A model generated the notes under the pieces. The model was not told the origin of the DNA. It saw only the letters and a list, made by a program, of their open reading frames with translations, and made no database searches. From a virus (taxonomy: Duplodnaviria > Caudoviricetes): a DNA stretch of 64,000 nt. Made by a program: the position numbers and the translations under genes. Positions 1-64,000 of the stretch are shown piece by piece. The stretch spans positions 45,930-109,929 of the IMG/VR virus record IMGVR_UViG_3300028805_000081. One strand, 5' to 3'. Numbering within the stretch: position 1 is the stretch's first letter; each line of letters begins with the position of its first letter.

Positions 1-11
1 GGTATGTTTAT

Positions 12-40
12 ATTATAGCAGTTAGTTGTCTGCTTGTCAA
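12..40 (-). promoter_or_regulatory. sigma-A promoter firing leftward out of the window
   Basis: Minus strand reads TTGACA-17bp-TATAAT with a TG extension. Confidence 0.8.
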
Positions 41-1913
41 CATAATTATGAAAATAATTTCAGAGTAGTTGGAAATGGTAATTAAGATCTGAGAAGTAAT
101 ACCTGTTTAACCCCCTAAATCCCCCTAAAAAATTAGGGGGACTAAGAGATAAGATTTTTTTGTTTGAGTTTCGTTTTTATTAAGGTCTGTAAAACACATA
201 GGTTTGTAGAGAAGTGTAGAAATATTATTTTTGTGTAAACAGTATCCCTACCGGGTAAAATATATGCCCCTTATCAGGGATAATACCGGGGATATTATTC
301 ATATATGTTCAAAAATATCTTCGTATATATTTCATATATACTCAGAAAATATATTTCACATATACTACGTATATGTTCAAGAATCAAGGTGTATTAGTCG
401 GTATAGTACACATATATTACGGTCTGAAATAGGGCGGAATTTAGCAAAACAGTGAATGTGGAATGTTTGTAGGAGATGTTAGATTGGCGTATTTTGGTGT
501 TGCTAGGGTGGAGAGGGGAGTGAGAAAGGAGATATTTTATGGTAAAACATACAGAAAAAAATGACTATTAGTCATAAATAATTGACCGTTGGTCAGTAAA
601 ATAAATCAGAAAATATTTGTCAGTATAGGTGAGATAAATTACGACCGGCAGGGCGTTACCAGTAGGCGAGTCAGGCTTTTAGGAGAGTGGCAGTAGGAAT
701 CTGACCGACAGGGCAGTGAGAATGGATTTTTGAGCGATGAGATGTGTGGGTAACATATATGATCGTTTTAGTTTATAAGTATACGTTTTGATGTAAATAT
801 AGCCCACCAAAAAGATTTCTAAGTCTAATTACATGTATAATTAGACATAGAGCGAGGCGGCTGCCGGGGTTGCAAGCTCCGGACTGTAGACGGGTACAAT
901 TGGCGGTTATCAGGTCGAAAAAATGCGGTTTTTGGGGTTGCTCCGTCAATGTCAGCACCTGATTTTTGCAACCTCACACACATTTCCCGTCAAAATCCCG
1001 GCTATTTCCCGCCTTCCGTCCCGGCTGACTCCGCCTAATATGCCTTATATAGTCCCGCCTATAACAGAAAATAGCCGATTGCAAGCCGATTTCAGCAGAA
1101 TTGCAAGTGCATTCATACTAATTGCAACCCGTCAAGCGTGACTATGCAAACCGATAATAACAGAATATCAGCAGAATATAACTGCTTTTCAGCAGAAAGC
1201 CCCGGCTATAATAGCAGAATACACACAATATTTTCTCGTTTCCCGCTGTCGGTGCGCTTGTTCAGGTGGCCGGCTGTTCTTTCAGGTGGTCAACCCGTCG
1301 CTGTCTGTCGTGATCAATAGCAGATTAAGAAGTATAACCGACTATTTCAGCAGAACAAAACACTGATATATAAGAAGTAGTCAAGCTGTTTCGGTGCTTT
1401 CCCGCTGTCGCTGCTCCTGATTCGGCTTTGCCGGTGTTACTGAAAACAAAACACTAATAAACCGGCTAACATTAAGAAGTAAACACACATAAAACAGTAA
1501 TATCATAACAGTAAACCGGTAACACTAACAGAATAGCAGCTACACACAAAGAGAACTGCATACTATAAGAAGTACACACACACAAAGAAGCATAACCCTG
1601 TTCGAGGCTGCCGCTTGTTCGGCTGTTTGTCGGCTTTCGGCTTTGCCGTTGGCCGGCTCTGTTCCGGTGGTTGCTCCTGTTGCCGTGTCCATGTGTTACG
1701 CCTTCGCCCTGTTGGGTGTTGTCTTCCGGTACGGGTGCATGATGTCCGGGCGTTATGCGTTCGGCTTGCCGTGTGTCTTGCGCTGTGGTCTATGTGTCGC
1801 TGCTTCTCGGTTGCTGTGCTGTGTTGTGTATGTTGTGCCGTGTGTGGTTCTTTAAGATCTTACCGCACAAAGAATATAACTATATACAGATAGCCGGTAT
1901 TAATCAGAATGCA

Positions 1914-1992
1914 AGCAAGCTATAATAAGCAATAGCAAGCTATAATAAGCAATAGCAAGCTATAATAAGCAATAGCAAGCTATAATAAGCAA
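1914..1992. repeat. tandem repeat, ~4 x 20 bp (AGCAAGCTATAATAAGCAAT)
   Basis: Identical head-to-tail units with no spacers. Confidence 0.95.
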
Positions 1993-2514
1993 GCCGAAAA
2001 CATAAACCGGATTACTGGAACGAAAACAGAAAATTAATATACCTGGCTAAAGTATCAACCCGGAAAATTCCCGGCTATAAACGGAAAATATAAAACGGCT
2101 GTTTGTGCCGGCTCTCTGTGGCTCTGTGGGCGTTCTGTGTGGCCTCTGAATAGCTTCTATCATTCAGAATATACAGATATATTATAAATGCTTTGCTGTT
2201 GCTCTGTGCGGTCTGTGGTGACGTTTCTGAGTGAATACAGATAAACTATCTATAAGGATAATAAACCGGTTTGTATGCCGTTTGTATTGCCGTCTGTGGT
2301 GCGTTCTGTGCCGTGTCTGAGATAGATATATATAACTTGTCCCGGTTTTTGCTTGTGGTGTCCTGTCGGGCGTGCTGGTGCGGTTGCTGTCGGTGCTGGT
2401 TTAAGATCTCGCCCGGAAAACAAATATAAAACCATACGGATATAAAAAAATAGAGTATACACAATAATAATAACTGTGCATACTCTTTAATATTAATATT
2501 AAATTGTATCAGGA

Positions 2515-2712
2515 TTAAAGATATATAACCGGGTTCGGCTGGTATCGTTTGCAAATATCGGTCGGCTTTACTCCGTCACTGTAACAACTATTTTTATATC
2601 CCTGATATAACAAGCAAGTTTTACAAGTCGGTTTCTGTTCGTGGATCTCTGCCCGGTGTGTGGTCTGTGATTCTGTGGTTGTCTGTGGCTTAGTGTTTGT
2701 GTTCTCGTTCAT
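2515..2712 (-). CDS. hypothetical protein with Cys-rich C-terminus
   Basis: AAGGAG RBS; last gene of the leftward operon. Confidence 0.6.
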   Translation of the reverse strand: MNENTNTKPQTTTESQTTHRAEIHEQKPTCKTCLLYQGYKNSCYSDGVKPTDICKRYQPNPVIYL

Positions 2713-2726
2713 GGCTTCTTCGCTCC

Positions 2727-3041
2727 TTATTCAATAACAATAAATTGTTCGGGTTTCCAATAACCTATCATTGAGTTAGTATTAATATAATAACGTGGTT
2801 CTGTCCCGTTTCCTGTGTCAGTTTGCGGTCTATATTCATAGTTTATTTTTATATACCGCTTATTGTCTACCATGTCCTTATATAATATATCAGGGTTCAG
2901 CTTGTCCGGGTGGGCTTTTAAAAGGTCTTGAAATATCGGTTGTGATATGAATTTATCAGCTATTGCCTTTGTAAATCTTTTGGTGCTGGCTGGTACTACA
3001 TAGAAACGATTTTTTAAAAATATTGCATAACCTGTTATCAT
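2727..3041 (-). CDS. hypothetical early protein
   Basis: AAAGGAG RBS; 104 aa ORF. Confidence 0.8.
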   Translation of the reverse strand: MITGYAIFLKNRFYVVPASTKRFTKAIADKFISQPIFQDLLKAHPDKLNPDILYKDMVDNKRYIKINYEYRPQTDTGNGTEPRYYINTNSMIGYWKPEQFIVIE

Positions 3042-3149
3042 GGTTTTAACTCCTTTCGGTTATGCCCGGAACAAATACAAATCATTCCGGGCGTGGTTCG
3101 TGGGTTTATGGGTTCATTCTTCCTCGCTTGCTGGCGTTCTTGCGGTATT

Positions 3150-3884
3150 TTATGCGGTTTCTTCTTTGATATGGTCGATAATTTCAGCGTGTCCGTTATA
3201 ATCTATAAATATATCTGCATTTCCCGGTCTGCAATTAATCGGCATGATAATTGCAATTGAATTGCCGTTAATGAGTGCCGCCGGGCGTTTGTTCTCCTGA
3301 ATGTGAATTGTTTTTGCTTCTGTAAATAGCATAGCGTCAATTAAATAATCAAGTCTAACCACAATATTATTATTAATATTAACTTTCAACGGTTCAGATT
3401 TTAATTTTCTGTTGGTGCTTTTATACTGGGCTTTTAAGATCTTTTCAAGGGCTTTCAGGTTTTCAGGGCTTTGTAAATAGTCCTCCGTTATCATGTCCGA
3501 GATTGAATTTAAAGAACTTTGGAAAGTGTTTAAATATTCGCTTTTAACGTCTGTTTGTGTTTCGTGGTCAGTATAATTCATAGTGGCGTATAATCTCCAA
3601 GGACTCGCAAATATTTGATACTGTTCTATTGTAAACGGCTTCGTCATAAATTTCATTTGTTCGGCTCTGTCTTGCTCGCCTCTACAATAAAGTTTTTCAT
3701 AATTATTCAGGCTTTCGTCAAGTACATTTTTAATTGCTTTTATGCGTCCATTGCTGCCGGTTTTCTTCTTGTCTGCTTCTTCAATAAGTTCTGTTTGAAG
3801 GTCATTTATAATTGCCTGAGCTTCAAATAAATCATGATTTTTAATAACAATTGTTAGGCGTTCAATAAGTTTTTCATTTTTCAT
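3150..3884 (-). CDS. hypothetical protein, C-terminus resembling a beta sliding clamp domain III
   Basis: AAAGGATG RBS; YLIDAM...PAALI...IIMPI resembles DnaN C-terminal YLLDAL...P...LIMPV. Confidence 0.6.
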   Translation of the reverse strand: MKNEKLIERLTIVIKNHDLFEAQAIINDLQTELIEEADKKKTGSNGRIKAIKNVLDESLNNYEKLYCRGEQDRAEQMKFMTKPFTIEQYQIFASPWRLYATMNYTDHETQTDVKSEYLNTFQSSLNSISDMITEDYLQSPENLKALEKILKAQYKSTNRKLKSEPLKVNINNNIVVRLDYLIDAMLFTEAKTIHIQENKRPAALINGNSIAIIMPINCRPGNADIFIDYNGHAEIIDHIKEETA

Positions 3885-3979
3885 TTTAATTTCATCCTTT
3901 CATACTGTGCCGGGATCGCTCCGAGGCGTGTTTATCGCTTGAGGCTTTCCCGGCTGCTGTGGCTTCCTGATTGTTTATA

Positions 3980-5017
3980 TTATAATATCGGGTTTAATTC
4001 CTTTGTATCTGCACTGTATAACCAAACTTTATTGCTTAGTGTGTCATCACCTCCGAAAATTCTATTAGTTTCTGTCACGTTTCTTTTTATGTTTTCGGGT
4101 TCAATACTGCCTTTTTTATGTGTCATTGCTTCATGTACACTAGTAAACGCTAAATAAAAATCAGAATTACCATAGAGTTTTGAAATCCTTTCAAGCGTTC
4201 CCGGAAGGAATGCCGCTATTGCTCCGTTTGTCTTTCGGTCTGTTGTCAAGAGTGCAATTCTGTCCGGGTTCAGCTCTTTAACTGTATAGCCTTTTTCCAT
4301 TAATGCGCATTCTTTAAATGGTGCGCCTTCAATGTCAAAAATATTAGTGTATAATCTCGGCTTGTAAATTCTGTTTGTGTTTTCAAGTGCGTTATTCAAA
4401 ATTTCTTCGGTGGTCTTGCCCCATGTTTCTGTAATGATTTCCGGGACTTTGATTGTGTTTAAAATGCCGTTTCCCTGATCGTCAAGAACAATTGCGTATA
4501 ATGTTAGTGCAATATCACCGATTTTATTATAAATATTTCCGTTTAACTTGCTTGCATTAATGTCATAATTAAGTGGTCTTAATATTAAACGGTCTTTTAT
4601 ATTTTCGTACTTGTCGAGGCTGTTTGCTGTGTCGTTTGCCTGATCTCTGATAAAAAGTGCATACTTTATATTATCTAATACTGTTTTAATAACTGCGCTT
4701 TCTCCGGCTTCGTTGTAAAGCTTTTTCAGGCTGTCAACCTTTAAAAATACGCTGTTTTTTGGCTGCTCCGGTGTGATTGAGTATACAAACATACTTATTA
4801 AAAGGCTTTCGCTCTCGGTATCGTTGCAATACTTTTTATTAATCACCTTAAAAAGCTCTTTTTCTGCTTCTGTCTGTGGCTCTGTGCCTTTGTAATAGCT
4901 TGTTAACTCTGCACCTGTATCAAGTATATCAGCGTTATTCATAAGTAAATCAATAATATAATTATATGTGCTGTCTGCTGTGGCTGCTGTTGGTCTGTGT
5001 TCGTTGTGGTTTGTCAT
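3980..5017 (-). CDS. DUF5688-like protein
   Basis: GGAGG RBS; ALENT / TNGA / FYLAFTSVHE / LSNKV motif pattern. Confidence 0.7.
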   Translation of the reverse strand: MTNHNEHRPTAATADSTYNYIIDLLMNNADILDTGAELTSYYKGTEPQTEAEKELFKVINKKYCNDTESESLLISMFVYSITPEQPKNSVFLKVDSLKKLYNEAGESAVIKTVLDNIKYALFIRDQANDTANSLDKYENIKDRLILRPLNYDINASKLNGNIYNKIGDIALTLYAIVLDDQGNGILNTIKVPEIITETWGKTTEEILNNALENTNRIYKPRLYTNIFDIEGAPFKECALMEKGYTVKELNPDRIALLTTDRKTNGAIAAFLPGTLERISKLYGNSDFYLAFTSVHEAMTHKKGSIEPENIKRNVTETNRIFGGDDTLSNKVWLYSADTKELNPIL

Positions 5018-5058
5018 GGTTAAATACCTCCGTTATAATTGTTTGTGGTTTCTTGGTT

Positions 5059-5499
5059 TTAATCTTCAAAATAATTAATTCGTGGCGGTTCTGTGTATGT
5101 TGTGTTATCGGTTGCCCTGATCGTCTGCACTTTGTACCGTGTCAAGCTTAAAATGTAGTTTAATTCCCATGTATACGGCTTTGCAATTGCCTTTAAATTT
5201 TCAGGGACTAAATTATAATTATGTCCGTCTGCTATTAAACTTTTACGCCTTTTATTTTCTTCAATTCTCCAAAGCTTAACCGCCTTTTTTAGCTTCCGAG
5301 GGTATGCAGTAAAGGTTGTTATTTTCTCGCCTGTTTCCGTGTCAATTAATAAATAATCTACGGTAAAAGCTAATCTAAACCGTCTGAAAAAAGGATCTTG
5401 TAAATCCGTTTCAATAGCTTTTCGTGTGGCTGGTTTAATGTAAGAAGTATAACTATAATTTTCAAGCGCTTTTTCTTTGAATTTTTCGAGGTGGTTCAC
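5059..5499 (-). CDS. hypothetical protein
   Basis: AAGGAG RBS; GTG start. Confidence 0.75.
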   Translation of the reverse strand: MNHLEKFKEKALENYSYTSYIKPATRKAIETDLQDPFFRRFRLAFTVDYLLIDTETGEKITTFTAYPRKLKKAVKLWRIEENKRRKSLIADGHNYNLVPENLKAIAKPYTWELNYILSLTRYKVQTIRATDNTTYTEPPRINYFED

Positions 5500-5506
5500 T
5501 GTGTTT

Positions 5507-5644
5507 TCACTCCTTAACTTTATTTACTGTAACATAATAACCGGTAAATGCTTCTGCGGTTGCTTTGACTTCTTCGGCTGGTTTGTATAATCTCGCTATT
5601 AGTGCGGGGCTTGTTGCGTCCTTGTATATGTCTATTCTATACAT
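5507..5644 (-). CDS. small hypothetical protein (45 aa, MYRIDIYKD...), below the ORF-track cutoff
   Basis: AAGGAG RBS; fills the gap in the operon. Confidence 0.65.
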   Translation of the reverse strand: MYRIDIYKDATSPALIARLYKPAEEVKATAEAFTGYYVTVNKVKE

Positions 5645-5651
5645 AATCAAT

Positions 5652-5933
5652 TCACTCCTTTTCAAGTTTCATTAGTTCCCATGTTTCGAGGTCATAATAA
5701 TTCAATATTTCATCATCCTCAATATAAAACGGTGTATTGTTATCACTGAGAATTATTATATAAGTTTCGCCCGGCTGGAGGCGGTCTGCGTATATCTCAA
5801 ATATCTCACCATTAATATTAAAGCTTGTGTCGCTGGCTGCCGTTCCGGTTTCCTGATATATGCCCGGTTCGATGTATTGGCATGATGTGCAAGCGGTTGC
5901 AATTAAAGCAAGTAAAGCAATTATTTTTTTCAT
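5652..5933 (-). CDS. putative lipoprotein / exported acidic protein
   Basis: MKK + hydrophobic stretch + lipobox-like ATAC/CTSC. Confidence 0.7.
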   Translation of the reverse strand: MKKIIALLALIATACTSCQYIEPGIYQETGTAASDTSFNINGEIFEIYADRLQPGETYIIILSDNNTPFYIEDDEILNYYDLETWELMKLEKE

Positions 5934-5948
5934 GGTCTTTTCATCCTT

Positions 5949-6236
5949 TCACTGTATACCGATTTTAATATTAAATTCTGCGTGCCTTGCGAGGTCGTAA
6001 ACTGCCGAAAAATTAATATCAAACGTATAATATAATTCTTCTTTCTGTTCTTCTGTCAGATTGTAAATGCTGTTTGTTATCGCTGCCCGTCCGCCTTCAT
6101 AAGCTTTGTCAAGCTGTTTTTGTGCCTGTTTTACTTCTTCAATGCTGTGCAAGTTCTCGAATATTGGCGAGGCTTTTGTGATAAGATCTTGAATATTTGA
6201 AATTATCCCGGCTTTTAATTTTGAAATGTCTTTCAT
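5949..6236 (-). CDS. hypothetical protein
   Basis: GGGAGG RBS; ATGA overlap with the upstream gene. Confidence 0.75.
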   Translation of the reverse strand: MKDISKLKAGIISNIQDLITKASPIFENLHSIEEVKQAQKQLDKAYEGGRAAITNSIYNLTEEQKEELYYTFDINFSAVYDLARHAEFNIKIGIQ

Positions 6237-6742
6237 GGTGTCATTGCCTCCCGCTGTATTTTCAATTCTGTTTCGAGTTCTTCAACGAATTTATAAAGAT
6301 TTTCTATCCCGTCTATGTCGTTTTCTTCTATGCTTTCTTTTATTTCTTCCTGATAATCATTTAACTTTGTTTCAAGCTTCTTAATATATTCAATGTGCCT
6401 GTCCGGGTGTCGTGTGTATCGGCTTTTTGCACGGTCTTTCATTTGCTGGAGTTTTTCAGCCTTGTATGCTTTGTTTGTTTCTTCGATTTCTGCCGGTGTC
6501 AAGCTAAAATTAATGGTGCTGCAACCATTTAATTTTGAATAGCTTAAAAATACTTGTCTGCCTTCCCACTGATAATAATAATTATCATGTTTATATGTTC
6601 CGCTGGCTGTTTCAATGTGTGCCGTGCTTCTCTGCATGTACTTAATACAAATAGCTGTTTGTTTCGCTGTGATCCATTTATCCCGGTTTGCTCCGGTCTG
6701 ATCAAATAAAGATCTTAAAAAAACATCATCAAACCATTTCAT
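6233..6742 (-). CDS. hypothetical protein with coiled-coil C-terminus
   Basis: GAGGAG RBS; directly downstream of the promoter at 6816-6844. Confidence 0.8.
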   Translation of the reverse strand: MKWFDDVFLRSLFDQTGANRDKWITAKQTAICIKYMQRSTAHIETASGTYKHDNYYYQWEGRQVFLSYSKLNGCSTINFSLTPAEIEETNKAYKAEKLQQMKDRAKSRYTRHPDRHIEYIKKLETKLNDYQEEIKESIEENDIDGIENLYKFVEELETELKIQREAMTP

Positions 6743-6815
6743 TTTTTAACACTCCTCAAACCTGTTGACGTGGTGGCGGTTTCCGGATCGCTCCGGATTT
6801 TCTTTTACTATCATT

Positions 6816-6844
6816 ATTATATCACTTTCCTCCGTCCACGTCAA
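6816..6844 (-). promoter_or_regulatory. early sigma-A promoter
   Basis: TTGACG-17bp-TATAAT; spacer TGGACGG shared with the 9295 promoter and similar to the 11104 promoter. Confidence 0.8.
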
Positions 6845-6911
6845 CACTTTTCAGGCGTGTTCTGTATGGTTTATGAGTTATATAATTATAACCTAAACTA
6901 TATAACTTTGT

Positions 6912-6995
6912 TTACTTCTTAAACTGTTCTATCGTTTCTAAAATGCTGGTGATGCTGCAAAAAATCAGCGAGGATATTAATAATATTAGTGTCAT
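6912..6995 (-). CDS. 27-aa hydrophobic peptide MTLILLISSLIFCSITSILETIEQFKK
   Basis: AAGGAGG RBS; ATGA overlap with the upstream stop; one TM helix plus KK tail. Confidence 0.65.
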   Translation of the reverse strand: MTLILLISSLIFCSITSILETIEQFKK

Positions 6996-7777
6996 GCTGT
7001 TTTATCCTCCTTGATGGCTTCAATGTTTTTCTTGATAGTATCAATAAAGGACTTTAATATATTAAAATCTGCATGATTTACAACTGTTTCTGCGGTTGCT
7101 GGGTTTAAGATCTCGTTTTCTATGTCCTTTATAAAAGGCGTATTTTTAAAAAGGTTTTTATTATTCTGCATTGATACATAGAAATAATTATATAAATTAT
7201 TCAAATGTACTTTTGTTAGTTGCTTCTGCTGTTCGGGCGTCAACCCGTTAAATTCTGCTGTTCTGTTGTACTGGGTATTATCCCACAAAGCTTTAAAAAC
7301 TGTATTATAATCAGGTATATTAATAAATATATGCTTTTCTTCTCGTTCTTCCTCGGTTAGTCTGCTATTAGCAAATATATTTATATTGTACTGCATACAA
7401 TCAATATAGCCTTTTATAATAGCGTCCTTTAGTTCGTCGGCTGCCTTTGGTCGCTTGTCGTGTAAACAGATTACGGTGTCATTATATCCAATGTTTTCAT
7501 ATGTTTTTCTGATAGTATAATTATTTATTTTTGCGTCCCTCCATATTTTTAATACTTCTTTTTCGTATGTTCTCGGGCGTGTTTCAGAATTATAAAACCA
7601 TTTGATAACTGTTATATTAATATCTCTTTCTTTTAAAAACTTTGTGGCTTTTTCTATAGCTTCGTGCATTTCCTGTATGTGTCCCGGGTTTGCTTCAATC
7701 CATGCTTTCACGTGGCTTTCAAGCCCTTTTACAGTTGCAATATAGTCAAGTTCTATTAATAACTTCCATTCTTTCAT
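6992..7777 (-). CDS. hypothetical protein
   Basis: GGAGG RBS supports the ATG at 7777 rather than the track start 7819. Confidence 0.8.
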   Translation of the reverse strand: MKEWKLLIELDYIATVKGLESHVKAWIEANPGHIQEMHEAIEKATKFLKERDINITVIKWFYNSETRPRTYEKEVLKIWRDAKINNYTIRKTYENIGYNDTVICLHDKRPKAADELKDAIIKGYIDCMQYNINIFANSRLTEEEREEKHIFINIPDYNTVFKALWDNTQYNRTAEFNGLTPEQQKQLTKVHLNNLYNYFYVSMQNNKNLFKNTPFIKDIENEILNPATAETVVNHADFNILKSFIDTIKKNIEAIKEDKTA

Positions 7778-7885
7778 AATTGTAGTACCTCCGTTTATTC
7801 TGATCACATTAGGCAACAAACAAAGATTATATTTCCCCGGTCGGGTTGTCTTTTGCTCGCTGCCTGTTGTGATTGTTGGTGTGTC

Positions 7886-7999
7886 TTACTTCTTTAAATC
7901 AACCTTTTTCTTTAAATCAACTCGGTACGGCTGCGGGTGCTGTCTGTCTGTGCTGCGTGTGCGTTTGGTCAGTGTGACCGGTTTTTTTAATGTTACCAT
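7886..7999 (-). CDS. 37-aa basic peptide (MVTLKKPVTL...VDLKKKVDLKK)
   Basis: AAAGGGG RBS; directly follows gene 8015-8251. Confidence 0.5.
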   Translation of the reverse strand: MVTLKKPVTLTKRTRSTDRQHPQPYRVDLKKKVDLKK

Positions 8000-8014
8000 A
8001 GTTTTAAACCCCTT

Positions 8015-8251
8015 TCATACTCTGTTTAAATAGTCCTCGATAAATGCGAGGGCGCTTTTCTGTGTCAGGTCGTGTGCGCTCGGTGTCTGTAGTCCGTCAA
8101 TCTCAAAACGGTAAACACTGGCTTTTGTTCTGTCCATCCATAATTTTAATCCGACTTTGTGCCCGTCAACTGTGTAATACTGGTTTATCCATGAGTTTTT
8201 ACAGTTTTTCATGTGGTTCTTGATGTGCTGCATAAATTCCGCTTTTGTCAT
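8015..8251 (-). CDS. hypothetical early protein
   Basis: AGAGGT RBS. Confidence 0.8.
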   Translation of the reverse strand: MTKAEFMQHIKNHMKNCKNSWINQYYTVDGHKVGLKLWMDRTKASVYRFEIDGLQTPSAHDLTQKSALAFIEDYLNRV

Positions 8252-8270
8252 TGTCTAATACCTCTATTAA

Positions 8271-8654
8271 TTATTTCTTAACTTTCATACTAATTTCTTT
8301 AATATCATTAAAATTGATATGTGGGCTGTATGGCTTCTTTGTTTCGTCAAGTTTCATTTCTATAAAATGTGGGTAAACTGTTTTTAAGTGTTCTATGTCT
8401 TGCATTAACTCGGTGTATTCTTCCGGGCTGAGATCCTGAAGGTGTTTATGATCCCATTTTAACCACATTTTCCGGGCTGTACCTTTTAAAAGTCTGTCTT
8501 GTGCCTGCCCGCCTGTTTTATAATCGGTTTTGGGTCTGTTGAATTCGTTTGCCGATGTGCTAAAATGTGCGCGTTTGTTAGTTGATAATGTATAGTAATG
8601 TATTTCAAATACTATCATTCTTGATACCATAAAGGCGTATAAAAATTCTTTCAT
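8271..8654 (-). CDS. hypothetical early protein
   Basis: GGAGGT RBS. Confidence 0.8.
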   Translation of the reverse strand: MKEFLYAFMVSRMIVFEIHYYTLSTNKRAHFSTSANEFNRPKTDYKTGGQAQDRLLKGTARKMWLKWDHKHLQDLSPEEYTELMQDIEHLKTVYPHFIEMKLDETKKPYSPHINFNDIKEISMKVKK

Positions 8655-8754
8655 ATTCTATTTACCTCCATTAATCACTTCTATAATTCAGCTGTACCGG
8701 GCTAACGCTCCGGTATCAGCTAAACTATAGATTTTTGTTTACTGGTTTTTAAAA

Positions 8755-9219
8755 TTAATCTGCATCGGCTGCCGGTTCAATGTTTTTGTAGGCTGCCTCG
8801 CCCATGTTGCACTGAATTTCAGTTAATACGTTACTGTATGCCGTGCCGAAGTGCTGAATACCTAACAAATACATGTCAAGTTTTTCATTATAGTAAACAA
8901 TTTCATTTGTAAAGTCTTTCAGGATATTTGCACCGGCTTCTGAGATAATAAACCATGTGTAAATCTCGTTATATTCCTCATGGTCATAATCCTCGCCCGG
9001 CTCAACTTCGTTCCCGTCTGCATCGTAATATGTGCAATCGCTGCCGTTTTCTATTTCCCAATAATCGCAAAATTCCGGAAGGGAAATAATTGTATTATTC
9101 ATTACGGCATCGAATGACTTTAAAAGTGTTGCATAATCAACCCGGTTATGCTCGATCCCATAGTCAGAAATTTTCTGACCGCAAAAATAAACTCCTGATA
9201 CACCTTTTAATCTTGGCAT
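8755..9219 (-). CDS. acidic hypothetical phage protein, first gene of the leftward operon
   Basis: AGGAGG RBS; D/E-rich. Confidence 0.85.
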   Translation of the reverse strand: MPRLKGVSGVYFCGQKISDYGIEHNRVDYATLLKSFDAVMNNTIISLPEFCDYWEIENGSDCTYYDADGNEVEPGEDYDHEEYNEIYTWFIISEAGANILKDFTNEIVYYNEKLDMYLLGIQHFGTAYSNVLTEIQCNMGEAAYKNIEPAADAD

Positions 9220-9294
9220 AATAAATTCCTCCTAAAAATTAACATGTGCGGCTTGTATTCGTTTCGGGCGTTCTATCCTTGCCCTGTGATTATA

Positions 9295-9322
9295 TTATAA
9301 ATCAATTTCCCGTCCATGTCAA
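9295..9322 (-). promoter_or_regulatory. early sigma-A promoter of the leftward operon
   Basis: TTGACA-17bp-TATAAT on the minus strand. Confidence 0.85.
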
Positions 9323-9979
9323 CACTTTTAAATAAAAATATATTGCTTGTGAGTAATAATATTATAACCTAACAGTTATATATACTATTATATAGGCTTT
9401 TCGTGGTTAGTTTGAGAAGTCCGGAAGGTTGCGGGTTCAGCTCTTGCCGGGATCAGATCAGCGGTGCATCGTGTGTGGCTTCTGCATCTGCTCCGGTGAT
9501 CGCTTGCGGGTGTCGGGATAATGCCCTCCGGGGTGTACATCTGCAAAAGCTCCGAATGTTTCCGGGTTGCTTCTTGCCGGGGTCAGTATTTCCGGGCGCA
9601 TGATCTCCGGTTGTCGGTGTCAGTGCTTAAAGAGTGCCGCCTTAATTGCTTGAGGTGGTGCGGTCTTTGCCGGCTGCCGTTGGTGCTGTCGGTATCTGCT
9701 CGGACTGGTTCAGGCGTTCCCGGTGGTTTCTGTGGGTTCTGTAGGCGTTCCCGGTGGGATCTCCGGAAGGTTTCGGGCGTTTCCGGGACTTCTGCCGGGT
9801 TTCCGTGGGTTTTCTGCCGGGGTTTCTGTCGGTGGTTGTCAACCTGTCCGAGATCTTGACCGGGATTTATTGGCATTTGGTTGGTAACTATAATACGCTA
9901 TAACTGGAGGAAAATGGATTGTCTAAGGGACTGGTAGGATGTGGGACTGCTGGTGGGTTGCGGCAGCTCCGTCCTTCTC

Positions 9980-10008
9980 TTGACAACCTAAAATATTTAT
10001 GCTACAAT
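9980..10008 (+). promoter_or_regulatory. sigma-A promoter of the replication initiator
   Basis: TTGACA-17bp-TACAAT with TG extension; operator copy at 10012-10028. Confidence 0.75.
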
Positions 10009-10108
10009 AAAGCAAACATAGTTCTATAGATGAGCGATAATTCGGCAATCTATAGGACATTAAACCACAATAGATTGTCGCAAGACAGAAAATGAGGGAG
10101 GATCTCAC

Positions 10109-10948
10109 ATGAAATACCAAAAGGAATTTCTGACAGACTTCACGAGGGTTCACAATGAATTTCTTCGTGATAAGACACTTAGTTTACAGGCACGAGGAGT
10201 TTTGATAACTCTGCTTCAGCTGCCGGACTCATGGAATCTCAGTGAAAAGACTATTATGAGCATACTACCTGATGGTCAGAAGAAAGTTTCAACAGCTCTG
10301 AAGGAATGCGAGAAAGCCGGTTATCTCTGCCGGGAGCGTGTTGTTGATGAAAAAGGGAAAGTGGTAGATATGATTTATCATATCAGTGATCAGAAGCTTC
10401 CCAGTAGCGTGCTTGAAAAGTCATTTAGACACGGAGTTAACAAAGTGATTAATGCTGTTAAAAATTTTGTCACTTCAAAACAAAGTTCCTCAAATGAAGA
10501 AAACCCACAATTTAAAAAAGTAAATGTGGTTGACGCAAATACGGGAAACCGGAGTAATATCATAACAGATAATACATGTAATAAAAATGCATGTAACAAT
10601 CAATCAATCAACCCGGATGAGATTGAAACTGAAATAAAACAGAATGTCAGCTATGATTACTTGTGCGATCGTTACGACAAAGAGCGAGTCGATGAGGTAG
10701 TAGGGATTATGACCAGCGTTTTACTCAGCACGGCAGATAAGATCCGCTGCGGAAAGCAGGACATGTGCACATTCAGCGTCCAGAATACTTTTAAGAAGTT
10801 GAATCACATGCACATAGAGTATGTTTTTGAATGTTTTAGTAAGCTAACAACAAAGATCAATAACGTCTATAACTACATGGTCACAGCACTTTACCGATCT
10901 TATTTTACGATGAATCACTACTATGACTCAGAATGCCGGCTGCTTTAA
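10109..10948 (+). CDS. replication initiator-like protein (N-terminal wHTH, C-terminal DUF6017-like)
   Basis: FTRVHNEFLRDKTLSLQARGVL...LKECEKAGYL N-terminus; HIEYVFEC...INNVYNYMVTALY C-terminus. Confidence 0.75.
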   Translation: MKYQKEFLTDFTRVHNEFLRDKTLSLQARGVLITLLQLPDSWNLSEKTIMSILPDGQKKVSTALKECEKAGYLCRERVVDEKGKVVDMIYHISDQKLPSSVLEKSFRHGVNKVINAVKNFVTSKQSSSNEENPQFKKVNVVDANTGNRSNIITDNTCNKNACNNQSINPDEIETEIKQNVSYDYLCDRYDKERVDEVVGIMTSVLLSTADKIRCGKQDMCTFSVQNTFKKLNHMHIEYVFECFSKLTTKINNVYNYMVTALYRSYFTMNHYYDSECRLL

Positions 10949-10952
10949 GATT

Positions 10953-11211
10953 TACGGAAAAATCGTTTCAGTTTCTTGGAAAAATCAATCCTGAAAGTAC
11001 GGAAAAATCGTTTCCATATTTTTGGAAAATCAGTATCTTGACAATTGAATAGGCGTTTTTAAAATTTCCTGAAAATATTTCTGAAAAAATTTAAAAAAAG
11101 GTGTTGACATGGGCGGAGTTCAGTGATATAATAAACTCAATGAAAGAAATGAAGTCCGATAAAACCGGAACTTACGGGAAAAATCATTCGGATTTCTTGG
11201 AAAAATCGTTT
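10953..11211 (+). repeat. cluster of GGAAAAATC direct repeats (putative iterons / origin)
   Basis: About six same-strand copies immediately downstream of the initiator; further copies out to ~15.6 kb. Confidence 0.7.
11104..11132 (+). promoter_or_regulatory. sigma-A promoter
   Basis: TTGACA-17bp-TATAAT with TG extension and upstream A-tract. Confidence 0.85.
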
Positions 11212-11238
11212 AGAAATATTTGACAGATTATTGAAAGG

Positions 11239-11889
11239 ATGTTTACTATGAAACTTAAAAACCATGAAGCAGTACTTGAAGCACTTATTGAACAGATTAA
11301 GGAATTTCAGTGTGATCTTAACAAGTATCAGACAGATGTTTACCTTTACATCAAGGACGGGAACGGAACTGTTGATACTTTTACAAACGTAGGTGGTAAC
11401 AGCTGGCTTGATGATGATCACTTCACAATCTACACCGACAAAGAACACACAACTACAATTATAGACGAGCTTTCTGATGGTGAATCGTTTAACTGGCTTA
11501 TTGATGAGCTTGAAAGTAATTATAATCTTTCAGGAATTAAGGAAAAAGCATATAAGGATATTACAGCTGCGATAGATGACGAGGACTATCTCGATGATAT
11601 AAGTACCTTTGATGATCTTGACTTATATGATGTCGAGATGTACCTTAAAAAGAACTATAGCACTCAGATTGAGGATTATTATAAGAAATATTTTATCCCG
11701 GACTGTTGTATGGATTATATCTCTGAAGCTGCTGACCATGTTTTAGATGAATTTGAAGAAACACACAGCTATGTAGTTCTTGATGATGACCGTGAATTTG
11801 TTTCAAAACACGATGACTATGACGATGCTGTAAAGGCTGCTGAAGATCTTGGAAACAATGCAATAGTCACTGTATGGCTTGATGACTGA
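11239..11889 (+). CDS. highly acidic hypothetical protein (paralog of 15625-16314)
   Basis: Shared YQTDVY / NVGGNSW..DDH / WLIDELES motifs. Confidence 0.85.
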   Translation: MFTMKLKNHEAVLEALIEQIKEFQCDLNKYQTDVYLYIKDGNGTVDTFTNVGGNSWLDDDHFTIYTDKEHTTTIIDELSDGESFNWLIDELESNYNLSGIKEKAYKDITAAIDDEDYLDDISTFDDLDLYDVEMYLKKNYSTQIEDYYKKYFIPDCCMDYISEAADHVLDEFEETHSYVVLDDDREFVSKHDDYDDAVKAAEDLGNNAIVTVWLDD

Positions 11890-11991
11890 TTTTTTTTAAA
11901 TCCAGTATAAACAAAATCTATAGATATATCATTAAGATTTGCCAGTCGGTTGATAACGGTGTATTTATGGAAAAATCAAGGAGAAATAATC

Positions 11992-12330
11992 ATGAATAAG
12001 AAGTTTGATTTACTGCCGCCTGATGTTCAGGATGAAGTCAAAACCGCTTTAAAGGCATATAACAAGGCTTATGTGATATACGAATACGGAAAATATAACG
12101 TGTCTGTCGGCATAGCTATCAAGAATCATTATGCAGACGATCATGAGTTCATTGGAACATATTATGCCGATGATGTTTTCAGTCCGGAAGAACGCATTAT
12201 AAACTATGTCGAGTCGTTTCACTCATATCCGGGTGAGTACAAAGGCAAGCGTGATTACAATCTGATTAACAGTCTGTCTTGGAATGATCATGTGATGTTT
12301 GATGCTGCCGGGAATATAGTAAAGGTTTGA
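11992..12330 (+). CDS. hypothetical protein
   Basis: AAGGAG RBS supports the ATG at 11992. Confidence 0.8.
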   Translation: MNKKFDLLPPDVQDEVKTALKAYNKAYVIYEYGKYNVSVGIAIKNHYADDHEFIGTYYADDVFSPEERIINYVESFHSYPGEYKGKRDYNLINSLSWNDHVMFDAAGNIVKV

Positions 12331-12358
12331 TTATTATGGAAAAATCGTAGGTGATTAT

Positions 12359-12664
12359 ATGAACTTAGATGATGTTAAGAACCTTATAAACATTCAGAAA
12401 ACTATCTTTATGAGAAGGCTGCTTGTTGATGATGAGGACTTCAATGAAAGATTTAAGGCTTATTGCATTGGAGTGTTTGAAACATTCCAGCTTTACAAAG
12501 GTATTTATCCGCCTAAAGATCTTTTGTCTAAGCATACAGATTCTGAAGTAAATGAATTAGACACATTTATATTCAAGCGTTGTGTAGAACTTTCAAGAGA
12601 ACATACGCATAAAGAAGTATCAAACAGAATTTTTCAGAATATTGAAAAGGAGTTACAACCATGA
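12359..12664 (+). CDS. hypothetical protein
   Basis: AGGTG RBS. Confidence 0.75.
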   Translation: MNLDDVKNLINIQKTIFMRRLLVDDEDFNERFKAYCIGVFETFQLYKGIYPPKDLLSKHTDSEVNELDTFIFKRCVELSREHTHKEVSNRIFQNIEKELQP

Positions 12665-13239
12665 CATATGATTCAATCCGGGACAAGATCGTTTTAATCC
12701 CACGTAAAGTTGACATTAACAGTGTAGAAGTTATCGGAGATTATCTGTGGGATCAGCCGATAAAAAATGCAGACTTTGTTTTCCTGTACGGTTATATTGA
12801 TACCGAAGGTGAGATCCAGCCGATAGAAAAAGATCAGGTAAAACAGTGGGGATGCCAGCCTACATATGAGTATGCTTTAAAAAACACGGAAAAATTGTTC
12901 CCGTCTAAGTATTTTGCTGAGTTAGACAGGGAAATCAAGATAGAAAACTGTCATTCAGATATTGTAGCTGTGTCAAATTCTAAAAGCAGACTCGGAGCTG
13001 TGTCTATCTTTTATCCGGGAAATGCTGATAAGGTTGCTAAGAATTTTGGCGGTGACTTCTATTTCTGTTTCATATCCTTGGATGACTGTATGTGTCATAA
13101 GATTGGGACGATTGAACCGGAGAAGATTAAAGAGTTTGTTACGACTACAAACAGCATATATAATGATAGTTACGGACTCAGCAATAAGGTTTACAAGTAC
13201 AATTTCTTGGAAAAATCATTTGAAATGATTGATATTTAA
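12661..13239 (+). CDS. DUF5688-like protein (short paralog of 3980-5017)
   Basis: ALKNT / GDFYFCFIS / HKIGTIEPE / LSNKVY match the C-terminal half of 3980-5017. Confidence 0.75.
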   Translation: MTYDSIRDKIVLIPRKVDINSVEVIGDYLWDQPIKNADFVFLYGYIDTEGEIQPIEKDQVKQWGCQPTYEYALKNTEKLFPSKYFAELDREIKIENCHSDIVAVSNSKSRLGAVSIFYPGNADKVAKNFGGDFYFCFISLDDCMCHKIGTIEPEKIKEFVTTTNSIYNDSYGLSNKVYKYNFLEKSFEMIDI

Positions 13240-13435
13240 TAGTGATTGTATACAATTATGATATAGGTGATTTAGTTATAATATACAAATATTAAATATT
13301 AAAGTTCTAAAATAACATTAACACTTTAAAATATATCAAAAATCGTGTATAATAAAGAATAGAGGGTTTGAAATGAACGCTGCTACAAATACATATGTAT
13401 GTAAGTATACTAAAAAAAGGGGAAAATTTAGAACA

Positions 13436-13999
13436 ATGATAATAAACCAGTATTATCTTGGCTTGATGTGGTGTATAGGCAGCTTGGCAAAAGACAAGTC
13501 GATATATGTACTTCAGAGTTTCGAGCCGGATAAGATTTATTACATGAACCAGCTTAGGAACATCACATTGGCTGATGTGAATACTCGCACACGTAAATAC
13601 CGGGGCGATGACAGAGAAATCAAGATCCTTCGCTTCACAGATGGTGTATATGCCGAACGTCTGAGAGAGTTAGGGTATGATGATCCTGATGTCGAATATC
13701 CGGATGTTAAAAACATTGAATTTATCTGTGCTGTACTGGAGTGCAGAATTAAAGTCGCTAATACTAACAGCAAGACCATACTGTTTAACGCAAGTGTCGC
13801 AAATGTAGAACAGTGGAACAGGCTTGTCGGTACATATCTGACAGCTTCTAAGCCACCTGTCGTACATTACAGGGACAGAGATGATTATAGGATTTGCTAC
13901 ACAAGAGAAGAAATGTATGCATGTGCAAAAATCATGGTTCTTCAGGAGTGTAGTAATAAGGATTTTTGGAATGGAATTATAGAACTTTGTGAAAAATAA
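13436..13999 (+). CDS. degenerate LAGLIDADG-like protein, paralog 1
   Basis: YYLGLMWCIGS helix and LRELG; clearly similar to the next gene. Confidence 0.6.
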   Translation: MIINQYYLGLMWCIGSLAKDKSIYVLQSFEPDKIYYMNQLRNITLADVNTRTRKYRGDDREIKILRFTDGVYAERLRELGYDDPDVEYPDVKNIEFICAVLECRIKVANTNSKTILFNASVANVEQWNRLVGTYLTASKPPVVHYRDRDDYRICYTREEMYACAKIMVLQECSNKDFWNGIIELCEK

Positions 14000-14028
14000 G
14001 TTCTGAATCAATGAGGGTACAAGGAAAG

Positions 14029-14589
14029 ATGGAAATAATTAATGACTATAAACTTGGCATTATGTGGGCAACAGGTACACTTGCCAAAGGGACTGATCGT
14101 TATGTGTTACAAACGAGCAATAAAGATAAACTATACTTTTTGGAAAAATTATCTGAGATTAACCAATCCGAAATAGTAGAAAAAGAACGCATCGTCCGAG
14201 GTCAAAAACAACCTTTATGGATGGTGCGTTTTTCTGACGGTTTATATTCTGCCCGGCTGAGAGAGCTGGGATATGATGATCCGAATATTGAATATCCTGA
14301 TTATAAAAATCAAGACTTTGTAGCAGCGATACTTGAATTGAAGCTTAATCCGATTGTTACTCGCAATAACAACCTTTACTTCCGGGTACACTGTACAAAG
14401 CCTGATCAATGGATGCACTTCACAAAGAGATACTTGCCTGAGAAACCGATAAATCTTTGTTTGGAAAACACTTATAGAATTACATATACTCGCTCCGAGA
14501 TCTATATTCTTGCTACAATTATGCATAACATAAGCAAGAATAAAAAGCTGTGGAGTTCATACATTACCATGTGCAACCCATACAAATAG
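14029..14589 (+). CDS. degenerate LAGLIDADG-like protein, paralog 2
   Basis: YKLGIMWATGT helix; RLRELGYDDP shared with the previous gene. Confidence 0.6.
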   Translation: MEIINDYKLGIMWATGTLAKGTDRYVLQTSNKDKLYFLEKLSEINQSEIVEKERIVRGQKQPLWMVRFSDGLYSARLRELGYDDPNIEYPDYKNQDFVAAILELKLNPIVTRNNNLYFRVHCTKPDQWMHFTKRYLPEKPINLCLENTYRITYTRSEIYILATIMHNISKNKKLWSSYITMCNPYK

Positions 14590-14627
14590 TTTATCATAAA
14601 TTTGTATGCAAGTCAAGTCCTAAACCG

Positions 14628-14656
14628 TTGACATTGGTAACTGATAAGAGTATAAT
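14628..14656 (+). promoter_or_regulatory. sigma-A promoter
   Basis: TTGACA-17bp-TATAAT. Confidence 0.85.
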
Positions 14657-14703
14657 AATATCATGGGTAACAATTTCGTCAACACTTTGAGGAGGATTTG
14701 ACT

Positions 14704-15555
14704 ATGAATACAAATGTTTTAACTGCTGCAAATTATTATGATGTATCGAATCTGAATGAACCTACGATAAAGGTTATCAGTAGAAATCCGCATATCAAGA
14801 AGTTTCAGGCTCATACGTCAGAAATCCAGTCACGTTCTGCTGATGCCGTTCGTGATCGTGAAATCATTAACAAGGCAGTAGAGGACTTCATGATGAATAA
14901 GGCTTATTATAAGGCACTTTACATCATCATGTCATCAAACTGCGGTCTGAGATATTCAGATCTTGTAACGTTGCGAGTATGTGATGTTCTACTTCCTAAT
15001 GGAGAAATCACTGATGGTTTCTGTTTGGAAGAATCAAAAACAAGTGCGCTTCGTTCGGTTTACTTCAATAAAGCAATGAAGTCCGTTCTGAAGTTTATTA
15101 TAAATTTTAAAGATCTTTCAGCCGAGTCATATCTTTTCCTCACCGATGGCAACAGAAAATCCTACTTCAAAGAGTGGGTTTACGATGACGATGGAAATAT
15201 TGTTGATGTTGTCAAGACCGGGGAAAAGTATGATGCAAATGGCAAGGAAAGGCAGTATGCTCCGGTTTCATGCAAACAGGCTTCACGCTGGTGGTCAGAG
15301 TTACATGATTTTGGTGCAGACGGCAAGCTTTCCTCTCATAGTGCGAGGAACACATTCAGGTACTTCATCAGTACCAGCGGTGTGTCTGACGAAGGTGACA
15401 TTGCGTTAGCTTCACAGTGTATGGCTCACTCATCTGTGGCTATTACTGCAAAGCATTACGCTAATATCACTGAGTCTATGAAGAAAAGAGCTGCCGATAC
15501 TTTAAATCTCGGTCTTGAGGCACTTGAAAGATCGTTAAGTAGTATGTTAATTTAA
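14704..15555 (+). CDS. tyrosine recombinase (catalytic domain only)
   Basis: GLRYSDL, HSAR and MAHSS...KHY give the R-H-R-H-Y residues. Confidence 0.85.
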   Translation: MNTNVLTAANYYDVSNLNEPTIKVISRNPHIKKFQAHTSEIQSRSADAVRDREIINKAVEDFMMNKAYYKALYIIMSSNCGLRYSDLVTLRVCDVLLPNGEITDGFCLEESKTSALRSVYFNKAMKSVLKFIINFKDLSAESYLFLTDGNRKSYFKEWVYDDDGNIVDVVKTGEKYDANGKERQYAPVSCKQASRWWSELHDFGADGKLSSHSARNTFRYFISTSGVSDEGDIALASQCMAHSSVAITAKHYANITESMKKRAADTLNLGLEALERSLSSMLI

Positions 15556-15624
15556 GAAAGGGTGGTCGGAAAAATCATTTATTAAGGGTGAATTGTTGAT
15601 GTACAGTAAAAAAGTTCTACAATT

Positions 15625-16314
15625 TTGTTGATAAAGGGAGTGTTACGGTTGATAATTAGGAATTTTGCTGAAGTAAAGAAACACCTCGCAGATATTATCG
15701 TTGGTTTTGAACGTCAGCTTAACGACTATCAGACTGACGTGTACGGTTATCTTAATGATGACGGTACGATCAGACTTGAAACGTTCATTAATGTTGGCGG
15801 TAACTCTTGGAAAAATGATGATCATATCTTGGTGTATTCAGATTATGAACACACTGATGACATGATGTCTAATCTTTCCAATGGTTGTGACGGGGGCAGC
15901 TGGACTTGGCTTATTGATGAGCTGGAGTCCCTTTACAACAAATCAGGAATTGCAGACGAGATAATTAATGCATACAGAAACACCTCTGATTACTCCGGGG
16001 ATAGTGTCGTTTGTATTGAAGATCTTGACGTAACTGATGTAGAACGCTATTTGGTTGAACATTTTCTGCCTGAGATAACTGATTATTATCAGAATGTCTT
16101 TGTGCAGAAAAATGTTATTATCGTCGATATTGTTGACGATGCTTTAAAGGAGATCGAGAAGAACTTTTGTTATGTTGTTCTTCGGGGGAAGAAACTTGTC
16201 GGTGATGCGGAAAATTATGATAACGCATGTAAACTGGCAGAAGAATTTCCGGGCAGTACAATAGCTGTTTGGAAAAATATAGCGATTATGTCAGCGAGGG
16301 TTGCAGCCATGTAG
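15625..16314 (+). CDS. acidic hypothetical protein (paralog of 11239-11889)
   Basis: Shared motifs; start uncertain. Confidence 0.8.
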   Translation: MLIKGVLRLIIRNFAEVKKHLADIIVGFERQLNDYQTDVYGYLNDDGTIRLETFINVGGNSWKNDDHILVYSDYEHTDDMMSNLSNGCDGGSWTWLIDELESLYNKSGIADEIINAYRNTSDYSGDSVVCIEDLDVTDVERYLVEHFLPEITDYYQNVFVQKNVIIVDIVDDALKEIEKNFCYVVLRGKKLVGDAENYDNACKLAEEFPGSTIAVWKNIAIMSARVAAM

Positions 16315-16349
16315 CTCTTGCTTTTAAGGAAGAAAGGGGAAAAAATTAA

Positions 16350-16556
16350 ATGAAAAATTTTGAAGAAGTCATCGAAGTAGCTGAAGCCATAGGCGTCCAG
16401 GAAGTAATTAATGAATTTGTGAGTCGTGGGGTTATCAAGGTAGATCCGGACTCAGACGATGACGAAATTTTCCAGTGTTTAATCGCTGAACATTGGGATG
16501 AATTAGAGGAGTATACAAATTCCATTAGAAAAACTGTTACTACTCTACGTGATTAG
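16350..16556 (+). CDS. small acidic hypothetical protein
   Basis: AAAGGGG RBS. Confidence 0.75.
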   Translation: MKNFEEVIEVAEAIGVQEVINEFVSRGVIKVDPDSDDDEIFQCLIAEHWDELEEYTNSIRKTVTTLRD

Positions 16557-16608
16557 GCGATTAGGAAGTCAAATCCTTGACGTTTTAAACAAAAATGAAG
16601 AAAACCTA

Positions 16609-16637
16609 TTGCAAAATAGACTGAGTTATATTATAAT
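16609..16637 (+). promoter_or_regulatory. sigma-A promoter with a downstream operator copy (16651-16667)
   Basis: TTGCAA-17bp-TATAAT. Confidence 0.7.
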
Positions 16638-16722
16638 TAAGATAGTTATAGTGAACATAGTTCTATGAAGCAATAGGAAAACTTCATGTGAACTTTTAAA
16701 CCACTATGAGAGGAGTTAAATT

Positions 16723-17757
16723 ATGAAAAGTAAGTTATTTGACAAAGCTTTTGATACGTATGTCTTAACACTCTCTGCGGTTAATCAAAAACGTATACCA
16801 AGATTACGGAAAAGCGTTGAGATGTTTGAGAGTCAAGGATATGATCTTTCTAAAATGACAAGATCGGAAGCAAAAGAATTATCCAGCATAATATGTGACG
16901 GACTGTCTTATACGTCTGCGGTTTCATATTGTGCAGTTCTTAACCGATTTCTTAAAGACGTAGAGGATCAAACAGGCAAACAATACGAAAAGGTTTATGC
17001 AACGAGAAGTGTAGTAAACTGTCCAACATATGCTTCAGAAGATCAATTTCTTGATGAAGTTGAAAATCAAATTGAAGCATTTACATCTGAGATGCAACGT
17101 GACAGAAATTTGAATGAGGAATTTACTCAGGAATACAGAAATGGTTTGAATTACATCGCTGTGTATTTAATTCTTAGATTTTATGGAATTACAGCTGATG
17201 AATGTGTGAACATTAAAATGGAAGATGTATCTGAAGAAAATCAAATCATTATTCTAAACAGAAACGGTAGACCGGTACTAAAGAAGTTTAATGATCGAGC
17301 GTGGAAACACATTTTAGATCTGAAAAATCAAACTTATGTAGTACATTTTTGGGCGCACATTATTAGAAATCCGCTGCCGAATACAGGTTATCTATTTAGG
17401 AATAATCGAGCAAAGAATAAAGCGGATTACAATGAGAAAAAGCCTATCAGTAAGATTCTGCTATCGTCTGCACAATACCGATTAACTAAAGGAAGTAATA
17501 TAAAAAAGAATTTATCTTTATCAGGAGCTTTTATTTCGTTCCCGAAAAGAATTAGTGATGCTAATGACTTATTAGACTATGTACATGATTATATCGGAGA
17601 TGAACCAATATCTGATGCATCTATTAAAAAGAACTGGTTGTTGTTTTTGGATTATGAAAACGAAATGATTAAGCAAGCCGAAGCGAAGAAAACGGCTCAG
17701 ACTAAGAAGAAGCCGGGAAGAAAGAGAGCTGGTAATGCAATAGCAACTACTAATTAA
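16723..17757 (+). CDS. tyrosine-recombinase-fold protein lacking catalytic residues; putative repressor
   Basis: SAM-like N-terminus; LRFYGITADECVNIKMEDV matches box I without the catalytic Arg; no HxxR. Confidence 0.6.
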   Translation: MKSKLFDKAFDTYVLTLSAVNQKRIPRLRKSVEMFESQGYDLSKMTRSEAKELSSIICDGLSYTSAVSYCAVLNRFLKDVEDQTGKQYEKVYATRSVVNCPTYASEDQFLDEVENQIEAFTSEMQRDRNLNEEFTQEYRNGLNYIAVYLILRFYGITADECVNIKMEDVSEENQIIILNRNGRPVLKKFNDRAWKHILDLKNQTYVVHFWAHIIRNPLPNTGYLFRNNRAKNKADYNEKKPISKILLSSAQYRLTKGSNIKKNLSLSGAFISFPKRISDANDLLDYVHDYIGDEPISDASIKKNWLLFLDYENEMIKQAEAKKTAQTKKKPGRKRAGNAIATTN

Positions 17758-18033
17758 TATTTAAAAATATAATTAAAGTGTTTTAAAAGAATTACAAAGG
17801 ATGTTTTAAAATTTATAAAAGAATTTAATTAAAAAGTAAGTATATCAAAATGTATAGTAAGAGGGTATTATAATGAAAAATGAACGATTAACAAACAAGC
17901 TGCTTTTAATGCAATGTAATAGGGATATAATGTGGAAAATAGGGTGAAGTGTACTTCTGTATACGGATAATTTTGAAAACAATCCGGGATGATTCCCGTT
18001 AGCGAATATCTTTTATATAAAAAAATGAAGATC

Positions 18034-18069
18034 TGACCAGTGATTTTAGATTGCTGGTCATTTCTATTT
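18034..18069 (+). terminator. intrinsic terminator
   Basis: TGACCAG...CTGGTCA stem followed by a T-rich tail. Confidence 0.75.
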
Positions 18070-18111
18070 AAAATTAAGTGCTAAAAGTTCTATAATTTTT
18101 ATAGAAAGGTA

Positions 18112-18140
18112 TTGACAATCAGTTGGAACTGTGCTATACT
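18112..18140 (+). promoter_or_regulatory. sigma-A promoter of the ncRNA/tRNA locus
   Basis: TTGACA-17bp-TATACT with TG extension; operator copy at 18078-18094. Confidence 0.85.
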
Positions 18141-18146
18141 ATTATC

Positions 18147-18290
18147 AGTGGCAGAGAGATATGAGTTCTTGACAAGCCATTAAACCTCCATTTTACATAC
18201 GCAGATTAATATCTGCGACTTTCATATTCTTACCTCTTTTGTGTGTCGGGTTTTTACATGCGTGCGGTAAGATAGTTTTCCCGGCACACA
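18147..18290 (+). ncRNA. putative antisense sRNA 1 (two anti-SD/anti-AUG segments between hairpins)
   Basis: GCCAT-TAAA-CCTCC and CTTTCATATTCTTACCTC single strands flanked by stems such as CGCAGAT/ATCTGCG and TGTGTCGGG/CCCGGCACA. Confidence 0.6.
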
Positions 18291-18296
18291 ATATAC

Positions 18297-18368
18297 TGCG
18301 GTATCGTCTAATTGGTAGGACAAAAGAATTTGGATCTTTTAGTTAGGGTTCGAGTCCCTATGCTGCAA
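18297..18368 (+). tRNA. tRNA-Gln(TTG)
   Basis: Full cloverleaf; anticodon loop ATTTGGA; TTCGAGT T-loop; no encoded CCA. Confidence 0.85.
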
Positions 18369-18369
18369 T

Positions 18370-18465
18370 TCATGAGTTACAGTTTTTCATACAATCTCTA
18401 TCATCCCTAAAAAGCTACTGTGACTCATGACTGTTTTAATTTATTTCTTTCTTTTTGTAGACCTC
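18370..18465 (+). ncRNA. putative antisense sRNA 2 (long hairpin plus U-rich tail)
   Basis: TCATGAGTTACAG / CTGTGACTCATGA stem with an anti-RBS loop. Confidence 0.55.
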
Positions 18466-18466
18466 A

Positions 18467-18500
18467 TGTGTTGCTCCGGTTCGACTCCGGAGTGATGCAA
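18467..18500 (+). ncRNA. tRNA minihelix (acceptor stem + T-arm only)
   Basis: TGTGTTGC-TCCGG-TTCGACT-CCGGA-GTGATGCA continuous stem capped by a TPsiC-type loop. Confidence 0.7.
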
Positions 18501-18595
18501 TCATTACCTAATACCTGTTATTCATGGTAAACTCCTATTCAAATTAATCATGGGATTATGGACAGATCCCAGCATATTGTAGTATGTCAAAGTCC
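18501..18595 (+). ncRNA. putative antisense sRNA 3 (two tandem antisense domains, two 3' hairpins)
   Basis: TCATTACCTAATACCT and ACCTGTTATTCATGGTAAACTCCT match the initiation regions of genes starting at 8251 and 3041. Confidence 0.6.
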
Positions 18596-18596
18596 G

Positions 18597-18656
18597 TTGA
18601 AGTTATGGTACTGGCGTGCGGTTCGTCAGATTCGGTTCGACTCCGGATGCTTCAAT
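18597..18656 (+). ncRNA. D-arm-less tRNA-like element
   Basis: TTGAAGT/GCTTCAA acceptor stem; CTGGCG/CGTCAG arm; TTCGG-TTCGACT-CCGGA T-arm; no D-arm. Confidence 0.7.
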
Positions 18657-18875
18657 CAGGAGAAGGGGAATATCTTCTTTAGTCTGAAGTCTTAGTGCGC
18701 ATAAGATTTAATACAGATAGACACCTGTCGTAATACATGATGTTGCGTGATGTATAATTCGTGCCACGTTGAGTTTGATAAAATGCTTTTCTCAGTTCTT
18801 CGGAATAAAAAACGCAATATGTGGTTTAAACGGAAGGCTTTTTTCACAGAATAAAAAATAAAAGCCTCACACAAT

Positions 18876-18949
18876 GGGAATTTAGCTCAGTTGGTTAGAG
18901 CACCTGACTGTTAATCAGGGTGTCACTGGTTCAAGTCCAGTATTTCCCG
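18876..18949 (+). tRNA. tRNA-Asn(GTT)
   Basis: Canonical cloverleaf; CTGTTAA anticodon loop; G73 discriminator. Confidence 0.93.
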
Positions 18950-18953
18950 TTAG

Positions 18954-19117
18954 TTGCTCCAGCTATCGTGTTGGTTTGAAATTAGCCACATTCGTGTGTA
19001 AAAGAGAACTTCAATTAAACCTTCTGATGAAAACACCGGTTAAGTAGTCGGAAGCTTGCTTTCACATAATCGCCCAGCTATGGTGAGAAGTTCTGTTAGC
19101 TATTGGTGTGGAGGCAA
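18954..19117 (+). ncRNA. unknown multi-stem structured RNA
   Basis: Nested stems TTGCTCCA/TGGAGGCAA, AGAACTTC/GAAGTTCT and CTTCTGAT/GTCGGAAG, plus a UUCG hairpin. Confidence 0.55.
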
Positions 19118-19123
19118 GTATTT

Positions 19124-19206
19124 GGCGGGGTAGTTTAACAGTAGAACATCCGGGAATCTATAATAGATATTCACGGAAAACGGTGGTGCGACTCCACCCC
19201 CTTTCT
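19124..19206 (+). ncRNA. tRNA-like element with an extended anticodon arm
   Basis: D-arm GTTT..GAAC and T-arm GGTGG-TGCGACT-CCACC; anticodon arm is a long stem without a 7-nt loop; weak acceptor stem. Confidence 0.6.
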
Positions 19207-19225
19207 TCAGAGGAAACCACATAAC

Positions 19226-19280
19226 AGTCCCGTTCTTTAAGAGATGCAGCAATGTGTGTGATTCGTTTCGCACCGGGACT
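19226..19280 (+). ncRNA. miniature cloverleaf tRNA-like element
   Basis: AGTCCCG/CGGGACT acceptor stem, two tiny hairpins, and a GTGTGA-TTCGTT-TCGCAC T-like arm. Confidence 0.55.
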
Positions 19281-19322
19281 CTTGTAGATTGTCACCTTTA
19301 TTCATTTAAGGAAGTGTTATAA

Positions 19323-20066
19323 TTGAATATTTTAAAGATTTCAGGAAGCAGATTTGAAGAAGTCATCGCTGATGTTCAGAAAGAACTGGGTATCAGGAGA
19401 ACTAATAATTATGATGATTTCAACAATTCAATTAAAAAACTTATTCGTCCGGAAAATTTCTTATTCAATTCCTATGTTCTTAGAATTGATGGATTTGAAT
19501 ATAAGGTAAACAGGTTGGAAAATACATTCAGCTATGGTACTACCGACAAAGCTTTTATTCGAGTTAAGATTGATGCTAAAGATGCTAAAAATGCTATTTA
19601 TACTGCTACTGAAGTGTCGGGTACTCTTTATGATGAGTTAAGAAAGAAAAGAGATATGCCTAAAAGCAAGAAGAACGATATGATGACTGAAGGAGTTTAC
19701 AACACAGTTATCCCAGTTATCTGCTTTGAACGTTATATCATGCAGCTCATGGAGTCCCGGAACGTTACTACAGTGGATCTTGAAAAAGTTCAGACTATAG
19801 TCAAGACCAGTAAACCGGGGAATAAGGCTAAGAAGAAAAACAAGCCAAGAGTTACTAAAGAAATAACACTTAATTTTAAGGACATTGAAAGAGTTGTGTA
19901 TTCACGTCCTGAATTACCGAGAACATACACACATCACGTTGAGTCCTTTGATGTTGCCGGGCATTACAGACACTATAAATCCGGTAAGGTTGTGTTTGTA
20001 AAAGGCTATACAAAAGGAAACAAGGATGCTAAAATATCTGATAAAACCTATAAAATAAATCTCTAA
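19323..20066 (+). CDS. hypothetical protein with basic C-terminus (VAGHYRHYKSGK)
   Basis: TTG start after AAGGAAG; 247 aa. Confidence 0.8.
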   Translation: MNILKISGSRFEEVIADVQKELGIRRTNNYDDFNNSIKKLIRPENFLFNSYVLRIDGFEYKVNRLENTFSYGTTDKAFIRVKIDAKDAKNAIYTATEVSGTLYDELRKKRDMPKSKKNDMMTEGVYNTVIPVICFERYIMQLMESRNVTTVDLEKVQTIVKTSKPGNKAKKKNKPRVTKEITLNFKDIERVVYSRPELPRTYTHHVESFDVAGHYRHYKSGKVVFVKGYTKGNKDAKISDKTYKINL

Positions 20067-20082
20067 TGCTGAAATCCATTTT

Positions 20083-20114
20083 GCCCACGTACAGGAAGTA
20101 GTTGTACGTGGGTT
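20083..20114 (+). terminator. stem-loop / probable terminator
   Basis: GCCCACGTACA...TGTACGTGGGT. Confidence 0.6.
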
Positions 20115-20198
20115 GATAAAATGGTATTATTTTTTACAATTGAGTAAACAAAAGTCTACAATTTTAATTATAAATCGAATAGTAAAGGAGAATGAGAA

Positions 20199-20462
20199 AT
20201 GAAGTTTGTTGTAGATGATAAGTCCTTTGATAACTATGATGATGCAAAGGCTTATGAGGAAGAAGTCAAGAAACCACAGGATGAAGAACTGAAGAAGGTT
20301 CAGGATCAGCTGACTAAGCTTAATGCTGAGTATAAGACACATCATGAAGCACTCACTAAGCTGTCAAAGGAAATCTTTGAACTGGAAATGCAGAAGTTAA
20401 AGCTCACAGGTGATAAATCTAAGAAGCTTAACGGTATTTTATCAATTTTAAATTTAATTTAA
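20199..20462 (+). CDS. coiled-coil hypothetical protein
   Basis: AAGGAG RBS. Confidence 0.75.
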   Translation: MKFVVDDKSFDNYDDAKAYEEEVKKPQDEELKKVQDQLTKLNAEYKTHHEALTKLSKEIFELEMQKLKLTGDKSKKLNGILSILNLI

Positions 20463-20477
20463 GAAGGAGTAAAATGT

Positions 20478-21704
20478 ATGGATAACTTTACTTTTATTGG
20501 TACAATCAGACCTATTAAGGACAGTGACAAGCTGAAGGGATACGAAGAAAAGACCTTTGATTCAGGCTGGACTAACAGACAGCTGAAGTTTAATGTTACA
20601 TCCGGGACGAATTCTTTAATCGTTCAAATTAAGGGTGGATGCTTTACAGACAGCAAGGGAAATCCGAAGTCAGATAACAAGGTGTACACTTCTGTTAAGG
20701 GCAAGGATAAGGCTGAAAAGGCTGAAATCCCGTGGAATGATCGTAAGAAGGCAAGCTGGCTTGAAAAGGTTGTTGTTTGGAAGAAGTTTGTTATTGACAC
20801 TGAACTTCCTGAAGATCGTAAGAAGATATATGCAATTCGTAAGTCACTTGACGAAGGCACAGCTCTTACAGATGACCAGTATAAGTTTTTAAATGTTGGC
20901 ACAATTGAAGCTGCAAAGGAAGCTATCGAAAAGAGAGCAAGACATGAATATCTTTCTGAATGGGACTATGCGGAAATCGTAAACAAGTATATCGCAAAGG
21001 TCGGCAAGGACGATATGTTCAGGGTAAGCGGTAATATTGAAATCAGCTACGATGCTGAAAACAATACGGCTTATAAGAACTACATTGTAACTAAGATCGA
21101 GAAGATGCCGGCTGATACTACACCGACAGCTACTGCTGTAATTGATGTGTTCTTTAACAAGGAAGCGTTTGATGCTACTGACTGGACTGAAACTCCGGTT
21201 GAAGGAAGTAATCTTCCGAAGTTATCAGGCGTGGGTATTGTTAATGCAAAGCAGAGTTATTTTGCAAGCAATAAGAAGTATAATATCAAGGGCACATTTT
21301 ATACAGATATTGTATTTGAAGTCCCGGCTTCAACAGTTGGTTATGCTTTAAAGTTTAAGATGTCAGCTGCGTTCGATAAGGATGTTACATGGAAGCACAT
21401 CCCGGTCAGAGTTAAGGTTATTGACGGAGCACCAGTAGTGGATCTTACACCTGATATGCTCACTGATGAACAGAAACTCGATATTGAGTGCGGATGCTAC
21501 ACGCTTGAGGAACTTCAGAAGTCCATGAGTAATGTATACGGAGAAAAGGTACGTAAGTATGTATTTGATAGCCTTATCCCTAACAAGGTTGCTGAAGATA
21601 CAGCATTTACTGATGAGGATATGGTTGAAGCACATAGCACAGAACAGGAAGAAGTAGCTATTACCAAGGAAGAAGAACAGGACGTATTTGAAGATATTCT
21701 TTAA
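20478..21704 (+). CDS. putative single-stranded DNA-binding protein (tandem OB-like folds, acidic tail)
   Basis: NFTFIGTI start; EEEQDVFEDIL tail; heads the replication module. Confidence 0.55.
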   Translation: MDNFTFIGTIRPIKDSDKLKGYEEKTFDSGWTNRQLKFNVTSGTNSLIVQIKGGCFTDSKGNPKSDNKVYTSVKGKDKAEKAEIPWNDRKKASWLEKVVVWKKFVIDTELPEDRKKIYAIRKSLDEGTALTDDQYKFLNVGTIEAAKEAIEKRARHEYLSEWDYAEIVNKYIAKVGKDDMFRVSGNIEISYDAENNTAYKNYIVTKIEKMPADTTPTATAVIDVFFNKEAFDATDWTETPVEGSNLPKLSGVGIVNAKQSYFASNKKYNIKGTFYTDIVFEVPASTVGYALKFKMSAAFDKDVTWKHIPVRVKVIDGAPVVDLTPDMLTDEQKLDIECGCYTLEELQKSMSNVYGEKVRKYVFDSLIPNKVAEDTAFTDEDMVEAHSTEQEEVAITKEEEQDVFEDIL

Positions 21705-21790
21705 TGCAGTCCGACAGAGAGCTGCCGGTGAGTGAGAGTAGCCGGGATACGAGATGAGAAGAACAAATTTCAAGGAGATATTAAAAACAT

Positions 21791-22573
21791 ATGAGAAAGA
21801 TAGATTTAACTGGTCAAAGGTTTAGCTATCTTACTGTCATAGAAGAAGATCTTGAAAAATCCACTCCGGGAAACATCAAATGGAAGTGCCGTTGTGATTG
21901 CGGAAACATTGTTACAGTTAAAGGTGGAAATTTGAAATCAGGGAACACTACGAGTTGTGGTTGTAATCAGAGAAGAATTTGCTCTGAAATGTTAAAACAA
22001 TATAATCGCTATGATCTAACTGGAGAATATGGGATTGGCTATGACAATAATGGGAAAACATTTTCTTTTGACTTAGATGATTATGACTTAATAAAAGATT
22101 ATTGCTGGAATGTTCATAAAGAATACAGGAAGAAATCAAATGGAGAACAGACAGGCGTAGAATATTATGTAACTGGCTTTTATAGAGATTCTGCTAACAA
22201 TAAAAGGCGTATGAGGTTACATAGATTAATAATGGGCGTTGTTGATAATCCTGAAGTTTTTATTGATCATATAGACGGAAACGGATGCAATAATCAAAAA
22301 TCAAACTTAAGAATTTGTACTTGCTTAGAAAATGCGTGGAATGTTAAGCCGAGAAAAAATACATCGTCTAAATATAAAGGTGTATATTATCATTCGCAAA
22401 CACGTAAATGGCAAGCTCGTATAAATAAAAATAAAAAAGCATATTATTTAGGTTTGTTTGAAACTGAAGAAGCAGCAGCAGAAGCATATAACAAGGCTGC
22501 GATAGAGTTATTCGGTGAGTTTGCTCGGTTAAATGAGATTCATTATGACAATGAAATAAAAGAAGCTATTTAA
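21791..22573 (+). CDS. HNH homing endonuclease with AP2 domain
   Basis: IDLTGQRF/WKCRCDCG N-terminus; IDHIDGNGCNNQKSNLR; SKYKGV...YLGLFETEEAAAEAYN. Confidence 0.9.
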   Translation: MRKIDLTGQRFSYLTVIEEDLEKSTPGNIKWKCRCDCGNIVTVKGGNLKSGNTTSCGCNQRRICSEMLKQYNRYDLTGEYGIGYDNNGKTFSFDLDDYDLIKDYCWNVHKEYRKKSNGEQTGVEYYVTGFYRDSANNKRRMRLHRLIMGVVDNPEVFIDHIDGNGCNNQKSNLRICTCLENAWNVKPRKNTSSKYKGVYYHSQTRKWQARINKNKKAYYLGLFETEEAAAEAYNKAAIELFGEFARLNEIHYDNEIKEAI

Positions 22574-22591
22574 ACAAAGGAGAGATTAATT

Positions 22592-23707
22592 ATGGTAAGA
22601 CCTAAGATTAATAAGATTAAAGCCGATATTAAAAATTGTAGCATATATTTACGTTCTACAAAGAAATTCGGTAAAACGTCACTTTTTAGAGATGTCATCA
22701 TCGAAAAGTATGGTGATCCATCAAGAGGACTTTTAATCGGATGCGGTTCTGAACAGGGTTATACAATGCTTGATAACATCAATGCAGTTCAGGTTACAAC
22801 TTACGATGATCTTGTAGAACTTGTTGATTGGCTTGTTACAAAAAAAGGTATTGAACATAACATAGAGATCTGTGCCTTCGATACCGCTGACGAGCTTGTG
22901 CTTATTACTGATGCTGAAACAATCAGAATACACAACAAGGATAATCCTACTAAAAAGGTAAAATCAATCAAGGCTGCTATGTCGGGTTACTCAGCTGGCG
23001 AAAAGTATTCAGCAAACAACCTTATTAAGCCATTAATGAATAAAATTAAAGCAGCAGGAATAGGTATATGGATCATATCGCATACTAAATTTAAAAATAT
23101 CAAACAAAAAGGCACAACAGAACTTGACGGTTGGATGCAGCTTACTTCATGCCTTGGAGCTGATTATGAGTCTGCCTTCGGTGATTGCATGGATGTCGTT
23201 TTGACCGGGGTTGTTGATAAGCCGATTATTGAAAAAGAAGTTGGAGATGAAACCAAAAGGTTTGTAAATGGCGAAACTGTAAGAAAATTATACTTTAGGG
23301 AGACTGAACTTATAGATGCTGGCGGAAGATTTAGCTATGGAACTGTACCGGATTACATGATTTTCGATAAGCCTAATATGGCGGCAGACTTTATCAGAGT
23401 TATTGAAGAAGGTATGGAAAAATCAAAGACTGTTTCAGTAACATCTAAACCAGTCCCGGCAGAAACACCAAAGGCTGAACCAAAGCCTGAACCGAAAGAA
23501 GAACCGGCTGACATTGCCGATCTTGCTGAACAGTCTGATACTGAAATGGAACTTGATGAACTCAGAGAACAGGCAAAACAGGCGTTCACAGACTTAAAGG
23601 ATCTTGATAAGAAGAAGGCTGCGGTCGCATTTGTCAAGGAAAATGGCGGCAAGATAACAGAGCTTGACTTACAGGCTTGCTATCAGCTCCTCGAAATGCT
23701 GTCATAA
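22592..23707 (+). CDS. AAA-family ATPase (Sak4-like recombination protein)
   Basis: Degenerate Walker A (KKFGKT); Walker B (CAFDT); IISH motif. Confidence 0.75.
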   Translation: MVRPKINKIKADIKNCSIYLRSTKKFGKTSLFRDVIIEKYGDPSRGLLIGCGSEQGYTMLDNINAVQVTTYDDLVELVDWLVTKKGIEHNIEICAFDTADELVLITDAETIRIHNKDNPTKKVKSIKAAMSGYSAGEKYSANNLIKPLMNKIKAAGIGIWIISHTKFKNIKQKGTTELDGWMQLTSCLGADYESAFGDCMDVVLTGVVDKPIIEKEVGDETKRFVNGETVRKLYFRETELIDAGGRFSYGTVPDYMIFDKPNMAADFIRVIEEGMEKSKTVSVTSKPVPAETPKAEPKPEPKEEPADIADLAEQSDTEMELDELREQAKQAFTDLKDLDKKKAAVAFVKENGGKITELDLQACYQLLEMLS

Positions 23708-23769
23708 TTATAACTCGTTCACTTACTACATAAGGGCGTTCAGAGATGTTCGCCCTTTAAATTAAAGGA

Positions 23770-24273
23770 GTGATTATTATGGCTTCGTGCAAATGTGTTG
23801 CTTGTGGTAAAAGATTGTCAACTACTCAGGCATACAGTATGCCGAAAGGATCTAAAAATCAGTATTTCTGCTCTGAACAGGAGTATAAGGAATATACTCA
23901 GAAGAAGATATTTGCTGTCCGGGACGAAAGAAGATTGTTTGAAGTCTGCGAATACATTCTCGGTCATCACACTACAAACTTCACACTAAGAAAGTATGTC
24001 AAGGAATGGATTTCTGAGCCTTATGCTGTCGATGTGATAGATGAACACAAGGATGAGGTTTACGATTTACTCAGCAGAAAGTATTTTGATAATGAATATG
24101 TTGCTATCAAATATCTTCAGGCTGTGATCAATAATAACTTATATGACTGGACTAAAGAATACAAGGATTGTTTAGAAGCGGAAAAACCGATCAAAACTAA
24201 TCCTGATGATATGTATTTGTCTAAAGGTTTTCAGAAGCGAAAAACTAAGTGTTTGGCTGATTTTGATATTTAA
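23770..24273 (+). CDS. Zn-finger hypothetical protein upstream of the helicase
   Basis: CKCVACG...YFCSEQEY; AAGGAG RBS. Confidence 0.75.
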   Translation: MIIMASCKCVACGKRLSTTQAYSMPKGSKNQYFCSEQEYKEYTQKKIFAVRDERRLFEVCEYILGHHTTNFTLRKYVKEWISEPYAVDVIDEHKDEVYDLLSRKYFDNEYVAIKYLQAVINNNLYDWTKEYKDCLEAEKPIKTNPDDMYLSKGFQKRKTKCLADFDI

Positions 24274-24474
24274 ATTATAAAAGATTTGCTCAACAAATCC
24301 TTAATACATAGCTCCGCTATCCACACAGATATGTGGTTTGTGAGAGTTGAAACAGATTAATCAACCAGTTTTCTGACTTGTATTGTGATAACATATCAGT
24401 AAAACCGATGTATAACTGCGATTTCAGAAGTGATTATCCTGAAGTCATGGGTGAACGAACATTGGCTGCCCTAC

Positions 24475-24571
24475 AAAGTAGGCGTGGCGGATGCTACCTG
24501 TATTTAAAGAGTTTGTTGACTTTATAGAATATAAAATCCAAAGGAAAGTAGGCGTGGCGGATGCTACCTGT
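24475..24571 (+). repeat. 27-bp perfect direct repeat (AAAGTAGGCGTGGCGGATGCTACCTGT) x2
   Basis: Copies at 24475-24501 and 24545-24571. Confidence 0.95.
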
Positions 24572-25753
24572 TGGCTTGACAATGGATTTATTAAAGCTTT
24601 CACTTCTGACGGAGTTTTACATAAATTATATAAATATAAAGTTAATGATGATTTAAGTGTAGAACTTACTAAGCATAAAGATTACATTGACATAGATCTT
24701 GAAACGTGGGATCAGACTATCGCCCGGCTGACAGATAAACTTGATATAAAGGTTAATGAAAGCCTTGATGTTATCAAAGATACAATAGAGAAGTATAATA
24801 CTTCTGAAATGTATGCATTAACTTCTACCGGGAAAGACAGTGCAGTAGTAATTGATCTTGTAAAGAAAGTTAAACCTAATATTCAGGTAATGTTTAATAA
24901 TACTTCAATGGACGTTGCTGATACCTACAGAATTGTAAAATCACATCCGGAATGGATTGTTACTAATCCGGACGAAGGATTCTATGTGTGGAGTAAAAGA
25001 ATTAACTTTGTTCCTACCCGGTTCACAAGAGCTTGTTGCCGTATATTTAAGGAAGAAGCAAGCATGAAATACTTTAAAGAACATAACATAGACAAGCTCA
25101 TGCTGTTTATGGGCGTTCGTAATGATGAAAGTAGTGCAAGAGCAAACAGACAGTTTATAGAACATAATCCTAAATGGAGCAATCCAAACTGGCTGAGTTG
25201 CCTTCCAATACGTAAATGGACAGATTTAGATGTTTGGTTGTATATTTTAAGAGAACATCTTGAAATAAATCCTAAGTATCGTAAGGGTTATAATCGTGCT
25301 GGATGTGCGATAGTATGTGCTTTTGCTGCAAAGGGAACGTGGGTGTTAGATCAGTATTGGTACAATAACTTATACAACAGATGGCATAATCAGCTGACAG
25401 ATAAATTTATTGATACTAAAGGCTGGGCAAGAGTGAATTGTACGATTGATGAATATCATTCATGCTGGAACGGTGGTTTACTCCGATCAGAACCAACAGA
25501 AGAAGTCATTCAGGAAATGATGCAATACACTAAGCTGCCGAGAGATACGGTAATAAAATACTTCAATAAAACTTGTGAATGTGGTGCAAATGTGCGTAAC
25601 CCGGAAGTGTTAGGTATGAATTATAAATTCTTCGGAACTGATGTTAATGTAGTTTATTGTAAAAAGTGCTTAAAGAAAAAGTTAAACATGAAAGAATCTG
25701 ACTGGAAATTTAATATAAATAAGTTTAAAGAACAAGGATGTAATCTGTTTTAA
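24491..25753 (+). CDS. PAPS reductase family protein
   Basis: STGKDS PP-loop; RACCRIFK; GVRNDESSAR; GYNRAGCAIVC. Confidence 0.9.
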   Translation: MLPVFKEFVDFIEYKIQRKVGVADATCWLDNGFIKAFTSDGVLHKLYKYKVNDDLSVELTKHKDYIDIDLETWDQTIARLTDKLDIKVNESLDVIKDTIEKYNTSEMYALTSTGKDSAVVIDLVKKVKPNIQVMFNNTSMDVADTYRIVKSHPEWIVTNPDEGFYVWSKRINFVPTRFTRACCRIFKEEASMKYFKEHNIDKLMLFMGVRNDESSARANRQFIEHNPKWSNPNWLSCLPIRKWTDLDVWLYILREHLEINPKYRKGYNRAGCAIVCAFAAKGTWVLDQYWYNNLYNRWHNQLTDKFIDTKGWARVNCTIDEYHSCWNGGLLRSEPTEEVIQEMMQYTKLPRDTVIKYFNKTCECGANVRNPEVLGMNYKFFGTDVNVVYCKKCLKKKLNMKESDWKFNINKFKEQGCNLF

Positions 25754-25756
25754 TAA

Positions 25757-25821
25757 TAATACCAAAGTAAGTTATAAGTATCATGTGAGTTTATATTTTA
25801 TAATCTACTTTGGTATTTTTT
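25757..25821 (+). terminator. intrinsic terminator
   Basis: AATACCAAAGTA...TACTTTGGTATT followed by a T run. Confidence 0.6.
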
Positions 25822-25841
25822 ATGTAAGGAGATGATGAGAA

Positions 25842-27422
25842 ATGGGACTGATAAAAGGTATTGAAGATAAATATCCGGAAGAAATAATTTATAAGCGTGA
25901 GTTTTTTGAAGGACAGGTAATAGGTCTGTTAGCAAAAGATTTACTATTTATTGATGAATGTAACCTTAATCTGACTGACTTTAAGACAGAAGAAGGCAGA
26001 GTGTTCTTTAAAATAGAACAGGAGATCCGTAATAAAGGATATAACCAACTTGATGAAGTCACAGTGCTGTCTAACATCCCGGAAAATCTTCAGGATAAGT
26101 TTGAAGAATATGGTGGATATGATGCAATGGCTAATCTGTCCGAGATAGTTGATACTAAAAATGCAGATTCTATATTTGATGCACTTCACAGAGAGAATAT
26201 CTTTATGAAGTTATATGATAACGGGTTCAATTTATTAAAGTCTATTAAGAATGACAAAGGAATTGAATTTGTCCCGATAGAAAAGTTCAGAAAGCTGCCT
26301 TCAGAAAGTGTTGTATCATGGTATGAAGTCGAATTAAACAAAGTTGCTGTCGGATATAATACTAAGATCCTTGAGGAAGGAAATCTTAATATTGATGATG
26401 AGTTTTTGGAAAGCCTGTATGCCGGTGATCAGTGTGGTGTGCCGTATTCCAGCTGTAGTATTGATATACAGGGCGAAGAGGAAACGGTATATCCGTATAC
26501 TACCCGACAGACTAAAGGCTTGCTACGTGGCTCTACAACGATTTTAGGGGCATATTCATCTGTAGGTAAAACAACATGGTGGACTGGCTTAATTCTCAGC
26601 CTGTTAGAACAGGGAGAAAAGGCTTTAATCTTCAGCAATGAACAAAACTCTGCCGTATTCAAAATAAACGTTATTATTTGGCTGGCGTATAAACACTTCA
26701 GATATTACAAGATCACTAAATCCAATCTGATTAATGGTAATTTAACTGATGATGATAAATCAAAAATCAAAGAAATCCGGGATTATTTTATGAAGAAATA
26801 TTCTCAGAGCATTATGTTTATACATCTTCCGGATATGGATATATCAACGATCAAAAAGAAAACAAGATACTATGCATTGCAATACGGCTATACAGTATCG
26901 CTTATTGATACTTTGAAGATGGATTATTCTGACGGTGTTGCTGATGCATCATATCACAAGCTTATCGAAGATACAAGAACACTGGATAGCCTTGCAAAGA
27001 GATTCAACCTTATTGAGTTATGCAGCTTTCAGCTTGCTCCGAGTACGTTAGGTAAGCTATTTCTTGATGTAACTTGTTTGTCCGGGGCAAAGGCAGTTAA
27101 AGATACATGTGAAAACCTGTTCTTGATGCGTGTTGCTTATAAGGATGAACTTGATAAGGAAAGTAAAAAGTTTTATTGTAGTCCGTTCAGAAGGAAAATG
27201 GTTGAAGATATTGATGAAAACGGTGATATAAAAAACACATGGATAACAGAAAAGTTTGAACCTAATCCTGATAAGATTTATCGCATATTCTTCATTGATA
27301 AGTGCAGATCCGGGCAGAACTCCGGTGATAGTGGAGAAGCGATGCTTTTAGAATTTGATGCTAACCATAGTGTCTTTAAGGAAGTAGCGTATTGTAAGCC
27401 GAAAAGACTGCTTATTCAGTAA
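25842..27422 (+). CDS. DnaB-like replicative helicase
   Basis: GAYSSVGKTT Walker A; FSNEQ; LIDTLK; DKCRSG. Confidence 0.88.
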   Translation: MGLIKGIEDKYPEEIIYKREFFEGQVIGLLAKDLLFIDECNLNLTDFKTEEGRVFFKIEQEIRNKGYNQLDEVTVLSNIPENLQDKFEEYGGYDAMANLSEIVDTKNADSIFDALHRENIFMKLYDNGFNLLKSIKNDKGIEFVPIEKFRKLPSESVVSWYEVELNKVAVGYNTKILEEGNLNIDDEFLESLYAGDQCGVPYSSCSIDIQGEEETVYPYTTRQTKGLLRGSTTILGAYSSVGKTTWWTGLILSLLEQGEKALIFSNEQNSAVFKINVIIWLAYKHFRYYKITKSNLINGNLTDDDKSKIKEIRDYFMKKYSQSIMFIHLPDMDISTIKKKTRYYALQYGYTVSLIDTLKMDYSDGVADASYHKLIEDTRTLDSLAKRFNLIELCSFQLAPSTLGKLFLDVTCLSGAKAVKDTCENLFLMRVAYKDELDKESKKFYCSPFRRKMVEDIDENGDIKNTWITEKFEPNPDKIYRIFFIDKCRSGQNSGDSGEAMLLEFDANHSVFKEVAYCKPKRLLIQ

Positions 27423-27460
27423 AAGACTGATGGTTCAGTAAGCAAAGTTGCATAATTCTG

Positions 27461-27489
27461 TTGACAATTTGAAAAATACGTGATATACT
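27461..27489 (+). promoter_or_regulatory. sigma-A promoter flanked by operator copies and embedded in a hairpin
   Basis: TTGACA-17bp-TATACT. Confidence 0.85.
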
Positions 27490-27557
27490 GTAGTTAGTGA
27501 GCATAGTTCTTTAAAAACTACAGTATATTTTTTATTCAAAAGGGAACGGTAACAGAA

Positions 27558-28586
27558 ATGATTATCGAGGAAATTAAGAAAACACTACTTGAAAGTCCGG
27601 AAATTATATGCAATATATTAGAGTATTTCGGATTTTATCATATGAAGATTTATAGTAATCGTATCAGTTTTGCTAACAGTGAGGACGGAAACAGGAACGG
27701 TATCAGCCTGAAGCTGGATGAGTCACTTGTTGTAAAGGACTTTGTACGTGGGCACAAAGGAGATATATTTTCATTTCTTATTAAATCCCGTGGCGTTTCA
27801 TTTAAAGAAGTCCTTGACCGTGTAAAGTATGAACTCGACATTGAGTGTTTTGATTTCGCTCCGAAAGTTGAACCTTTTAGCGGATTATTTTCTAAGTGCA
27901 GAAAGAAGAAAAATACACTTGAATATAAGATATATCCGGAAACGGTACTTGACCAGTATGAAAGAGGATATTCTAAGAAGTTTTATGATGATCATATATC
28001 ATTAGCGACTCAGGAGAAATTCGGTATCAGATATGATCCATTAAACTGTTCTATAGCTATTCCGATCAGAAGTCCTACAGGTGACTTGATAGGCAGTAAG
28101 CTGCGTAGGAACTACAAAGTATCTGAAGATGAAAGCAAGTATATTTATGATATACCATGCCCGGCTTCACAAACATTGTTTGGCTATTTTCAGAATTACG
28201 ATGCGTTATACGGGAATGACATCATCATAGGTGAAGCAGAAAAGTTTGTGATGCAATGTGATTCATACGGTTACAGGAACGCTGTAGCTCTTGCAAGCAG
28301 CAATTTGTCTATTACACAATGTAAACTGATACTTTCACTGAATCCAAACTCAGTGACGTTTATGATGGACGTGGGACTTAACCCGGAAACATTATTAAGG
28401 AATATGGAATTATTAAAGAGTTATTCTTCAATGCTATGTATCGAGATCCGTTATTGGAACGGGAATAACTTTGGTGACAAGGAAAGTCCTACCGATAGAG
28501 GCAAGGACGAATTTGAGAAAGCATTATTAGACTGGAGTGATATGAGTGTTTTGTGCAAACGACTTAACAACAAAGGAAATATGTGA
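27558..28586 (+). CDS. DNA primase (TOPRIM)
   Basis: IAIPIRSPTGDLIG; IIGEAEK; follows the helicase. Confidence 0.8.
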   Translation: MIIEEIKKTLLESPEIICNILEYFGFYHMKIYSNRISFANSEDGNRNGISLKLDESLVVKDFVRGHKGDIFSFLIKSRGVSFKEVLDRVKYELDIECFDFAPKVEPFSGLFSKCRKKKNTLEYKIYPETVLDQYERGYSKKFYDDHISLATQEKFGIRYDPLNCSIAIPIRSPTGDLIGSKLRRNYKVSEDESKYIYDIPCPASQTLFGYFQNYDALYGNDIIIGEAEKFVMQCDSYGYRNAVALASSNLSITQCKLILSLNPNSVTFMMDVGLNPETLLRNMELLKSYSSMLCIEIRYWNGNNFGDKESPTDRGKDEFEKALLDWSDMSVLCKRLNNKGNM

Positions 28587-30147
28587 CAAAATATGTGAAC
28601 AGAGAGGAATTAATAATCCGTATGAGTTTTTCTATCCAGCGGGATCTTGGATTTTAGATCCGCTTGAATTAAAAAACATGGATAAGGCTATAGCCAAAAC
28701 TATGGCTCATAAAGATGACAATATAGGCGTATTCTTTGATACTGATGCTGACGGTATCTGTTCAGGGACAGAAGTAACAGAAGAACTCCGGGCGTTAGGA
28801 TTTAAGGTACAGACCTTTATCAATAGCGGTAAGGCTCATGGTTTACTTCAGGGCGATCAGCTGAATACAATCAAAATAAGTGGCATTAAGCTACTTATCA
28901 TTCCGGACAGTCTTGACAGCACAACTGACGGATATAAAGAGCTTCATGATGCTGGCATAGATATTATCATTCTCGATCATCACGATGTGAGAATTGATTA
29001 TCCGGATGATATAGTTACGCTTGTATCATCAAATGTGGATTATCCAAATCCTGACTTATCGGGTGCGGGCGTAGCACTGAAATATTGCTTGGAACTTGAT
29101 AAGGTATTTAAGACAAATCATGCGTATAACCTTTATGATCTTGCTGCGATAGGCATATTAGCAGATGTATCAGACGTATATAGCAGTATGGAAAACAGAG
29201 CGATTATTCACAAAGGACTCAGCAATCTGAATAATCCAGCTGTAAAGAAGATACTTGGCAGCTATGAGTTTAATGCAAAGAGTGTGCTGTTCAGTATTGC
29301 CCCGGCAGTAAACGCCTGTGTGAGAACTAATGCTACCGGGTTAGCAAAGGACTTTTTCTTGGAAACAGAGAATAAGAAGTTACTTGCTATGCGTAAAGAA
29401 ATAGAAGCTCAGAAAGTTATTCAGGATGAAGAAAAGAAAGCACTTCTTGATATAGTTAGGGAACAGTTAGATTCTCAGACAGAGTTAGATTTTGGTTATG
29501 CTATTATAAATACTAAACTCGGTGTATCAGGGTTAATCGGTAACACTGTTCTTGATGAGTATAACAAGCCTATCTTTATCTTCAATGATACCGGAAGTGA
29601 CGTATTTATTGGCTCTATGCGTAGTGTCAAGTACGGTAACTTTGCAGACATAGCGAATAGTACCGGGCTAATAAGTTGTAAGGGACACGGTGAAGCTGCG
29701 GGTGTTATAATCCGTAAATCAGACCTTGATGAGTTTGTCAAAAAGTTAACTGCGATTTTAAAGAATACTCCGGTAATTAATGACGGTGTAGGTGCTGACC
29801 AGTATGATTTTGAGATAGATGTGGATTATATTGACAGAGAATTTTCAGATCTTATGTGCAGAATTAACCGTATAACTGGAAATGGATTCAAACCAGTGAC
29901 TGTCAAGGTAAATAACATTACAGGCTATGAAGTAGGAAGTTTCAAGGACGGAAAGCACCTTACTCTTAGTGTTCAGGGTACAAACATCATGGTAATAGAT
30001 TGGAATACCACAGAGGATTTTGATGAGTGGGAACTCCACGCTATGTGTGATGATCCGTTTGATGTGGTCTGTGAAATAGAACATGGATACTTCGGACGTA
30101 ACTTTACTATCAAACTTATTGTTAAAGAATTTTGTTGGGAGAGATAG
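28546..30147 (+). CDS. recJ: RecJ-like DHH ssDNA exonuclease
   Basis: DTDADG; ILDHH; LSGAGV; GHGEAAG. Confidence 0.88.
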   Translation: MFCANDLTTKEICDKICEQRGINNPYEFFYPAGSWILDPLELKNMDKAIAKTMAHKDDNIGVFFDTDADGICSGTEVTEELRALGFKVQTFINSGKAHGLLQGDQLNTIKISGIKLLIIPDSLDSTTDGYKELHDAGIDIIILDHHDVRIDYPDDIVTLVSSNVDYPNPDLSGAGVALKYCLELDKVFKTNHAYNLYDLAAIGILADVSDVYSSMENRAIIHKGLSNLNNPAVKKILGSYEFNAKSVLFSIAPAVNACVRTNATGLAKDFFLETENKKLLAMRKEIEAQKVIQDEEKKALLDIVREQLDSQTELDFGYAIINTKLGVSGLIGNTVLDEYNKPIFIFNDTGSDVFIGSMRSVKYGNFADIANSTGLISCKGHGEAAGVIIRKSDLDEFVKKLTAILKNTPVINDGVGADQYDFEIDVDYIDREFSDLMCRINRITGNGFKPVTVKVNNITGYEVGSFKDGKHLTLSVQGTNIMVIDWNTTEDFDEWELHAMCDDPFDVVCEIEHGYFGRNFTIKLIVKEFCWER

Positions 30148-30149
30148 TC

Positions 30150-30356
30150 ATGATAGCTAAGATTACTTATAAGGGACTCGGCAAATTGGATGACTGGTAC
30201 GGACATGTGGATTATCACAAAGGCAGGACTATTAACGGTGCTAATGAGATTAATGTTTTAGGCGATGTTGTTTTAATCAAGGTCAGAGGAGAAACGATTA
30301 TGGAAAGCCTTAATGAGATAGAGTCGATCAGGATTGTTGAACCACTGGAGGAATGA
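30150..30356 (+). CDS. hypothetical protein
   Basis: GGGAG RBS; operon packing. Confidence 0.65.
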   Translation: MIAKITYKGLGKLDDWYGHVDYHKGRTINGANEINVLGDVVLIKVRGETIMESLNEIESIRIVEPLEE

Positions 30357-30547
30357 TTATGGATTGGGAATACATTGAAGATGAAAATGATGATGGTTCT
30401 AAGACGTGTGTAAGCTGCGAACACTACTCAATTGACATGGATAATGACAGATTGCCTAACTATTGTGATGTAGACGGTCACTATGTTGGTTATGTAGATT
30501 GTTGGACTCGGACGTGTAAGTATCACAGGCTAAGAAAGGAGAGTTAA
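30353..30547 (+). CDS. Cys-rich small protein
   Basis: GGAGG RBS; CxxC. Confidence 0.7.
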   Translation: MIMDWEYIEDENDDGSKTCVSCEHYSIDMDNDRLPNYCDVDGHYVGYVDCWTRTCKYHRLRKES

Positions 30548-30548
30548 T

Positions 30549-30857
30549 ATGAGTTATTACGGTGATAGCAATAAAGAGTGGCTGCGTGATGAGATCAATG
30601 ACTTCTTATCAAAAGGATACGACTTAGCTATATTAATGGACGTGGTTGCAGATTGTATCCGGGACTATGAAGTAGAGAATAAAGTTAAGCATGGTAAATG
30701 GATAGCACAAGATCCATGTAGAGGTTACAGTGAAACCTATAAGTGTTCTGCGTGTGGGGAAGTTGTTATTCTTAATACTTATACAAGAGGTTGCAGCTAT
30801 GAATACTGCCCGGAATGTGGGGCTAAGATGGATGAAGGAGAAATTGTTTATTTATAA
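30549..30857 (+). CDS. Zn-ribbon protein
   Basis: HGKW...CSACG...YCPECGAKMD. Confidence 0.75.
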   Translation: MSYYGDSNKEWLRDEINDFLSKGYDLAILMDVVADCIRDYEVENKVKHGKWIAQDPCRGYSETYKCSACGEVVILNTYTRGCSYEYCPECGAKMDEGEIVYL

Positions 30858-30868
30858 AGGATGATTTT

Positions 30869-31090
30869 ATGAAAAAGGAATTAACCGAGGAGTCCATACA
30901 GAACTACTTAGATTATCTTGTTAGTATCCGTATTTGTTATGGTAATGAACGCTGTCATGAACATTTTAAACATGCAATGAACGGAGCTAAACATTCTTTT
31001 TCAGCAGCGGATTGTAAGAGGTTAAAGGCTGAATTATTAAGACGTATAGATGACGAATATAAAAGGCGAATAAGTTTATCAGCAATATAA
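30869..31090 (+). CDS. hypothetical protein
   Basis: AAGGATG RBS. Confidence 0.7.
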   Translation: MKKELTEESIQNYLDYLVSIRICYGNERCHEHFKHAMNGAKHSFSAADCKRLKAELLRRIDDEYKRRISLSAI

Positions 31091-31104
31091 AGGAGTTGTA
31101 AGAT

Positions 31105-34100
31105 ATGTATTGTAATTTTCATAAGCACACGATGATGTCAAATATTTCCAGCCTTGATTGTATCTCTAAACCTGAAGAATACATGAAAAGAGCTGCCGAG
31201 TTAGGGCATACAGAATATTTCACTACAGAACACGGCTATCAAGGTAATATTTTTGATGTATATACTCTTTGTCAGAAGTATAATCTGAAGTGTGTTTATG
31301 GAGTTGAAGCATATTATGTAGACAACAGGTATGAAAAAGACAAAGGTAATTATCACATCATCCTTATAGCAATGACCGAAAACGGAAGAAAACAGATAAA
31401 TAAGATCATATCTGAAGCTAATATTTCCGGTTTTTATTATAAAGCAAGGATTGATAAAGAATTATTACTTACTCTTAATCCTAAAGATGTGGTAATTACT
31501 ACTGCCTGTATTCAATCAAGGCTTTTCAAGGGAGATAATTGGTTAGAAAATTTCTTTCTGCCTGTTTATAATCATTTCGGACAGAGTTTATATCTTGAAG
31601 TTCAGAACCACAATTCAGCTCCACAGATAGAACACAATAAGAAGATACTCGAATTATCTGAAAAGTATGGCGTAAAGATTATTCATGCTAATGATAGTCA
31701 TTATATTTTCCCGGAAGATGCAGAATATAGAACATTATTTCTTCATGCTAAAGGGATTAATTACGGTGACGAAGATACATTCATTCTTGATTACCCGGAC
31801 GAAGAAACTATCATCCAACGTTATTATCAGCAAGGAGTTTTGAGTAATGATCAGATTAAAGAAGCACTTGAAAACACACTTATCTTTAAGAAATCATCCG
31901 GGATTACTCTTGACAAGGAATTTAAGATCCCGAAAGTGACAGCTGAGAATGAAGATTCTGATAAAGTTCTCGCACAAATCATTAATGAAGCTTGGCGAAA
32001 AGAACGTAACAATATTCCTAAAGAGCTGCATGAGAAATATATTAATGAAATCAAATATGAATATGGCATGATAAAAAAATGTGGCATGAGTGATTATTTC
32101 ATTCTTGACCATAAGGTTGTTAAAAAGGCAATTGAAGAATATGGTGGCGTTCTTACTCATACTGGCAGAGGATCAGGCGTATCATTTTATATTAATAAGC
32201 TTTTGGGGCTTACAGAAGTTGATAGAATATGGTGTCCGGTAAAGTTATATCCGTCAAGATTTATGACAGATGTCAGAATATTAGACACTAAGTCAATTCC
32301 TGATTTGGACATGAATTGGGCAGACGTAGAACCGGCTCTTAAAGCAAGTGAAGATTACCTTGGTAAAGATGGTGTAAGACAAATGATTGCCTTTAAACCG
32401 CTTCAGGTTGCATCTGCTTTCAGATTATGGTGTAAAGCTAAAGGATTAAATATAGATGAATATGATGATGTAGCAAAGAAACTCGGTGATGATGAACATT
32501 GCTTTGATAATGATGAAAAATGGTCAGGACTTGTTGAAGGAAGTAAGATATTTCGTGGTGTAATCGAGTCTGTAGCTCCTTCACCATGTAGTTGGTTACT
32601 TTATGACAAGCCTATATCTGAAGAAATAGGACTTATTTCTATAGGATCTGAAACTAAAAATACCAAAGTTATGTGTTGCGTTCTTGATGGTTATAACTGC
32701 GATTATTATAAATATCTTAAAAATGACTATCTTACTGTAACTGTTTGGGAGATTATCAGTGAAGTTTATAAGAAAATCGGCAGACCTATTGATGATATTA
32801 AAACACTTATTGATCTTTGTGATGATGATGTATGGCAGTTAATTGCAGATGGAATTACCAGCACAATAAATCAGTGCGATTCTGATTATGATAAACAGAT
32901 ATTAGCTAAGTATAAGCCTAAGAATTTCATGGAAATGTCTGCTTATGTTGCTGCAATTAGACCGGGATTTGCAAGTAATCTCGATAGTTTTGTAAATAGA
33001 GAAGATCATACAACTGGAGTCCCGGAGCTTGATGAGATATTAAAAGATTCAAAGTCTTATTTGATGTATCAAGAAAATCTAATGTCATTATTTGTATGGC
33101 TTGGTATTCCTGAAAAAGATTGTTATGATATTATCAAGAAAATCAGTAAGAAAAAATTTAAAGAAAAAGAGCTTAAAGATTTTAAGACTCGTTTATCGGA
33201 AGCATGGATCAAAAATGTCGGGAATCTTGATTTATTTGAAAGAACATGGACTGATGTGGAAAATTCTTCCAGATATTCCTTCAATGCATCGCACAGCGTG
33301 TGCGTCTGCTTAGATGGTATGTACGGAGCATATCTTAAATCTCATTACCCGGTAGAATATTATGCTACTGTATTTGAAATCTATTCAGATGATATGATAA
33401 AAACTACAGCTCTTACTAATGAACTGCCTTATTTCAATATCAAGCTAGAATCACCAAAGTTCAAAACATCAGGCAAACATTATTCTTATGATTTGGAAAC
33501 AAGAACAATCTATAAGAATATCCAGTCAATCAAATTTCTTAATGAGAATGTAGCCGAAACTCTGTATAATATGCGTGATCGGCACTTTGATACATTTCTT
33601 GACTTCTTAAAAGTAAATCCGTGCGATAGCAGACAAACTGAAATACTTATCACACTTGACTTTTTCAGTGAGTTTGGACAGTCCGGAAAGCTCATGAAAA
33701 TCTTTGAATTATATCAAGCAAGATACAATAATAAGAAATTCAAATCAATCATCAAGAAAGAAACTAATCCTTATCCGGTCGAGATCTGTGAAAGATACGG
33801 CAAGGAAACTGATAAGCAGTTTAAAATCACAGATGAAGAAGGATTCATGAATGAGATTATCACTACAATCCCGGACAAAGAACTGCCAATCAGTACACGT
33901 CTTGAAGCTCAGTTAGAGTATCTTGGCTATATCGAATACACCAATCCTAAAGCTCAAAACTGGGGATTTATTCTTGGCATTGATACAAAGTATTCACCAA
34001 AGCTTAGCATTTACAATCTTGACACAGGTAATACTGTTACAATTAAAATGAATAAAGCCGATTATGCTAACTCTGGTCTGAAGCCTAAACAGGTTATTAA

Positions 34101-34206
34101 ATATATCACAGATGATCGTCCGAAAAAGAAGATAATAGATGGTCACTGGACAGACCTTGACGAAACAGAACCTTGGATTAAAGCATTTAATATTTATCGG
34201 GCATAG
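31105..34206 (+). CDS. dnaE: DNA polymerase III alpha subunit
   Basis: PHP domain (HKHT, TEHG, NDSHY); GRGSG; PDLDMN; YSFNASHS. Confidence 0.95.
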   Translation: MYCNFHKHTMMSNISSLDCISKPEEYMKRAAELGHTEYFTTEHGYQGNIFDVYTLCQKYNLKCVYGVEAYYVDNRYEKDKGNYHIILIAMTENGRKQINKIISEANISGFYYKARIDKELLLTLNPKDVVITTACIQSRLFKGDNWLENFFLPVYNHFGQSLYLEVQNHNSAPQIEHNKKILELSEKYGVKIIHANDSHYIFPEDAEYRTLFLHAKGINYGDEDTFILDYPDEETIIQRYYQQGVLSNDQIKEALENTLIFKKSSGITLDKEFKIPKVTAENEDSDKVLAQIINEAWRKERNNIPKELHEKYINEIKYEYGMIKKCGMSDYFILDHKVVKKAIEEYGGVLTHTGRGSGVSFYINKLLGLTEVDRIWCPVKLYPSRFMTDVRILDTKSIPDLDMNWADVEPALKASEDYLGKDGVRQMIAFKPLQVASAFRLWCKAKGLNIDEYDDVAKKLGDDEHCFDNDEKWSGLVEGSKIFRGVIESVAPSPCSWLLYDKPISEEIGLISIGSETKNTKVMCCVLDGYNCDYYKYLKNDYLTVTVWEIISEVYKKIGRPIDDIKTLIDLCDDDVWQLIADGITSTINQCDSDYDKQILAKYKPKNFMEMSAYVAAIRPGFASNLDSFVNREDHTTGVPELDEILKDSKSYLMYQENLMSLFVWLGIPEKDCYDIIKKISKKKFKEKELKDFKTRLSEAWIKNVGNLDLFERTWTDVENSSRYSFNASHSVCVCLDGMYGAYLKSHYPVEYYATVFEIYSDDMIKTTALTNELPYFNIKLESPKFKTSGKHYSYDLETRTIYKNIQSIKFLNENVAETLYNMRDRHFDTFLDFLKVNPCDSRQTEILITLDFFSEFGQSGKLMKIFELYQARYNNKKFKSIIKKETNPYPVEICERYGKETDKQFKITDEEGFMNEIITTIPDKELPISTRLEAQLEYLGYIEYTNPKAQNWGFILGIDTKYSPKLSIYNLDTGNTVTIKMNKADYANSGLKPKQVIKYITDDRPKKKIIDGHWTDLDETEPWIKAFNIYRA

Positions 34207-34228
34207 TGCTCAAAGTTCTATAAAAGCC

Positions 34229-34257
34229 TTGACATTTCTTTATCTATATGTTATACT
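34229..34257 (+). promoter_or_regulatory. sigma-A promoter flanked by operator copies and embedded in a hairpin
   Basis: TTGACA-17bp-TATACT. Confidence 0.85.
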
Positions 34258-34318
34258 TAACTTAGCAAGTGAACATAGTTATATAATTTTGGATGAAAGG
34301 AGTGACAAGGCTTAAATA

Positions 34319-34516
34319 ATGCAAGGTGATAATGAGAGAGGGATGACACTCAGAGAATATCTGAAGTTTGAGGAATGGATTAACTATGTAACTATTCAAG
34401 CGATATTAAAAAATCTTTGTACAGAAGTTAAAACATATAAAGCGGAGAATGAGAAAGATTTAAGAGAAAAACAAAGCGAAGGACTTGATGAGTCATGGAT
34501 AAAGATCTTAGATTAA
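34319..34516 (+). CDS. hypothetical protein
   Basis: First ORF after the promoter; start uncertain. Confidence 0.5.
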   Translation: MQGDNERGMTLREYLKFEEWINYVTIQAILKNLCTEVKTYKAENEKDLREKQSEGLDESWIKILD

Positions 34517-34716
34517 AAAAGATAATGTTCAAGGACATCATCAAAAAAGATGGACTTGGTAAAGTGTTTATTGACAATGATGTAGCAAATGTAATTAAAG
34601 AAGCCGGTTTTGTAATAATGACAGATGAACTGGCAAAGAAGTTTTTAAATGAGAGCTTGGAATTAAGCAAGCTGAAAGTTAAATGGGAGAATGAGAAAAA
34701 TGGTAATAATACTTAA
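34495..34716 (+). CDS. hypothetical protein
   Basis: Overlap packing. Confidence 0.55.
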   Translation: MDKDLRLKKIMFKDIIKKDGLGKVFIDNDVANVIKEAGFVIMTDELAKKFLNESLELSKLKVKWENEKNGNNT

Positions 34717-35230
34717 CGGGATAGGTCGTTCCGGGAAAGGAACTGTCTATAAATTTATGAACCAATATCTGCCGGGCGTTCAATACTCTTGGGTAGAACC
34801 AGTAAGAGATATGTTACGTGAAAAGGGTATTGATGTTGATGATAAAACACCTGAAATGCGTAAGTGTTTAGCTGATATTTGTGCTGCACTTGATGGTATC
34901 GACTACAATTACAAAGATATAACAGGCGTAATCAAAGACGTAGAAAACGGCATGATTGAAGGATGCAATACAATCTATATTGATGTAAGAGATCCGAAGA
35001 ATATTGACAGGCTCAGAGTATTCTGCCGGGAATACGGCATTGATTTCTGTACAATATATGTCAAGCGTGATGTTGAGTGCCCTAATAATCAGGCAGACAT
35101 TGCGGCTAAAGATCCTACCGGATATGACTATGTAATTGATAATAACGGTACGTTTCAGGAATTAAATCAGAAGTGTATGAACGTTGCACATTGTATTCAG
35201 ACAGATTATAAGGTGATCCGTAATGAATGA
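34691..35230 (+). CDS. P-loop nucleotide (dNMP) kinase-like protein
   Basis: GIGRSGKGT; IDVRDP; DYVIDNNGT. Confidence 0.75.
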   Translation: MRKMVIILNGIGRSGKGTVYKFMNQYLPGVQYSWVEPVRDMLREKGIDVDDKTPEMRKCLADICAALDGIDYNYKDITGVIKDVENGMIEGCNTIYIDVRDPKNIDRLRVFCREYGIDFCTIYVKRDVECPNNQADIAAKDPTGYDYVIDNNGTFQELNQKCMNVAHCIQTDYKVIRNE

Positions 35231-36269
35231 AATTGCAACAACTCATATAACAGCTATTGAATGGAATATTGGTAGACAAGGATTACTCCAGCCTTCAGTA
35301 ATATTCGATCCGGTTCAGTTTGGTGATTATACATCTTCAAAAATAACACTTCACAAATGCTCTGATATACGTAAGTTAAAGCTCGGTATTGGCGATGAAA
35401 TTGTCATTTATCATACTAAAAATGGCGTATCAAAGATAGTTGAGAACAAAACAGAGTCGGATAGTTACGGCACAATAACCCGCTGTCCGTTCTGCAATAC
35501 GCTTGTAAAGCACTTAGGCGATGATATTTATTGTAATTATCCTTGGTGTAAGGAGTCAAGAGCAAAGGTTTTATTACACTTTTGTAGAGCTATGGGCATT
35601 AAAGGAATGGACATTGAGTCTATCCGAAAACTTGTAAAAAGTGATGGTAAAGGAACGACTTGCAGAACACCATTACAGCTGCTAACTACAGATGTAAAGA
35701 AGTTCAGATACTTTCTTGGTAAAGCAGACGGAGAAGCAGTTTATCAGAGTATTCAGGATGCAAAATATACAACGCTGGCAAAGTTTATTTGGGCGTTAGA
35801 CATAACTGTTGAAGAATATGCTAAACGATTAGCTGATGACTGTAATGAAGATATTGATCTGTTCCTTGTAAGATGCCTAAATGACTATGACTGGAGTCAT
35901 ATTCCGGACTTTGCAGAGTTTAAGAGTAAGCAAATTAACTCAACAGTAAAGCTTCACTACAATGAAATCAAGGAACTACGTAAACACTTGATATTCTGCA
36001 TTGATGATAAGCCTGAAGAAGTTGACTTTGTAAATAACAAGGAGTTTGTTGTAACAGGCGATTTACATATCTTTAAGAACAGAAATGCTATTCTGAACTA
36101 TATAGATCTTCATGGTGGCAGAGTAAGGGGGATTATCACAAAGAAAACAAACTTCCTTATAAACAATGACACACGTAAAAGTCATCCTAAGAACAAAGAT
36201 GCAGCTCTTTTTGGAGTCCCGGTTATCACTGAAGATGAATTTGTGGCTCGCTGCAAAGGAGAGATGTAA
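35223..36269 (+). CDS. NAD-dependent DNA ligase C-terminal half only (OB, Zn finger, HhH, BRCT)
   Basis: IEWNIGRQG..P..FDPV; LGIGDEIVI; CPFC; FVVTG; VITEDEF; no KxDG adenylation domain. Confidence 0.8.
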   Translation: MNEIATTHITAIEWNIGRQGLLQPSVIFDPVQFGDYTSSKITLHKCSDIRKLKLGIGDEIVIYHTKNGVSKIVENKTESDSYGTITRCPFCNTLVKHLGDDIYCNYPWCKESRAKVLLHFCRAMGIKGMDIESIRKLVKSDGKGTTCRTPLQLLTTDVKKFRYFLGKADGEAVYQSIQDAKYTTLAKFIWALDITVEEYAKRLADDCNEDIDLFLVRCLNDYDWSHIPDFAEFKSKQINSTVKLHYNEIKELRKHLIFCIDDKPEEVDFVNNKEFVVTGDLHIFKNRNAILNYIDLHGGRVRGIITKKTNFLINNDTRKSHPKNKDAALFGVPVITEDEFVARCKGEM

Positions 36270-36449
36270 ATGACGGTTGTAATATTTATTGGTGTTCTTT
36301 ACATGATCTTCGGCATATTTGTGTATGCTTATTGCGAGTCGAAGTTTGATAATTTAAATGATGAAAAACAGGATTACATTGTGAGCTGTTATCTTTGGGG
36401 AATGGTATTTTACTATATATTTTTACTGTGTTTAGTGTTTGGAGATTGA
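36270..36449 (+). CDS. small membrane protein (59 aa, two hydrophobic segments)
   Basis: AAGGAG RBS; below the track cutoff. Confidence 0.6.
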   Translation: MTVVIFIGVLYMIFGIFVYAYCESKFDNLNDEKQDYIVSCYLWGMVFYYIFLLCLVFGD

Positions 36450-36453
36450 TATT

Positions 36454-37047
36454 ATGATCGAAACAAGTATTGTGGACGGGTTAGCTTATATCAAACATTC
36501 GCATAAGATAACGAGTACAATTTTAATCAGAAGCGATTATGAGAAGTCAAGACCGGAAAAGCTTATTGAACCGGGATTAATATCAAACAGGGAACGTAAG
36601 AAGATCAAGCCTGTAAAGTTCTATGAAGATAAAGAGTATGTTTGTTATTACAAGGATAAGCAATTTTGGGTAGGCATAAAGCCTTGGAAACCGGGTAACA
36701 TTAGACGTAAACTTTGGAATACGTACAAAGATACAGGCGAGTGCTGGTTTGTCCCGGCTGATTATAATAATCGTGCTGGATTCTTCAGAACAGAAAAGGA
36801 AGCACTTGATTTTATCAGTGAATCAAACAGTAAAGAAAAACCTAAATATATAAGAGTAAGAAATCCGGAAGATATAAAATGGATTATCAAGTTGCCTTGG
36901 GTTTCATTACTTCTTGAGGATTTTGATATTGCTAAAGAATGGAACGAATACACATTCAATAATCATTTTGAATATGCTGATTTATCAGATTGGATCAAGA
37001 TAATTAAAGCTTTTAGGGAATGGGAAAAAGGAAATGATAACACATGA
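36454..37047 (+). CDS. hypothetical protein
   Basis: GGAG RBS. Confidence 0.75.
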   Translation: MIETSIVDGLAYIKHSHKITSTILIRSDYEKSRPEKLIEPGLISNRERKKIKPVKFYEDKEYVCYYKDKQFWVGIKPWKPGNIRRKLWNTYKDTGECWFVPADYNNRAGFFRTEKEALDFISESNSKEKPKYIRVRNPEDIKWIIKLPWVSLLLEDFDIAKEWNEYTFNNHFEYADLSDWIKIIKAFREWEKGNDNT

Positions 37048-37228
37048 GAATAATTGCGTAGATTGCGGTTTCCCGTGCAGACATGAGGAATGTCCGTATT
37101 ATAGCCAGTTGACATTTTACTGTGACAAATGCGGTGATCAGACTACAGACCTGTATGATCATAACGGTATGCAGCTATGTAAACATTGTTTGCTTGACAC
37201 AGCTATCATCAGATTAAGTGAAAAATAA
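37034..37228 (+). CDS. Cys-rich Zn-finger protein
   Basis: Three CxxC motifs. Confidence 0.75.
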   Translation: MITHENNCVDCGFPCRHEECPYYSQLTFYCDKCGDQTTDLYDHNGMQLCKHCLLDTAIIRLSEK

Positions 37229-37268
37229 TCTATAAAAGAGTTGACAAAGTAGTGTAAGAGGGTTTATA

Positions 37269-37577
37269 ATGGTAGCAAGAGAATATTTTAAAAAAGTTAT
37301 AAAAGGATATATCAAGAAAAGAAAAGAGTTCAATGAATGGTATGATAAGCTTGAAGAAGTTCTCAGACCAGCTCCGGAAATGATATTAGATCATTCTTAT
37401 GAAGATGAGTTCATAGAGCTATTGATGTACGTCATGAATGATAAGTATGAATGGCTTAGTTACTTCGTTTATGAGCGTGATTGTAAATGGTTTTCATATG
37501 AGTTTGCTGGCAAAGAAATTCAGATAGACAGTCTTGATAAACTTTATGATTTAATTACCGAGGATGAGAAAAAATGA
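37269..37577 (+). CDS. hypothetical protein
   Basis: ORF in operon. Confidence 0.75.
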   Translation: MVAREYFKKVIKGYIKKRKEFNEWYDKLEEVLRPAPEMILDHSYEDEFIELLMYVMNDKYEWLSYFVYERDCKWFSYEFAGKEIQIDSLDKLYDLITEDEKK

Positions 37578-37939
37578 GGGTTGAGTACAGTTCGGACAAC
37601 CGAAACAATAGCTATTTAGTTTGTGAACAGATTATAGGATTTGATGGCAGAAATAATTATCTTAATTATATAGCTTATCCGGGCAAGATTTATCAGTACG
37701 GAAAAATAAAAGGTATTACTTCAGCTACAATCGGCATCCCGGACTTAGGATATAATCTTAGCGTGCAGCTGAAATATTATCCCGGAACTGTAAGTGCTAA
37801 TCGCTGCCCTGAAATGATAACAGGTGTATCAGTAGTCAGAATATTCTTACAGCCTGAATATGATCTTGTTATCATTGAAGCTATTGGCGGTACATATCAT
37901 ATAAAAGCATCGGATATAAGAGATTTGACAGTAAAATAA
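37574..37939 (+). CDS. hypothetical protein
   Basis: ATGA overlap. Confidence 0.7.
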   Translation: MRVEYSSDNRNNSYLVCEQIIGFDGRNNYLNYIAYPGKIYQYGKIKGITSATIGIPDLGYNLSVQLKYYPGTVSANRCPEMITGVSVVRIFLQPEYDLVIIEAIGGTYHIKASDIRDLTVK

Positions 37940-37949
37940 GGAGAAAAAG

Positions 37950-38270
37950 ATGAAAGATAATAATATTTTAAAGGAGATTGAGGCGGTTAGCACTTGGCTT
38001 GAACATCCGGATGTCGGAGAAAGACTTAAAGAAGCCGGCATGAGTGCGATGATTGTAACGTATGATAAGCATGGTGATTGTGGGTCGGTCGGTTATTCTA
38101 CTCCAGCAGGACTGGAGAATATGGTTAAGTGTCTTATTCAGTCAGGGATAGATACACTTGATGAGGAAAACGCTTGTATATTTATTTCCAATATAATAGA
38201 TTACATCGGTAATTTCTTTGATTTTGAAGAAGATGAAGAAACTTGTGAAGTGGAAGCTCAGGATGAATGA
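37950..38270 (+). CDS. acidic hypothetical protein
   Basis: AAGGAG RBS. Confidence 0.75.
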   Translation: MKDNNILKEIEAVSTWLEHPDVGERLKEAGMSAMIVTYDKHGDCGSVGYSTPAGLENMVKCLIQSGIDTLDEENACIFISNIIDYIGNFFDFEEDEETCEVEAQDE

Positions 38271-38517
38271 CGGTCTTGACAGATTAATTGAAATCTTTAA
38301 GGATCATGATGTTCAGATCCCGTGTCCCGGAGAACAGAGCTGTTTGTTAAAGTATCTCAAAGAGTTACGGGACTGGCGTACAAATCCTTTTAAGATGATA
38401 AAAGAGAAGTGCCAATCTGAATTAAGATGCACTGAATGTGACTGGGATAGTTGCTGTTGTAATACTCAGTCACGTGTTCCTGAAGATTGGAAGTTTAGCG
38501 ATGAAGAATCTCAGTAA
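38263..38517 (+). CDS. Cys-rich hypothetical protein
   Basis: Overlap packing; start uncertain. Confidence 0.65.
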   Translation: MNDGLDRLIEIFKDHDVQIPCPGEQSCLLKYLKELRDWRTNPFKMIKEKCQSELRCTECDWDSCCCNTQSRVPEDWKFSDEESQ

Positions 38518-38572
38518 AAAAGCGAGTTCATAAACGTGAACTCAGAAAAAGTAAGAAAGGTAGGGGTTTATT

Positions 38573-39070
38573 ATGAGTAAAAAGTTTATGTTTGCAGCAA
38601 CATTAGGTTTTATGGCAACTCTTACAGCTTGTTCATCCAATCCGGACAGCTCGGTATCAGAAGTTTCTGTAACAGAAGAACCGGTAACTGAAGTTACAAC
38701 AGAATTAGTTACATCGTTCTGTGCAGCTTCATCAGCTGCCGAGGTAGTTACTACAGCTGAAAAAGTAACAATTGAGATAGAACCTGATGTATACGATCTT
38801 CTTAAACATGTTGCTGGGAACTACATAACCTTCAGCATTGAAGATCAGGCTAAGATTATGGCTTGCATCATCACTCAGGCTGAGAATAATGGTGGTAATA
38901 TTTATGATATTATAAGAGATAAAAACATAGATATTACGTCTATTTATTACGGTGATGAGCACACAAACTACAGTGATTTAAGCGAAGCGGTCAATTATTA
39001 CTGTGATAACAGAAGTACATTTGACTGTACGGACTATGAAATCAAGGATAATGAAGTAATTTTTAAATAA
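38573..39070 (+). CDS. lipoprotein with a degenerate SleB/Hydrolase_2-like domain
   Basis: LTAC lipobox; S/T/E linker; C-terminal domain aligns with the C-terminus of 47458-48318. Confidence 0.7.
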   Translation: MSKKFMFAATLGFMATLTACSSNPDSSVSEVSVTEEPVTEVTTELVTSFCAASSAAEVVTTAEKVTIEIEPDVYDLLKHVAGNYITFSIEDQAKIMACIITQAENNGGNIYDIIRDKNIDITSIYYGDEHTNYSDLSEAVNYYCDNRSTFDCTDYEIKDNEVIFK

Positions 39071-39075
39071 TAAAG

Positions 39076-39483
39076 GTGAATAATATGTTAAAAATGGATG
39101 TTGAAAAAAGTTTGCACGCAATTCTTAACTGGTTACAGTTACCACAGACTCACGAAGGTATTAAAGATAGTCAGTCTGAAGTTCTATATGCGCTTGCACA
39201 GAAAGATCGTTTGTGGATGAGTTGTAGCTGTACAAGAAACGGGAGAATCCAATTTATTAAGGCGTTAATTAAAGCAGAATTTGAAAGTGACGATCCAAAT
39301 TTAATGAAAGCTTTATTTTGTGCAGAAGTCAACGATTGCTTAAAATCTAAAATGGAAGAGTTGGATAAGTCCATTGAAAAAGATTTAGAAGAAAAGAAGA
39401 AAGAAGTGCTGGGTTCAGATGGCTTCTTAGATTTTCTTAGAAATCTTTGCGATGAACTGACCAAAGAAGAAGATGACGATTAA
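39076..39483 (+). CDS. hypothetical protein
   Basis: AAGGTG RBS. Confidence 0.7.
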   Translation: MNNMLKMDVEKSLHAILNWLQLPQTHEGIKDSQSEVLYALAQKDRLWMSCSCTRNGRIQFIKALIKAEFESDDPNLMKALFCAEVNDCLKSKMEELDKSIEKDLEEKKKEVLGSDGFLDFLRNLCDELTKEEDDD

Positions 39484-39497
39484 AAGGGATTTGAGAT

Positions 39498-40076
39498 ATG
39501 AGAAGAATAATTGTAGCAGTCGATATTGATAACTGCCTGTGTAATACAACCGAAGCTGCATTATCAGTGTATAATGAAGATTGGAACGACAACCTTACGG
39601 TCGATGACATTAAGACTTATTGGATAGAAAACTATGTAAAACCTGAAGCAAAAGAAGTGTTTTATAAGTATTTCCTGTCAAAAATCATGTGGAAGCGTGT
39701 GAAACCAATCAACATTGATGATATACAGCGACTTATAGATGATGACAGATTTGATGTTTACTTTGTAACAGCAACCGCAGCTGAGAATTGTGCAAAGAAA
39801 ATATCATTTCTGTCTAAGCATCTGAAAAGAATCAACGTATCTGATAAGTTTATCAGAACGACACATAAGGAACGTGTTGATGCTGGTGTGCTTATTGATG
39901 ACTGCACAGATAACCTTAATGCTAATCCGTATAGAATTAATCTTTGCCTTGCCTACCCATGGAATTGTGACTTCTCAGGCAGAAGATTTGATACTATGAA
40001 GGAAATAGTTGACTGGTTAATAAACAATGTAAAATTTGATGAACATAGTTGGAGTTATTTTATTTACAAGGAGTAA
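39498..40076 (+). CDS. 5'(3')-deoxyribonucleotidase (HAD/NT5C family)
   Basis: VAVDIDNCL; FVTA; LIDD; YPWN. Confidence 0.85.
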   Translation: MRRIIVAVDIDNCLCNTTEAALSVYNEDWNDNLTVDDIKTYWIENYVKPEAKEVFYKYFLSKIMWKRVKPINIDDIQRLIDDDRFDVYFVTATAAENCAKKISFLSKHLKRINVSDKFIRTTHKERVDAGVLIDDCTDNLNANPYRINLCLAYPWNCDFSGRRFDTMKEIVDWLINNVKFDEHSWSYFIYKE

Positions 40077-40079
40077 ACC

Positions 40080-40412
40080 ATGAAAATATGTGATGAAATG
40101 ATTAAGTTTCGGGAAGGCTTAGATAAGCGTAAGATCAGATGGAAAGATGACAGCACTATCTGACCGGACGAATATATTCATCTTATGATGAGCAAGGGAT
40201 TTTCCCGAATTGATTCAGATATTACGATATACAGAACTCATTTTACACATAAAGATAAGCGGTATAGTGTTGTCTATGGTTATGGCACTTATGGCGGAGT
40301 AAGACCATTTGAAAATCCTGCTGATCGGGGTTTGCTTGAAATAATGGTCGAAGATAAAATTACAGGCTGGCTTACAGCTGACGATATATTTAAAATTCTT
40401 GACAAGGAGTAA
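40080..40412 (+). pseudogene. hypothetical gene interrupted by an in-frame TGA at 40161
   Basis: AGGAG RBS + ATG at 40080, in frame with ORF 40185-40412. Confidence 0.7.
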
Positions 40413-40414
40413 AT

Positions 40415-40864
40415 ATGAATACCGATAAGATTAAGATAATTAATGATCTTAAAAAGAAGTATGATTTTATTGTTGCTGAAACAAAAGAGGCGGTAATGAG
40501 AGCTGGGAATCTCTATGTAGCTAATTATGCAAATCTTATTAAAGAAATTTTTGCTGAAAACGGCATTGTTGTTATTAAGTCTGATGAAGACGTTGAAAAG
40601 GCAACAAGAGTAAAAGTATGTGAAATTGAAGGGATATTGAAAATTGACTTCAATGTAAGTAGTCTTTGGATGTATTCTCCACTTGATGTTATTAAATTCT
40701 ATCCGATTACTAAGACTGGCAAGGTGTCAATGGTATCTAAAAATATGTGTGTTTATAATCTTAAACGTACTTTAAAAGATTATGGATTTGATAAAGACAT
40801 TCCAAATTCAGTGTATTGGTATGAATTAGAAGCCTTTGCAAAAGCTATTGAAAAAGTAAATTAA
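40415..40864 (+). CDS. hypothetical protein
   Basis: AAGGAG RBS. Confidence 0.75.
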   Translation: MNTDKIKIINDLKKKYDFIVAETKEAVMRAGNLYVANYANLIKEIFAENGIVVIKSDEDVEKATRVKVCEIEGILKIDFNVSSLWMYSPLDVIKFYPITKTGKVSMVSKNMCVYNLKRTLKDYGFDKDIPNSVYWYELEAFAKAIEKVN

Positions 40865-40881
40865 GGCAACGAGGTAAGAAT

Positions 40882-41643
40882 ATGTTACTTAAAATCACTG
40901 AAAAGTGTTCTATGGGATGCACGCACTGTATGAATAATGCAACTCCGGACGGTCAGCATATGTCTGAAAAGGTGTTTGATGATAGTCTTGACTTCTTAAT
41001 TAAAAATAATGTACATCAGTCTATTATCTTATCAGGCGGTGAACCAACCGAACATCCGGACTTCGTATTTCTCATTCAGAAACTTATATCTAAGTTTGAA
41101 TATGAAAAGAAGCGTACTATTGTAAGTATCACAAGTAATGGATTTTGGTGTCTTGACAACCCGGAAGTATCTAAGACAATTGCTAAAGGATCTGAATATG
41201 TAACTGTCTTTTGGCAGATTTCAACTGATAAAAGGTTTTATCCAAAAGAGCTGCCTTTACACAAGAAGTTATGGCGTGAAGAAAACTTTACCTTTTGTGA
41301 AGATTGTTGTGAACGAATCTATCCGCAAGGTAGAGCATTAACAAATAATATTCCTTGGCAGTCTAAAGCCTCAAAATGTTTTAATGTCCGGGCGATCACA
41401 AAACAATTGCCAAATCCTACTATAGAGTCTGTAGTAAATGCTCTTATGCAACGTCAAAAGTTCTGTACTCCAGCAATCAGAATTGATGGCAGTATAGGTG
41501 TCGGTGAGTCTGATTTATGTCCGAAAGTAGCATCAATTTATGATAGTTCTGATGAGATCATACGTAGGATAAAGGAATTTAAGTGTCATCAGTGCGATCA
41601 TATCAATGATAAGTTACCGAATTTATATAAGAGATTTTTATAA
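40882..41643 (+). CDS. radical SAM protein
   Basis: CSMGCTHC; SGGEP; TSNG. Confidence 0.9.
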   Translation: MLLKITEKCSMGCTHCMNNATPDGQHMSEKVFDDSLDFLIKNNVHQSIILSGGEPTEHPDFVFLIQKLISKFEYEKKRTIVSITSNGFWCLDNPEVSKTIAKGSEYVTVFWQISTDKRFYPKELPLHKKLWREENFTFCEDCCERIYPQGRALTNNIPWQSKASKCFNVRAITKQLPNPTIESVVNALMQRQKFCTPAIRIDGSIGVGESDLCPKVASIYDSSDEIIRRIKEFKCHQCDHINDKLPNLYKRFL

Positions 41644-41653
41644 GGAGAGAATT

Positions 41654-41941
41654 ATGAAATCAACTAGTAATTTCACAATTCTTAGAGGTAATACTGGTAT
41701 TGTTGTTGCAGTCAATGGTACTAGAGTAACTTCAAATAAAGTCTATGGCGAGCTAACAATAGTGAATAATTTTGTTATTGACGATGATTCTGTGCTTAAA
41801 GCTGTCACTGAAAAGCTGACAACAAAAGAAAAGTTACAAAAGATTCAGCAATGGTTATTAAGCAATAGGGATAATTTTAAAAAAGAAGAGCTGACAGACG
41901 ACCTTAACCGTATTGTAACAACGATCAATGAAATAAGGTGA
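41654..41941 (+). CDS. hypothetical protein
   Basis: AAGGAG RBS supports the ATG at 41654. Confidence 0.7.
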   Translation: MKSTSNFTILRGNTGIVVAVNGTRVTSNKVYGELTIVNNFVIDDDSVLKAVTEKLTTKEKLQKIQQWLLSNRDNFKKEELTDDLNRIVTTINEIR

Positions 41942-42120
41942 TTTTGATGACTATTGACGAAGAAATGAACCAGATTGTCACTTGTAAATACTGCAAAGGC
42001 AAATCACTGTACGGTGAGATGATGTGGCTTAATGGTAAAGAAATGTGCCCTAAGTGCTACATGAATGAAAGAGCAGCCGAAGATGCTAAGATGAAAGAAC
42101 GTGAACACAATGAACGCTAA
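41938..42120 (+). CDS. Zn-finger small protein
   Basis: CKYC...CPKC. Confidence 0.7.
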   Translation: MILMTIDEEMNQIVTCKYCKGKSLYGEMMWLNGKEMCPKCYMNERAAEDAKMKEREHNER

Positions 42121-42625
42121 ACAGTTAATGGTTTGTGCAGCAATTATTGAGATCCTTCAGATATTTGCAGATACAGAGATAGGTGGTCACTATGAAATCG
42201 ACTATGATAAGATAGCTGATTATGTTAATTCTTTCCGATGTTCTGCGGAATACTTTGAATGTTTAACTAAAGAAGATGTTTATGAGCGATTCACACAGGA
42301 TATCTATGCCGGACTTCCGGTTTGGAGATGGCTGAAATTACCGGAATGGACTGTGAATATGGTAGAGCGCACATTTGAAGATGAGTGTCAGGCTGAGTAC
42401 CAGGAGATGTGTAGGATATATAAGTGCCTTACCTGTAAGCATTATGAAGCTCAGAATACAGAGATTGGTGTATTTCAGAAGTGTAATTATCGTAAGGAAG
42501 AACCTGATAGAATGTATAAGCGACATTCTCATGCTCTTAGACGTGACGATGGATCGTTTGAGTTGAAGAAAAAGTGCAAGAATTATGAAGTAAAGGTGGC
42601 TGAAGAATATGGTAACACCCGTTGA
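42101..42625 (+). CDS. hypothetical protein
   Basis: Overlap packing. Confidence 0.7.
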   Translation: MNTMNAKQLMVCAAIIEILQIFADTEIGGHYEIDYDKIADYVNSFRCSAEYFECLTKEDVYERFTQDIYAGLPVWRWLKLPEWTVNMVERTFEDECQAEYQEMCRIYKCLTCKHYEAQNTEIGVFQKCNYRKEEPDRMYKRHSHALRRDDGSFELKKKCKNYEVKVAEEYGNTR

Positions 42626-42806
42626 TGTTTGTGACGATTGTTTTAATTGTTATTTCTATAAAGAACATAATGAACACGGTAAGTGGGAAACTAATAAGGT
42701 TGCGTTTATGAAAACCTGTTCATTATGCGATAAGTCTGTTGATCAATCACACGATTACAATTATTGCCCGAACTGCGGTGCAAGGATGGATTTAGAGGGA
42801 GAGTAA
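42609..42806 (+). CDS. Zn-ribbon protein
   Basis: HGKW...CSLC...YCPNCGARMD. Confidence 0.75.
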   Translation: MVTPVDVCDDCFNCYFYKEHNEHGKWETNKVAFMKTCSLCDKSVDQSHDYNYCPNCGARMDLEGE

Positions 42807-42807
42807 T

Positions 42808-43293
42808 ATGGAAACAACGAACGAACAGATTAAAAAGCTCGAAGCTGATAATCAGGCTCTTAAAGAAGGTATACACGTTATGACAGAGCAGTTAGTTGAC
42901 TTACAGAATGCCAATGAACAAGCTGAGTATTATAAAGAGAGATATGAGAAGGCATTTGAAAAGTTGCAAAGTCTTAGTGCCGAGAATGAAGATTTAAAAA
43001 GACAGAACGAGGACTTTCAGACTATCTTACACGAGTTTGCGGAGAGAGTAAGGGAGAAACGCAAACTACAGGAAAAGAAGTCCAATAATCCTTTGTGTGA
43101 ACATATAATGGCTGTCAAAGAGAAACAGAAAAATAATGAAGAAGCACATTGGACTGAGCATTATGATTCTCAGAGTGGTATCACTTTTGAATGTTCTAAT
43201 TGTGGTTATGATTCATTGAATGAAGAAAAGGTGTGCCCTCAATGCTTTAAAACAATGGGTAAAACTGTAGTTCATAAGTCATGTTGGCATTGA
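42808..43293 (+). CDS. coiled-coil + Zn-ribbon protein
   Basis: Heptad repeats; CSNCG...CPQC. Confidence 0.75.
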   Translation: METTNEQIKKLEADNQALKEGIHVMTEQLVDLQNANEQAEYYKERYEKAFEKLQSLSAENEDLKRQNEDFQTILHEFAERVREKRKLQEKKSNNPLCEHIMAVKEKQKNNEEAHWTEHYDSQSGITFECSNCGYDSLNEEKVCPQCFKTMGKTVVHKSCWH

Positions 43294-43457
43294 TAGCAGA
43301 ATAGGATTTCATAATCCTGATTGTATGGATGTCCCGGAGAATTGGTGTAGTTTTGCATCCGCATATTTCTGCCGGGATGTATTGCCGAGGGATTTGATTA
43401 TCGAAAAACTTGATAAGTATAACTGCCCACTTATGTAAACAAATTTCTTTAATATCA

Positions 43458-43486
43458 TTGACAATCAGAAATGTATATGATATAAT
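43458..43486 (+). promoter_or_regulatory. sigma-A promoter of the methyltransferase operon
   Basis: TTGACA-17bp-TATAAT; operator copies on both sides. Confidence 0.85.
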
Positions 43487-43568
43487 ATTAGTATCGGATA
43501 TTTGTTTCCGATTTTATTTTACGACTATGTAATCATAGTTCTACAATATAAGGAGAAATGAGAAAAGT

Positions 43569-44445
43569 ATGAGAGTTCTTTCACTATTTGACGGAATCAG
43601 TTGTGGTCGTGTTGCCCTTGACAGAGCCGGTATACCTGTTGAAACTTATGATGCATATGAGATAGATCCAAACGCTATCAAAGTAAGCACTAAAAATTAC
43701 CCTGATATTAAACAGCATGGTGATGTAGTTGATGCTGATTTTACTCAGTATAAAGGCTATGATCTGCTTATCGGGGGAAGTCCATGCCAGTCACTTTCTA
43801 TTACATTAAGTAAAACAAGGACACATTTAGAAGGCAAAAGCAAGCTGTTTTATGAGTATGTAAGAGCTAAAAATGAAATAAATCCTAAATGGTTTTTATT
43901 TGAGAATGTAGCCAGTATGAATGATGAGAGCAAGAAAACGATTTCTGAATTACTTGGCTGCGAACCAATCTTTATTGACAGTGCTGATTTTTCTGCTCAG
44001 ACTCGTCCACGTTTATATTGGACTAATATACCGGTAGCTGAATGGGTTAAATCTAAGGCGGTATTAAAGGATGTTTTAGAAGATAGTGTTGATGAAAAGT
44101 ATTATTACTCATATCCGGTGAAAGATATTGATATGAGCAAACAGGTATGTGCAACATTAGATTGTAAAAATCATGAAATGCATAAGCGTGTTTTTAACCC
44201 TCATTTTAAATGCCATACATTGACCTGTGTCAGCGGGGGGGCAACAAAAGAAAGTTATGCAACATGGCAGAGTGAGAAAGCTAACGCCTGTTGAATATGA
44301 ACGACTTCAAACATTGCCTGATAACTATACTGAAGGAATATCAAATACAGCAAGATATACGGTTTGTGGCAATGGCTGGTCTGTAGATGTGATTGCTCAT
44401 ATCTTCAAAGGATTAAGAAAGGAAAACACTAATGAGAATACTTGA
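43569..44445 (+). pseudogene. C5-cytosine DNA methyltransferase, frameshifted at a G7 tract (44235-44241); probably phase-variable and OFF
   Basis: Motifs I, IV (GSPCQ), VI (ENV) and VIII (QTRPR) in ORF 1; motifs IX-X (RKLTPVEYERLQ, GNGW) in ORF 2; G6 or G9 restores the frame. Confidence 0.85.
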
Positions 44446-45622
44446 ATTATTTGGTGGGATCGGGGCGTTTACTCATGCATTAAAACGCCTTAATATCCCG
44501 GTAGAAGTAGTAGATTATGTGGAGATAGATAAGTATGCAAATACTTCATATAATGCTATGAACGGAACAAGCTTTCCGTGTAAAGATATAAGACATTATA
44601 GCGGGGGGGGTACGCATGATGTTGACATAATCATGCACGGCTCGCCTTGTACTTCGGTGTCACTGGCTGGTAAACAATTAGGAGCAAATGAAAACAGTGG
44701 AACACCATCAAGCCTTATGTATGAATCAATCCGCATTATAGGTGAAGTTATGCCAAAGGTTGTTATTTGGGAGAATGTAAAGAATCTTCTCTCTCCAAAG
44801 CACAGACATAACTATGACGAATACCTTAAAAGACTTGAAAAGCTTGGTTATAAAAATTATTATAAAGTGCTAAATGCTAAGAATTATGGCATACCACAGA
44901 ACAGAGAACGTATATTTACCATTAGTATACTCGGAGAACACAAACCGTTTGAGTTCCCGGCAGAAATAGAACTTACAACGAAACTTGTTGATTTACTTAA
45001 ACCCGATGTTCCTGAAGATTTCTATATCTCACAGGAGAAGATAGATAAGTTGCTCTCGAAAGAGATATATCAGAAGCATCCGGCAGTTTTGAAAGATGGC
45101 ACTGTCAGTGCCATCTGCTCACGGGACTACAAAGATCCTAAATGCATTGTAGTAGGTGCTGATACTCTTGCTATTAAAGAAGCTACCAAAAAGGGATATG
45201 CATTAGCGGGGGGGTATGACTCAGTGAATCTTGAACAGCCTAATAGTGAAACAAGACGTGGCAGAGTTGGTCACGGTGTCGCTCAGACATTAACTACATC
45301 ATGCAATCAGGCAGTAGTCGAACCTGTAAATGTTTATCCGGACGGAACATCAAGAACAATTAAGGCTCAGTATGCGAAAACAAGTGCTGCAAACTTTGTA
45401 AGAGAAGGCACATTTGGTGCTACTGGTGTAAAGCAAGGTCTGCGAGTTAGAAAGCTTACTCCAAAAGAGTGTTGGCGTTTAATGGGATTTACCGATGAAG
45501 TCTACGAAAAAGCTGAGAAAGTAAATTCTAAAACGCAGCTCTACAAACAGGCGGGCAACTCAATTGTAGTAAATGTACTGATGGAAATTATAAAGCAACT
45601 TATGAAATCAGTTGAATTTTAA
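44432..45622 (+). CDS. C5-cytosine DNA methyltransferase, probably multispecific
   Basis: LFGGIG; GSPC; ENV; QNRER; several TRD-like modules; RKLTPKECWRLMGF; QAGNSI. Confidence 0.93.
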   Translation: MRILELFGGIGAFTHALKRLNIPVEVVDYVEIDKYANTSYNAMNGTSFPCKDIRHYSGGGTHDVDIIMHGSPCTSVSLAGKQLGANENSGTPSSLMYESIRIIGEVMPKVVIWENVKNLLSPKHRHNYDEYLKRLEKLGYKNYYKVLNAKNYGIPQNRERIFTISILGEHKPFEFPAEIELTTKLVDLLKPDVPEDFYISQEKIDKLLSKEIYQKHPAVLKDGTVSAICSRDYKDPKCIVVGADTLAIKEATKKGYALAGGYDSVNLEQPNSETRRGRVGHGVAQTLTTSCNQAVVEPVNVYPDGTSRTIKAQYAKTSAANFVREGTFGATGVKQGLRVRKLTPKECWRLMGFTDEVYEKAEKVNSKTQLYKQAGNSIVVNVLMEIIKQLMKSVEF

Positions 45623-45642
45623 CGTTCTCTTTTAAGGAGAAA

Positions 45643-45981
45643 ATGAGAATGACAATTGCAGAAGCAGAAGAATATATATCAGAAAACCTTGAGGACATAA
45701 CTGAATTTATCCTTGAAGATGAAGATGATCACGCAATCATATTGTATAGTCCCGGATATGAAATCCCGGATTACAATATAGTCTGTTACGAAGGCTATTG
45801 GTATGATAAAGCTGAAGATCAGGCAGACTTCTCTTTGACAGCTATATTTAAAGATGGTGAGTTTGATTATTGGGAACAGGATTGTATAGCGGTCACACTT
45901 CATAATTACTTTACAGAACAGGGTATAGATATAGATGTTTATTCACTTCAATGTGAGATAAAGGAAGGATTTATAGAATGA
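45643..45981 (+). CDS. very acidic hypothetical protein
   Basis: AAGGAG RBS. Confidence 0.75.
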   Translation: MRMTIAEAEEYISENLEDITEFILEDEDDHAIILYSPGYEIPDYNIVCYEGYWYDKAEDQADFSLTAIFKDGEFDYWEQDCIAVTLHNYFTEQGIDIDVYSLQCEIKEGFIE

Positions 45982-46937
45982 AAAACTCTAGCCTACATAA
46001 AGCTAAGATGCTAAAAAATGACGAATATTATACTTTATATCAAGATATAGAAAAAGAACTTAACGATTATAAAGAGAATTTTGAAAACAAAATAATTTAT
46101 TGTAATACCGACAACCCCGACACATCAATGTTTTGGAAGTATTTGCATTTTAACTTTGCAGAATTTAAACTCAAAAAAATAATATGCACATTTTATAAGC
46201 AAGGAGAATTAAGCTATAAAACCGAATACACAGGCGGCGATGATAGCAATCTTTCTGCCGGGATAAAAACACAATTAACCTCTGATGGAAATTTCTCAAA
46301 CGAAGAATGCATTGGAATCCTTAAAGATTGTGATTTAGTAATAACTAATCCGCCATTTTCTTTATGGAAACCTTATATAGATATGCTTATTGAAAATAAA
46401 AAGAAATTTCTTATAGTAGGGGATTTGAATTGGATTGCCTATGAACATATATTCCCTCTAATCAAAAATAATTTAATGTGGACTGGAAACAATTATATTA
46501 AAGCATTTCTTCAACCTGATGGAAATCTCGCAAAGTTTGGAAATAAATTATGGTTTACCAACATTCAAAGTTGTAAAAAACGTGATTATATTCCTTTAAA
46601 ACAGAAATATCTGCCTGATTTATATCCAAAATATTTGAATTACGATGCCATTAATGTAGACAAAGTATCTAATATCCCTTGTGATTATGATGGAGTTATG
46701 GGCGTTCCAATTACTTTTATAAATAAATTTAATCCTGATCAGTTTGAGATAATTGGTGCTAATTGCGCTTGTCTTATTGAAGAATTAGGCATAAAAGAAA
46801 TGAGTCAAGAGTGGATTGATTTATATTTTTTACAAGGTTCTAAGGGACATTATACGGCTAATATGCATTGTTTTTGTTATATAAAAGATGGTAAGGCTTA
46901 TGCTCCGTTTAGGCGTATCTTAATAAAAAGGAAGTAG
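45978..46937 (+). CDS. adenine-specific methyltransferase, EcoRI family
   Basis: KNDEYYT; ITNPPFS; YDAINVDKV..IP.DYDGVMGVPITF. Confidence 0.9.
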   Translation: MKNSSLHKAKMLKNDEYYTLYQDIEKELNDYKENFENKIIYCNTDNPDTSMFWKYLHFNFAEFKLKKIICTFYKQGELSYKTEYTGGDDSNLSAGIKTQLTSDGNFSNEECIGILKDCDLVITNPPFSLWKPYIDMLIENKKKFLIVGDLNWIAYEHIFPLIKNNLMWTGNNYIKAFLQPDGNLAKFGNKLWFTNIQSCKKRDYIPLKQKYLPDLYPKYLNYDAINVDKVSNIPCDYDGVMGVPITFINKFNPDQFEIIGANCACLIEELGIKEMSQEWIDLYFLQGSKGHYTANMHCFCYIKDGKAYAPFRRILIKRK

Positions 46938-46951
46938 AAAGGACAATATTT

Positions 46952-47215
46952 ATGTGGTTAAATTTTGGCGAACATTATGCTGGCAATAAAGATAAGCATT
47001 ATTTTGTTAGATCAGAATTAATTAATACAAATTCAATTTCACAAATCATTTTAAAGGAAGTAGAAGGCAAATGGTGTATTGAATTTTTAAGGATTGATGG
47101 AAGTTATATAACATCATTTGATTATTATGATGAAGAAAAGGCTAAAAAGGCATATGAGGAAATAATGGAGAAGGTTCTTGACGGAGATACGGTGAACGTT
47201 TGGATGTTAAGTTAA
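46952..47215 (+). CDS. hypothetical protein
   Basis: AAAGGA RBS. Confidence 0.7.
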   Translation: MWLNFGEHYAGNKDKHYFVRSELINTNSISQIILKEVEGKWCIEFLRIDGSYITSFDYYDEEKAKKAYEEIMEKVLDGDTVNVWMLS

Positions 47216-47243
47216 ATAATAATCAAAAAAAGTAGTGATTAAA

Positions 47244-47390
47244 ATGTCAGAATTATACGTATCTTTAGATGAGGTTTTAGACCTGATAAATGCAACAAAT
47301 GAAACAAATGGTTTTTCAAACTATAACGCTTATTCAGAATTATTTGATGCGGTTGATAGTTTAAACGTTATCGTGAAAGGTGGTGATTAA
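47244..47390 (+). CDS. small hypothetical protein (48 aa, MSELYVSLDEV...)
   Basis: Fills the gap; ends in GGTGAT, which serves as the next RBS. Confidence 0.55.
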   Translation: MSELYVSLDEVLDLINATNETNGFSNYNAYSELFDAVDSLNVIVKGGD

Positions 47391-47457
47391 TATGCTTGTA
47401 GGTTGCTGCGTAATCGCAATTAGTACAGCTTTAATGATATGACGAAAGGACGATGAA

Positions 47458-48318
47458 ATGAAGAATAAAGAAAGAATAATATCGGCTGCATTTATTACAC
47501 TTGTCATAGTAGGACTGTGTAAATGGTGCTATGATGATGTAAATAAGGTTGAAGCTCCGGATGTAGCAGTAACTGAAGTGACAATCACAAACGTAACTAC
47601 TGAAACAACTACTGGTGTAACAACTTCTTGTACAACATCTTGTGCAACTACATTAAATACTACGATAGAAACTACAGAAATATCTACCGAACCAACAACA
47701 GAATTAGTTACTGAAGTTCCGGTTACTGAGATCCCAACTGCTGAAGTAATAATTGAAGAACCTAAGAATGAACCTGTAATTGAAGCTCCGGTTGCAGAAG
47801 AACCAGCTCCTGTAGAAGAATATCTTGTGTATAAGCCGAGTAGCTATTACATTCACAAGAATACATGCCGATGGAACAAGGATGATGCATACAGAGTTGA
47901 TGATGTAACAGGTCTTGAGGCAAGGTTATGTACTGAATGTAACCCGATATGTGAAGGCTATACAGAGTATATACCGCCTGAACCAAAAGTACCGACTATT
48001 TCGGATTACGATTATACGCTTCTTTGTAAGATAGTTGCTTGTGAATATGGTGGTATGCCTGATGTTTATGAGAGAGCCAAGATTGTAGCATCTGTGATAA
48101 ACCAATCAAAATATACCGGTGACTCAATAGAAACTTGCTTGTATCGTTCGTGTGTTCCGTGGGGATTTTGCCCTTGGAATGATTACTTTTGTGGTGTTTA
48201 CTATGGAAATATGAGTGACGCTGTAGATTATTATTTCAATAATTTGGCTGAATTTCAATATTGGGATTGTGATTCATGGTATGGCGATGGTGTATATAAC
48301 CATTTTTATAAAGCATAA
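47458..48318 (+). CDS. membrane-anchored cell-wall hydrolase (SleB/Hydrolase_2-like)
   Basis: N-terminal TM; T/E/P-rich linker; LLCKIVACEYG...IVASVIN. Confidence 0.6.
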   Translation: MKNKERIISAAFITLVIVGLCKWCYDDVNKVEAPDVAVTEVTITNVTTETTTGVTTSCTTSCATTLNTTIETTEISTEPTTELVTEVPVTEIPTAEVIIEEPKNEPVIEAPVAEEPAPVEEYLVYKPSSYYIHKNTCRWNKDDAYRVDDVTGLEARLCTECNPICEGYTEYIPPEPKVPTISDYDYTLLCKIVACEYGGMPDVYERAKIVASVINQSKYTGDSIETCLYRSCVPWGFCPWNDYFCGVYYGNMSDAVDYYFNNLAEFQYWDCDSWYGDGVYNHFYKA

Positions 48319-48337
48319 ATTTAAAATGAGAAAATAA

Positions 48338-48832
48338 ATGGGACACAAAAAAAAATATAGTGATAAGGAACTGAGAAATATGAGTAAAAAATACTTTAGA
48401 AACTTCACGGTTATCAACCCTGAGATAAAAGACTATGAAATCATTGATTATGAAACCAAAGGCAATGTGATCAGATTCTATCTCGGCAAGAATGGTGGAC
48501 AATGGGGCGATGACTGGGACGATCCATTAGATAATGCCGGCAAGGTGTATAATGAACATATCGGTTCAACTCTTGACATGTTCATTCCTTACGATGACTA
48601 TGTTCTCACTCCGACAGACTGTTTATCAAGTTATTACAACAGTCATCTTTGGCAAAATAAAGCTATGATGATTGAACGCAAGCTGCCATGTGTATTAATC
48701 GTTCCTGAAAAACTTGCTGAAGATCGCTGGGATATTACTTTTGAGTCGTTTGTCGGAGATGATAATATTCAGAAATTTTACTTTGGCGATGATCTTAAAG
48801 AACAGGTTGAAGCTGGCGAGGGATGGTTTTAA
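48338..48832 (+). CDS. hypothetical protein (QWGDDWDD motif)
   Basis: 164 aa ORF. Confidence 0.75.
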   Translation: MGHKKKYSDKELRNMSKKYFRNFTVINPEIKDYEIIDYETKGNVIRFYLGKNGGQWGDDWDDPLDNAGKVYNEHIGSTLDMFIPYDDYVLTPTDCLSSYYNSHLWQNKAMMIERKLPCVLIVPEKLAEDRWDITFESFVGDDNIQKFYFGDDLKEQVEAGEGWF

Positions 48833-49302
48833 TTATGAGTGTAATTGATAATCAGATCCTTTCATTACAGGGCAGACTTCACGATGCTGAAAGAGAGATG
48901 CATTTAAAGAGAGAACAGTATCTGAATATTGGCGAAGAAATCATTAAACTCAAACAGAAAAAACTATCCTGTCTTGTCGGAAAGGCGTTTAGGAATAAGC
49001 GATATGATGAGTATTTTATCGTGTCTGAAGTCCCGCAGTATGGCAGAATTAAGACCGGTGATTTTGTTTGCAATCTATACCAAATCCCGATTTTATTTGC
49101 CGGGCAGTCAGCTACAAATAAAGGCGAGATCTATATAGGAAAAGATACAGTGTTCTCTAATGCTGTAGATGCTGATGATGTACTTAAAGCCTTTCTTTCT
49201 GATAAGTATGAAGAAATTTCTGTTGATGAGTTCTATGATGCAACCTGTGAGTTAATAAAGAACAGGATAGATAATATCAAAGGAGATAATGATGGAACAT
49301 AA
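48823..49302 (+). CDS. hypothetical protein
   Basis: Overlap packing. Confidence 0.75.
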   Translation: MVLIMSVIDNQILSLQGRLHDAEREMHLKREQYLNIGEEIIKLKQKKLSCLVGKAFRNKRYDEYFIVSEVPQYGRIKTGDFVCNLYQIPILFAGQSATNKGEIYIGKDTVFSNAVDADDVLKAFLSDKYEEISVDEFYDATCELIKNRIDNIKGDNDGT

Positions 49303-50155
49303 GAAGTACAGAGATATTGAACGTTTAAAGGAAAATAACAGTGACACTTTTAAACCCGGTGATCACATTATAATCACAGAAAAGATTGATGGTACTAATG
49401 CTACAATCGGCTACGATAACGGCATTGTGGCAATGAGCCGAAACAGAATCCTTACTTTTGATAATACAAACAGAGGATTTTATGAATTTGCTAACCGTCT
49501 TGATGCTGAAAAGGTAAATAAACTGCTTGGTAGTAGGTATTTATTATCAGGCGAATGGGCAGTCCCACATACAGTTGTTTATCCGAAAGAATCACAAGAT
49601 AACATGTATGTGTTTGATCTGTACGACACAGAAACAAAAACTTATCTTGATATGCATCAGGCGTTCTTGGTAGCAGACACACTTGGTTTACCAAAGGTTG
49701 CTGTGTTCTATGAAGGTGAGTTTATATCTTGGGAACATTGTATGTCATTTGTAGGTAAGACAGCTTTAGGTGGAGAATATGGCGAGGGCATTGTTATTCA
49801 TGGTGATGACGGTAAGATTATCAAGATTGTATCTGACAGATTCGCAGAAACAAAGAAGGTAAAGAAAACTCCGACTCCTGAAGAACTGGCTGCACAGAGT
49901 CAGGCGTATGAACTTGCTAAGACTATTGTTACAGAAGCAAGAGTGCGCAAGATTTTAAATAAGCTCGTTGATGAAAATATTCTCCCGGAGAAGTGGGACG
50001 AACATGATCTTAAAACTGTGTCACAGCACTTACCTAAGAGAGTGTATGAGGACTGCATGAAGGAAGAACCGGAAACGGCAAACTTAATCGGCAAAGACTT
50101 CGGAAAACTTGCCGGTAAGTTAAGTATGACTTATGCAAGGTCTTTCATAGTGTAA
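49289..50155 (+). CDS. RNA ligase family protein (Rnl2-like)
   Basis: EKIDGTN; SGEW; VFDL; GEGIVI; IKIV..RFAE. Confidence 0.85.
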   Translation: MMEHKKYRDIERLKENNSDTFKPGDHIIITEKIDGTNATIGYDNGIVAMSRNRILTFDNTNRGFYEFANRLDAEKVNKLLGSRYLLSGEWAVPHTVVYPKESQDNMYVFDLYDTETKTYLDMHQAFLVADTLGLPKVAVFYEGEFISWEHCMSFVGKTALGGEYGEGIVIHGDDGKIIKIVSDRFAETKKVKKTPTPEELAAQSQAYELAKTIVTEARVRKILNKLVDENILPEKWDEHDLKTVSQHLPKRVYEDCMKEEPETANLIGKDFGKLAGKLSMTYARSFIV

Positions 50156-50174
50156 ACAAAGTTCTATAATTTTA

Positions 50175-50203
50175 TTGACATTCCGAGATGTTTGTGATAT
50201 AAT
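50175..50203 (+). promoter_or_regulatory. sigma-A promoter of nrdDG
   Basis: TTGACA-17bp-TATAAT; operator copy at 50152-50168. Confidence 0.85.
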
Positions 50204-50271
50204 AATAGTATAGGCAAACACTCGGTTTGTCTTGTTTGTAATATTTTATGATAATAAGGAAGTGATGAAAT

Positions 50272-52748
50272 ATGATGGTTATCAAAAGAGATGGCAGTAA
50301 GGTTAATTTTGATCCAAACAAGATTAAAATTGCTGTGTCAAAGGCAACAAAAGAAGTTTATCAGTACGATGATATAATTGATAAAATATCTCAGAAAACT
50401 CTTGATGGGACTTTATCTGCACTGAATAACCTTAAAACCTTTGAATATCCGGTAGAAACAATACAGGATATAGTCGAAGATGTTTTGATGGATATAGATC
50501 ATAATGTGGCTAAAGCCTATATTCGATATAGATTTAAACGTCAGATAATAAGGAATACTACTGATGATGCTATAATGGAGCTTGTTAAAGGTAATAGTGA
50601 ATACTGGAACACTGAAAACTCTAATAAAGATGCTAAAAACGTAACAACAATGCGTGACTATATAGCTGGTATCGTCAGCACAGATATATCAAAAAGGGTT
50701 CTTCTGCCGAGTAATGTAGTTGATGCTCATGAAAAAGGTATTATTCATTTTCATGATGCCGATTATTTTTTACAACCAATTAACAATTGCTGTTTAAGCA
50801 ATCTTGATGATATGCTTCAGAACGGAACAGTTATTAATAAAAAGATGATTGAGAAACCACATCGTTTTCTTACAGCAATGACTATAGCAACTCAGATTAT
50901 TACTGCGGTATCAAGTTCGCAATATGGTGGACAGACAGTTAATTTATCACATCTTGCCCCTTTTGTAAGAGATAGCTTTAACTATCATAAATCTAAGTAC
51001 GTAAAACGTTGGTTTAATGATGAAGATGCTTATCTTTACGCTTTACAAGATACACAAAAAGAGATAGAAGATGGTGTTCAGACGTTCAATTATCAAGTAA
51101 ATTCAATGTCAACTACAAACGGGCAGACTCCGTTTTTAAGTGTATTTATGTATTTATCTGATAATCCTGAATATGAAGAAGAAACTGCTATGATTATCAG
51201 AGAGTTCTTTAAACAAAGATTGCTCGGAATGAAAAATGAAAACGGAGTTTATGTAACTGTAGAATTTCCAAAACTTCTATATGTTCTTGAAGAAAAGAAT
51301 ATGCCGGGCGGAAAATATTATGATCTTACTGAACTCGCAGCTAAATGTACTGCAAAAAGAATGATTCCGGATTATATCTCAGAAAAGAAAATGTTGGAGT
51401 ATAAAGATGGAGATGTATACGGATGCATGGGTAAGTGTAAATGTAGCTCATGTAAAACCTTTTGAACCATTGCTCGTGGGTGTGACAATTATTTTGTTGC
51501 TAACGGTTAGGACTCAATAAGTTAAGACCGTGGGAAGTCCGAAAGGAAACCTGTATCGACTATCCCTGATGAATGTATGGGAGTAGGGACAGAGATAAGC
51601 ACTGTCGATGTTTTAGGAAACGAAGCATCTGAGAACCGAAGCGGAAGGCTACTTTATAGTAGAAGATATAGTCAGTGCCTATGGTGACATAGGATTAAAC
51701 GTGCAGATCATTTTTAACGGTTGATCGCTTCACAGATAAATTTGGCAATATATCAAAAGCTAAGAATTATAATGGGAAACATAAATATTGGGGACGTTTC
51801 AATCAGGGCGTTGTAACAATCTCATTGCCGGATGTTGCTTTTTCTTCAGGTGGTGATTTTGATAAGTTTTGGAATTTGATGAATGAAAGAACAGAGCTTT
51901 GTCATAAAGCTTTAAGATGTAGACATGAACGATTAAAGGGTACATTATCAGATTCCGCACCTATTTTATGGCAACACGGAGCTTTTGCAAGGCTTGAAAA
52001 AGGTGAAAAAATAGACGAACTTTTATATCACGGATATTCTACAATTTCTCTTGGTTATGCTGGACTCTATGAATGTGTCAAGTATATGACAGGTCATTCA
52101 CATACTGACAAAGGAATAGGAGAAAAGTTTGGGCTTGAAGTAATGACTTATCTAAATGACAAGTGTAACGAGTGGAAAGCTGCTGAAGATATTGATTATT
52201 CACCATATGGAACACCAATTGAAAGTACAACATATAAATTTGCTAAGTGCTTAAAAAAACGATTTGGTGATGATATTTTCATTAAACTTGATGGTAAAGA
52301 CAGAAATTATATAACTAACAGTTATCATGTACCAGTTTTTGAAGAAATAAATCCTTTCGATAAACTTAAAATCGAAAGTAAATTTCAGAAATTAAGTACC
52401 GGGGGAGCAGTTTCATATTCGGAGTGCTGTGATTTGACGAACAATCCGGAAGTTATACTCGAAGGTATTAAGTTTATTTATAATAACATTCTTTATGCTG
52501 AATTTAATACTAAATCAGATTATTGTATGGCTTGTGGATATGATGGAGAGATTAAGATTATTGATGAAGATGGCAAGCTTGACTGGGAATGTCCACAATG
52601 CGGTAACAGAGATCACGATAAAATGAGTGTAGCAAGGCGTACATGCGGGTACATAGGTGCTAATTATTGGAATCAAGGCAGAACAAACGAAATAAAAGAT
52701 AGATATGTACACTTTGATATTCATGAGTACAAGGAGAAAACCGAATGA
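50272..52748 (+). CDS. nrdD: anaerobic ribonucleotide reductase, spliced (exons 50272-51432 and 51702-52748)
   Basis: ATP cone; NCC; splicing restores MG|CRSFL; RRTCGYIG glycyl-radical motif. Confidence 0.93.
51433..51701 (+). mobile_element. group I intron without an endonuclease ORF
   Basis: 5' exon ends in U with a P1 U.G pair (ATGGGT/GCTCAT); P7 GACTA / AAGATATAGTC; terminal G; frame restored. Confidence 0.9.
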
Positions 52749-53245
52749 GTCATTATGCTAAAATTAATAAAATGGACACAGTAAACGGCATAGGTATTCG
52801 TGTATCAATCTTCTTTTCAGGCTGCAATTTTCATTGTAAAAATTGCTTTAACAAGGAGTTATGGGATTTCAATTATGGAATCCCGTACATCCCTGTATGT
52901 GTCGAGCCTACAATCGTAAGATTATTAGAACCGGATTACATTAAAGGTCTTTCGATTCTTGGTGGAGAACCATTTCATAATTTAGATAGTCTTTATACTC
53001 TTGTTTATACCGTTAATGAATACACGAAAAACAAGGATATTTGGATTTGGACAGGATATGAAATGGACGAGCTTCAGAACATGACGGATAACTGGAAAGT
53101 TAAATCTATCCTTGATAAAACAGATTATCTTGTTACGGGTAGATACGAAGATGATAAACGTGATTTAACCTTACGATTCAGAGGATCTTCAAATCAGAAG
53201 ATATGGCACAAAAACAATGGAGAGTGGGAAATCTATGACGAATGA
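52745..53245 (+). CDS. nrdG: anaerobic RNR activase
   Basis: NGIGIRVSIFFSGCNFHCKNCFN; LGGEP; FRGSSNQ. Confidence 0.93.
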   Translation: MSHYAKINKMDTVNGIGIRVSIFFSGCNFHCKNCFNKELWDFNYGIPYIPVCVEPTIVRLLEPDYIKGLSILGGEPFHNLDSLYTLVYTVNEYTKNKDIWIWTGYEMDELQNMTDNWKVKSILDKTDYLVTGRYEDDKRDLTLRFRGSSNQKIWHKNNGEWEIYDE

Positions 53246-53438
53246 ATTTAAACTGTACGCTGTCTATGACACGGTAGAAAACATACTCCGGGGTGATCTT
53301 ACCAGTAAACACAAGAAATACTGGGAAACTGAAAGGGCGGCAAATAAAACACTTCAGGAATTTTTAAGATTTCGTGGTTTTGAGCCGGACAGATTTAAGA
53401 TTGTTGAAGTAGACTGTAAGGTGAATACTGATGCTTGA
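53235..53438 (+). CDS. hypothetical protein
   Basis: Overlap packing. Confidence 0.65.
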   Translation: MTNEFKLYAVYDTVENILRGDLTSKHKKYWETERAANKTLQEFLRFRGFEPDRFKIVEVDCKVNTDA

Positions 53439-53775
53439 ACAATATATAACTAAAAAGTTTGACGATGAACTAAGCAGCCTTCAGAAGATATATCACGATC
53501 AGGTCAACTCTTTTATGAAGTTAAGGCTGGAGAACAAACGACTAAGAGATGAGCATTTCAAAGATGAAGAACTGGCAAAAATCAAGGCGGAAAATGAACG
53601 ATTAAGAACAATCAGTCCGTTCCCGGAAAAGTTCATGAATAAGGTTAATGAGCATTGTAAAGAGTGTAATATCCGTTCAATTCATGGTAATTTTGAAATC
53701 GCTCTTACACACATAGCAACCTTTTACAAATGGACTTGCCCTGTTTGCAAGAAAGAAATTGAGGAGTATTGGTAA
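53431..53775 (+). CDS. hypothetical protein
   Basis: AAGGTG RBS; CxxC pair. Confidence 0.75.
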   Translation: MLEQYITKKFDDELSSLQKIYHDQVNSFMKLRLENKRLRDEHFKDEELAKIKAENERLRTISPFPEKFMNKVNEHCKECNIRSIHGNFEIALTHIATFYKWTCPVCKKEIEEYW

Positions 53776-53778
53776 CTT

Positions 53779-54141
53779 ATGATTATTGCAATTAATTCAG
53801 CATCATGTAAAGATTATCGCAGCATTGATAAAACCAATGATGGCTGTTTAAGTCGGATTGACTATGATGAAGCATTTAAGGGTATTGGTTGGAATGTCAA
53901 TAAGGTTTCGATTGATAATGTGCCTGAAGAATATAAAGACACTTATGCTTATGAGTGTTTTGAGAAAGAATACAACAGGTATGTCGAAGTTGATAGCCTG
54001 AACAAACTCCCGGAGTTAATTAATAAGGTAGGCAGTATTATTATTAATCCGATAAGTCATCCTGTTAATGATATGATAGAACATGCAATCGGCAAAAAGG
54101 TAGATCTTGAACTTACTATCTATGATTGGTGGATAGAATGA
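53779..54141 (+). CDS. hypothetical protein
   Basis: GAGGAG RBS. Confidence 0.75.
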   Translation: MIIAINSASCKDYRSIDKTNDGCLSRIDYDEAFKGIGWNVNKVSIDNVPEEYKDTYAYECFEKEYNRYVEVDSLNKLPELINKVGSIIINPISHPVNDMIEHAIGKKVDLELTIYDWWIE

Positions 54142-54142
54142 T

Positions 54143-54682
54143 ATGAAAAGATATATAAGCGACCTTCATATAGGTCATGGGAACGTATTAAAATTCGATC
54201 AAAGACCGTTCTTTACGCTTGATGAGATGCATGAAACGATCATAAGCAACTGGAATAGCGTAGTCAACAAGAATGATGACGTGTATATCCTTGGTGATTT
54301 TGCGTGGAAGAACGACATTGGATTAGAAGTGTTAAAGCAGCTGAAAGGTAATAAATTTCTTATTCTCGGAAATCACGACAGACTTAATGCAGACATGGAA
54401 AAGCAGTTTGTTTGGGTTAAAGAGATGGAAACTATCAAGGATGGAGATAATCACGTAGTTCTCTGTCATTATCCAATAGCACACTGGCGAAATGCTGACT
54501 ATGGTTATATACATCTGTACGGACATATTCATGCTGGCAGAGATAGCAGACCGTTTGAAGAATATAAGGCAGAAATGCGTAAACGTGATATACCATACAG
54601 ATGTTACAATGTAGGCTGTATGATGCCATATATGAATTATACACCGAGAACACTTGATGAAATTATAAGAGGATATAAATGA
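54143..54682 (+). CDS. calcineurin-like metallophosphoesterase
   Basis: SDLHIGH; LGDF; GNHD; HYP; GHIH. Confidence 0.9.
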   Translation: MKRYISDLHIGHGNVLKFDQRPFFTLDEMHETIISNWNSVVNKNDDVYILGDFAWKNDIGLEVLKQLKGNKFLILGNHDRLNADMEKQFVWVKEMETIKDGDNHVVLCHYPIAHWRNADYGYIHLYGHIHAGRDSRPFEEYKAEMRKRDIPYRCYNVGCMMPYMNYTPRTLDEIIRGYK

Positions 54683-55215
54683 AATTTATAGCTGAGTTTG
54701 AAAAAGTATCGTTTGACCAGTTTAAGGAAGCTATGATGGATGTTATAGATGATAATTTAGGTGCTATGAACACAGTAAGCACAGATGAATATTTAGACTT
54801 TGTTAAGGAATGCTATGATGCAATTAAGCTTCCTAAAAGAGGAAGTAAAGGTTCTGCCGGTTATGACTTCACAGCTCCGTTTGGTTTCTTTGTAAGACCG
54901 GGCGATTCAATTGTAGTCCCTACAGGCATCAGATGCAAGATTGATGGAAGCTGGATGCTTAGTATTTATCCACGTTTAGGGATGGGATTTAAGACTCATG
55001 CAAGGCTTGCAAATACGGTAGGTATAATCGACAGTGATTATTACTATGCTGATAACGAAGGTCACATCATGGTTAAGCTTGTGGCAGCCGATAAGCCTAT
55101 TGATGTTAATATTGGCGATAGATTCTGTCAGGGTATCTTCACTGAATACGGCTTAACGGTAGATGATGACTGTGAAGAAATCAGAACAGGCGGATTTGGC
55201 AGTACAGGTGCATAA
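54679..55215 (+). CDS. dut: trimeric dUTPase
   Basis: AGYDF; GIIDSDY; RTGGFGSTG; motif II reads RLG. Confidence 0.88.
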   Translation: MKFIAEFEKVSFDQFKEAMMDVIDDNLGAMNTVSTDEYLDFVKECYDAIKLPKRGSKGSAGYDFTAPFGFFVRPGDSIVVPTGIRCKIDGSWMLSIYPRLGMGFKTHARLANTVGIIDSDYYYADNEGHIMVKLVAADKPIDVNIGDRFCQGIFTEYGLTVDDDCEEIRTGGFGSTGA

Positions 55216-55218
55216 GTT

Positions 55219-55446
55219 ATGGATAAGAATGAAACACAATATGTCACAACAGAATTAACCGCTTGTTATGTAATACGTAAATGCATTAAGTGTGGTAGAC
55301 TAAGAGATTTCTATTGTGCAGATCACGATTTCAACTACTGTGATAAGTGTGGACGAAAAATAATTGAAGGAGATGAGAAAGTTGGGAATGGAATCAACCA
55401 TAAAATTAACGGTGACATTAAACTCCGGACGGAAGTTTGTGAATGA
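55219..55446 (+). CDS. Zn-ribbon small protein
   Basis: CIKCG...CDKCG. Confidence 0.6.
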   Translation: MDKNETQYVTTELTACYVIRKCIKCGRLRDFYCADHDFNYCDKCGRKIIEGDEKVGNGINHKINGDIKLRTEVCE

Positions 55447-55813
55447 CGAAATCTGTTATTGGCGTAAGAATTGGGCTATGTCTGAGGAAATCTTTAAGAT
55501 ACTCGGCATAGAATACGATAAATACAAAGATGGTGGATGCTTTAAGATCAATAAGGGTGACTTACAGGAGATAAAGGAACTTCTTATTAATAGCTGTAAT
55601 GATATGCAGACTATAACAAGTTATGATTATTGGGGAGAGCCAGCTAAGTATATTGAAAGAAGTTATAAACAGGCTGGGACGATTCACATGATACAGATGT
55701 TTCAGAAGAAGAAGATAGCTTTATATGAATTATTCCCGGATGAGCTTGAAGATAGCTATGATCCTGATGACAATGTAATAGATGTTTCGGTAGAATTTAT
55801 TTATTCACCGTAA
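55373..55813 (+). CDS. hypothetical protein (YWRKNW motif)
   Basis: AAGGAG RBS; start uncertain. Confidence 0.7.
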   Translation: MRKLGMESTIKLTVTLNSGRKFVNDEICYWRKNWAMSEEIFKILGIEYDKYKDGGCFKINKGDLQEIKELLINSCNDMQTITSYDYWGEPAKYIERSYKQAGTIHMIQMFQKKKIALYELFPDELEDSYDPDDNVIDVSVEFIYSP

Positions 55814-55818
55814 TTTAG

Positions 55819-55849
55819 TAAGAGGACACAATCAAAGTGTCCTCTTTTT
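55819..55849 (+). terminator. intrinsic terminator
   Basis: AAGAGGACAC...GTGTCCTCTT followed by a T run. Confidence 0.8.
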
Positions 55850-55884
55850 AGTAAACATTGTATCATAATAATCTGCATAATCTA

Positions 55885-55913
55885 TTGACAAAGATGTGCG
55901 AATGGTATATAAT
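55885..55913 (+). promoter_or_regulatory. sigma-A promoter
   Basis: TTGACA-17bp-TATAAT; operator copies at 55851 and 55955. Confidence 0.85.
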
Positions 55914-55987
55914 TAATGTATCAAGAGAAACAGTATATATTACTTTAAGTTACAGTAAACAAAAATCTATAAAAGGAGTGATATTTT

Positions 55988-57175
55988 GTGATATACTTAG
56001 ATAACGCTGCTACTACTCAGCCTTATGCGCATCTGTCTAAATATGGTTCGCTGGCTATATCAGACGATTGGTTCAATCCGTCATCACTGTATACACCGGC
56101 TGTAAAGGTTAGTCAGAAGATTAAAGAAGCGAGAAAAACTATTGCTGATTGCATCAAGTTTAATCCTTCGGACATAATCTTCACTTCAGGTGCTACTGAA
56201 GGAAACAATATGGTTATGAGTCAGCTTTGGAAGGCATGTTTTCACACACCTGTCGAGCATAAATCAGTAAGCGTTTCGGCAGCTGCATTTTGTTTTTATG
56301 AACGTATAATCCCGGTTGATATTACCGGCAAAGTAAAACTTGATGAGCTTGATTTGATGCTTTACGATGAAGTCACAGCAGATGGCAGACGAGAAATCCC
56401 TAATAGCATAAATGACAGTCCTTATTTAGTGTCGATCATAGCTGCTAACAATGAAATTGGCACTATTCAGCCTATTGATGAGATTGCTGAGATATGTCAT
56501 AAATACAATGTGGTTCTTCATCTTGACTGCACACAGGCGATGGGAAAGATTTATCTGAATTATAAGGCAGCAGATATTATTACAGCTTCAGCACATAAGT
56601 TTCATGGTTTTAAAGGTGTTGGATTTATAGCATCTAAGATAGATCTTAATAACTATATCTTAGGCGGGGCACAGGAATCCGGCATGAGAGCTGGCACAGA
56701 GAATACGATGGGTATTCTGTCAATGGCAGATGCACTTAAAACCAGCTATGATAATCTGAAAAAGAACTTTGATCATGTACATACATACAAGACTGAACTT
56801 ATCAAGGGACTTAAAGAAATCCCAGATGTAAGATTTAATTCCGAGATGTATGATAAATCAATTGATGTATTGGATCAGGAATCAACTTATAATCCTTACA
56901 TTCTGAGCGTTTCATTCAAGAATGTTAATGCCGAATCACTTCTCTATCTCTTATCATTAAAGAAGATATATGTATCATCCGGTTCGGCTTGTAACTCTAA
57001 GGAACAGGCGGTTTCTCCAATACTCAGAGAAATAAAAGTTCCTGATGAATATATCTACGGCACGATTCGTTTCTCATTCTCACACATGAATGATTTAGGT
57101 GAAGTATCACAGGTAGTTGAAGCAGTAAAGGATTGTGTGGCTTCAATAAGACATAGCCGTGGTGTAGATGTCTGA
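55988..57175 (+). CDS. iscS: cysteine desulfurase (IscS/NifS family)
   Basis: YLDNAATT; FTSGATE; SAHKFHG; SSGSAC. Confidence 0.92.
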   Translation: MIYLDNAATTQPYAHLSKYGSLAISDDWFNPSSLYTPAVKVSQKIKEARKTIADCIKFNPSDIIFTSGATEGNNMVMSQLWKACFHTPVEHKSVSVSAAAFCFYERIIPVDITGKVKLDELDLMLYDEVTADGRREIPNSINDSPYLVSIIAANNEIGTIQPIDEIAEICHKYNVVLHLDCTQAMGKIYLNYKAADIITASAHKFHGFKGVGFIASKIDLNNYILGGAQESGMRAGTENTMGILSMADALKTSYDNLKKNFDHVHTYKTELIKGLKEIPDVRFNSEMYDKSIDVLDQESTYNPYILSVSFKNVNAESLLYLLSLKKIYVSSGSACNSKEQAVSPILREIKVPDEYIYGTIRFSFSHMNDLGEVSQVVEAVKDCVASIRHSRGVDV

Positions 57176-57458
57176 GAAACGAGGAATACCAAAACACGTA
57201 CCATTATGCTTTCAACAGTGGATGAAGATGGGATTTGAATGGGTAGAAGTCCTTGATGGGTACATCCGAATTGCAACTACCGAGTATGATAAGCCGGGCA
57301 CAATAGTAATCCTGTTAGATGGATTTGGTGCTGTAAGAGCTTATCATATTGGCGAGAAAGGCGAAGAATACGCTGTTGAGTTTACAGCTGAGATGGGTAA
57401 GGCTTTATATGACACATGGCGATGGGCAAACGTAGGTTTTTTAAAGGATAACAATTAG
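57168..57458 (+). CDS. hypothetical protein
   Basis: Overlap packing. Confidence 0.7.
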   Translation: MSEKRGIPKHVPLCFQQWMKMGFEWVEVLDGYIRIATTEYDKPGTIVILLDGFGAVRAYHIGEKGEEYAVEFTAEMGKALYDTWRWANVGFLKDNN

Positions 57459-57469
57459 GAGGATTTCGT

Positions 57470-57745
57470 ATGAAAGAAAAAATTATGACATTTCTTGCGT
57501 ATACAGGAGCAATGCTTTTATGGCTTGATATTTGTGCAATGGCAGTTAGAGTTACATTACCAATGGGTACAATTATGCGCATTTACTATGTAATCGCTAT
57601 TGCAGTATATCTGATTGATGCTGCTAAGACAAACATTAAAACATGCCGTAAAGAGTTTCATGCTGAATGTGTTGCAAGAAAGCATCAGATAGAAGAAAAT
57701 TTTAAGGCAGATTATGAGTCATTCAGAAAGGAGATTCATGGATGA
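57470..57745 (+). CDS. two-TM membrane protein
   Basis: AGGAGG RBS; hydrophobic segments. Confidence 0.75.
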   Translation: MKEKIMTFLAYTGAMLLWLDICAMAVRVTLPMGTIMRIYYVIAIAVYLIDAAKTNIKTCRKEFHAECVARKHQIEENFKADYESFRKEIHG

Positions 57746-57984
57746 AAGTTAAACCGACAGTAAAGTACAAGGCTGGTATGAAGGTTATTTTCAAAGACAG
57801 CCTCGAAACTAAATGTGCACATAAGTCAACTCCTGAATTTTATCCGGAAATCGGTACTACAGGCATTATTAAAAAATGTAGGATTGCTTCAATAGCTTGT
57901 TTACTCATCAAATGGGAAACAGGATCTACACATGATGCTGATACATGGTGGTGTCCAGCAAGCTACATAGAGGTGATAGATTAA
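57742..57984 (+). CDS. hypothetical protein
   Basis: AAGGAG RBS. Confidence 0.7.
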   Translation: MKVKPTVKYKAGMKVIFKDSLETKCAHKSTPEFYPEIGTTGIIKKCRIASIACLLIKWETGSTHDADTWWCPASYIEVID

Positions 57985-58208
57985 TGGGATATTCTGCAAT
58001 TCAACAGGAGAAGTTTAAAAGCAAACATGCTTATTCTTTCCCAAAAGAAGCACGTAAAGCTCAGAAATACATGAATGATCTTATCAGACTTATCAATAAA
58101 GATCCCCTTAAAGAGCTTTACGTTACAATTGAGGGGGAAGAATTTGAACTTACAGAAACGATCAGACTGAAAGTTATTGATTATTCTGAAGGATGTGATG
58201 ATGAGTGA
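57984..58208 (+). CDS. hypothetical protein
   Basis: GAGGTG RBS; TAATG overlap. Confidence 0.7.
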   Translation: MGYSAIQQEKFKSKHAYSFPKEARKAQKYMNDLIRLINKDPLKELYVTIEGEEFELTETIRLKVIDYSEGCDDE

Positions 58209-58450
58209 CCGGGATAGCATTATTAATTATAACATTATGGGTTCTTCTGATTAATTATTGCTTTTCACAGTTCCAACACGAAACAGAAGCAAAGATAAGA
58301 GAGATAAATGAGAAAATAAATATATTATCAGACCAGCAAGTAAGTCTGATGGAACAAATAAAGGAAATGAGAGAAGATCACTATGATATATCAGGGCAGC
58401 AAATCAAGACTGAAAAAGTATATTCTGCCGATAATTCAGAATTACATTGA
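58205..58450 (+). CDS. TM + coiled-coil small protein
   Basis: GTGA overlap. Confidence 0.55.
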   Translation: MTGIALLIITLWVLLINYCFSQFQHETEAKIREINEKINILSDQQVSLMEQIKEMREDHYDISGQQIKTEKVYSADNSELH

Positions 58451-59147
58451 TACTTACGGCATCACAAAATACATTGAGCCGTTTGTTGGAGGGGCGAATC
58501 TTATAGATGACGTACAATGTGAAAATCGTATAGGTTCAGATGTGAACCCTTATCTGATTTCACTGTTACAGTACGTTCAGTCAGATCCAAAGATATTAAT
58601 CGCCCCGGATCAATGTAGCAAAGAGCATTATTCTGAAGTCAGAGATTGTTATAACGCACGATCAAACCAATTTAACAAAGAATATGTGGCTTTAATCGGA
58701 TATAGTGCAAGTTATGGGGGCAGATTCTTTGATGGCGGATATGGCAGAGATGCTTCGGGCGGAAGAAGTATTTATGGCGAACGCATCAGAAACCTAAGAG
58801 AGCAAGCACCTAAACTCAAAGGAATACAATTTTCTTGCAAGGACTATAAAGATTATAATCCAAACAAAAATAATAATTGTTTATTTCTTTGTGATCCGCC
58901 TTATAGGAATACTAAGAAGTATGCAGGGAAGTCATTTAACCATGAAGAATACTATGATTGGTGCAGAGAACTTGCTAAAAATAACATAGTTATCATGTGT
59001 GAATATAATATGCCTGATGATTTTGAATGTATTTGGCAGAAAGAGCGCAAAGTCCTTCAGAAATCAAACAGACAGACCGGTGACGTAGCAACAGAAAAGC
59101 TATTTTTAATGAGTAATATATTAGTAAATAACACTAAAAATGACTAA
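58383..59147 (+). CDS. DNA adenine methylase (Dam/D12 family)
   Basis: YQGSK; EPFVGGA; DPPY. Confidence 0.9.
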   Translation: MIYQGSKSRLKKYILPIIQNYIDTYGITKYIEPFVGGANLIDDVQCENRIGSDVNPYLISLLQYVQSDPKILIAPDQCSKEHYSEVRDCYNARSNQFNKEYVALIGYSASYGGRFFDGGYGRDASGGRSIYGERIRNLREQAPKLKGIQFSCKDYKDYNPNKNNNCLFLCDPPYRNTKKYAGKSFNHEEYYDWCRELAKNNIVIMCEYNMPDDFECIWQKERKVLQKSNRQTGDVATEKLFLMSNILVNNTKND

Positions 59148-59186
59148 TAATTTATAATACATTAGTAATTATGGAGAGAATGAGAA

Positions 59187-59360
59187 ATGGTTAGTGCAAG
59201 GTTAATACAGGAAATAAAGAAGTTTAGCGATGATTACAATACTGGTTCTGAGCTTTTAAAGATGATGGATTATTACCATGTAACAAATCTTCGTGATATA
59301 TCCGAAGGACAGGCACAGGCATACTATGAAATGCTTTTAGATAATATAACTGAAAGATAA
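59187..59360 (+). CDS. small hypothetical protein (57 aa)
   Basis: GGAG RBS; fills the gap. Confidence 0.6.
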   Translation: MVSARLIQEIKKFSDDYNTGSELLKMMDYYHVTNLRDISEGQAQAYYEMLLDNITER

Positions 59361-59371
59361 GGAGAAAAAAT

Positions 59372-60103
59372 ATGGGATTACTAAATAATATTTTCGGTAA
59401 GAAGAATAATACCACACAGGCTAAAACCAATACAACACAGACTGTACAGTCTAAGATTGATCTTACAAAGAAGAAAGAAGAAGTGCATACGATCTGTCTT
59501 AGCAAACAGCCTTTAAACGGACTGAAGGCAAGGGTTGGATTAGTTCTTGATTATTCAGGATCAATGAGTGATTTATACTATGACGGTACTGTGCAGAAGA
59601 TTATTGAAAACGCTTTGCCACTGGCTATGGAATTTGATGATAACGGTACTATGGAAGTGTGGATATTCCATGATGGTTGTCACAGATTACCGGATATTAG
59701 CCTGAAGAATTGTGTTGGATACGTTAAGCGTGAAATCCTTGGTAAGTATAATATGGGTGGCACTAACTATGCTCCGGTTATGAAGTCTGTAATCAAGGCT
59801 TATAAGGACTGCAAATTACCTTCTTATGTGTTATTTATTACTGATGGTGACAATGACGATCAGGGAATGACTATCTCGGTTATCAAGAAAGCAGCTAAGC
59901 TACCTATCTTTTGGCAGTTTGTAGGTGTAGGCAGAGCAAGATTTACGTTCCTTGAAAAATTAGATGATCTTGCAGACAGATACGTTGACAATGCAGACTT
60001 CTTTGAAGTAAACAATGCGCTTGATATTACATATAAACAGCTGCTTAATGAACTCCCGGATTGGCTTCAGAACGAGAGAGTCAAGGCGATGTTGCATGAG
60101 TAA
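59372..60103 (+). CDS. vWA domain protein (TerF C-terminal-like)
   Basis: DYSGSM MIDAS; GGTNYAP; FITDG; FWQFVGVG; VDNADFF. Confidence 0.88.
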   Translation: MGLLNNIFGKKNNTTQAKTNTTQTVQSKIDLTKKKEEVHTICLSKQPLNGLKARVGLVLDYSGSMSDLYYDGTVQKIIENALPLAMEFDDNGTMEVWIFHDGCHRLPDISLKNCVGYVKREILGKYNMGGTNYAPVMKSVIKAYKDCKLPSYVLFITDGDNDDQGMTISVIKKAAKLPIFWQFVGVGRARFTFLEKLDDLADRYVDNADFFEVNNALDITYKQLLNELPDWLQNERVKAMLHE

Positions 60104-60371
60104 TCTGACATTCAGCACTAAGAAACAGGTTGTTTATCAGGCTGAATATAAAAAGCTGATGTTTGATCTGTATGATTTAGGCGGGCAGTATAAGGTTTAT
60201 CACAAGATTAAATGGTATCACAATGACATTCCTTACCGGGAAAGCTGGGAATTAGTCGCTGCATACAGAACACTTGGCGAAGCAAAAAGCCTATATGATC
60301 ACATCAGAGATATTCCGGTTGAATGGGATTTTGATGAATGGCTTGAACTGATGAAGAATTTTAAGGAGTAA
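60096..60371 (+). CDS. hypothetical protein
   Basis: Overlap packing; start uncertain. Confidence 0.65.
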   Translation: MSNLTFSTKKQVVYQAEYKKLMFDLYDLGGQYKVYHKIKWYHNDIPYRESWELVAAYRTLGEAKSLYDHIRDIPVEWDFDEWLELMKNFKE

Positions 60372-60733
60372 TGAGAATTATGAAAAAGAAGAAACTTAAA
60401 AGAAAAATAGCCAAAGCTATTTGCGCACACCTTATGAACTCATTTGGTTGTGAGGTGTTAGTTCATAGTTCGATTAGTGTTGATGAAATTTATAAAAAGT
60501 TAGTATGTGATTCCAATCTAAACGATTATGAATCCGGAACAGCAGAGTATATTTATCATCCTTTTATATTAATCGAAGGTTCTAACGATGATATAAGTAT
60601 AGAACATCCGATTATAAAAAGCTGTTATTGCCCTTGGAATGATACATTAGAAATAACTCAATATGAACCAACATCAAGTATAACTCTAAACAACTTTTAT
60701 AAGGAAAAGAACAAAGGAGTAATATATGAATAA
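60371..60733 (+). CDS. hypothetical protein
   Basis: AAGGAG RBS. Confidence 0.7.
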   Translation: MRIMKKKKLKRKIAKAICAHLMNSFGCEVLVHSSISVDEIYKKLVCDSNLNDYESGTAEYIYHPFILIEGSNDDISIEHPIIKSCYCPWNDTLEITQYEPTSSITLNNFYKEKNKGVIYE

Positions 60734-60908
60734 ACTACTAACAATCAAGGAAGTTTCTGAAGTTCTCAGAATCAACAAAGATAGCACTTATAATCTGATT
60801 CATGCAGAAAAACTAAAGGCAGTAAAGTCCGTACAGAACGGCAGAATGTTGGTAAGAGAATCAGACTTAGATGATTTTATCAACAATTTGGAAAAAATAC
60901 ACAATTAA
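60726..60908 (+). CDS. xis: excisionase-like HTH protein
   Basis: LLTIKEVSEVLRINKDSTYNLI...LKAVK; adjacent to the integrase. Confidence 0.8.
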   Translation: MNKLLTIKEVSEVLRINKDSTYNLIHAEKLKAVKSVQNGRMLVRESDLDDFINNLEKIHN

Positions 60909-60911
60909 TAA

Positions 60912-60940
60912 TTGACTTTAAGATATGACTGTGATATACT
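60912..60940 (+). promoter_or_regulatory. integrase promoter embedded in a terminator hairpin
   Basis: TTGACT-17bp-TATACT; stem 60920-60932 / 60959-60971. Confidence 0.75.
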
Positions 60941-60987
60941 ATAATTGTTTATGGTTATGCAGTCATATTTTCTTTAGGGAGGAAACT

Positions 60988-62133
60988 ATGGCAGAAGTAA
61001 ACACACGAAAAAGGGGAAATTATTGGCAGTATTATTTTGAAGGAGTAAGAGTTGGCGGTAAAAGAACCCGTGTTATTAAATCCGGGTTTAAAACCAAAAA
61101 AGAAGCTGTAGAAGCTGGCACAATTGCTTTAGCAGAATACAATGAGTGTGGGCAGACACTTGTTGCAAGTAAAGACGTAAGTATAATTGATTTTGTTCAG
61201 AATAAATATTACGATTACATTGATATGAAGTATCGTGATCGTACAGCAAAGGATTTTAAGCGAAGTCTTGACCTTTTTATTGCATGGTATGGCAGCTATA
61301 ATATTACGAAATTTACGTATATAAACGCTGAAGATTATCTGAGTAGACTTGTAAAAAGAGGACTTGCTAAGAACACGATACAGTCCTATATCTCATGTAC
61401 TAAACGTATGTTTGAACTTGCAATAAAGCTCAATGTTATCAAGAAGAATCCGATGACTGATATTAAAGTCCCGGAAGTAACAGAGAACGAAGGTAACCCA
61501 CATGTTATTTACTCTGATGAAGAAGTAAAACGTTATCTTGAAGCTTATAAAGATAATACTCCACTTGAAACGGCTATTATGATAGCCTATCATTGCGGAT
61601 TAAGAGTGTCAGAAATGGTTGCTCTTACATGGGATGATATTGATTTTGAAAAGAAACAACTTATAGTAAATAAACAGTTGATTTCTAAAAACAGGATGTT
61701 TTATTTTGCTCCTTGCAAGTATTCCAGCACAAGAACAATTGATCTTGACAATGAGATAATAAAATATCTTAAAGAGCTAAAGACTAAAAAAGAGTCTGTC
61801 CCTTATAGGTATTCGTACTCTGTAAATCCTGATAGAAGTATTTCAGGTGGAGAAGATTTCTCTTTTGTCGTGTCAAGAGATGATAGTAAAGTTATATCAT
61901 CTGATAACATTCACACAAGGTTATCTTATCACAGGCTCGGTAAAGATCCACTAAAGATGCATAGTTTAAGGCACACTCACTGTACTAAGCTAATTACATC
62001 CGGAGTCGATCTTAAATATGTGCAGCAAAGGTTAGGGCACAGGTCAGTTAAAACTACTCTTGATATTTATTCACACCTTACAGATGATGTTATTCAGGAA
62101 TCAAGAGATAGATTAAATGAGATATTTGACTGA
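60988..62133 (+). CDS. int: phage integrase (tyrosine recombinase with arm-binding domain)
   Basis: GGAGG RBS; SGFKTKKEA; GLRVSE; HSLRHT; LGH; IYSH. Confidence 0.93.
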   Translation: MAEVNTRKRGNYWQYYFEGVRVGGKRTRVIKSGFKTKKEAVEAGTIALAEYNECGQTLVASKDVSIIDFVQNKYYDYIDMKYRDRTAKDFKRSLDLFIAWYGSYNITKFTYINAEDYLSRLVKRGLAKNTIQSYISCTKRMFELAIKLNVIKKNPMTDIKVPEVTENEGNPHVIYSDEEVKRYLEAYKDNTPLETAIMIAYHCGLRVSEMVALTWDDIDFEKKQLIVNKQLISKNRMFYFAPCKYSSTRTIDLDNEIIKYLKELKTKKESVPYRYSYSVNPDRSISGGEDFSFVVSRDDSKVISSDNIHTRLSYHRLGKDPLKMHSLRHTHCTKLITSGVDLKYVQQRLGHRSVKTTLDIYSHLTDDVIQESRDRLNEIFD

Positions 62134-62426
62134 CACCCGTAGGATGACACCATTGACACCCGACCGGCATACGACACCCTAAAATGACACCCGGCTGACA
62201 CCCGTTTGACACCGACAGGGAATAAAACTATGGGAAACCAAAGGAAAGTAAAGAAAAATGCCTATAAAATATGACGAATAAAGCTTTAGAAACAACGCAT
62301 TTACGTAATTTGTTTTTTTATAGAAATGCTCTATCCGATTTACATATATCAAAAAATTTCAGACGAACCTCGAAAATACGTGGCTGCATAACCTACAAAT
62401 TTAAAATTGACACCATTTTGACACCG
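62131..62426. other. putative attP with TGACACC arm-type repeats on both sides
   Basis: Seven copies at 62131-62213 (one CGACACC) and two at 62409-62425, directly after int. Confidence 0.7.
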
Positions 62427-62476
62427 AAAAATCAGTATTTTTTGGTGGTTTTTTATGCCATTTTAACGCTAAAAAA

Positions 62477-62519
62477 AGGTAGTACACCGATTTAAGATGT
62501 ACTACCTTATCTTTTTTTT
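62477..62519. terminator. bidirectional terminator between int and the endolysin
   Basis: AAGGTAGTACA...TGTACTACCTT with A and T runs on either side. Confidence 0.8.
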
Positions 62520-62587
62520 ACAGATTTATTTACCGATGTTCTGCAAACATCTCATGCACTCGGTCAATTTTTAATGTGTCAGAACCG

Positions 62588-63283
62588 TCACACAGCTTCA
62601 ATTAAAGCTTTCCATGTTTGACACCCGCATATGGTGTCAACTTTAAGTTTATATTCTTTCTGAAACTTTGCCAGCACTTCTTTAGTTTCATCACCAAAGA
62701 TACCGTCAACATCAAGTTCATATCCTACATCAGCAAGAAGATTTTGCATAGTTTCTACGGATGGACTCTTGCAGCCGAAAGAGAGCTGTTCAAGTTCAAC
62801 CTTACACATAACTTTCTCGGGTGTAGATATTGGATCGGGTTTAGGAATGGGTTTTACGCTCTGATCACCCACGTATCTCATCCAATACTGAATGTAGGTG
62901 CTATTAATATTCATGGTCTGCTTAGTAACCAGTAAAGAACTGCTACCGTTTCCGTTTACATAGGTTATCTTGCCTGACTTAGCATCATAATCTACTACGA
63001 CGCCGACATGATCGAGAGGGAGAGGTTCTATAATTTTATCCCAGTCGAAGAACAGTATATCACCCGGCTGCATATCATCCGGTTCAGACCATTCAACAGA
63101 TGCATCCATTTTAGCCTGAAGTCTTGTGCAAGAAGTATCATACATATTCTTGACACCCACATAACGGAGAACTTCAGATACATAATGAGCGCACCATGCA
63201 TAATCGCCCGGCATACCTAAATCATATCTGCTCATACCTACTGTAGCGTTTGCTCTTGCTACAATCTTATCAGCCACGCTCAT
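62588..63283 (-). CDS. endolysin: CHAP domain + peptidoglycan-binding domain
   Basis: AWCAHYVS; PGDILFFDW; DHVGVV; VDGIFGDET; VDTICG..TW. Confidence 0.88.
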   Translation of the reverse strand: MSVADKIVARANATVGMSRYDLGMPGDYAWCAHYVSEVLRYVGVKNMYDTSCTRLQAKMDASVEWSEPDDMQPGDILFFDWDKIIEPLPLDHVGVVVDYDAKSGKITYVNGNGSSSLLVTKQTMNINSTYIQYWMRYVGDQSVKPIPKPDPISTPEKVMCKVELEQLSFGCKSPSVETMQNLLADVGYELDVDGIFGDETKEVLAKFQKEYKLKVDTICGCQTWKALIEAV

Positions 63284-63292
63284 GAAATCACC

Positions 63293-63784
63293 TCACTTTG
63301 CATTTACGATATAATTATAATAAGCTGCCATCTTGTCTTTAGGGTTTTTAGCATCCTTATCAAATAGAAATGCTTTTGCAAGATCTACATAAAAATCTAC
63401 AGTATTAACACCATGTTTTACTGCTACACTATAGTAATCTGAGTAAATCATATTAAGTGCAGCTTCCCAGCAATAATCGCTTATGTTTTGTGGTTTATAA
63501 GCATTTGTTTGAGTTATATTCCAATGACCACCAGTTGTACCATCTTCATTTTTCATATGAAGTAACCAATGTTCAGCCTTTTCAGGAGTAAAATCATAAT
63601 CTTCCTCAGGATATTCAGACTTCTTCTCCTTTAACATTTCTTGCATTTCAGTAATATGTTTCCAACATTCTACCATGCTGTCAATTGCACTGGCTGATCT
63701 TTCATTCACAGGGTATTTACTCATATAATTCATTAATCCGGTTTCAATTTCTGATTTATATTTTTCAATATCTGCACAATTCAT
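63293..63784 (-). CDS. hypothetical phage protein
   Basis: GAGGAG RBS; MKNEDGTTGGHW...LAKAFLFDKDA. Confidence 0.8.
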   Translation of the reverse strand: MNCADIEKYKSEIETGLMNYMSKYPVNERSASAIDSMVECWKHITEMQEMLKEKKSEYPEEDYDFTPEKAEHWLLHMKNEDGTTGGHWNITQTNAYKPQNISDYCWEAALNMIYSDYYSVAVKHGVNTVDFYVDLAKAFLFDKDAKNPKDKMAAYYNYIVNAK

Positions 63785-63873
63785 TTAATTCAACTCCTCA
63801 ATAAAAAATGAACAGCCGTCACAACTTTTTTTAAGGCTATGACGGCATATTCATTATTTAAATTTTATAATGC

Positions 63874-64000
63874 TTAAGCTGTTGCTGCCGGGGCATTTGG
63901 AACAAACTTGCCAAGAATTGAAAGAAGATACTGTGACTGTTCGCTATTGTTAGCTCTGTCCTGAGCATTAGCAAGTGCAGTCTGTGTGTCAGAGAGTCTG
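63874..64000 (-). CDS. 3' end of a gene running off the window (...SQYLLSILGKFVPNAPAATA)
   Basis: Open frame to the edge; TAA at 63874; hairpin at 63815-63846 downstream. Confidence 0.6.
   Translation of the reverse strand, partial: RLSDTQTALANAQDRANNSEQSQYLLSILGKFVPNAPAATA

Follow-up and report, generated by a model that had tools for sequence, protein, structure and literature searches.

The t-elements of plant mitochondria have a non-canonical fold in which the acceptor stem is retained, as is a T arm bearing the motif GGTTCRANYCC, adjoin mRNAs and other RNAs, stand beside genuine tRNAs with an equivalent role, and direct cuts by RNase P and RNase Z at mRNA ends, a cleavage that has been proposed and partly shown (Forner et al. 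2007, PMC1920247). The fold, the T-arm motif and the placement recur in a group of reduced tRNA-like folds in a viral contig described here, and by analogy of form and position t-elements are the closest analogue of these phage folds. The phage locus differs in belonging to a bacteriophage, in holding several reduced architectures within one 1.2-kb cluster and in cuts that are predicted, and there is no sequence relationship between the two. The mascRNA and MEN-beta tRNA-like RNAs (RF01684), which terminate a longer RNA and are processed by RNase P and RNase Z, resemble the phage folds in being cloverleaves of only about 55-60 nt whose anticodon arm is stunted; they differ in belonging to eukaryotic nuclear lncRNAs.

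A helix of about 12 bp under a T-loop is the minimal shape accepted by RNase P, which also processes non-tRNA regulatory RNAs of phages, such as the M3 RNA of phi80 and the C4 antisense RNA of P1/P7 (reviewed in PMC11143913). The minihelices used as model substrates of RNase P were made in the laboratory, and M3 and C4 each stand alone, whereas the locus described here holds a natural, conserved minihelix in a tRNA cluster of a Firmicute-type phage. The tRNA region of phage T4 is a large-phage tRNA operon that also yields two extra stable RNAs by means of tRNA-processing enzymes; its likeness to the present locus is one of arrangement, the similarity of the latter to public phage records searched for close relatives being limited to tRNA-Asn, which was also the sole match in plasmid records. 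The mechanism considered below has clear precedents, but in the literature searched neither reduced tRNA mimics that are conserved in phage tRNA clusters nor a conserved natural minihelix in such a cluster of a Firmicute-type phage turned out to have been described. At somewhat below an even chance, we read the locus as a promoter-driven cluster of non-coding RNAs in which tRNA mimics would serve as cut marks, showing RNase P and RNase Z where to act.

The locus, its phage and its relatives

The window (the 64-kb stretch of DNA that was analysed) comes from an IMG/VR viral contig of 109,929 bases, whose completeness is put at 60%. The DnaE-type polymerase of this contig shares 51% identity with its counterpart in Clostridium phage c-st and 46-47% with those of phiCD211-type phages, and the genes nearby include integrase-like, HNH, Sak4-like, helicase, primase and RecJ-like ones; judged by these genes, the DNA belongs to a large temperate phage or phage-plasmid with a Firmicute host, of the c-st / phiCD211 type. 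No credible coding sequence was found between the ORF end at 17757 and the ORF start at 19323, and a gene-free gap of 1.1-2.2 kb lies at the equivalent place in every relative.

Relatives were fetched with the ORF at 19323-20066 as anchor, whose homologues, from uncultured sources, are graded from 96% to 40% identity. The whole intergenic region was obtained for L014, L016, L018, L019, L021-L023 and L025; nine more contributed only the 3' part of it. The covariation alignments are small, with 4-9 distinct sequences each. Relatives reached via the Sak4-like gene (L002-L008) have the replication genes in common but carry neither tRNAs nor a similar non-coding region. Searching IMG/VR via the two flanking ORFs gave no relatives, scanning it with a 15-nt UTR motif gave 49 chance matches and no relative, and a scan of GTDB species genomes also gave no relative; a metagenome scan returned mostly distant partial matches, among which only L075-L077 were useful.

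No Rfam family other than tRNA was assigned to the locus, and neither ARAGORN nor Rfam found a tmRNA gene, with its tag reading frame, in the window or in the whole contig. The mascRNA-menRNA family RF01684 has tRNA-Gln as its sole match, a weak one of 18.3 bits against a gathering score of 42.5, and leaves the reduced folds unmatched. A VIPR guide-RNA array, whose vrRNA consists of alternating GGY/NN (bioRxiv 10.64898/2026.04.26.720920), was rejected, as neither strand of the window holds a run of at least three GGY at 5-nt period. The features of the locus are collected in Table 1.

Table 1. Features of the gene-free region and its borders, by position in the window
Feature	Position	Strand	Details
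Terminator-like hairpin and T-run closing the upstream unit	18034-18060	+	Equivalent in L021 at 2599-2625
Strong sigma-70-type promoter, TTGACA-17 nt-TG-extended TATACT	18112-18140	+	11/12 matches, with TG
Structured leader, hairpins at 18200-18217 and about 18239-18290	18147-18296	+	Fold z = -3.7
tRNA-Gln (UUG), CCA not encoded	18297-18368	+	ARAGORN; Rfam 56.9 bits
Long hairpin (14 bp in the window), then invariant TTTTAATTTATTT	18370-18456	+	Fold z = -4.3
tRNA minihelix, acceptor-like stem on T stem (12 conserved bp + 1)	18467-18500	+	T-loop UUCGACU at 18480-18486
Minihelix 3' trailer AATCATTACCTA	18500-18511	+	Identical in six of six aligned sequences
D-arm-less tRNA-like fold	18596-18657	+	Invariant 8-bp acceptor, 6-bp anticodon-like arm, 6-bp T arm
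tRNA-Asn (GUU), CCA not encoded	18876-18949	+	ARAGORN; Rfam 71.1 bits
Conserved structured RNA, block X	18951-19121	+	Ends can pair, CTCCA with TGGAG
tRNA-like fold with 12-bp anticodon arm	19124-19206	+	Rfam tRNA 35.7 bits (gathering 29; permissive filters)
Mini-cloverleaf, 55 nt	19226-19280	+	7-bp acceptor, 3-bp D-like hairpin, weak anticodon-like hairpin, 6-bp T-like arm, loop UUCGUU
Conserved 5' UTR: C, TTGTAGATTGTCACCTT, RBS AAGGAAG (19308-19314)	19281-19322	+	Junction kept in relatives
Downstream ORF, 247 aa, PHROG 10678, function unknown	19323-20066	+	First gene of replication-side operon

Structure and conservation of the reduced folds

The first-pass annotation had seen two tRNAs and four reduced folds in this region, and ARAGORN, Rfam and single-sequence folding confirmed each of them in place. 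It had also arranged them as a graded series; each shape is reproduced by folding, and the label is descriptive only, the folds not being derived from one another. The motif GGTTCRANYCC occurs at four sites in the window, all on the + strand at 18347-18938, where 0.17 are expected and none of 100 shuffles reaches four: the observation is real and the clustering is not due to chance. The minihelix and the D-arm-less fold carry this motif, with an identical 15-nt T-arm string at 18477 and 18633, and the mini-cloverleaf and the fold at 19124-19206 have degenerate T-loops (UUCGUU and UGCGACU). Among relatives the T-loops are invariant, while adjacent spacers are full of indels. Under permissive filters the tRNA family RF00005 gave no match to 18467-18500, 18597-18656 or 19226-19280 even at E <= 10, and the fold at 19124-19206 alone among the four reaches its gathering score. 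A further, three-way form of reduced tRNA fold, of the L014 type, is present in the relatives.

In the case of the minihelix, folding gives a 13-bp helix under the 7-nt UUCGACU loop with no anticodon arm (z = -5.6; 0/200 shuffles fold as well). Over four distinct sequences (alignment A4), 98% of cells are paired and 9 of the 13 pairs show changes on both sides, a result that none of 500 shuffles reaches, and sliding the partner strand cuts pairing to 35-56%. The T stem reads TCCGG/CCGGA, ATAGG/CCTAT, AAAGG/CCTTT and GTTGG/CCAAT in the four lineages, and the minihelix model R2 found no copies outside its own training sequences. With G18468 taken as the first base of a 7-bp acceptor, the window, L021 and L025 have G.U as their third pair and A as the next base, as in a G3:U70 pair with A73, and minihelices with G3:U70 are substrates of AlaRS, so that the minihelix might be conceived of as an aminoacylatable mini-tRNA accepting alanine. 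We give this idea next to no chance: L023 has U-A at the pair in question, the numbering is assumed, CCA is not encoded, and no function is known for a charged minihelix.

The mini-cloverleaf folds into a four-way junction of 55 nt (z = -2.9). Nine distinct sequences (A3) are 96% paired, with both-side changes in 10 of 20 pairs (0/500 shuffles reach this) and with the acceptor and T-like stems 100% paired, and RNAalifold, run unguided, agrees on three of the four helices, namely the outer, D-like and T-like ones. Model R3, built from A3, finds the fold in L076 and L077 (69 bits) and in L075, none of which was used in building it and whose ORF is 40% identical; no second copy was found in the contig.

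The D-arm-less fold varies less. Folded singly, 18597-18656 leaves 7 unpaired nt at the position of the D arm (z = -1.2), which is replaced by a loop containing AUGGU, and RNAalifold independently yields the exact structure proposed. Six sequences (A5) are 98% paired, with double changes in 2 pairs (an A-U/G-C swap and a U-A/A-U swap), which is statistically weak, 12 of 500 shuffles doing as well; column identity is 85%, far above that of the flanks, and the acceptor stem never varies. The loop of the anticodon-like arm is variable, reading UGCGGUU, UGUGGUU, UGGGGUUG and UAGGGCU among relatives, with G at position 33. Model R1 of this fold found no copies outside its own training sequences. 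The invariance of its acceptor stem, together with that of the minihelix trailer, suggests a sequence-specific role beyond that of a cut mark.

The fold at 19124-19206 behaves differently from these three. Single-sequence folding gives a cloverleaf (z = -0.9) with 21 nt around the anticodon, as against 9 in the tRNA model, forming the 12-bp arm with a 3-nt loop; its acceptor has a C.U mismatch and two G.U pairs, and its D-loop lacks GG. A promoter-like TTAACA-18-TATAAT lies within it at 19135-19164. By BLAST of all fetched DNA the segment 19122-19225 occurs only in the window and in L017, and 10-26 nt take its place in L009-L013, L015, L016, L019 and L020; the two sequences that have it differ twice within the fold, and one of these differences breaks a pair. 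The alignment, which is compatible with both insertion and deletion as its origin, marks the fold as a recent lineage-specific indel, and it may be a pseudo-tRNA, that is, a degenerate, decaying copy of a tRNA.

Could all four folds be plain pseudo-tRNAs, remnants in a fast-turnover tRNA cluster kept by recent common descent? The tRNA content does turn over among relatives, and the fold at 19124-19206, with its restriction to two sequences, its acceptor mismatches, its odd T-loop and the pair-breaking change in L017, is what such an explanation would predict. Neutral decay would break pairs, however, and the other three folds stay paired through changes on both sides while their spacers have become unalignable; moreover, it is not credible that chance deleted exactly tRNA positions 8-48 and that the 12-bp helix left was then kept through 9 compensations. 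As an account of the whole set, neutral remnants are very improbable; they are rejected for the minihelix, the mini-cloverleaf and the D-arm-less fold, and plausible for 19124-19206. The first-pass annotation had proposed covariation in relatives as a check and neutral decay of the stems as the outcome that would speak against it: the pairs of the minihelix and the mini-cloverleaf do compensate, the D-arm-less fold is weaker in this respect, and decay is not what these three folds show, while 19124-19206 is without evidence of selection. On this record of paired changes we consider the minihelix, the D-arm-less fold and the mini-cloverleaf to be under selection for structure.

None of the four folds has a canonical 7-nt anticodon loop with U33 and a conserved anticodon, the loops of the mini-cloverleaf being of 3-6 nt. 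This bears on decoys, the other role raised in the first-pass annotation. Both anticodon nucleases and T-box sensors depend on the anticodon loop, which is here missing or freely varying, and a decoy for such nucleases or a sensor of uncharged tRNA is therefore disfavoured. Decoys or sponges could also bind partners of the top half of tRNA, such as toxins acting on the acceptor end, the CCA-adding enzyme or EF-Tu, and thereby protect or rewire the tRNA pool. Selection has kept the acceptor/T-arm half alone, and the cluster is a variable one, with sets that differ among genomes: Gln and Asn in the window; Gln, Met and Thr in L021; Gln, Met and Asn in L023; Gln, Asn, Trp and Lys in L025; others in L014 and L018. 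Variable phage tRNA clusters are often tied to defence evasion. Against this stand the single copies, which would titrate little unless expression were very high, and the failure to find a CCA-adding enzyme, a tRNA repair gene or RtcB in the 110-kb contig, which is 60% complete. We regard top-half decoys as decidedly improbable.

Putative cut marks in a shared transcript

As regards cut marks, the preferred reading supposes that real tRNAs, miniature tRNA mimics and other structured RNAs are transcribed together. The promoter at 18112-18140 recurs in L021 (2687-2715) and L025 (2316-2344) and is the only strong conserved + strand promoter in the region. The leader that follows it carries the anti-Shine-Dalgarno-like AAACCTCC at 18182-18189, a motif also found in the leaders of L014, L018 and L076, and tRNA-Gln is almost invariant across six relatives. 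At the site after tRNA-Gln, hairpins of unrelated sequence are found in L021, L023 and L025, with structure kept and sequence not, and in L023 and L025 the hairpin and its U-tract resemble an intrinsic terminator; the hairpin and U-tract at 18370-18456 may thus be a terminator or attenuator. If so, the folds further downstream may need read-through or an unrecognised promoter.

The mimics would retain only the determinants of RNase P and RNase Z, an acceptor stem stacked on a T arm with its T-loop, and would be processed at both edges, 5' and 3', in the manner of tRNAs; such cuts would free the RNAs between them, and that of the mini-cloverleaf would fix the 5' end of the downstream mRNA. In Firmicutes RNase Z cuts CCA-less precursors directly past the discriminator (PMC8549757). 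Their 5' end is made by RNase P. The real tRNAs of the region being CCA-less, any transcript that spans it would already be cut by both RNase P and RNase Z. Efficient recognition of the mimics by these enzymes is not guaranteed, given their stacks of 13-14 bp, against the canonical 12, and the 6-nt T-loop of the mini-cloverleaf.

The context of the mini-cloverleaf is informative in this respect. In the clade of the window, block X begins 1-2 nt past tRNA-Asn, and its part at 19000-19113 is 82-86% identical in L021, L023 and L025 despite different neighbouring tRNAs. Within 3-26 nt after block X there follows, in every relative, one of five elements: the fold at 19124-19206, the mini-cloverleaf, tRNA-Thr, tRNA-Asn or tRNA-Trp. 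In L021 a tRNA-Thr (ARAGORN; Rfam 57 bits) occupies the exact site of the mini-cloverleaf with the same flanks: it lies 10-20 nt after the block X end ...GTGGAG, is followed by C-TTGTA.ATTGTCACCTT and then by the ribosome-binding site, and shares with the mini-cloverleaf the first A-U and G-C pairs, the C after the stem and then TTGTA.ATTGTCACC. The same UTR junction is found after tRNA-Thr in L021 and after the mini-cloverleaf in all other relatives, and in L025 an insertion of 230 nt separates the mini-cloverleaf from the UTR.

A different explanation is that the folds remain uncut and serve as structural modules within a long leader or within sRNAs, acting as end-protecting helices, as sites for a phage or host protein that binds T-loop helices, or in the control of read-through or translation of the replication operon. 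The mini-cloverleaf lies about 40 nt before the ORF start, beside a conserved UTR that could mask the ribosome-binding site, in which CACCTT (19293-19298) is able to pair with AAGGAAG; the invariant minihelix trailer and D-arm-less acceptor stem, the terminator-like hairpin inside the region and the anti-Shine-Dalgarno-like motifs between the folds likewise agree with such modules. However, the tRNA-Thr swap of L021 and the 230-nt shift of L025 are changes that no specific operator or aptamer would withstand and that fit a generic tRNA-shaped signal, and the excision of real tRNAs from the same stretch means that the RNA would not stay intact in any case. We consider uncleaved modules unlikely, if less so than decoys. 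The proposal of the first-pass annotation that the folds are processing signals thus fares unevenly: covariation, the tRNA-Thr swap, the block X context and the one conserved promoter speak for cut marks, while the terminator-like hairpin speaks against them and the fold at 19124-19206 lends them no support.

Taken further, the locus may be a tRNA-punctuated operon of non-coding RNAs in an uncultured family of Clostridia-type phages, in which at least three independently miniaturised mimics would take the place of tRNAs as cut marks, free sRNAs whose seeds resemble anti-Shine-Dalgarno sequences, and set the 5' end of the replication-module mRNA. We put this fuller version forward tentatively, as possible and appreciably short of an even chance.

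Significance of the reduced folds

The minihelix, the D-arm-less fold, the mini-cloverleaf and the three-way variants form a natural series with which the requirements of RNase P and RNase Z could be studied in vivo. If the cuts are real, stripped-down tRNA shapes would be portable marks that tell essential host enzymes where to cut, and they would represent a maturation route for phage sRNAs and mRNAs that is missing from phage annotation and from Rfam. Such cuts would also explain both the conserved sequences in phage tRNA clusters that tRNA finders have overlooked and the defined ends of sRNAs in these clusters, and the folds could supply compact natural processing tags for engineering. Should the punctuated operon prove true, it would be the counterpart, in a bacterial virus, of mitochondrial t-elements and of mascRNA.

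Structured elements around the tRNA genes

A further reduced tRNA-like architecture, the fifth, is found in relatives, where it consists of a 6-bp acceptor stem, a single 4-bp hairpin and a 7-bp T arm with the loop UUCAAUU (z = -2.5 for the copy in contig L014). This fold in L014 lies directly 3' of the leader, the place that tRNA-Gln occupies in the clade of the window. The hairpin that follows tRNA-Gln in the window has a position common to four lineages, with unrelated sequences, and together with the invariant TTTTAATTTATTT it is a candidate terminator or attenuator. The conserved block downstream of tRNA-Asn has no match to any Rfam family; its core (19000-19113) keeps 82-86% identity in distant relatives, its 5' and 3' ends could pair through CTCCA and TGGAG, and its placement relative to the tRNAs shifts among relatives.

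Features in the window, in relatives and elsewhere in the phage contig
Feature	Location	Context	Detail
Fifth reduced tRNA-like architecture	L014 3226-3275	Also in L018, L076	
Metallo-beta-lactamase nuclease	L160 664-2151, minus strand (contig G000 ~30740-32227)	Outside window	495 aa
Hairpin, then invariant TTTTAATTTATTT	Window 18370-18456	Directly 3' of tRNA-Gln	
Conserved structured RNA	Window 18951-19121		~170 nt
Promoter-like TTAACA-18-TATAAT	Window 19135-19164	Inside lineage-specific tRNA-like fold	11/12 matches
Insertion	L025 3761-3990	Separates mini-cloverleaf from UTR	~230 nt
Anti-Shine-Dalgarno-like motifs	Window 18182-18189 and 18531-18536		AAACCTCC, ACTCCT
CACCTT and ribosome-binding site AAGGAAG	Window 19293-19314	Conserved 5' UTR of ORF at 19323	

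Promoter-like site and mosaicism near the ORF start

The -10 box of the promoter-like site lies within the extended anticodon arm of the fold at 19124-19206, and the site is kept in the relative L017; the insertion carrying this fold may have supplied a promoter to the downstream operon. L017 shares only 70% identity with the window in the ORF, against 97% over the 410 nt upstream, while the ORF of L009 is 96% identical to that of the window, yet this contig is without the fold. Such mosaicism between ORF and upstream region implies recombination close to the ORF start among relatives. The L025 insertion bears at its far end a second copy of the last ~20 nt of the cloverleaf and of the UTR start, and resembles a mobile insertion that duplicated its target. 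Among the relatives, many Logan contigs (L009-L013, L015, L020, L024) terminate within tRNA-Asn. Rather than a biological end, this probably reflects an assembly that broke where the sequence is common to other genomes of the sample.

Possible processing enzyme and ribosome-binding sites

The nuclease encoded elsewhere in the phage contig contains Beta-Casp and RMMBL (RNA-specificity) domains, its gene adjoins a ClpP-like gene and tRNA-Met, and it is a possible phage enzyme for RNA processing. Within the 5' UTR of the ORF, CACCTT is a potential pairing partner of the ribosome-binding site, and the potential for such pairing is retained in the relative L021, which has an AGGGGAG site. The anti-Shine-Dalgarno-like motifs are located in the gaps separating structured elements, comparable CTCC motifs are carried by the leaders of L014, L018 and L076, and these motifs would fit putative sRNAs that mask ribosome-binding sites.
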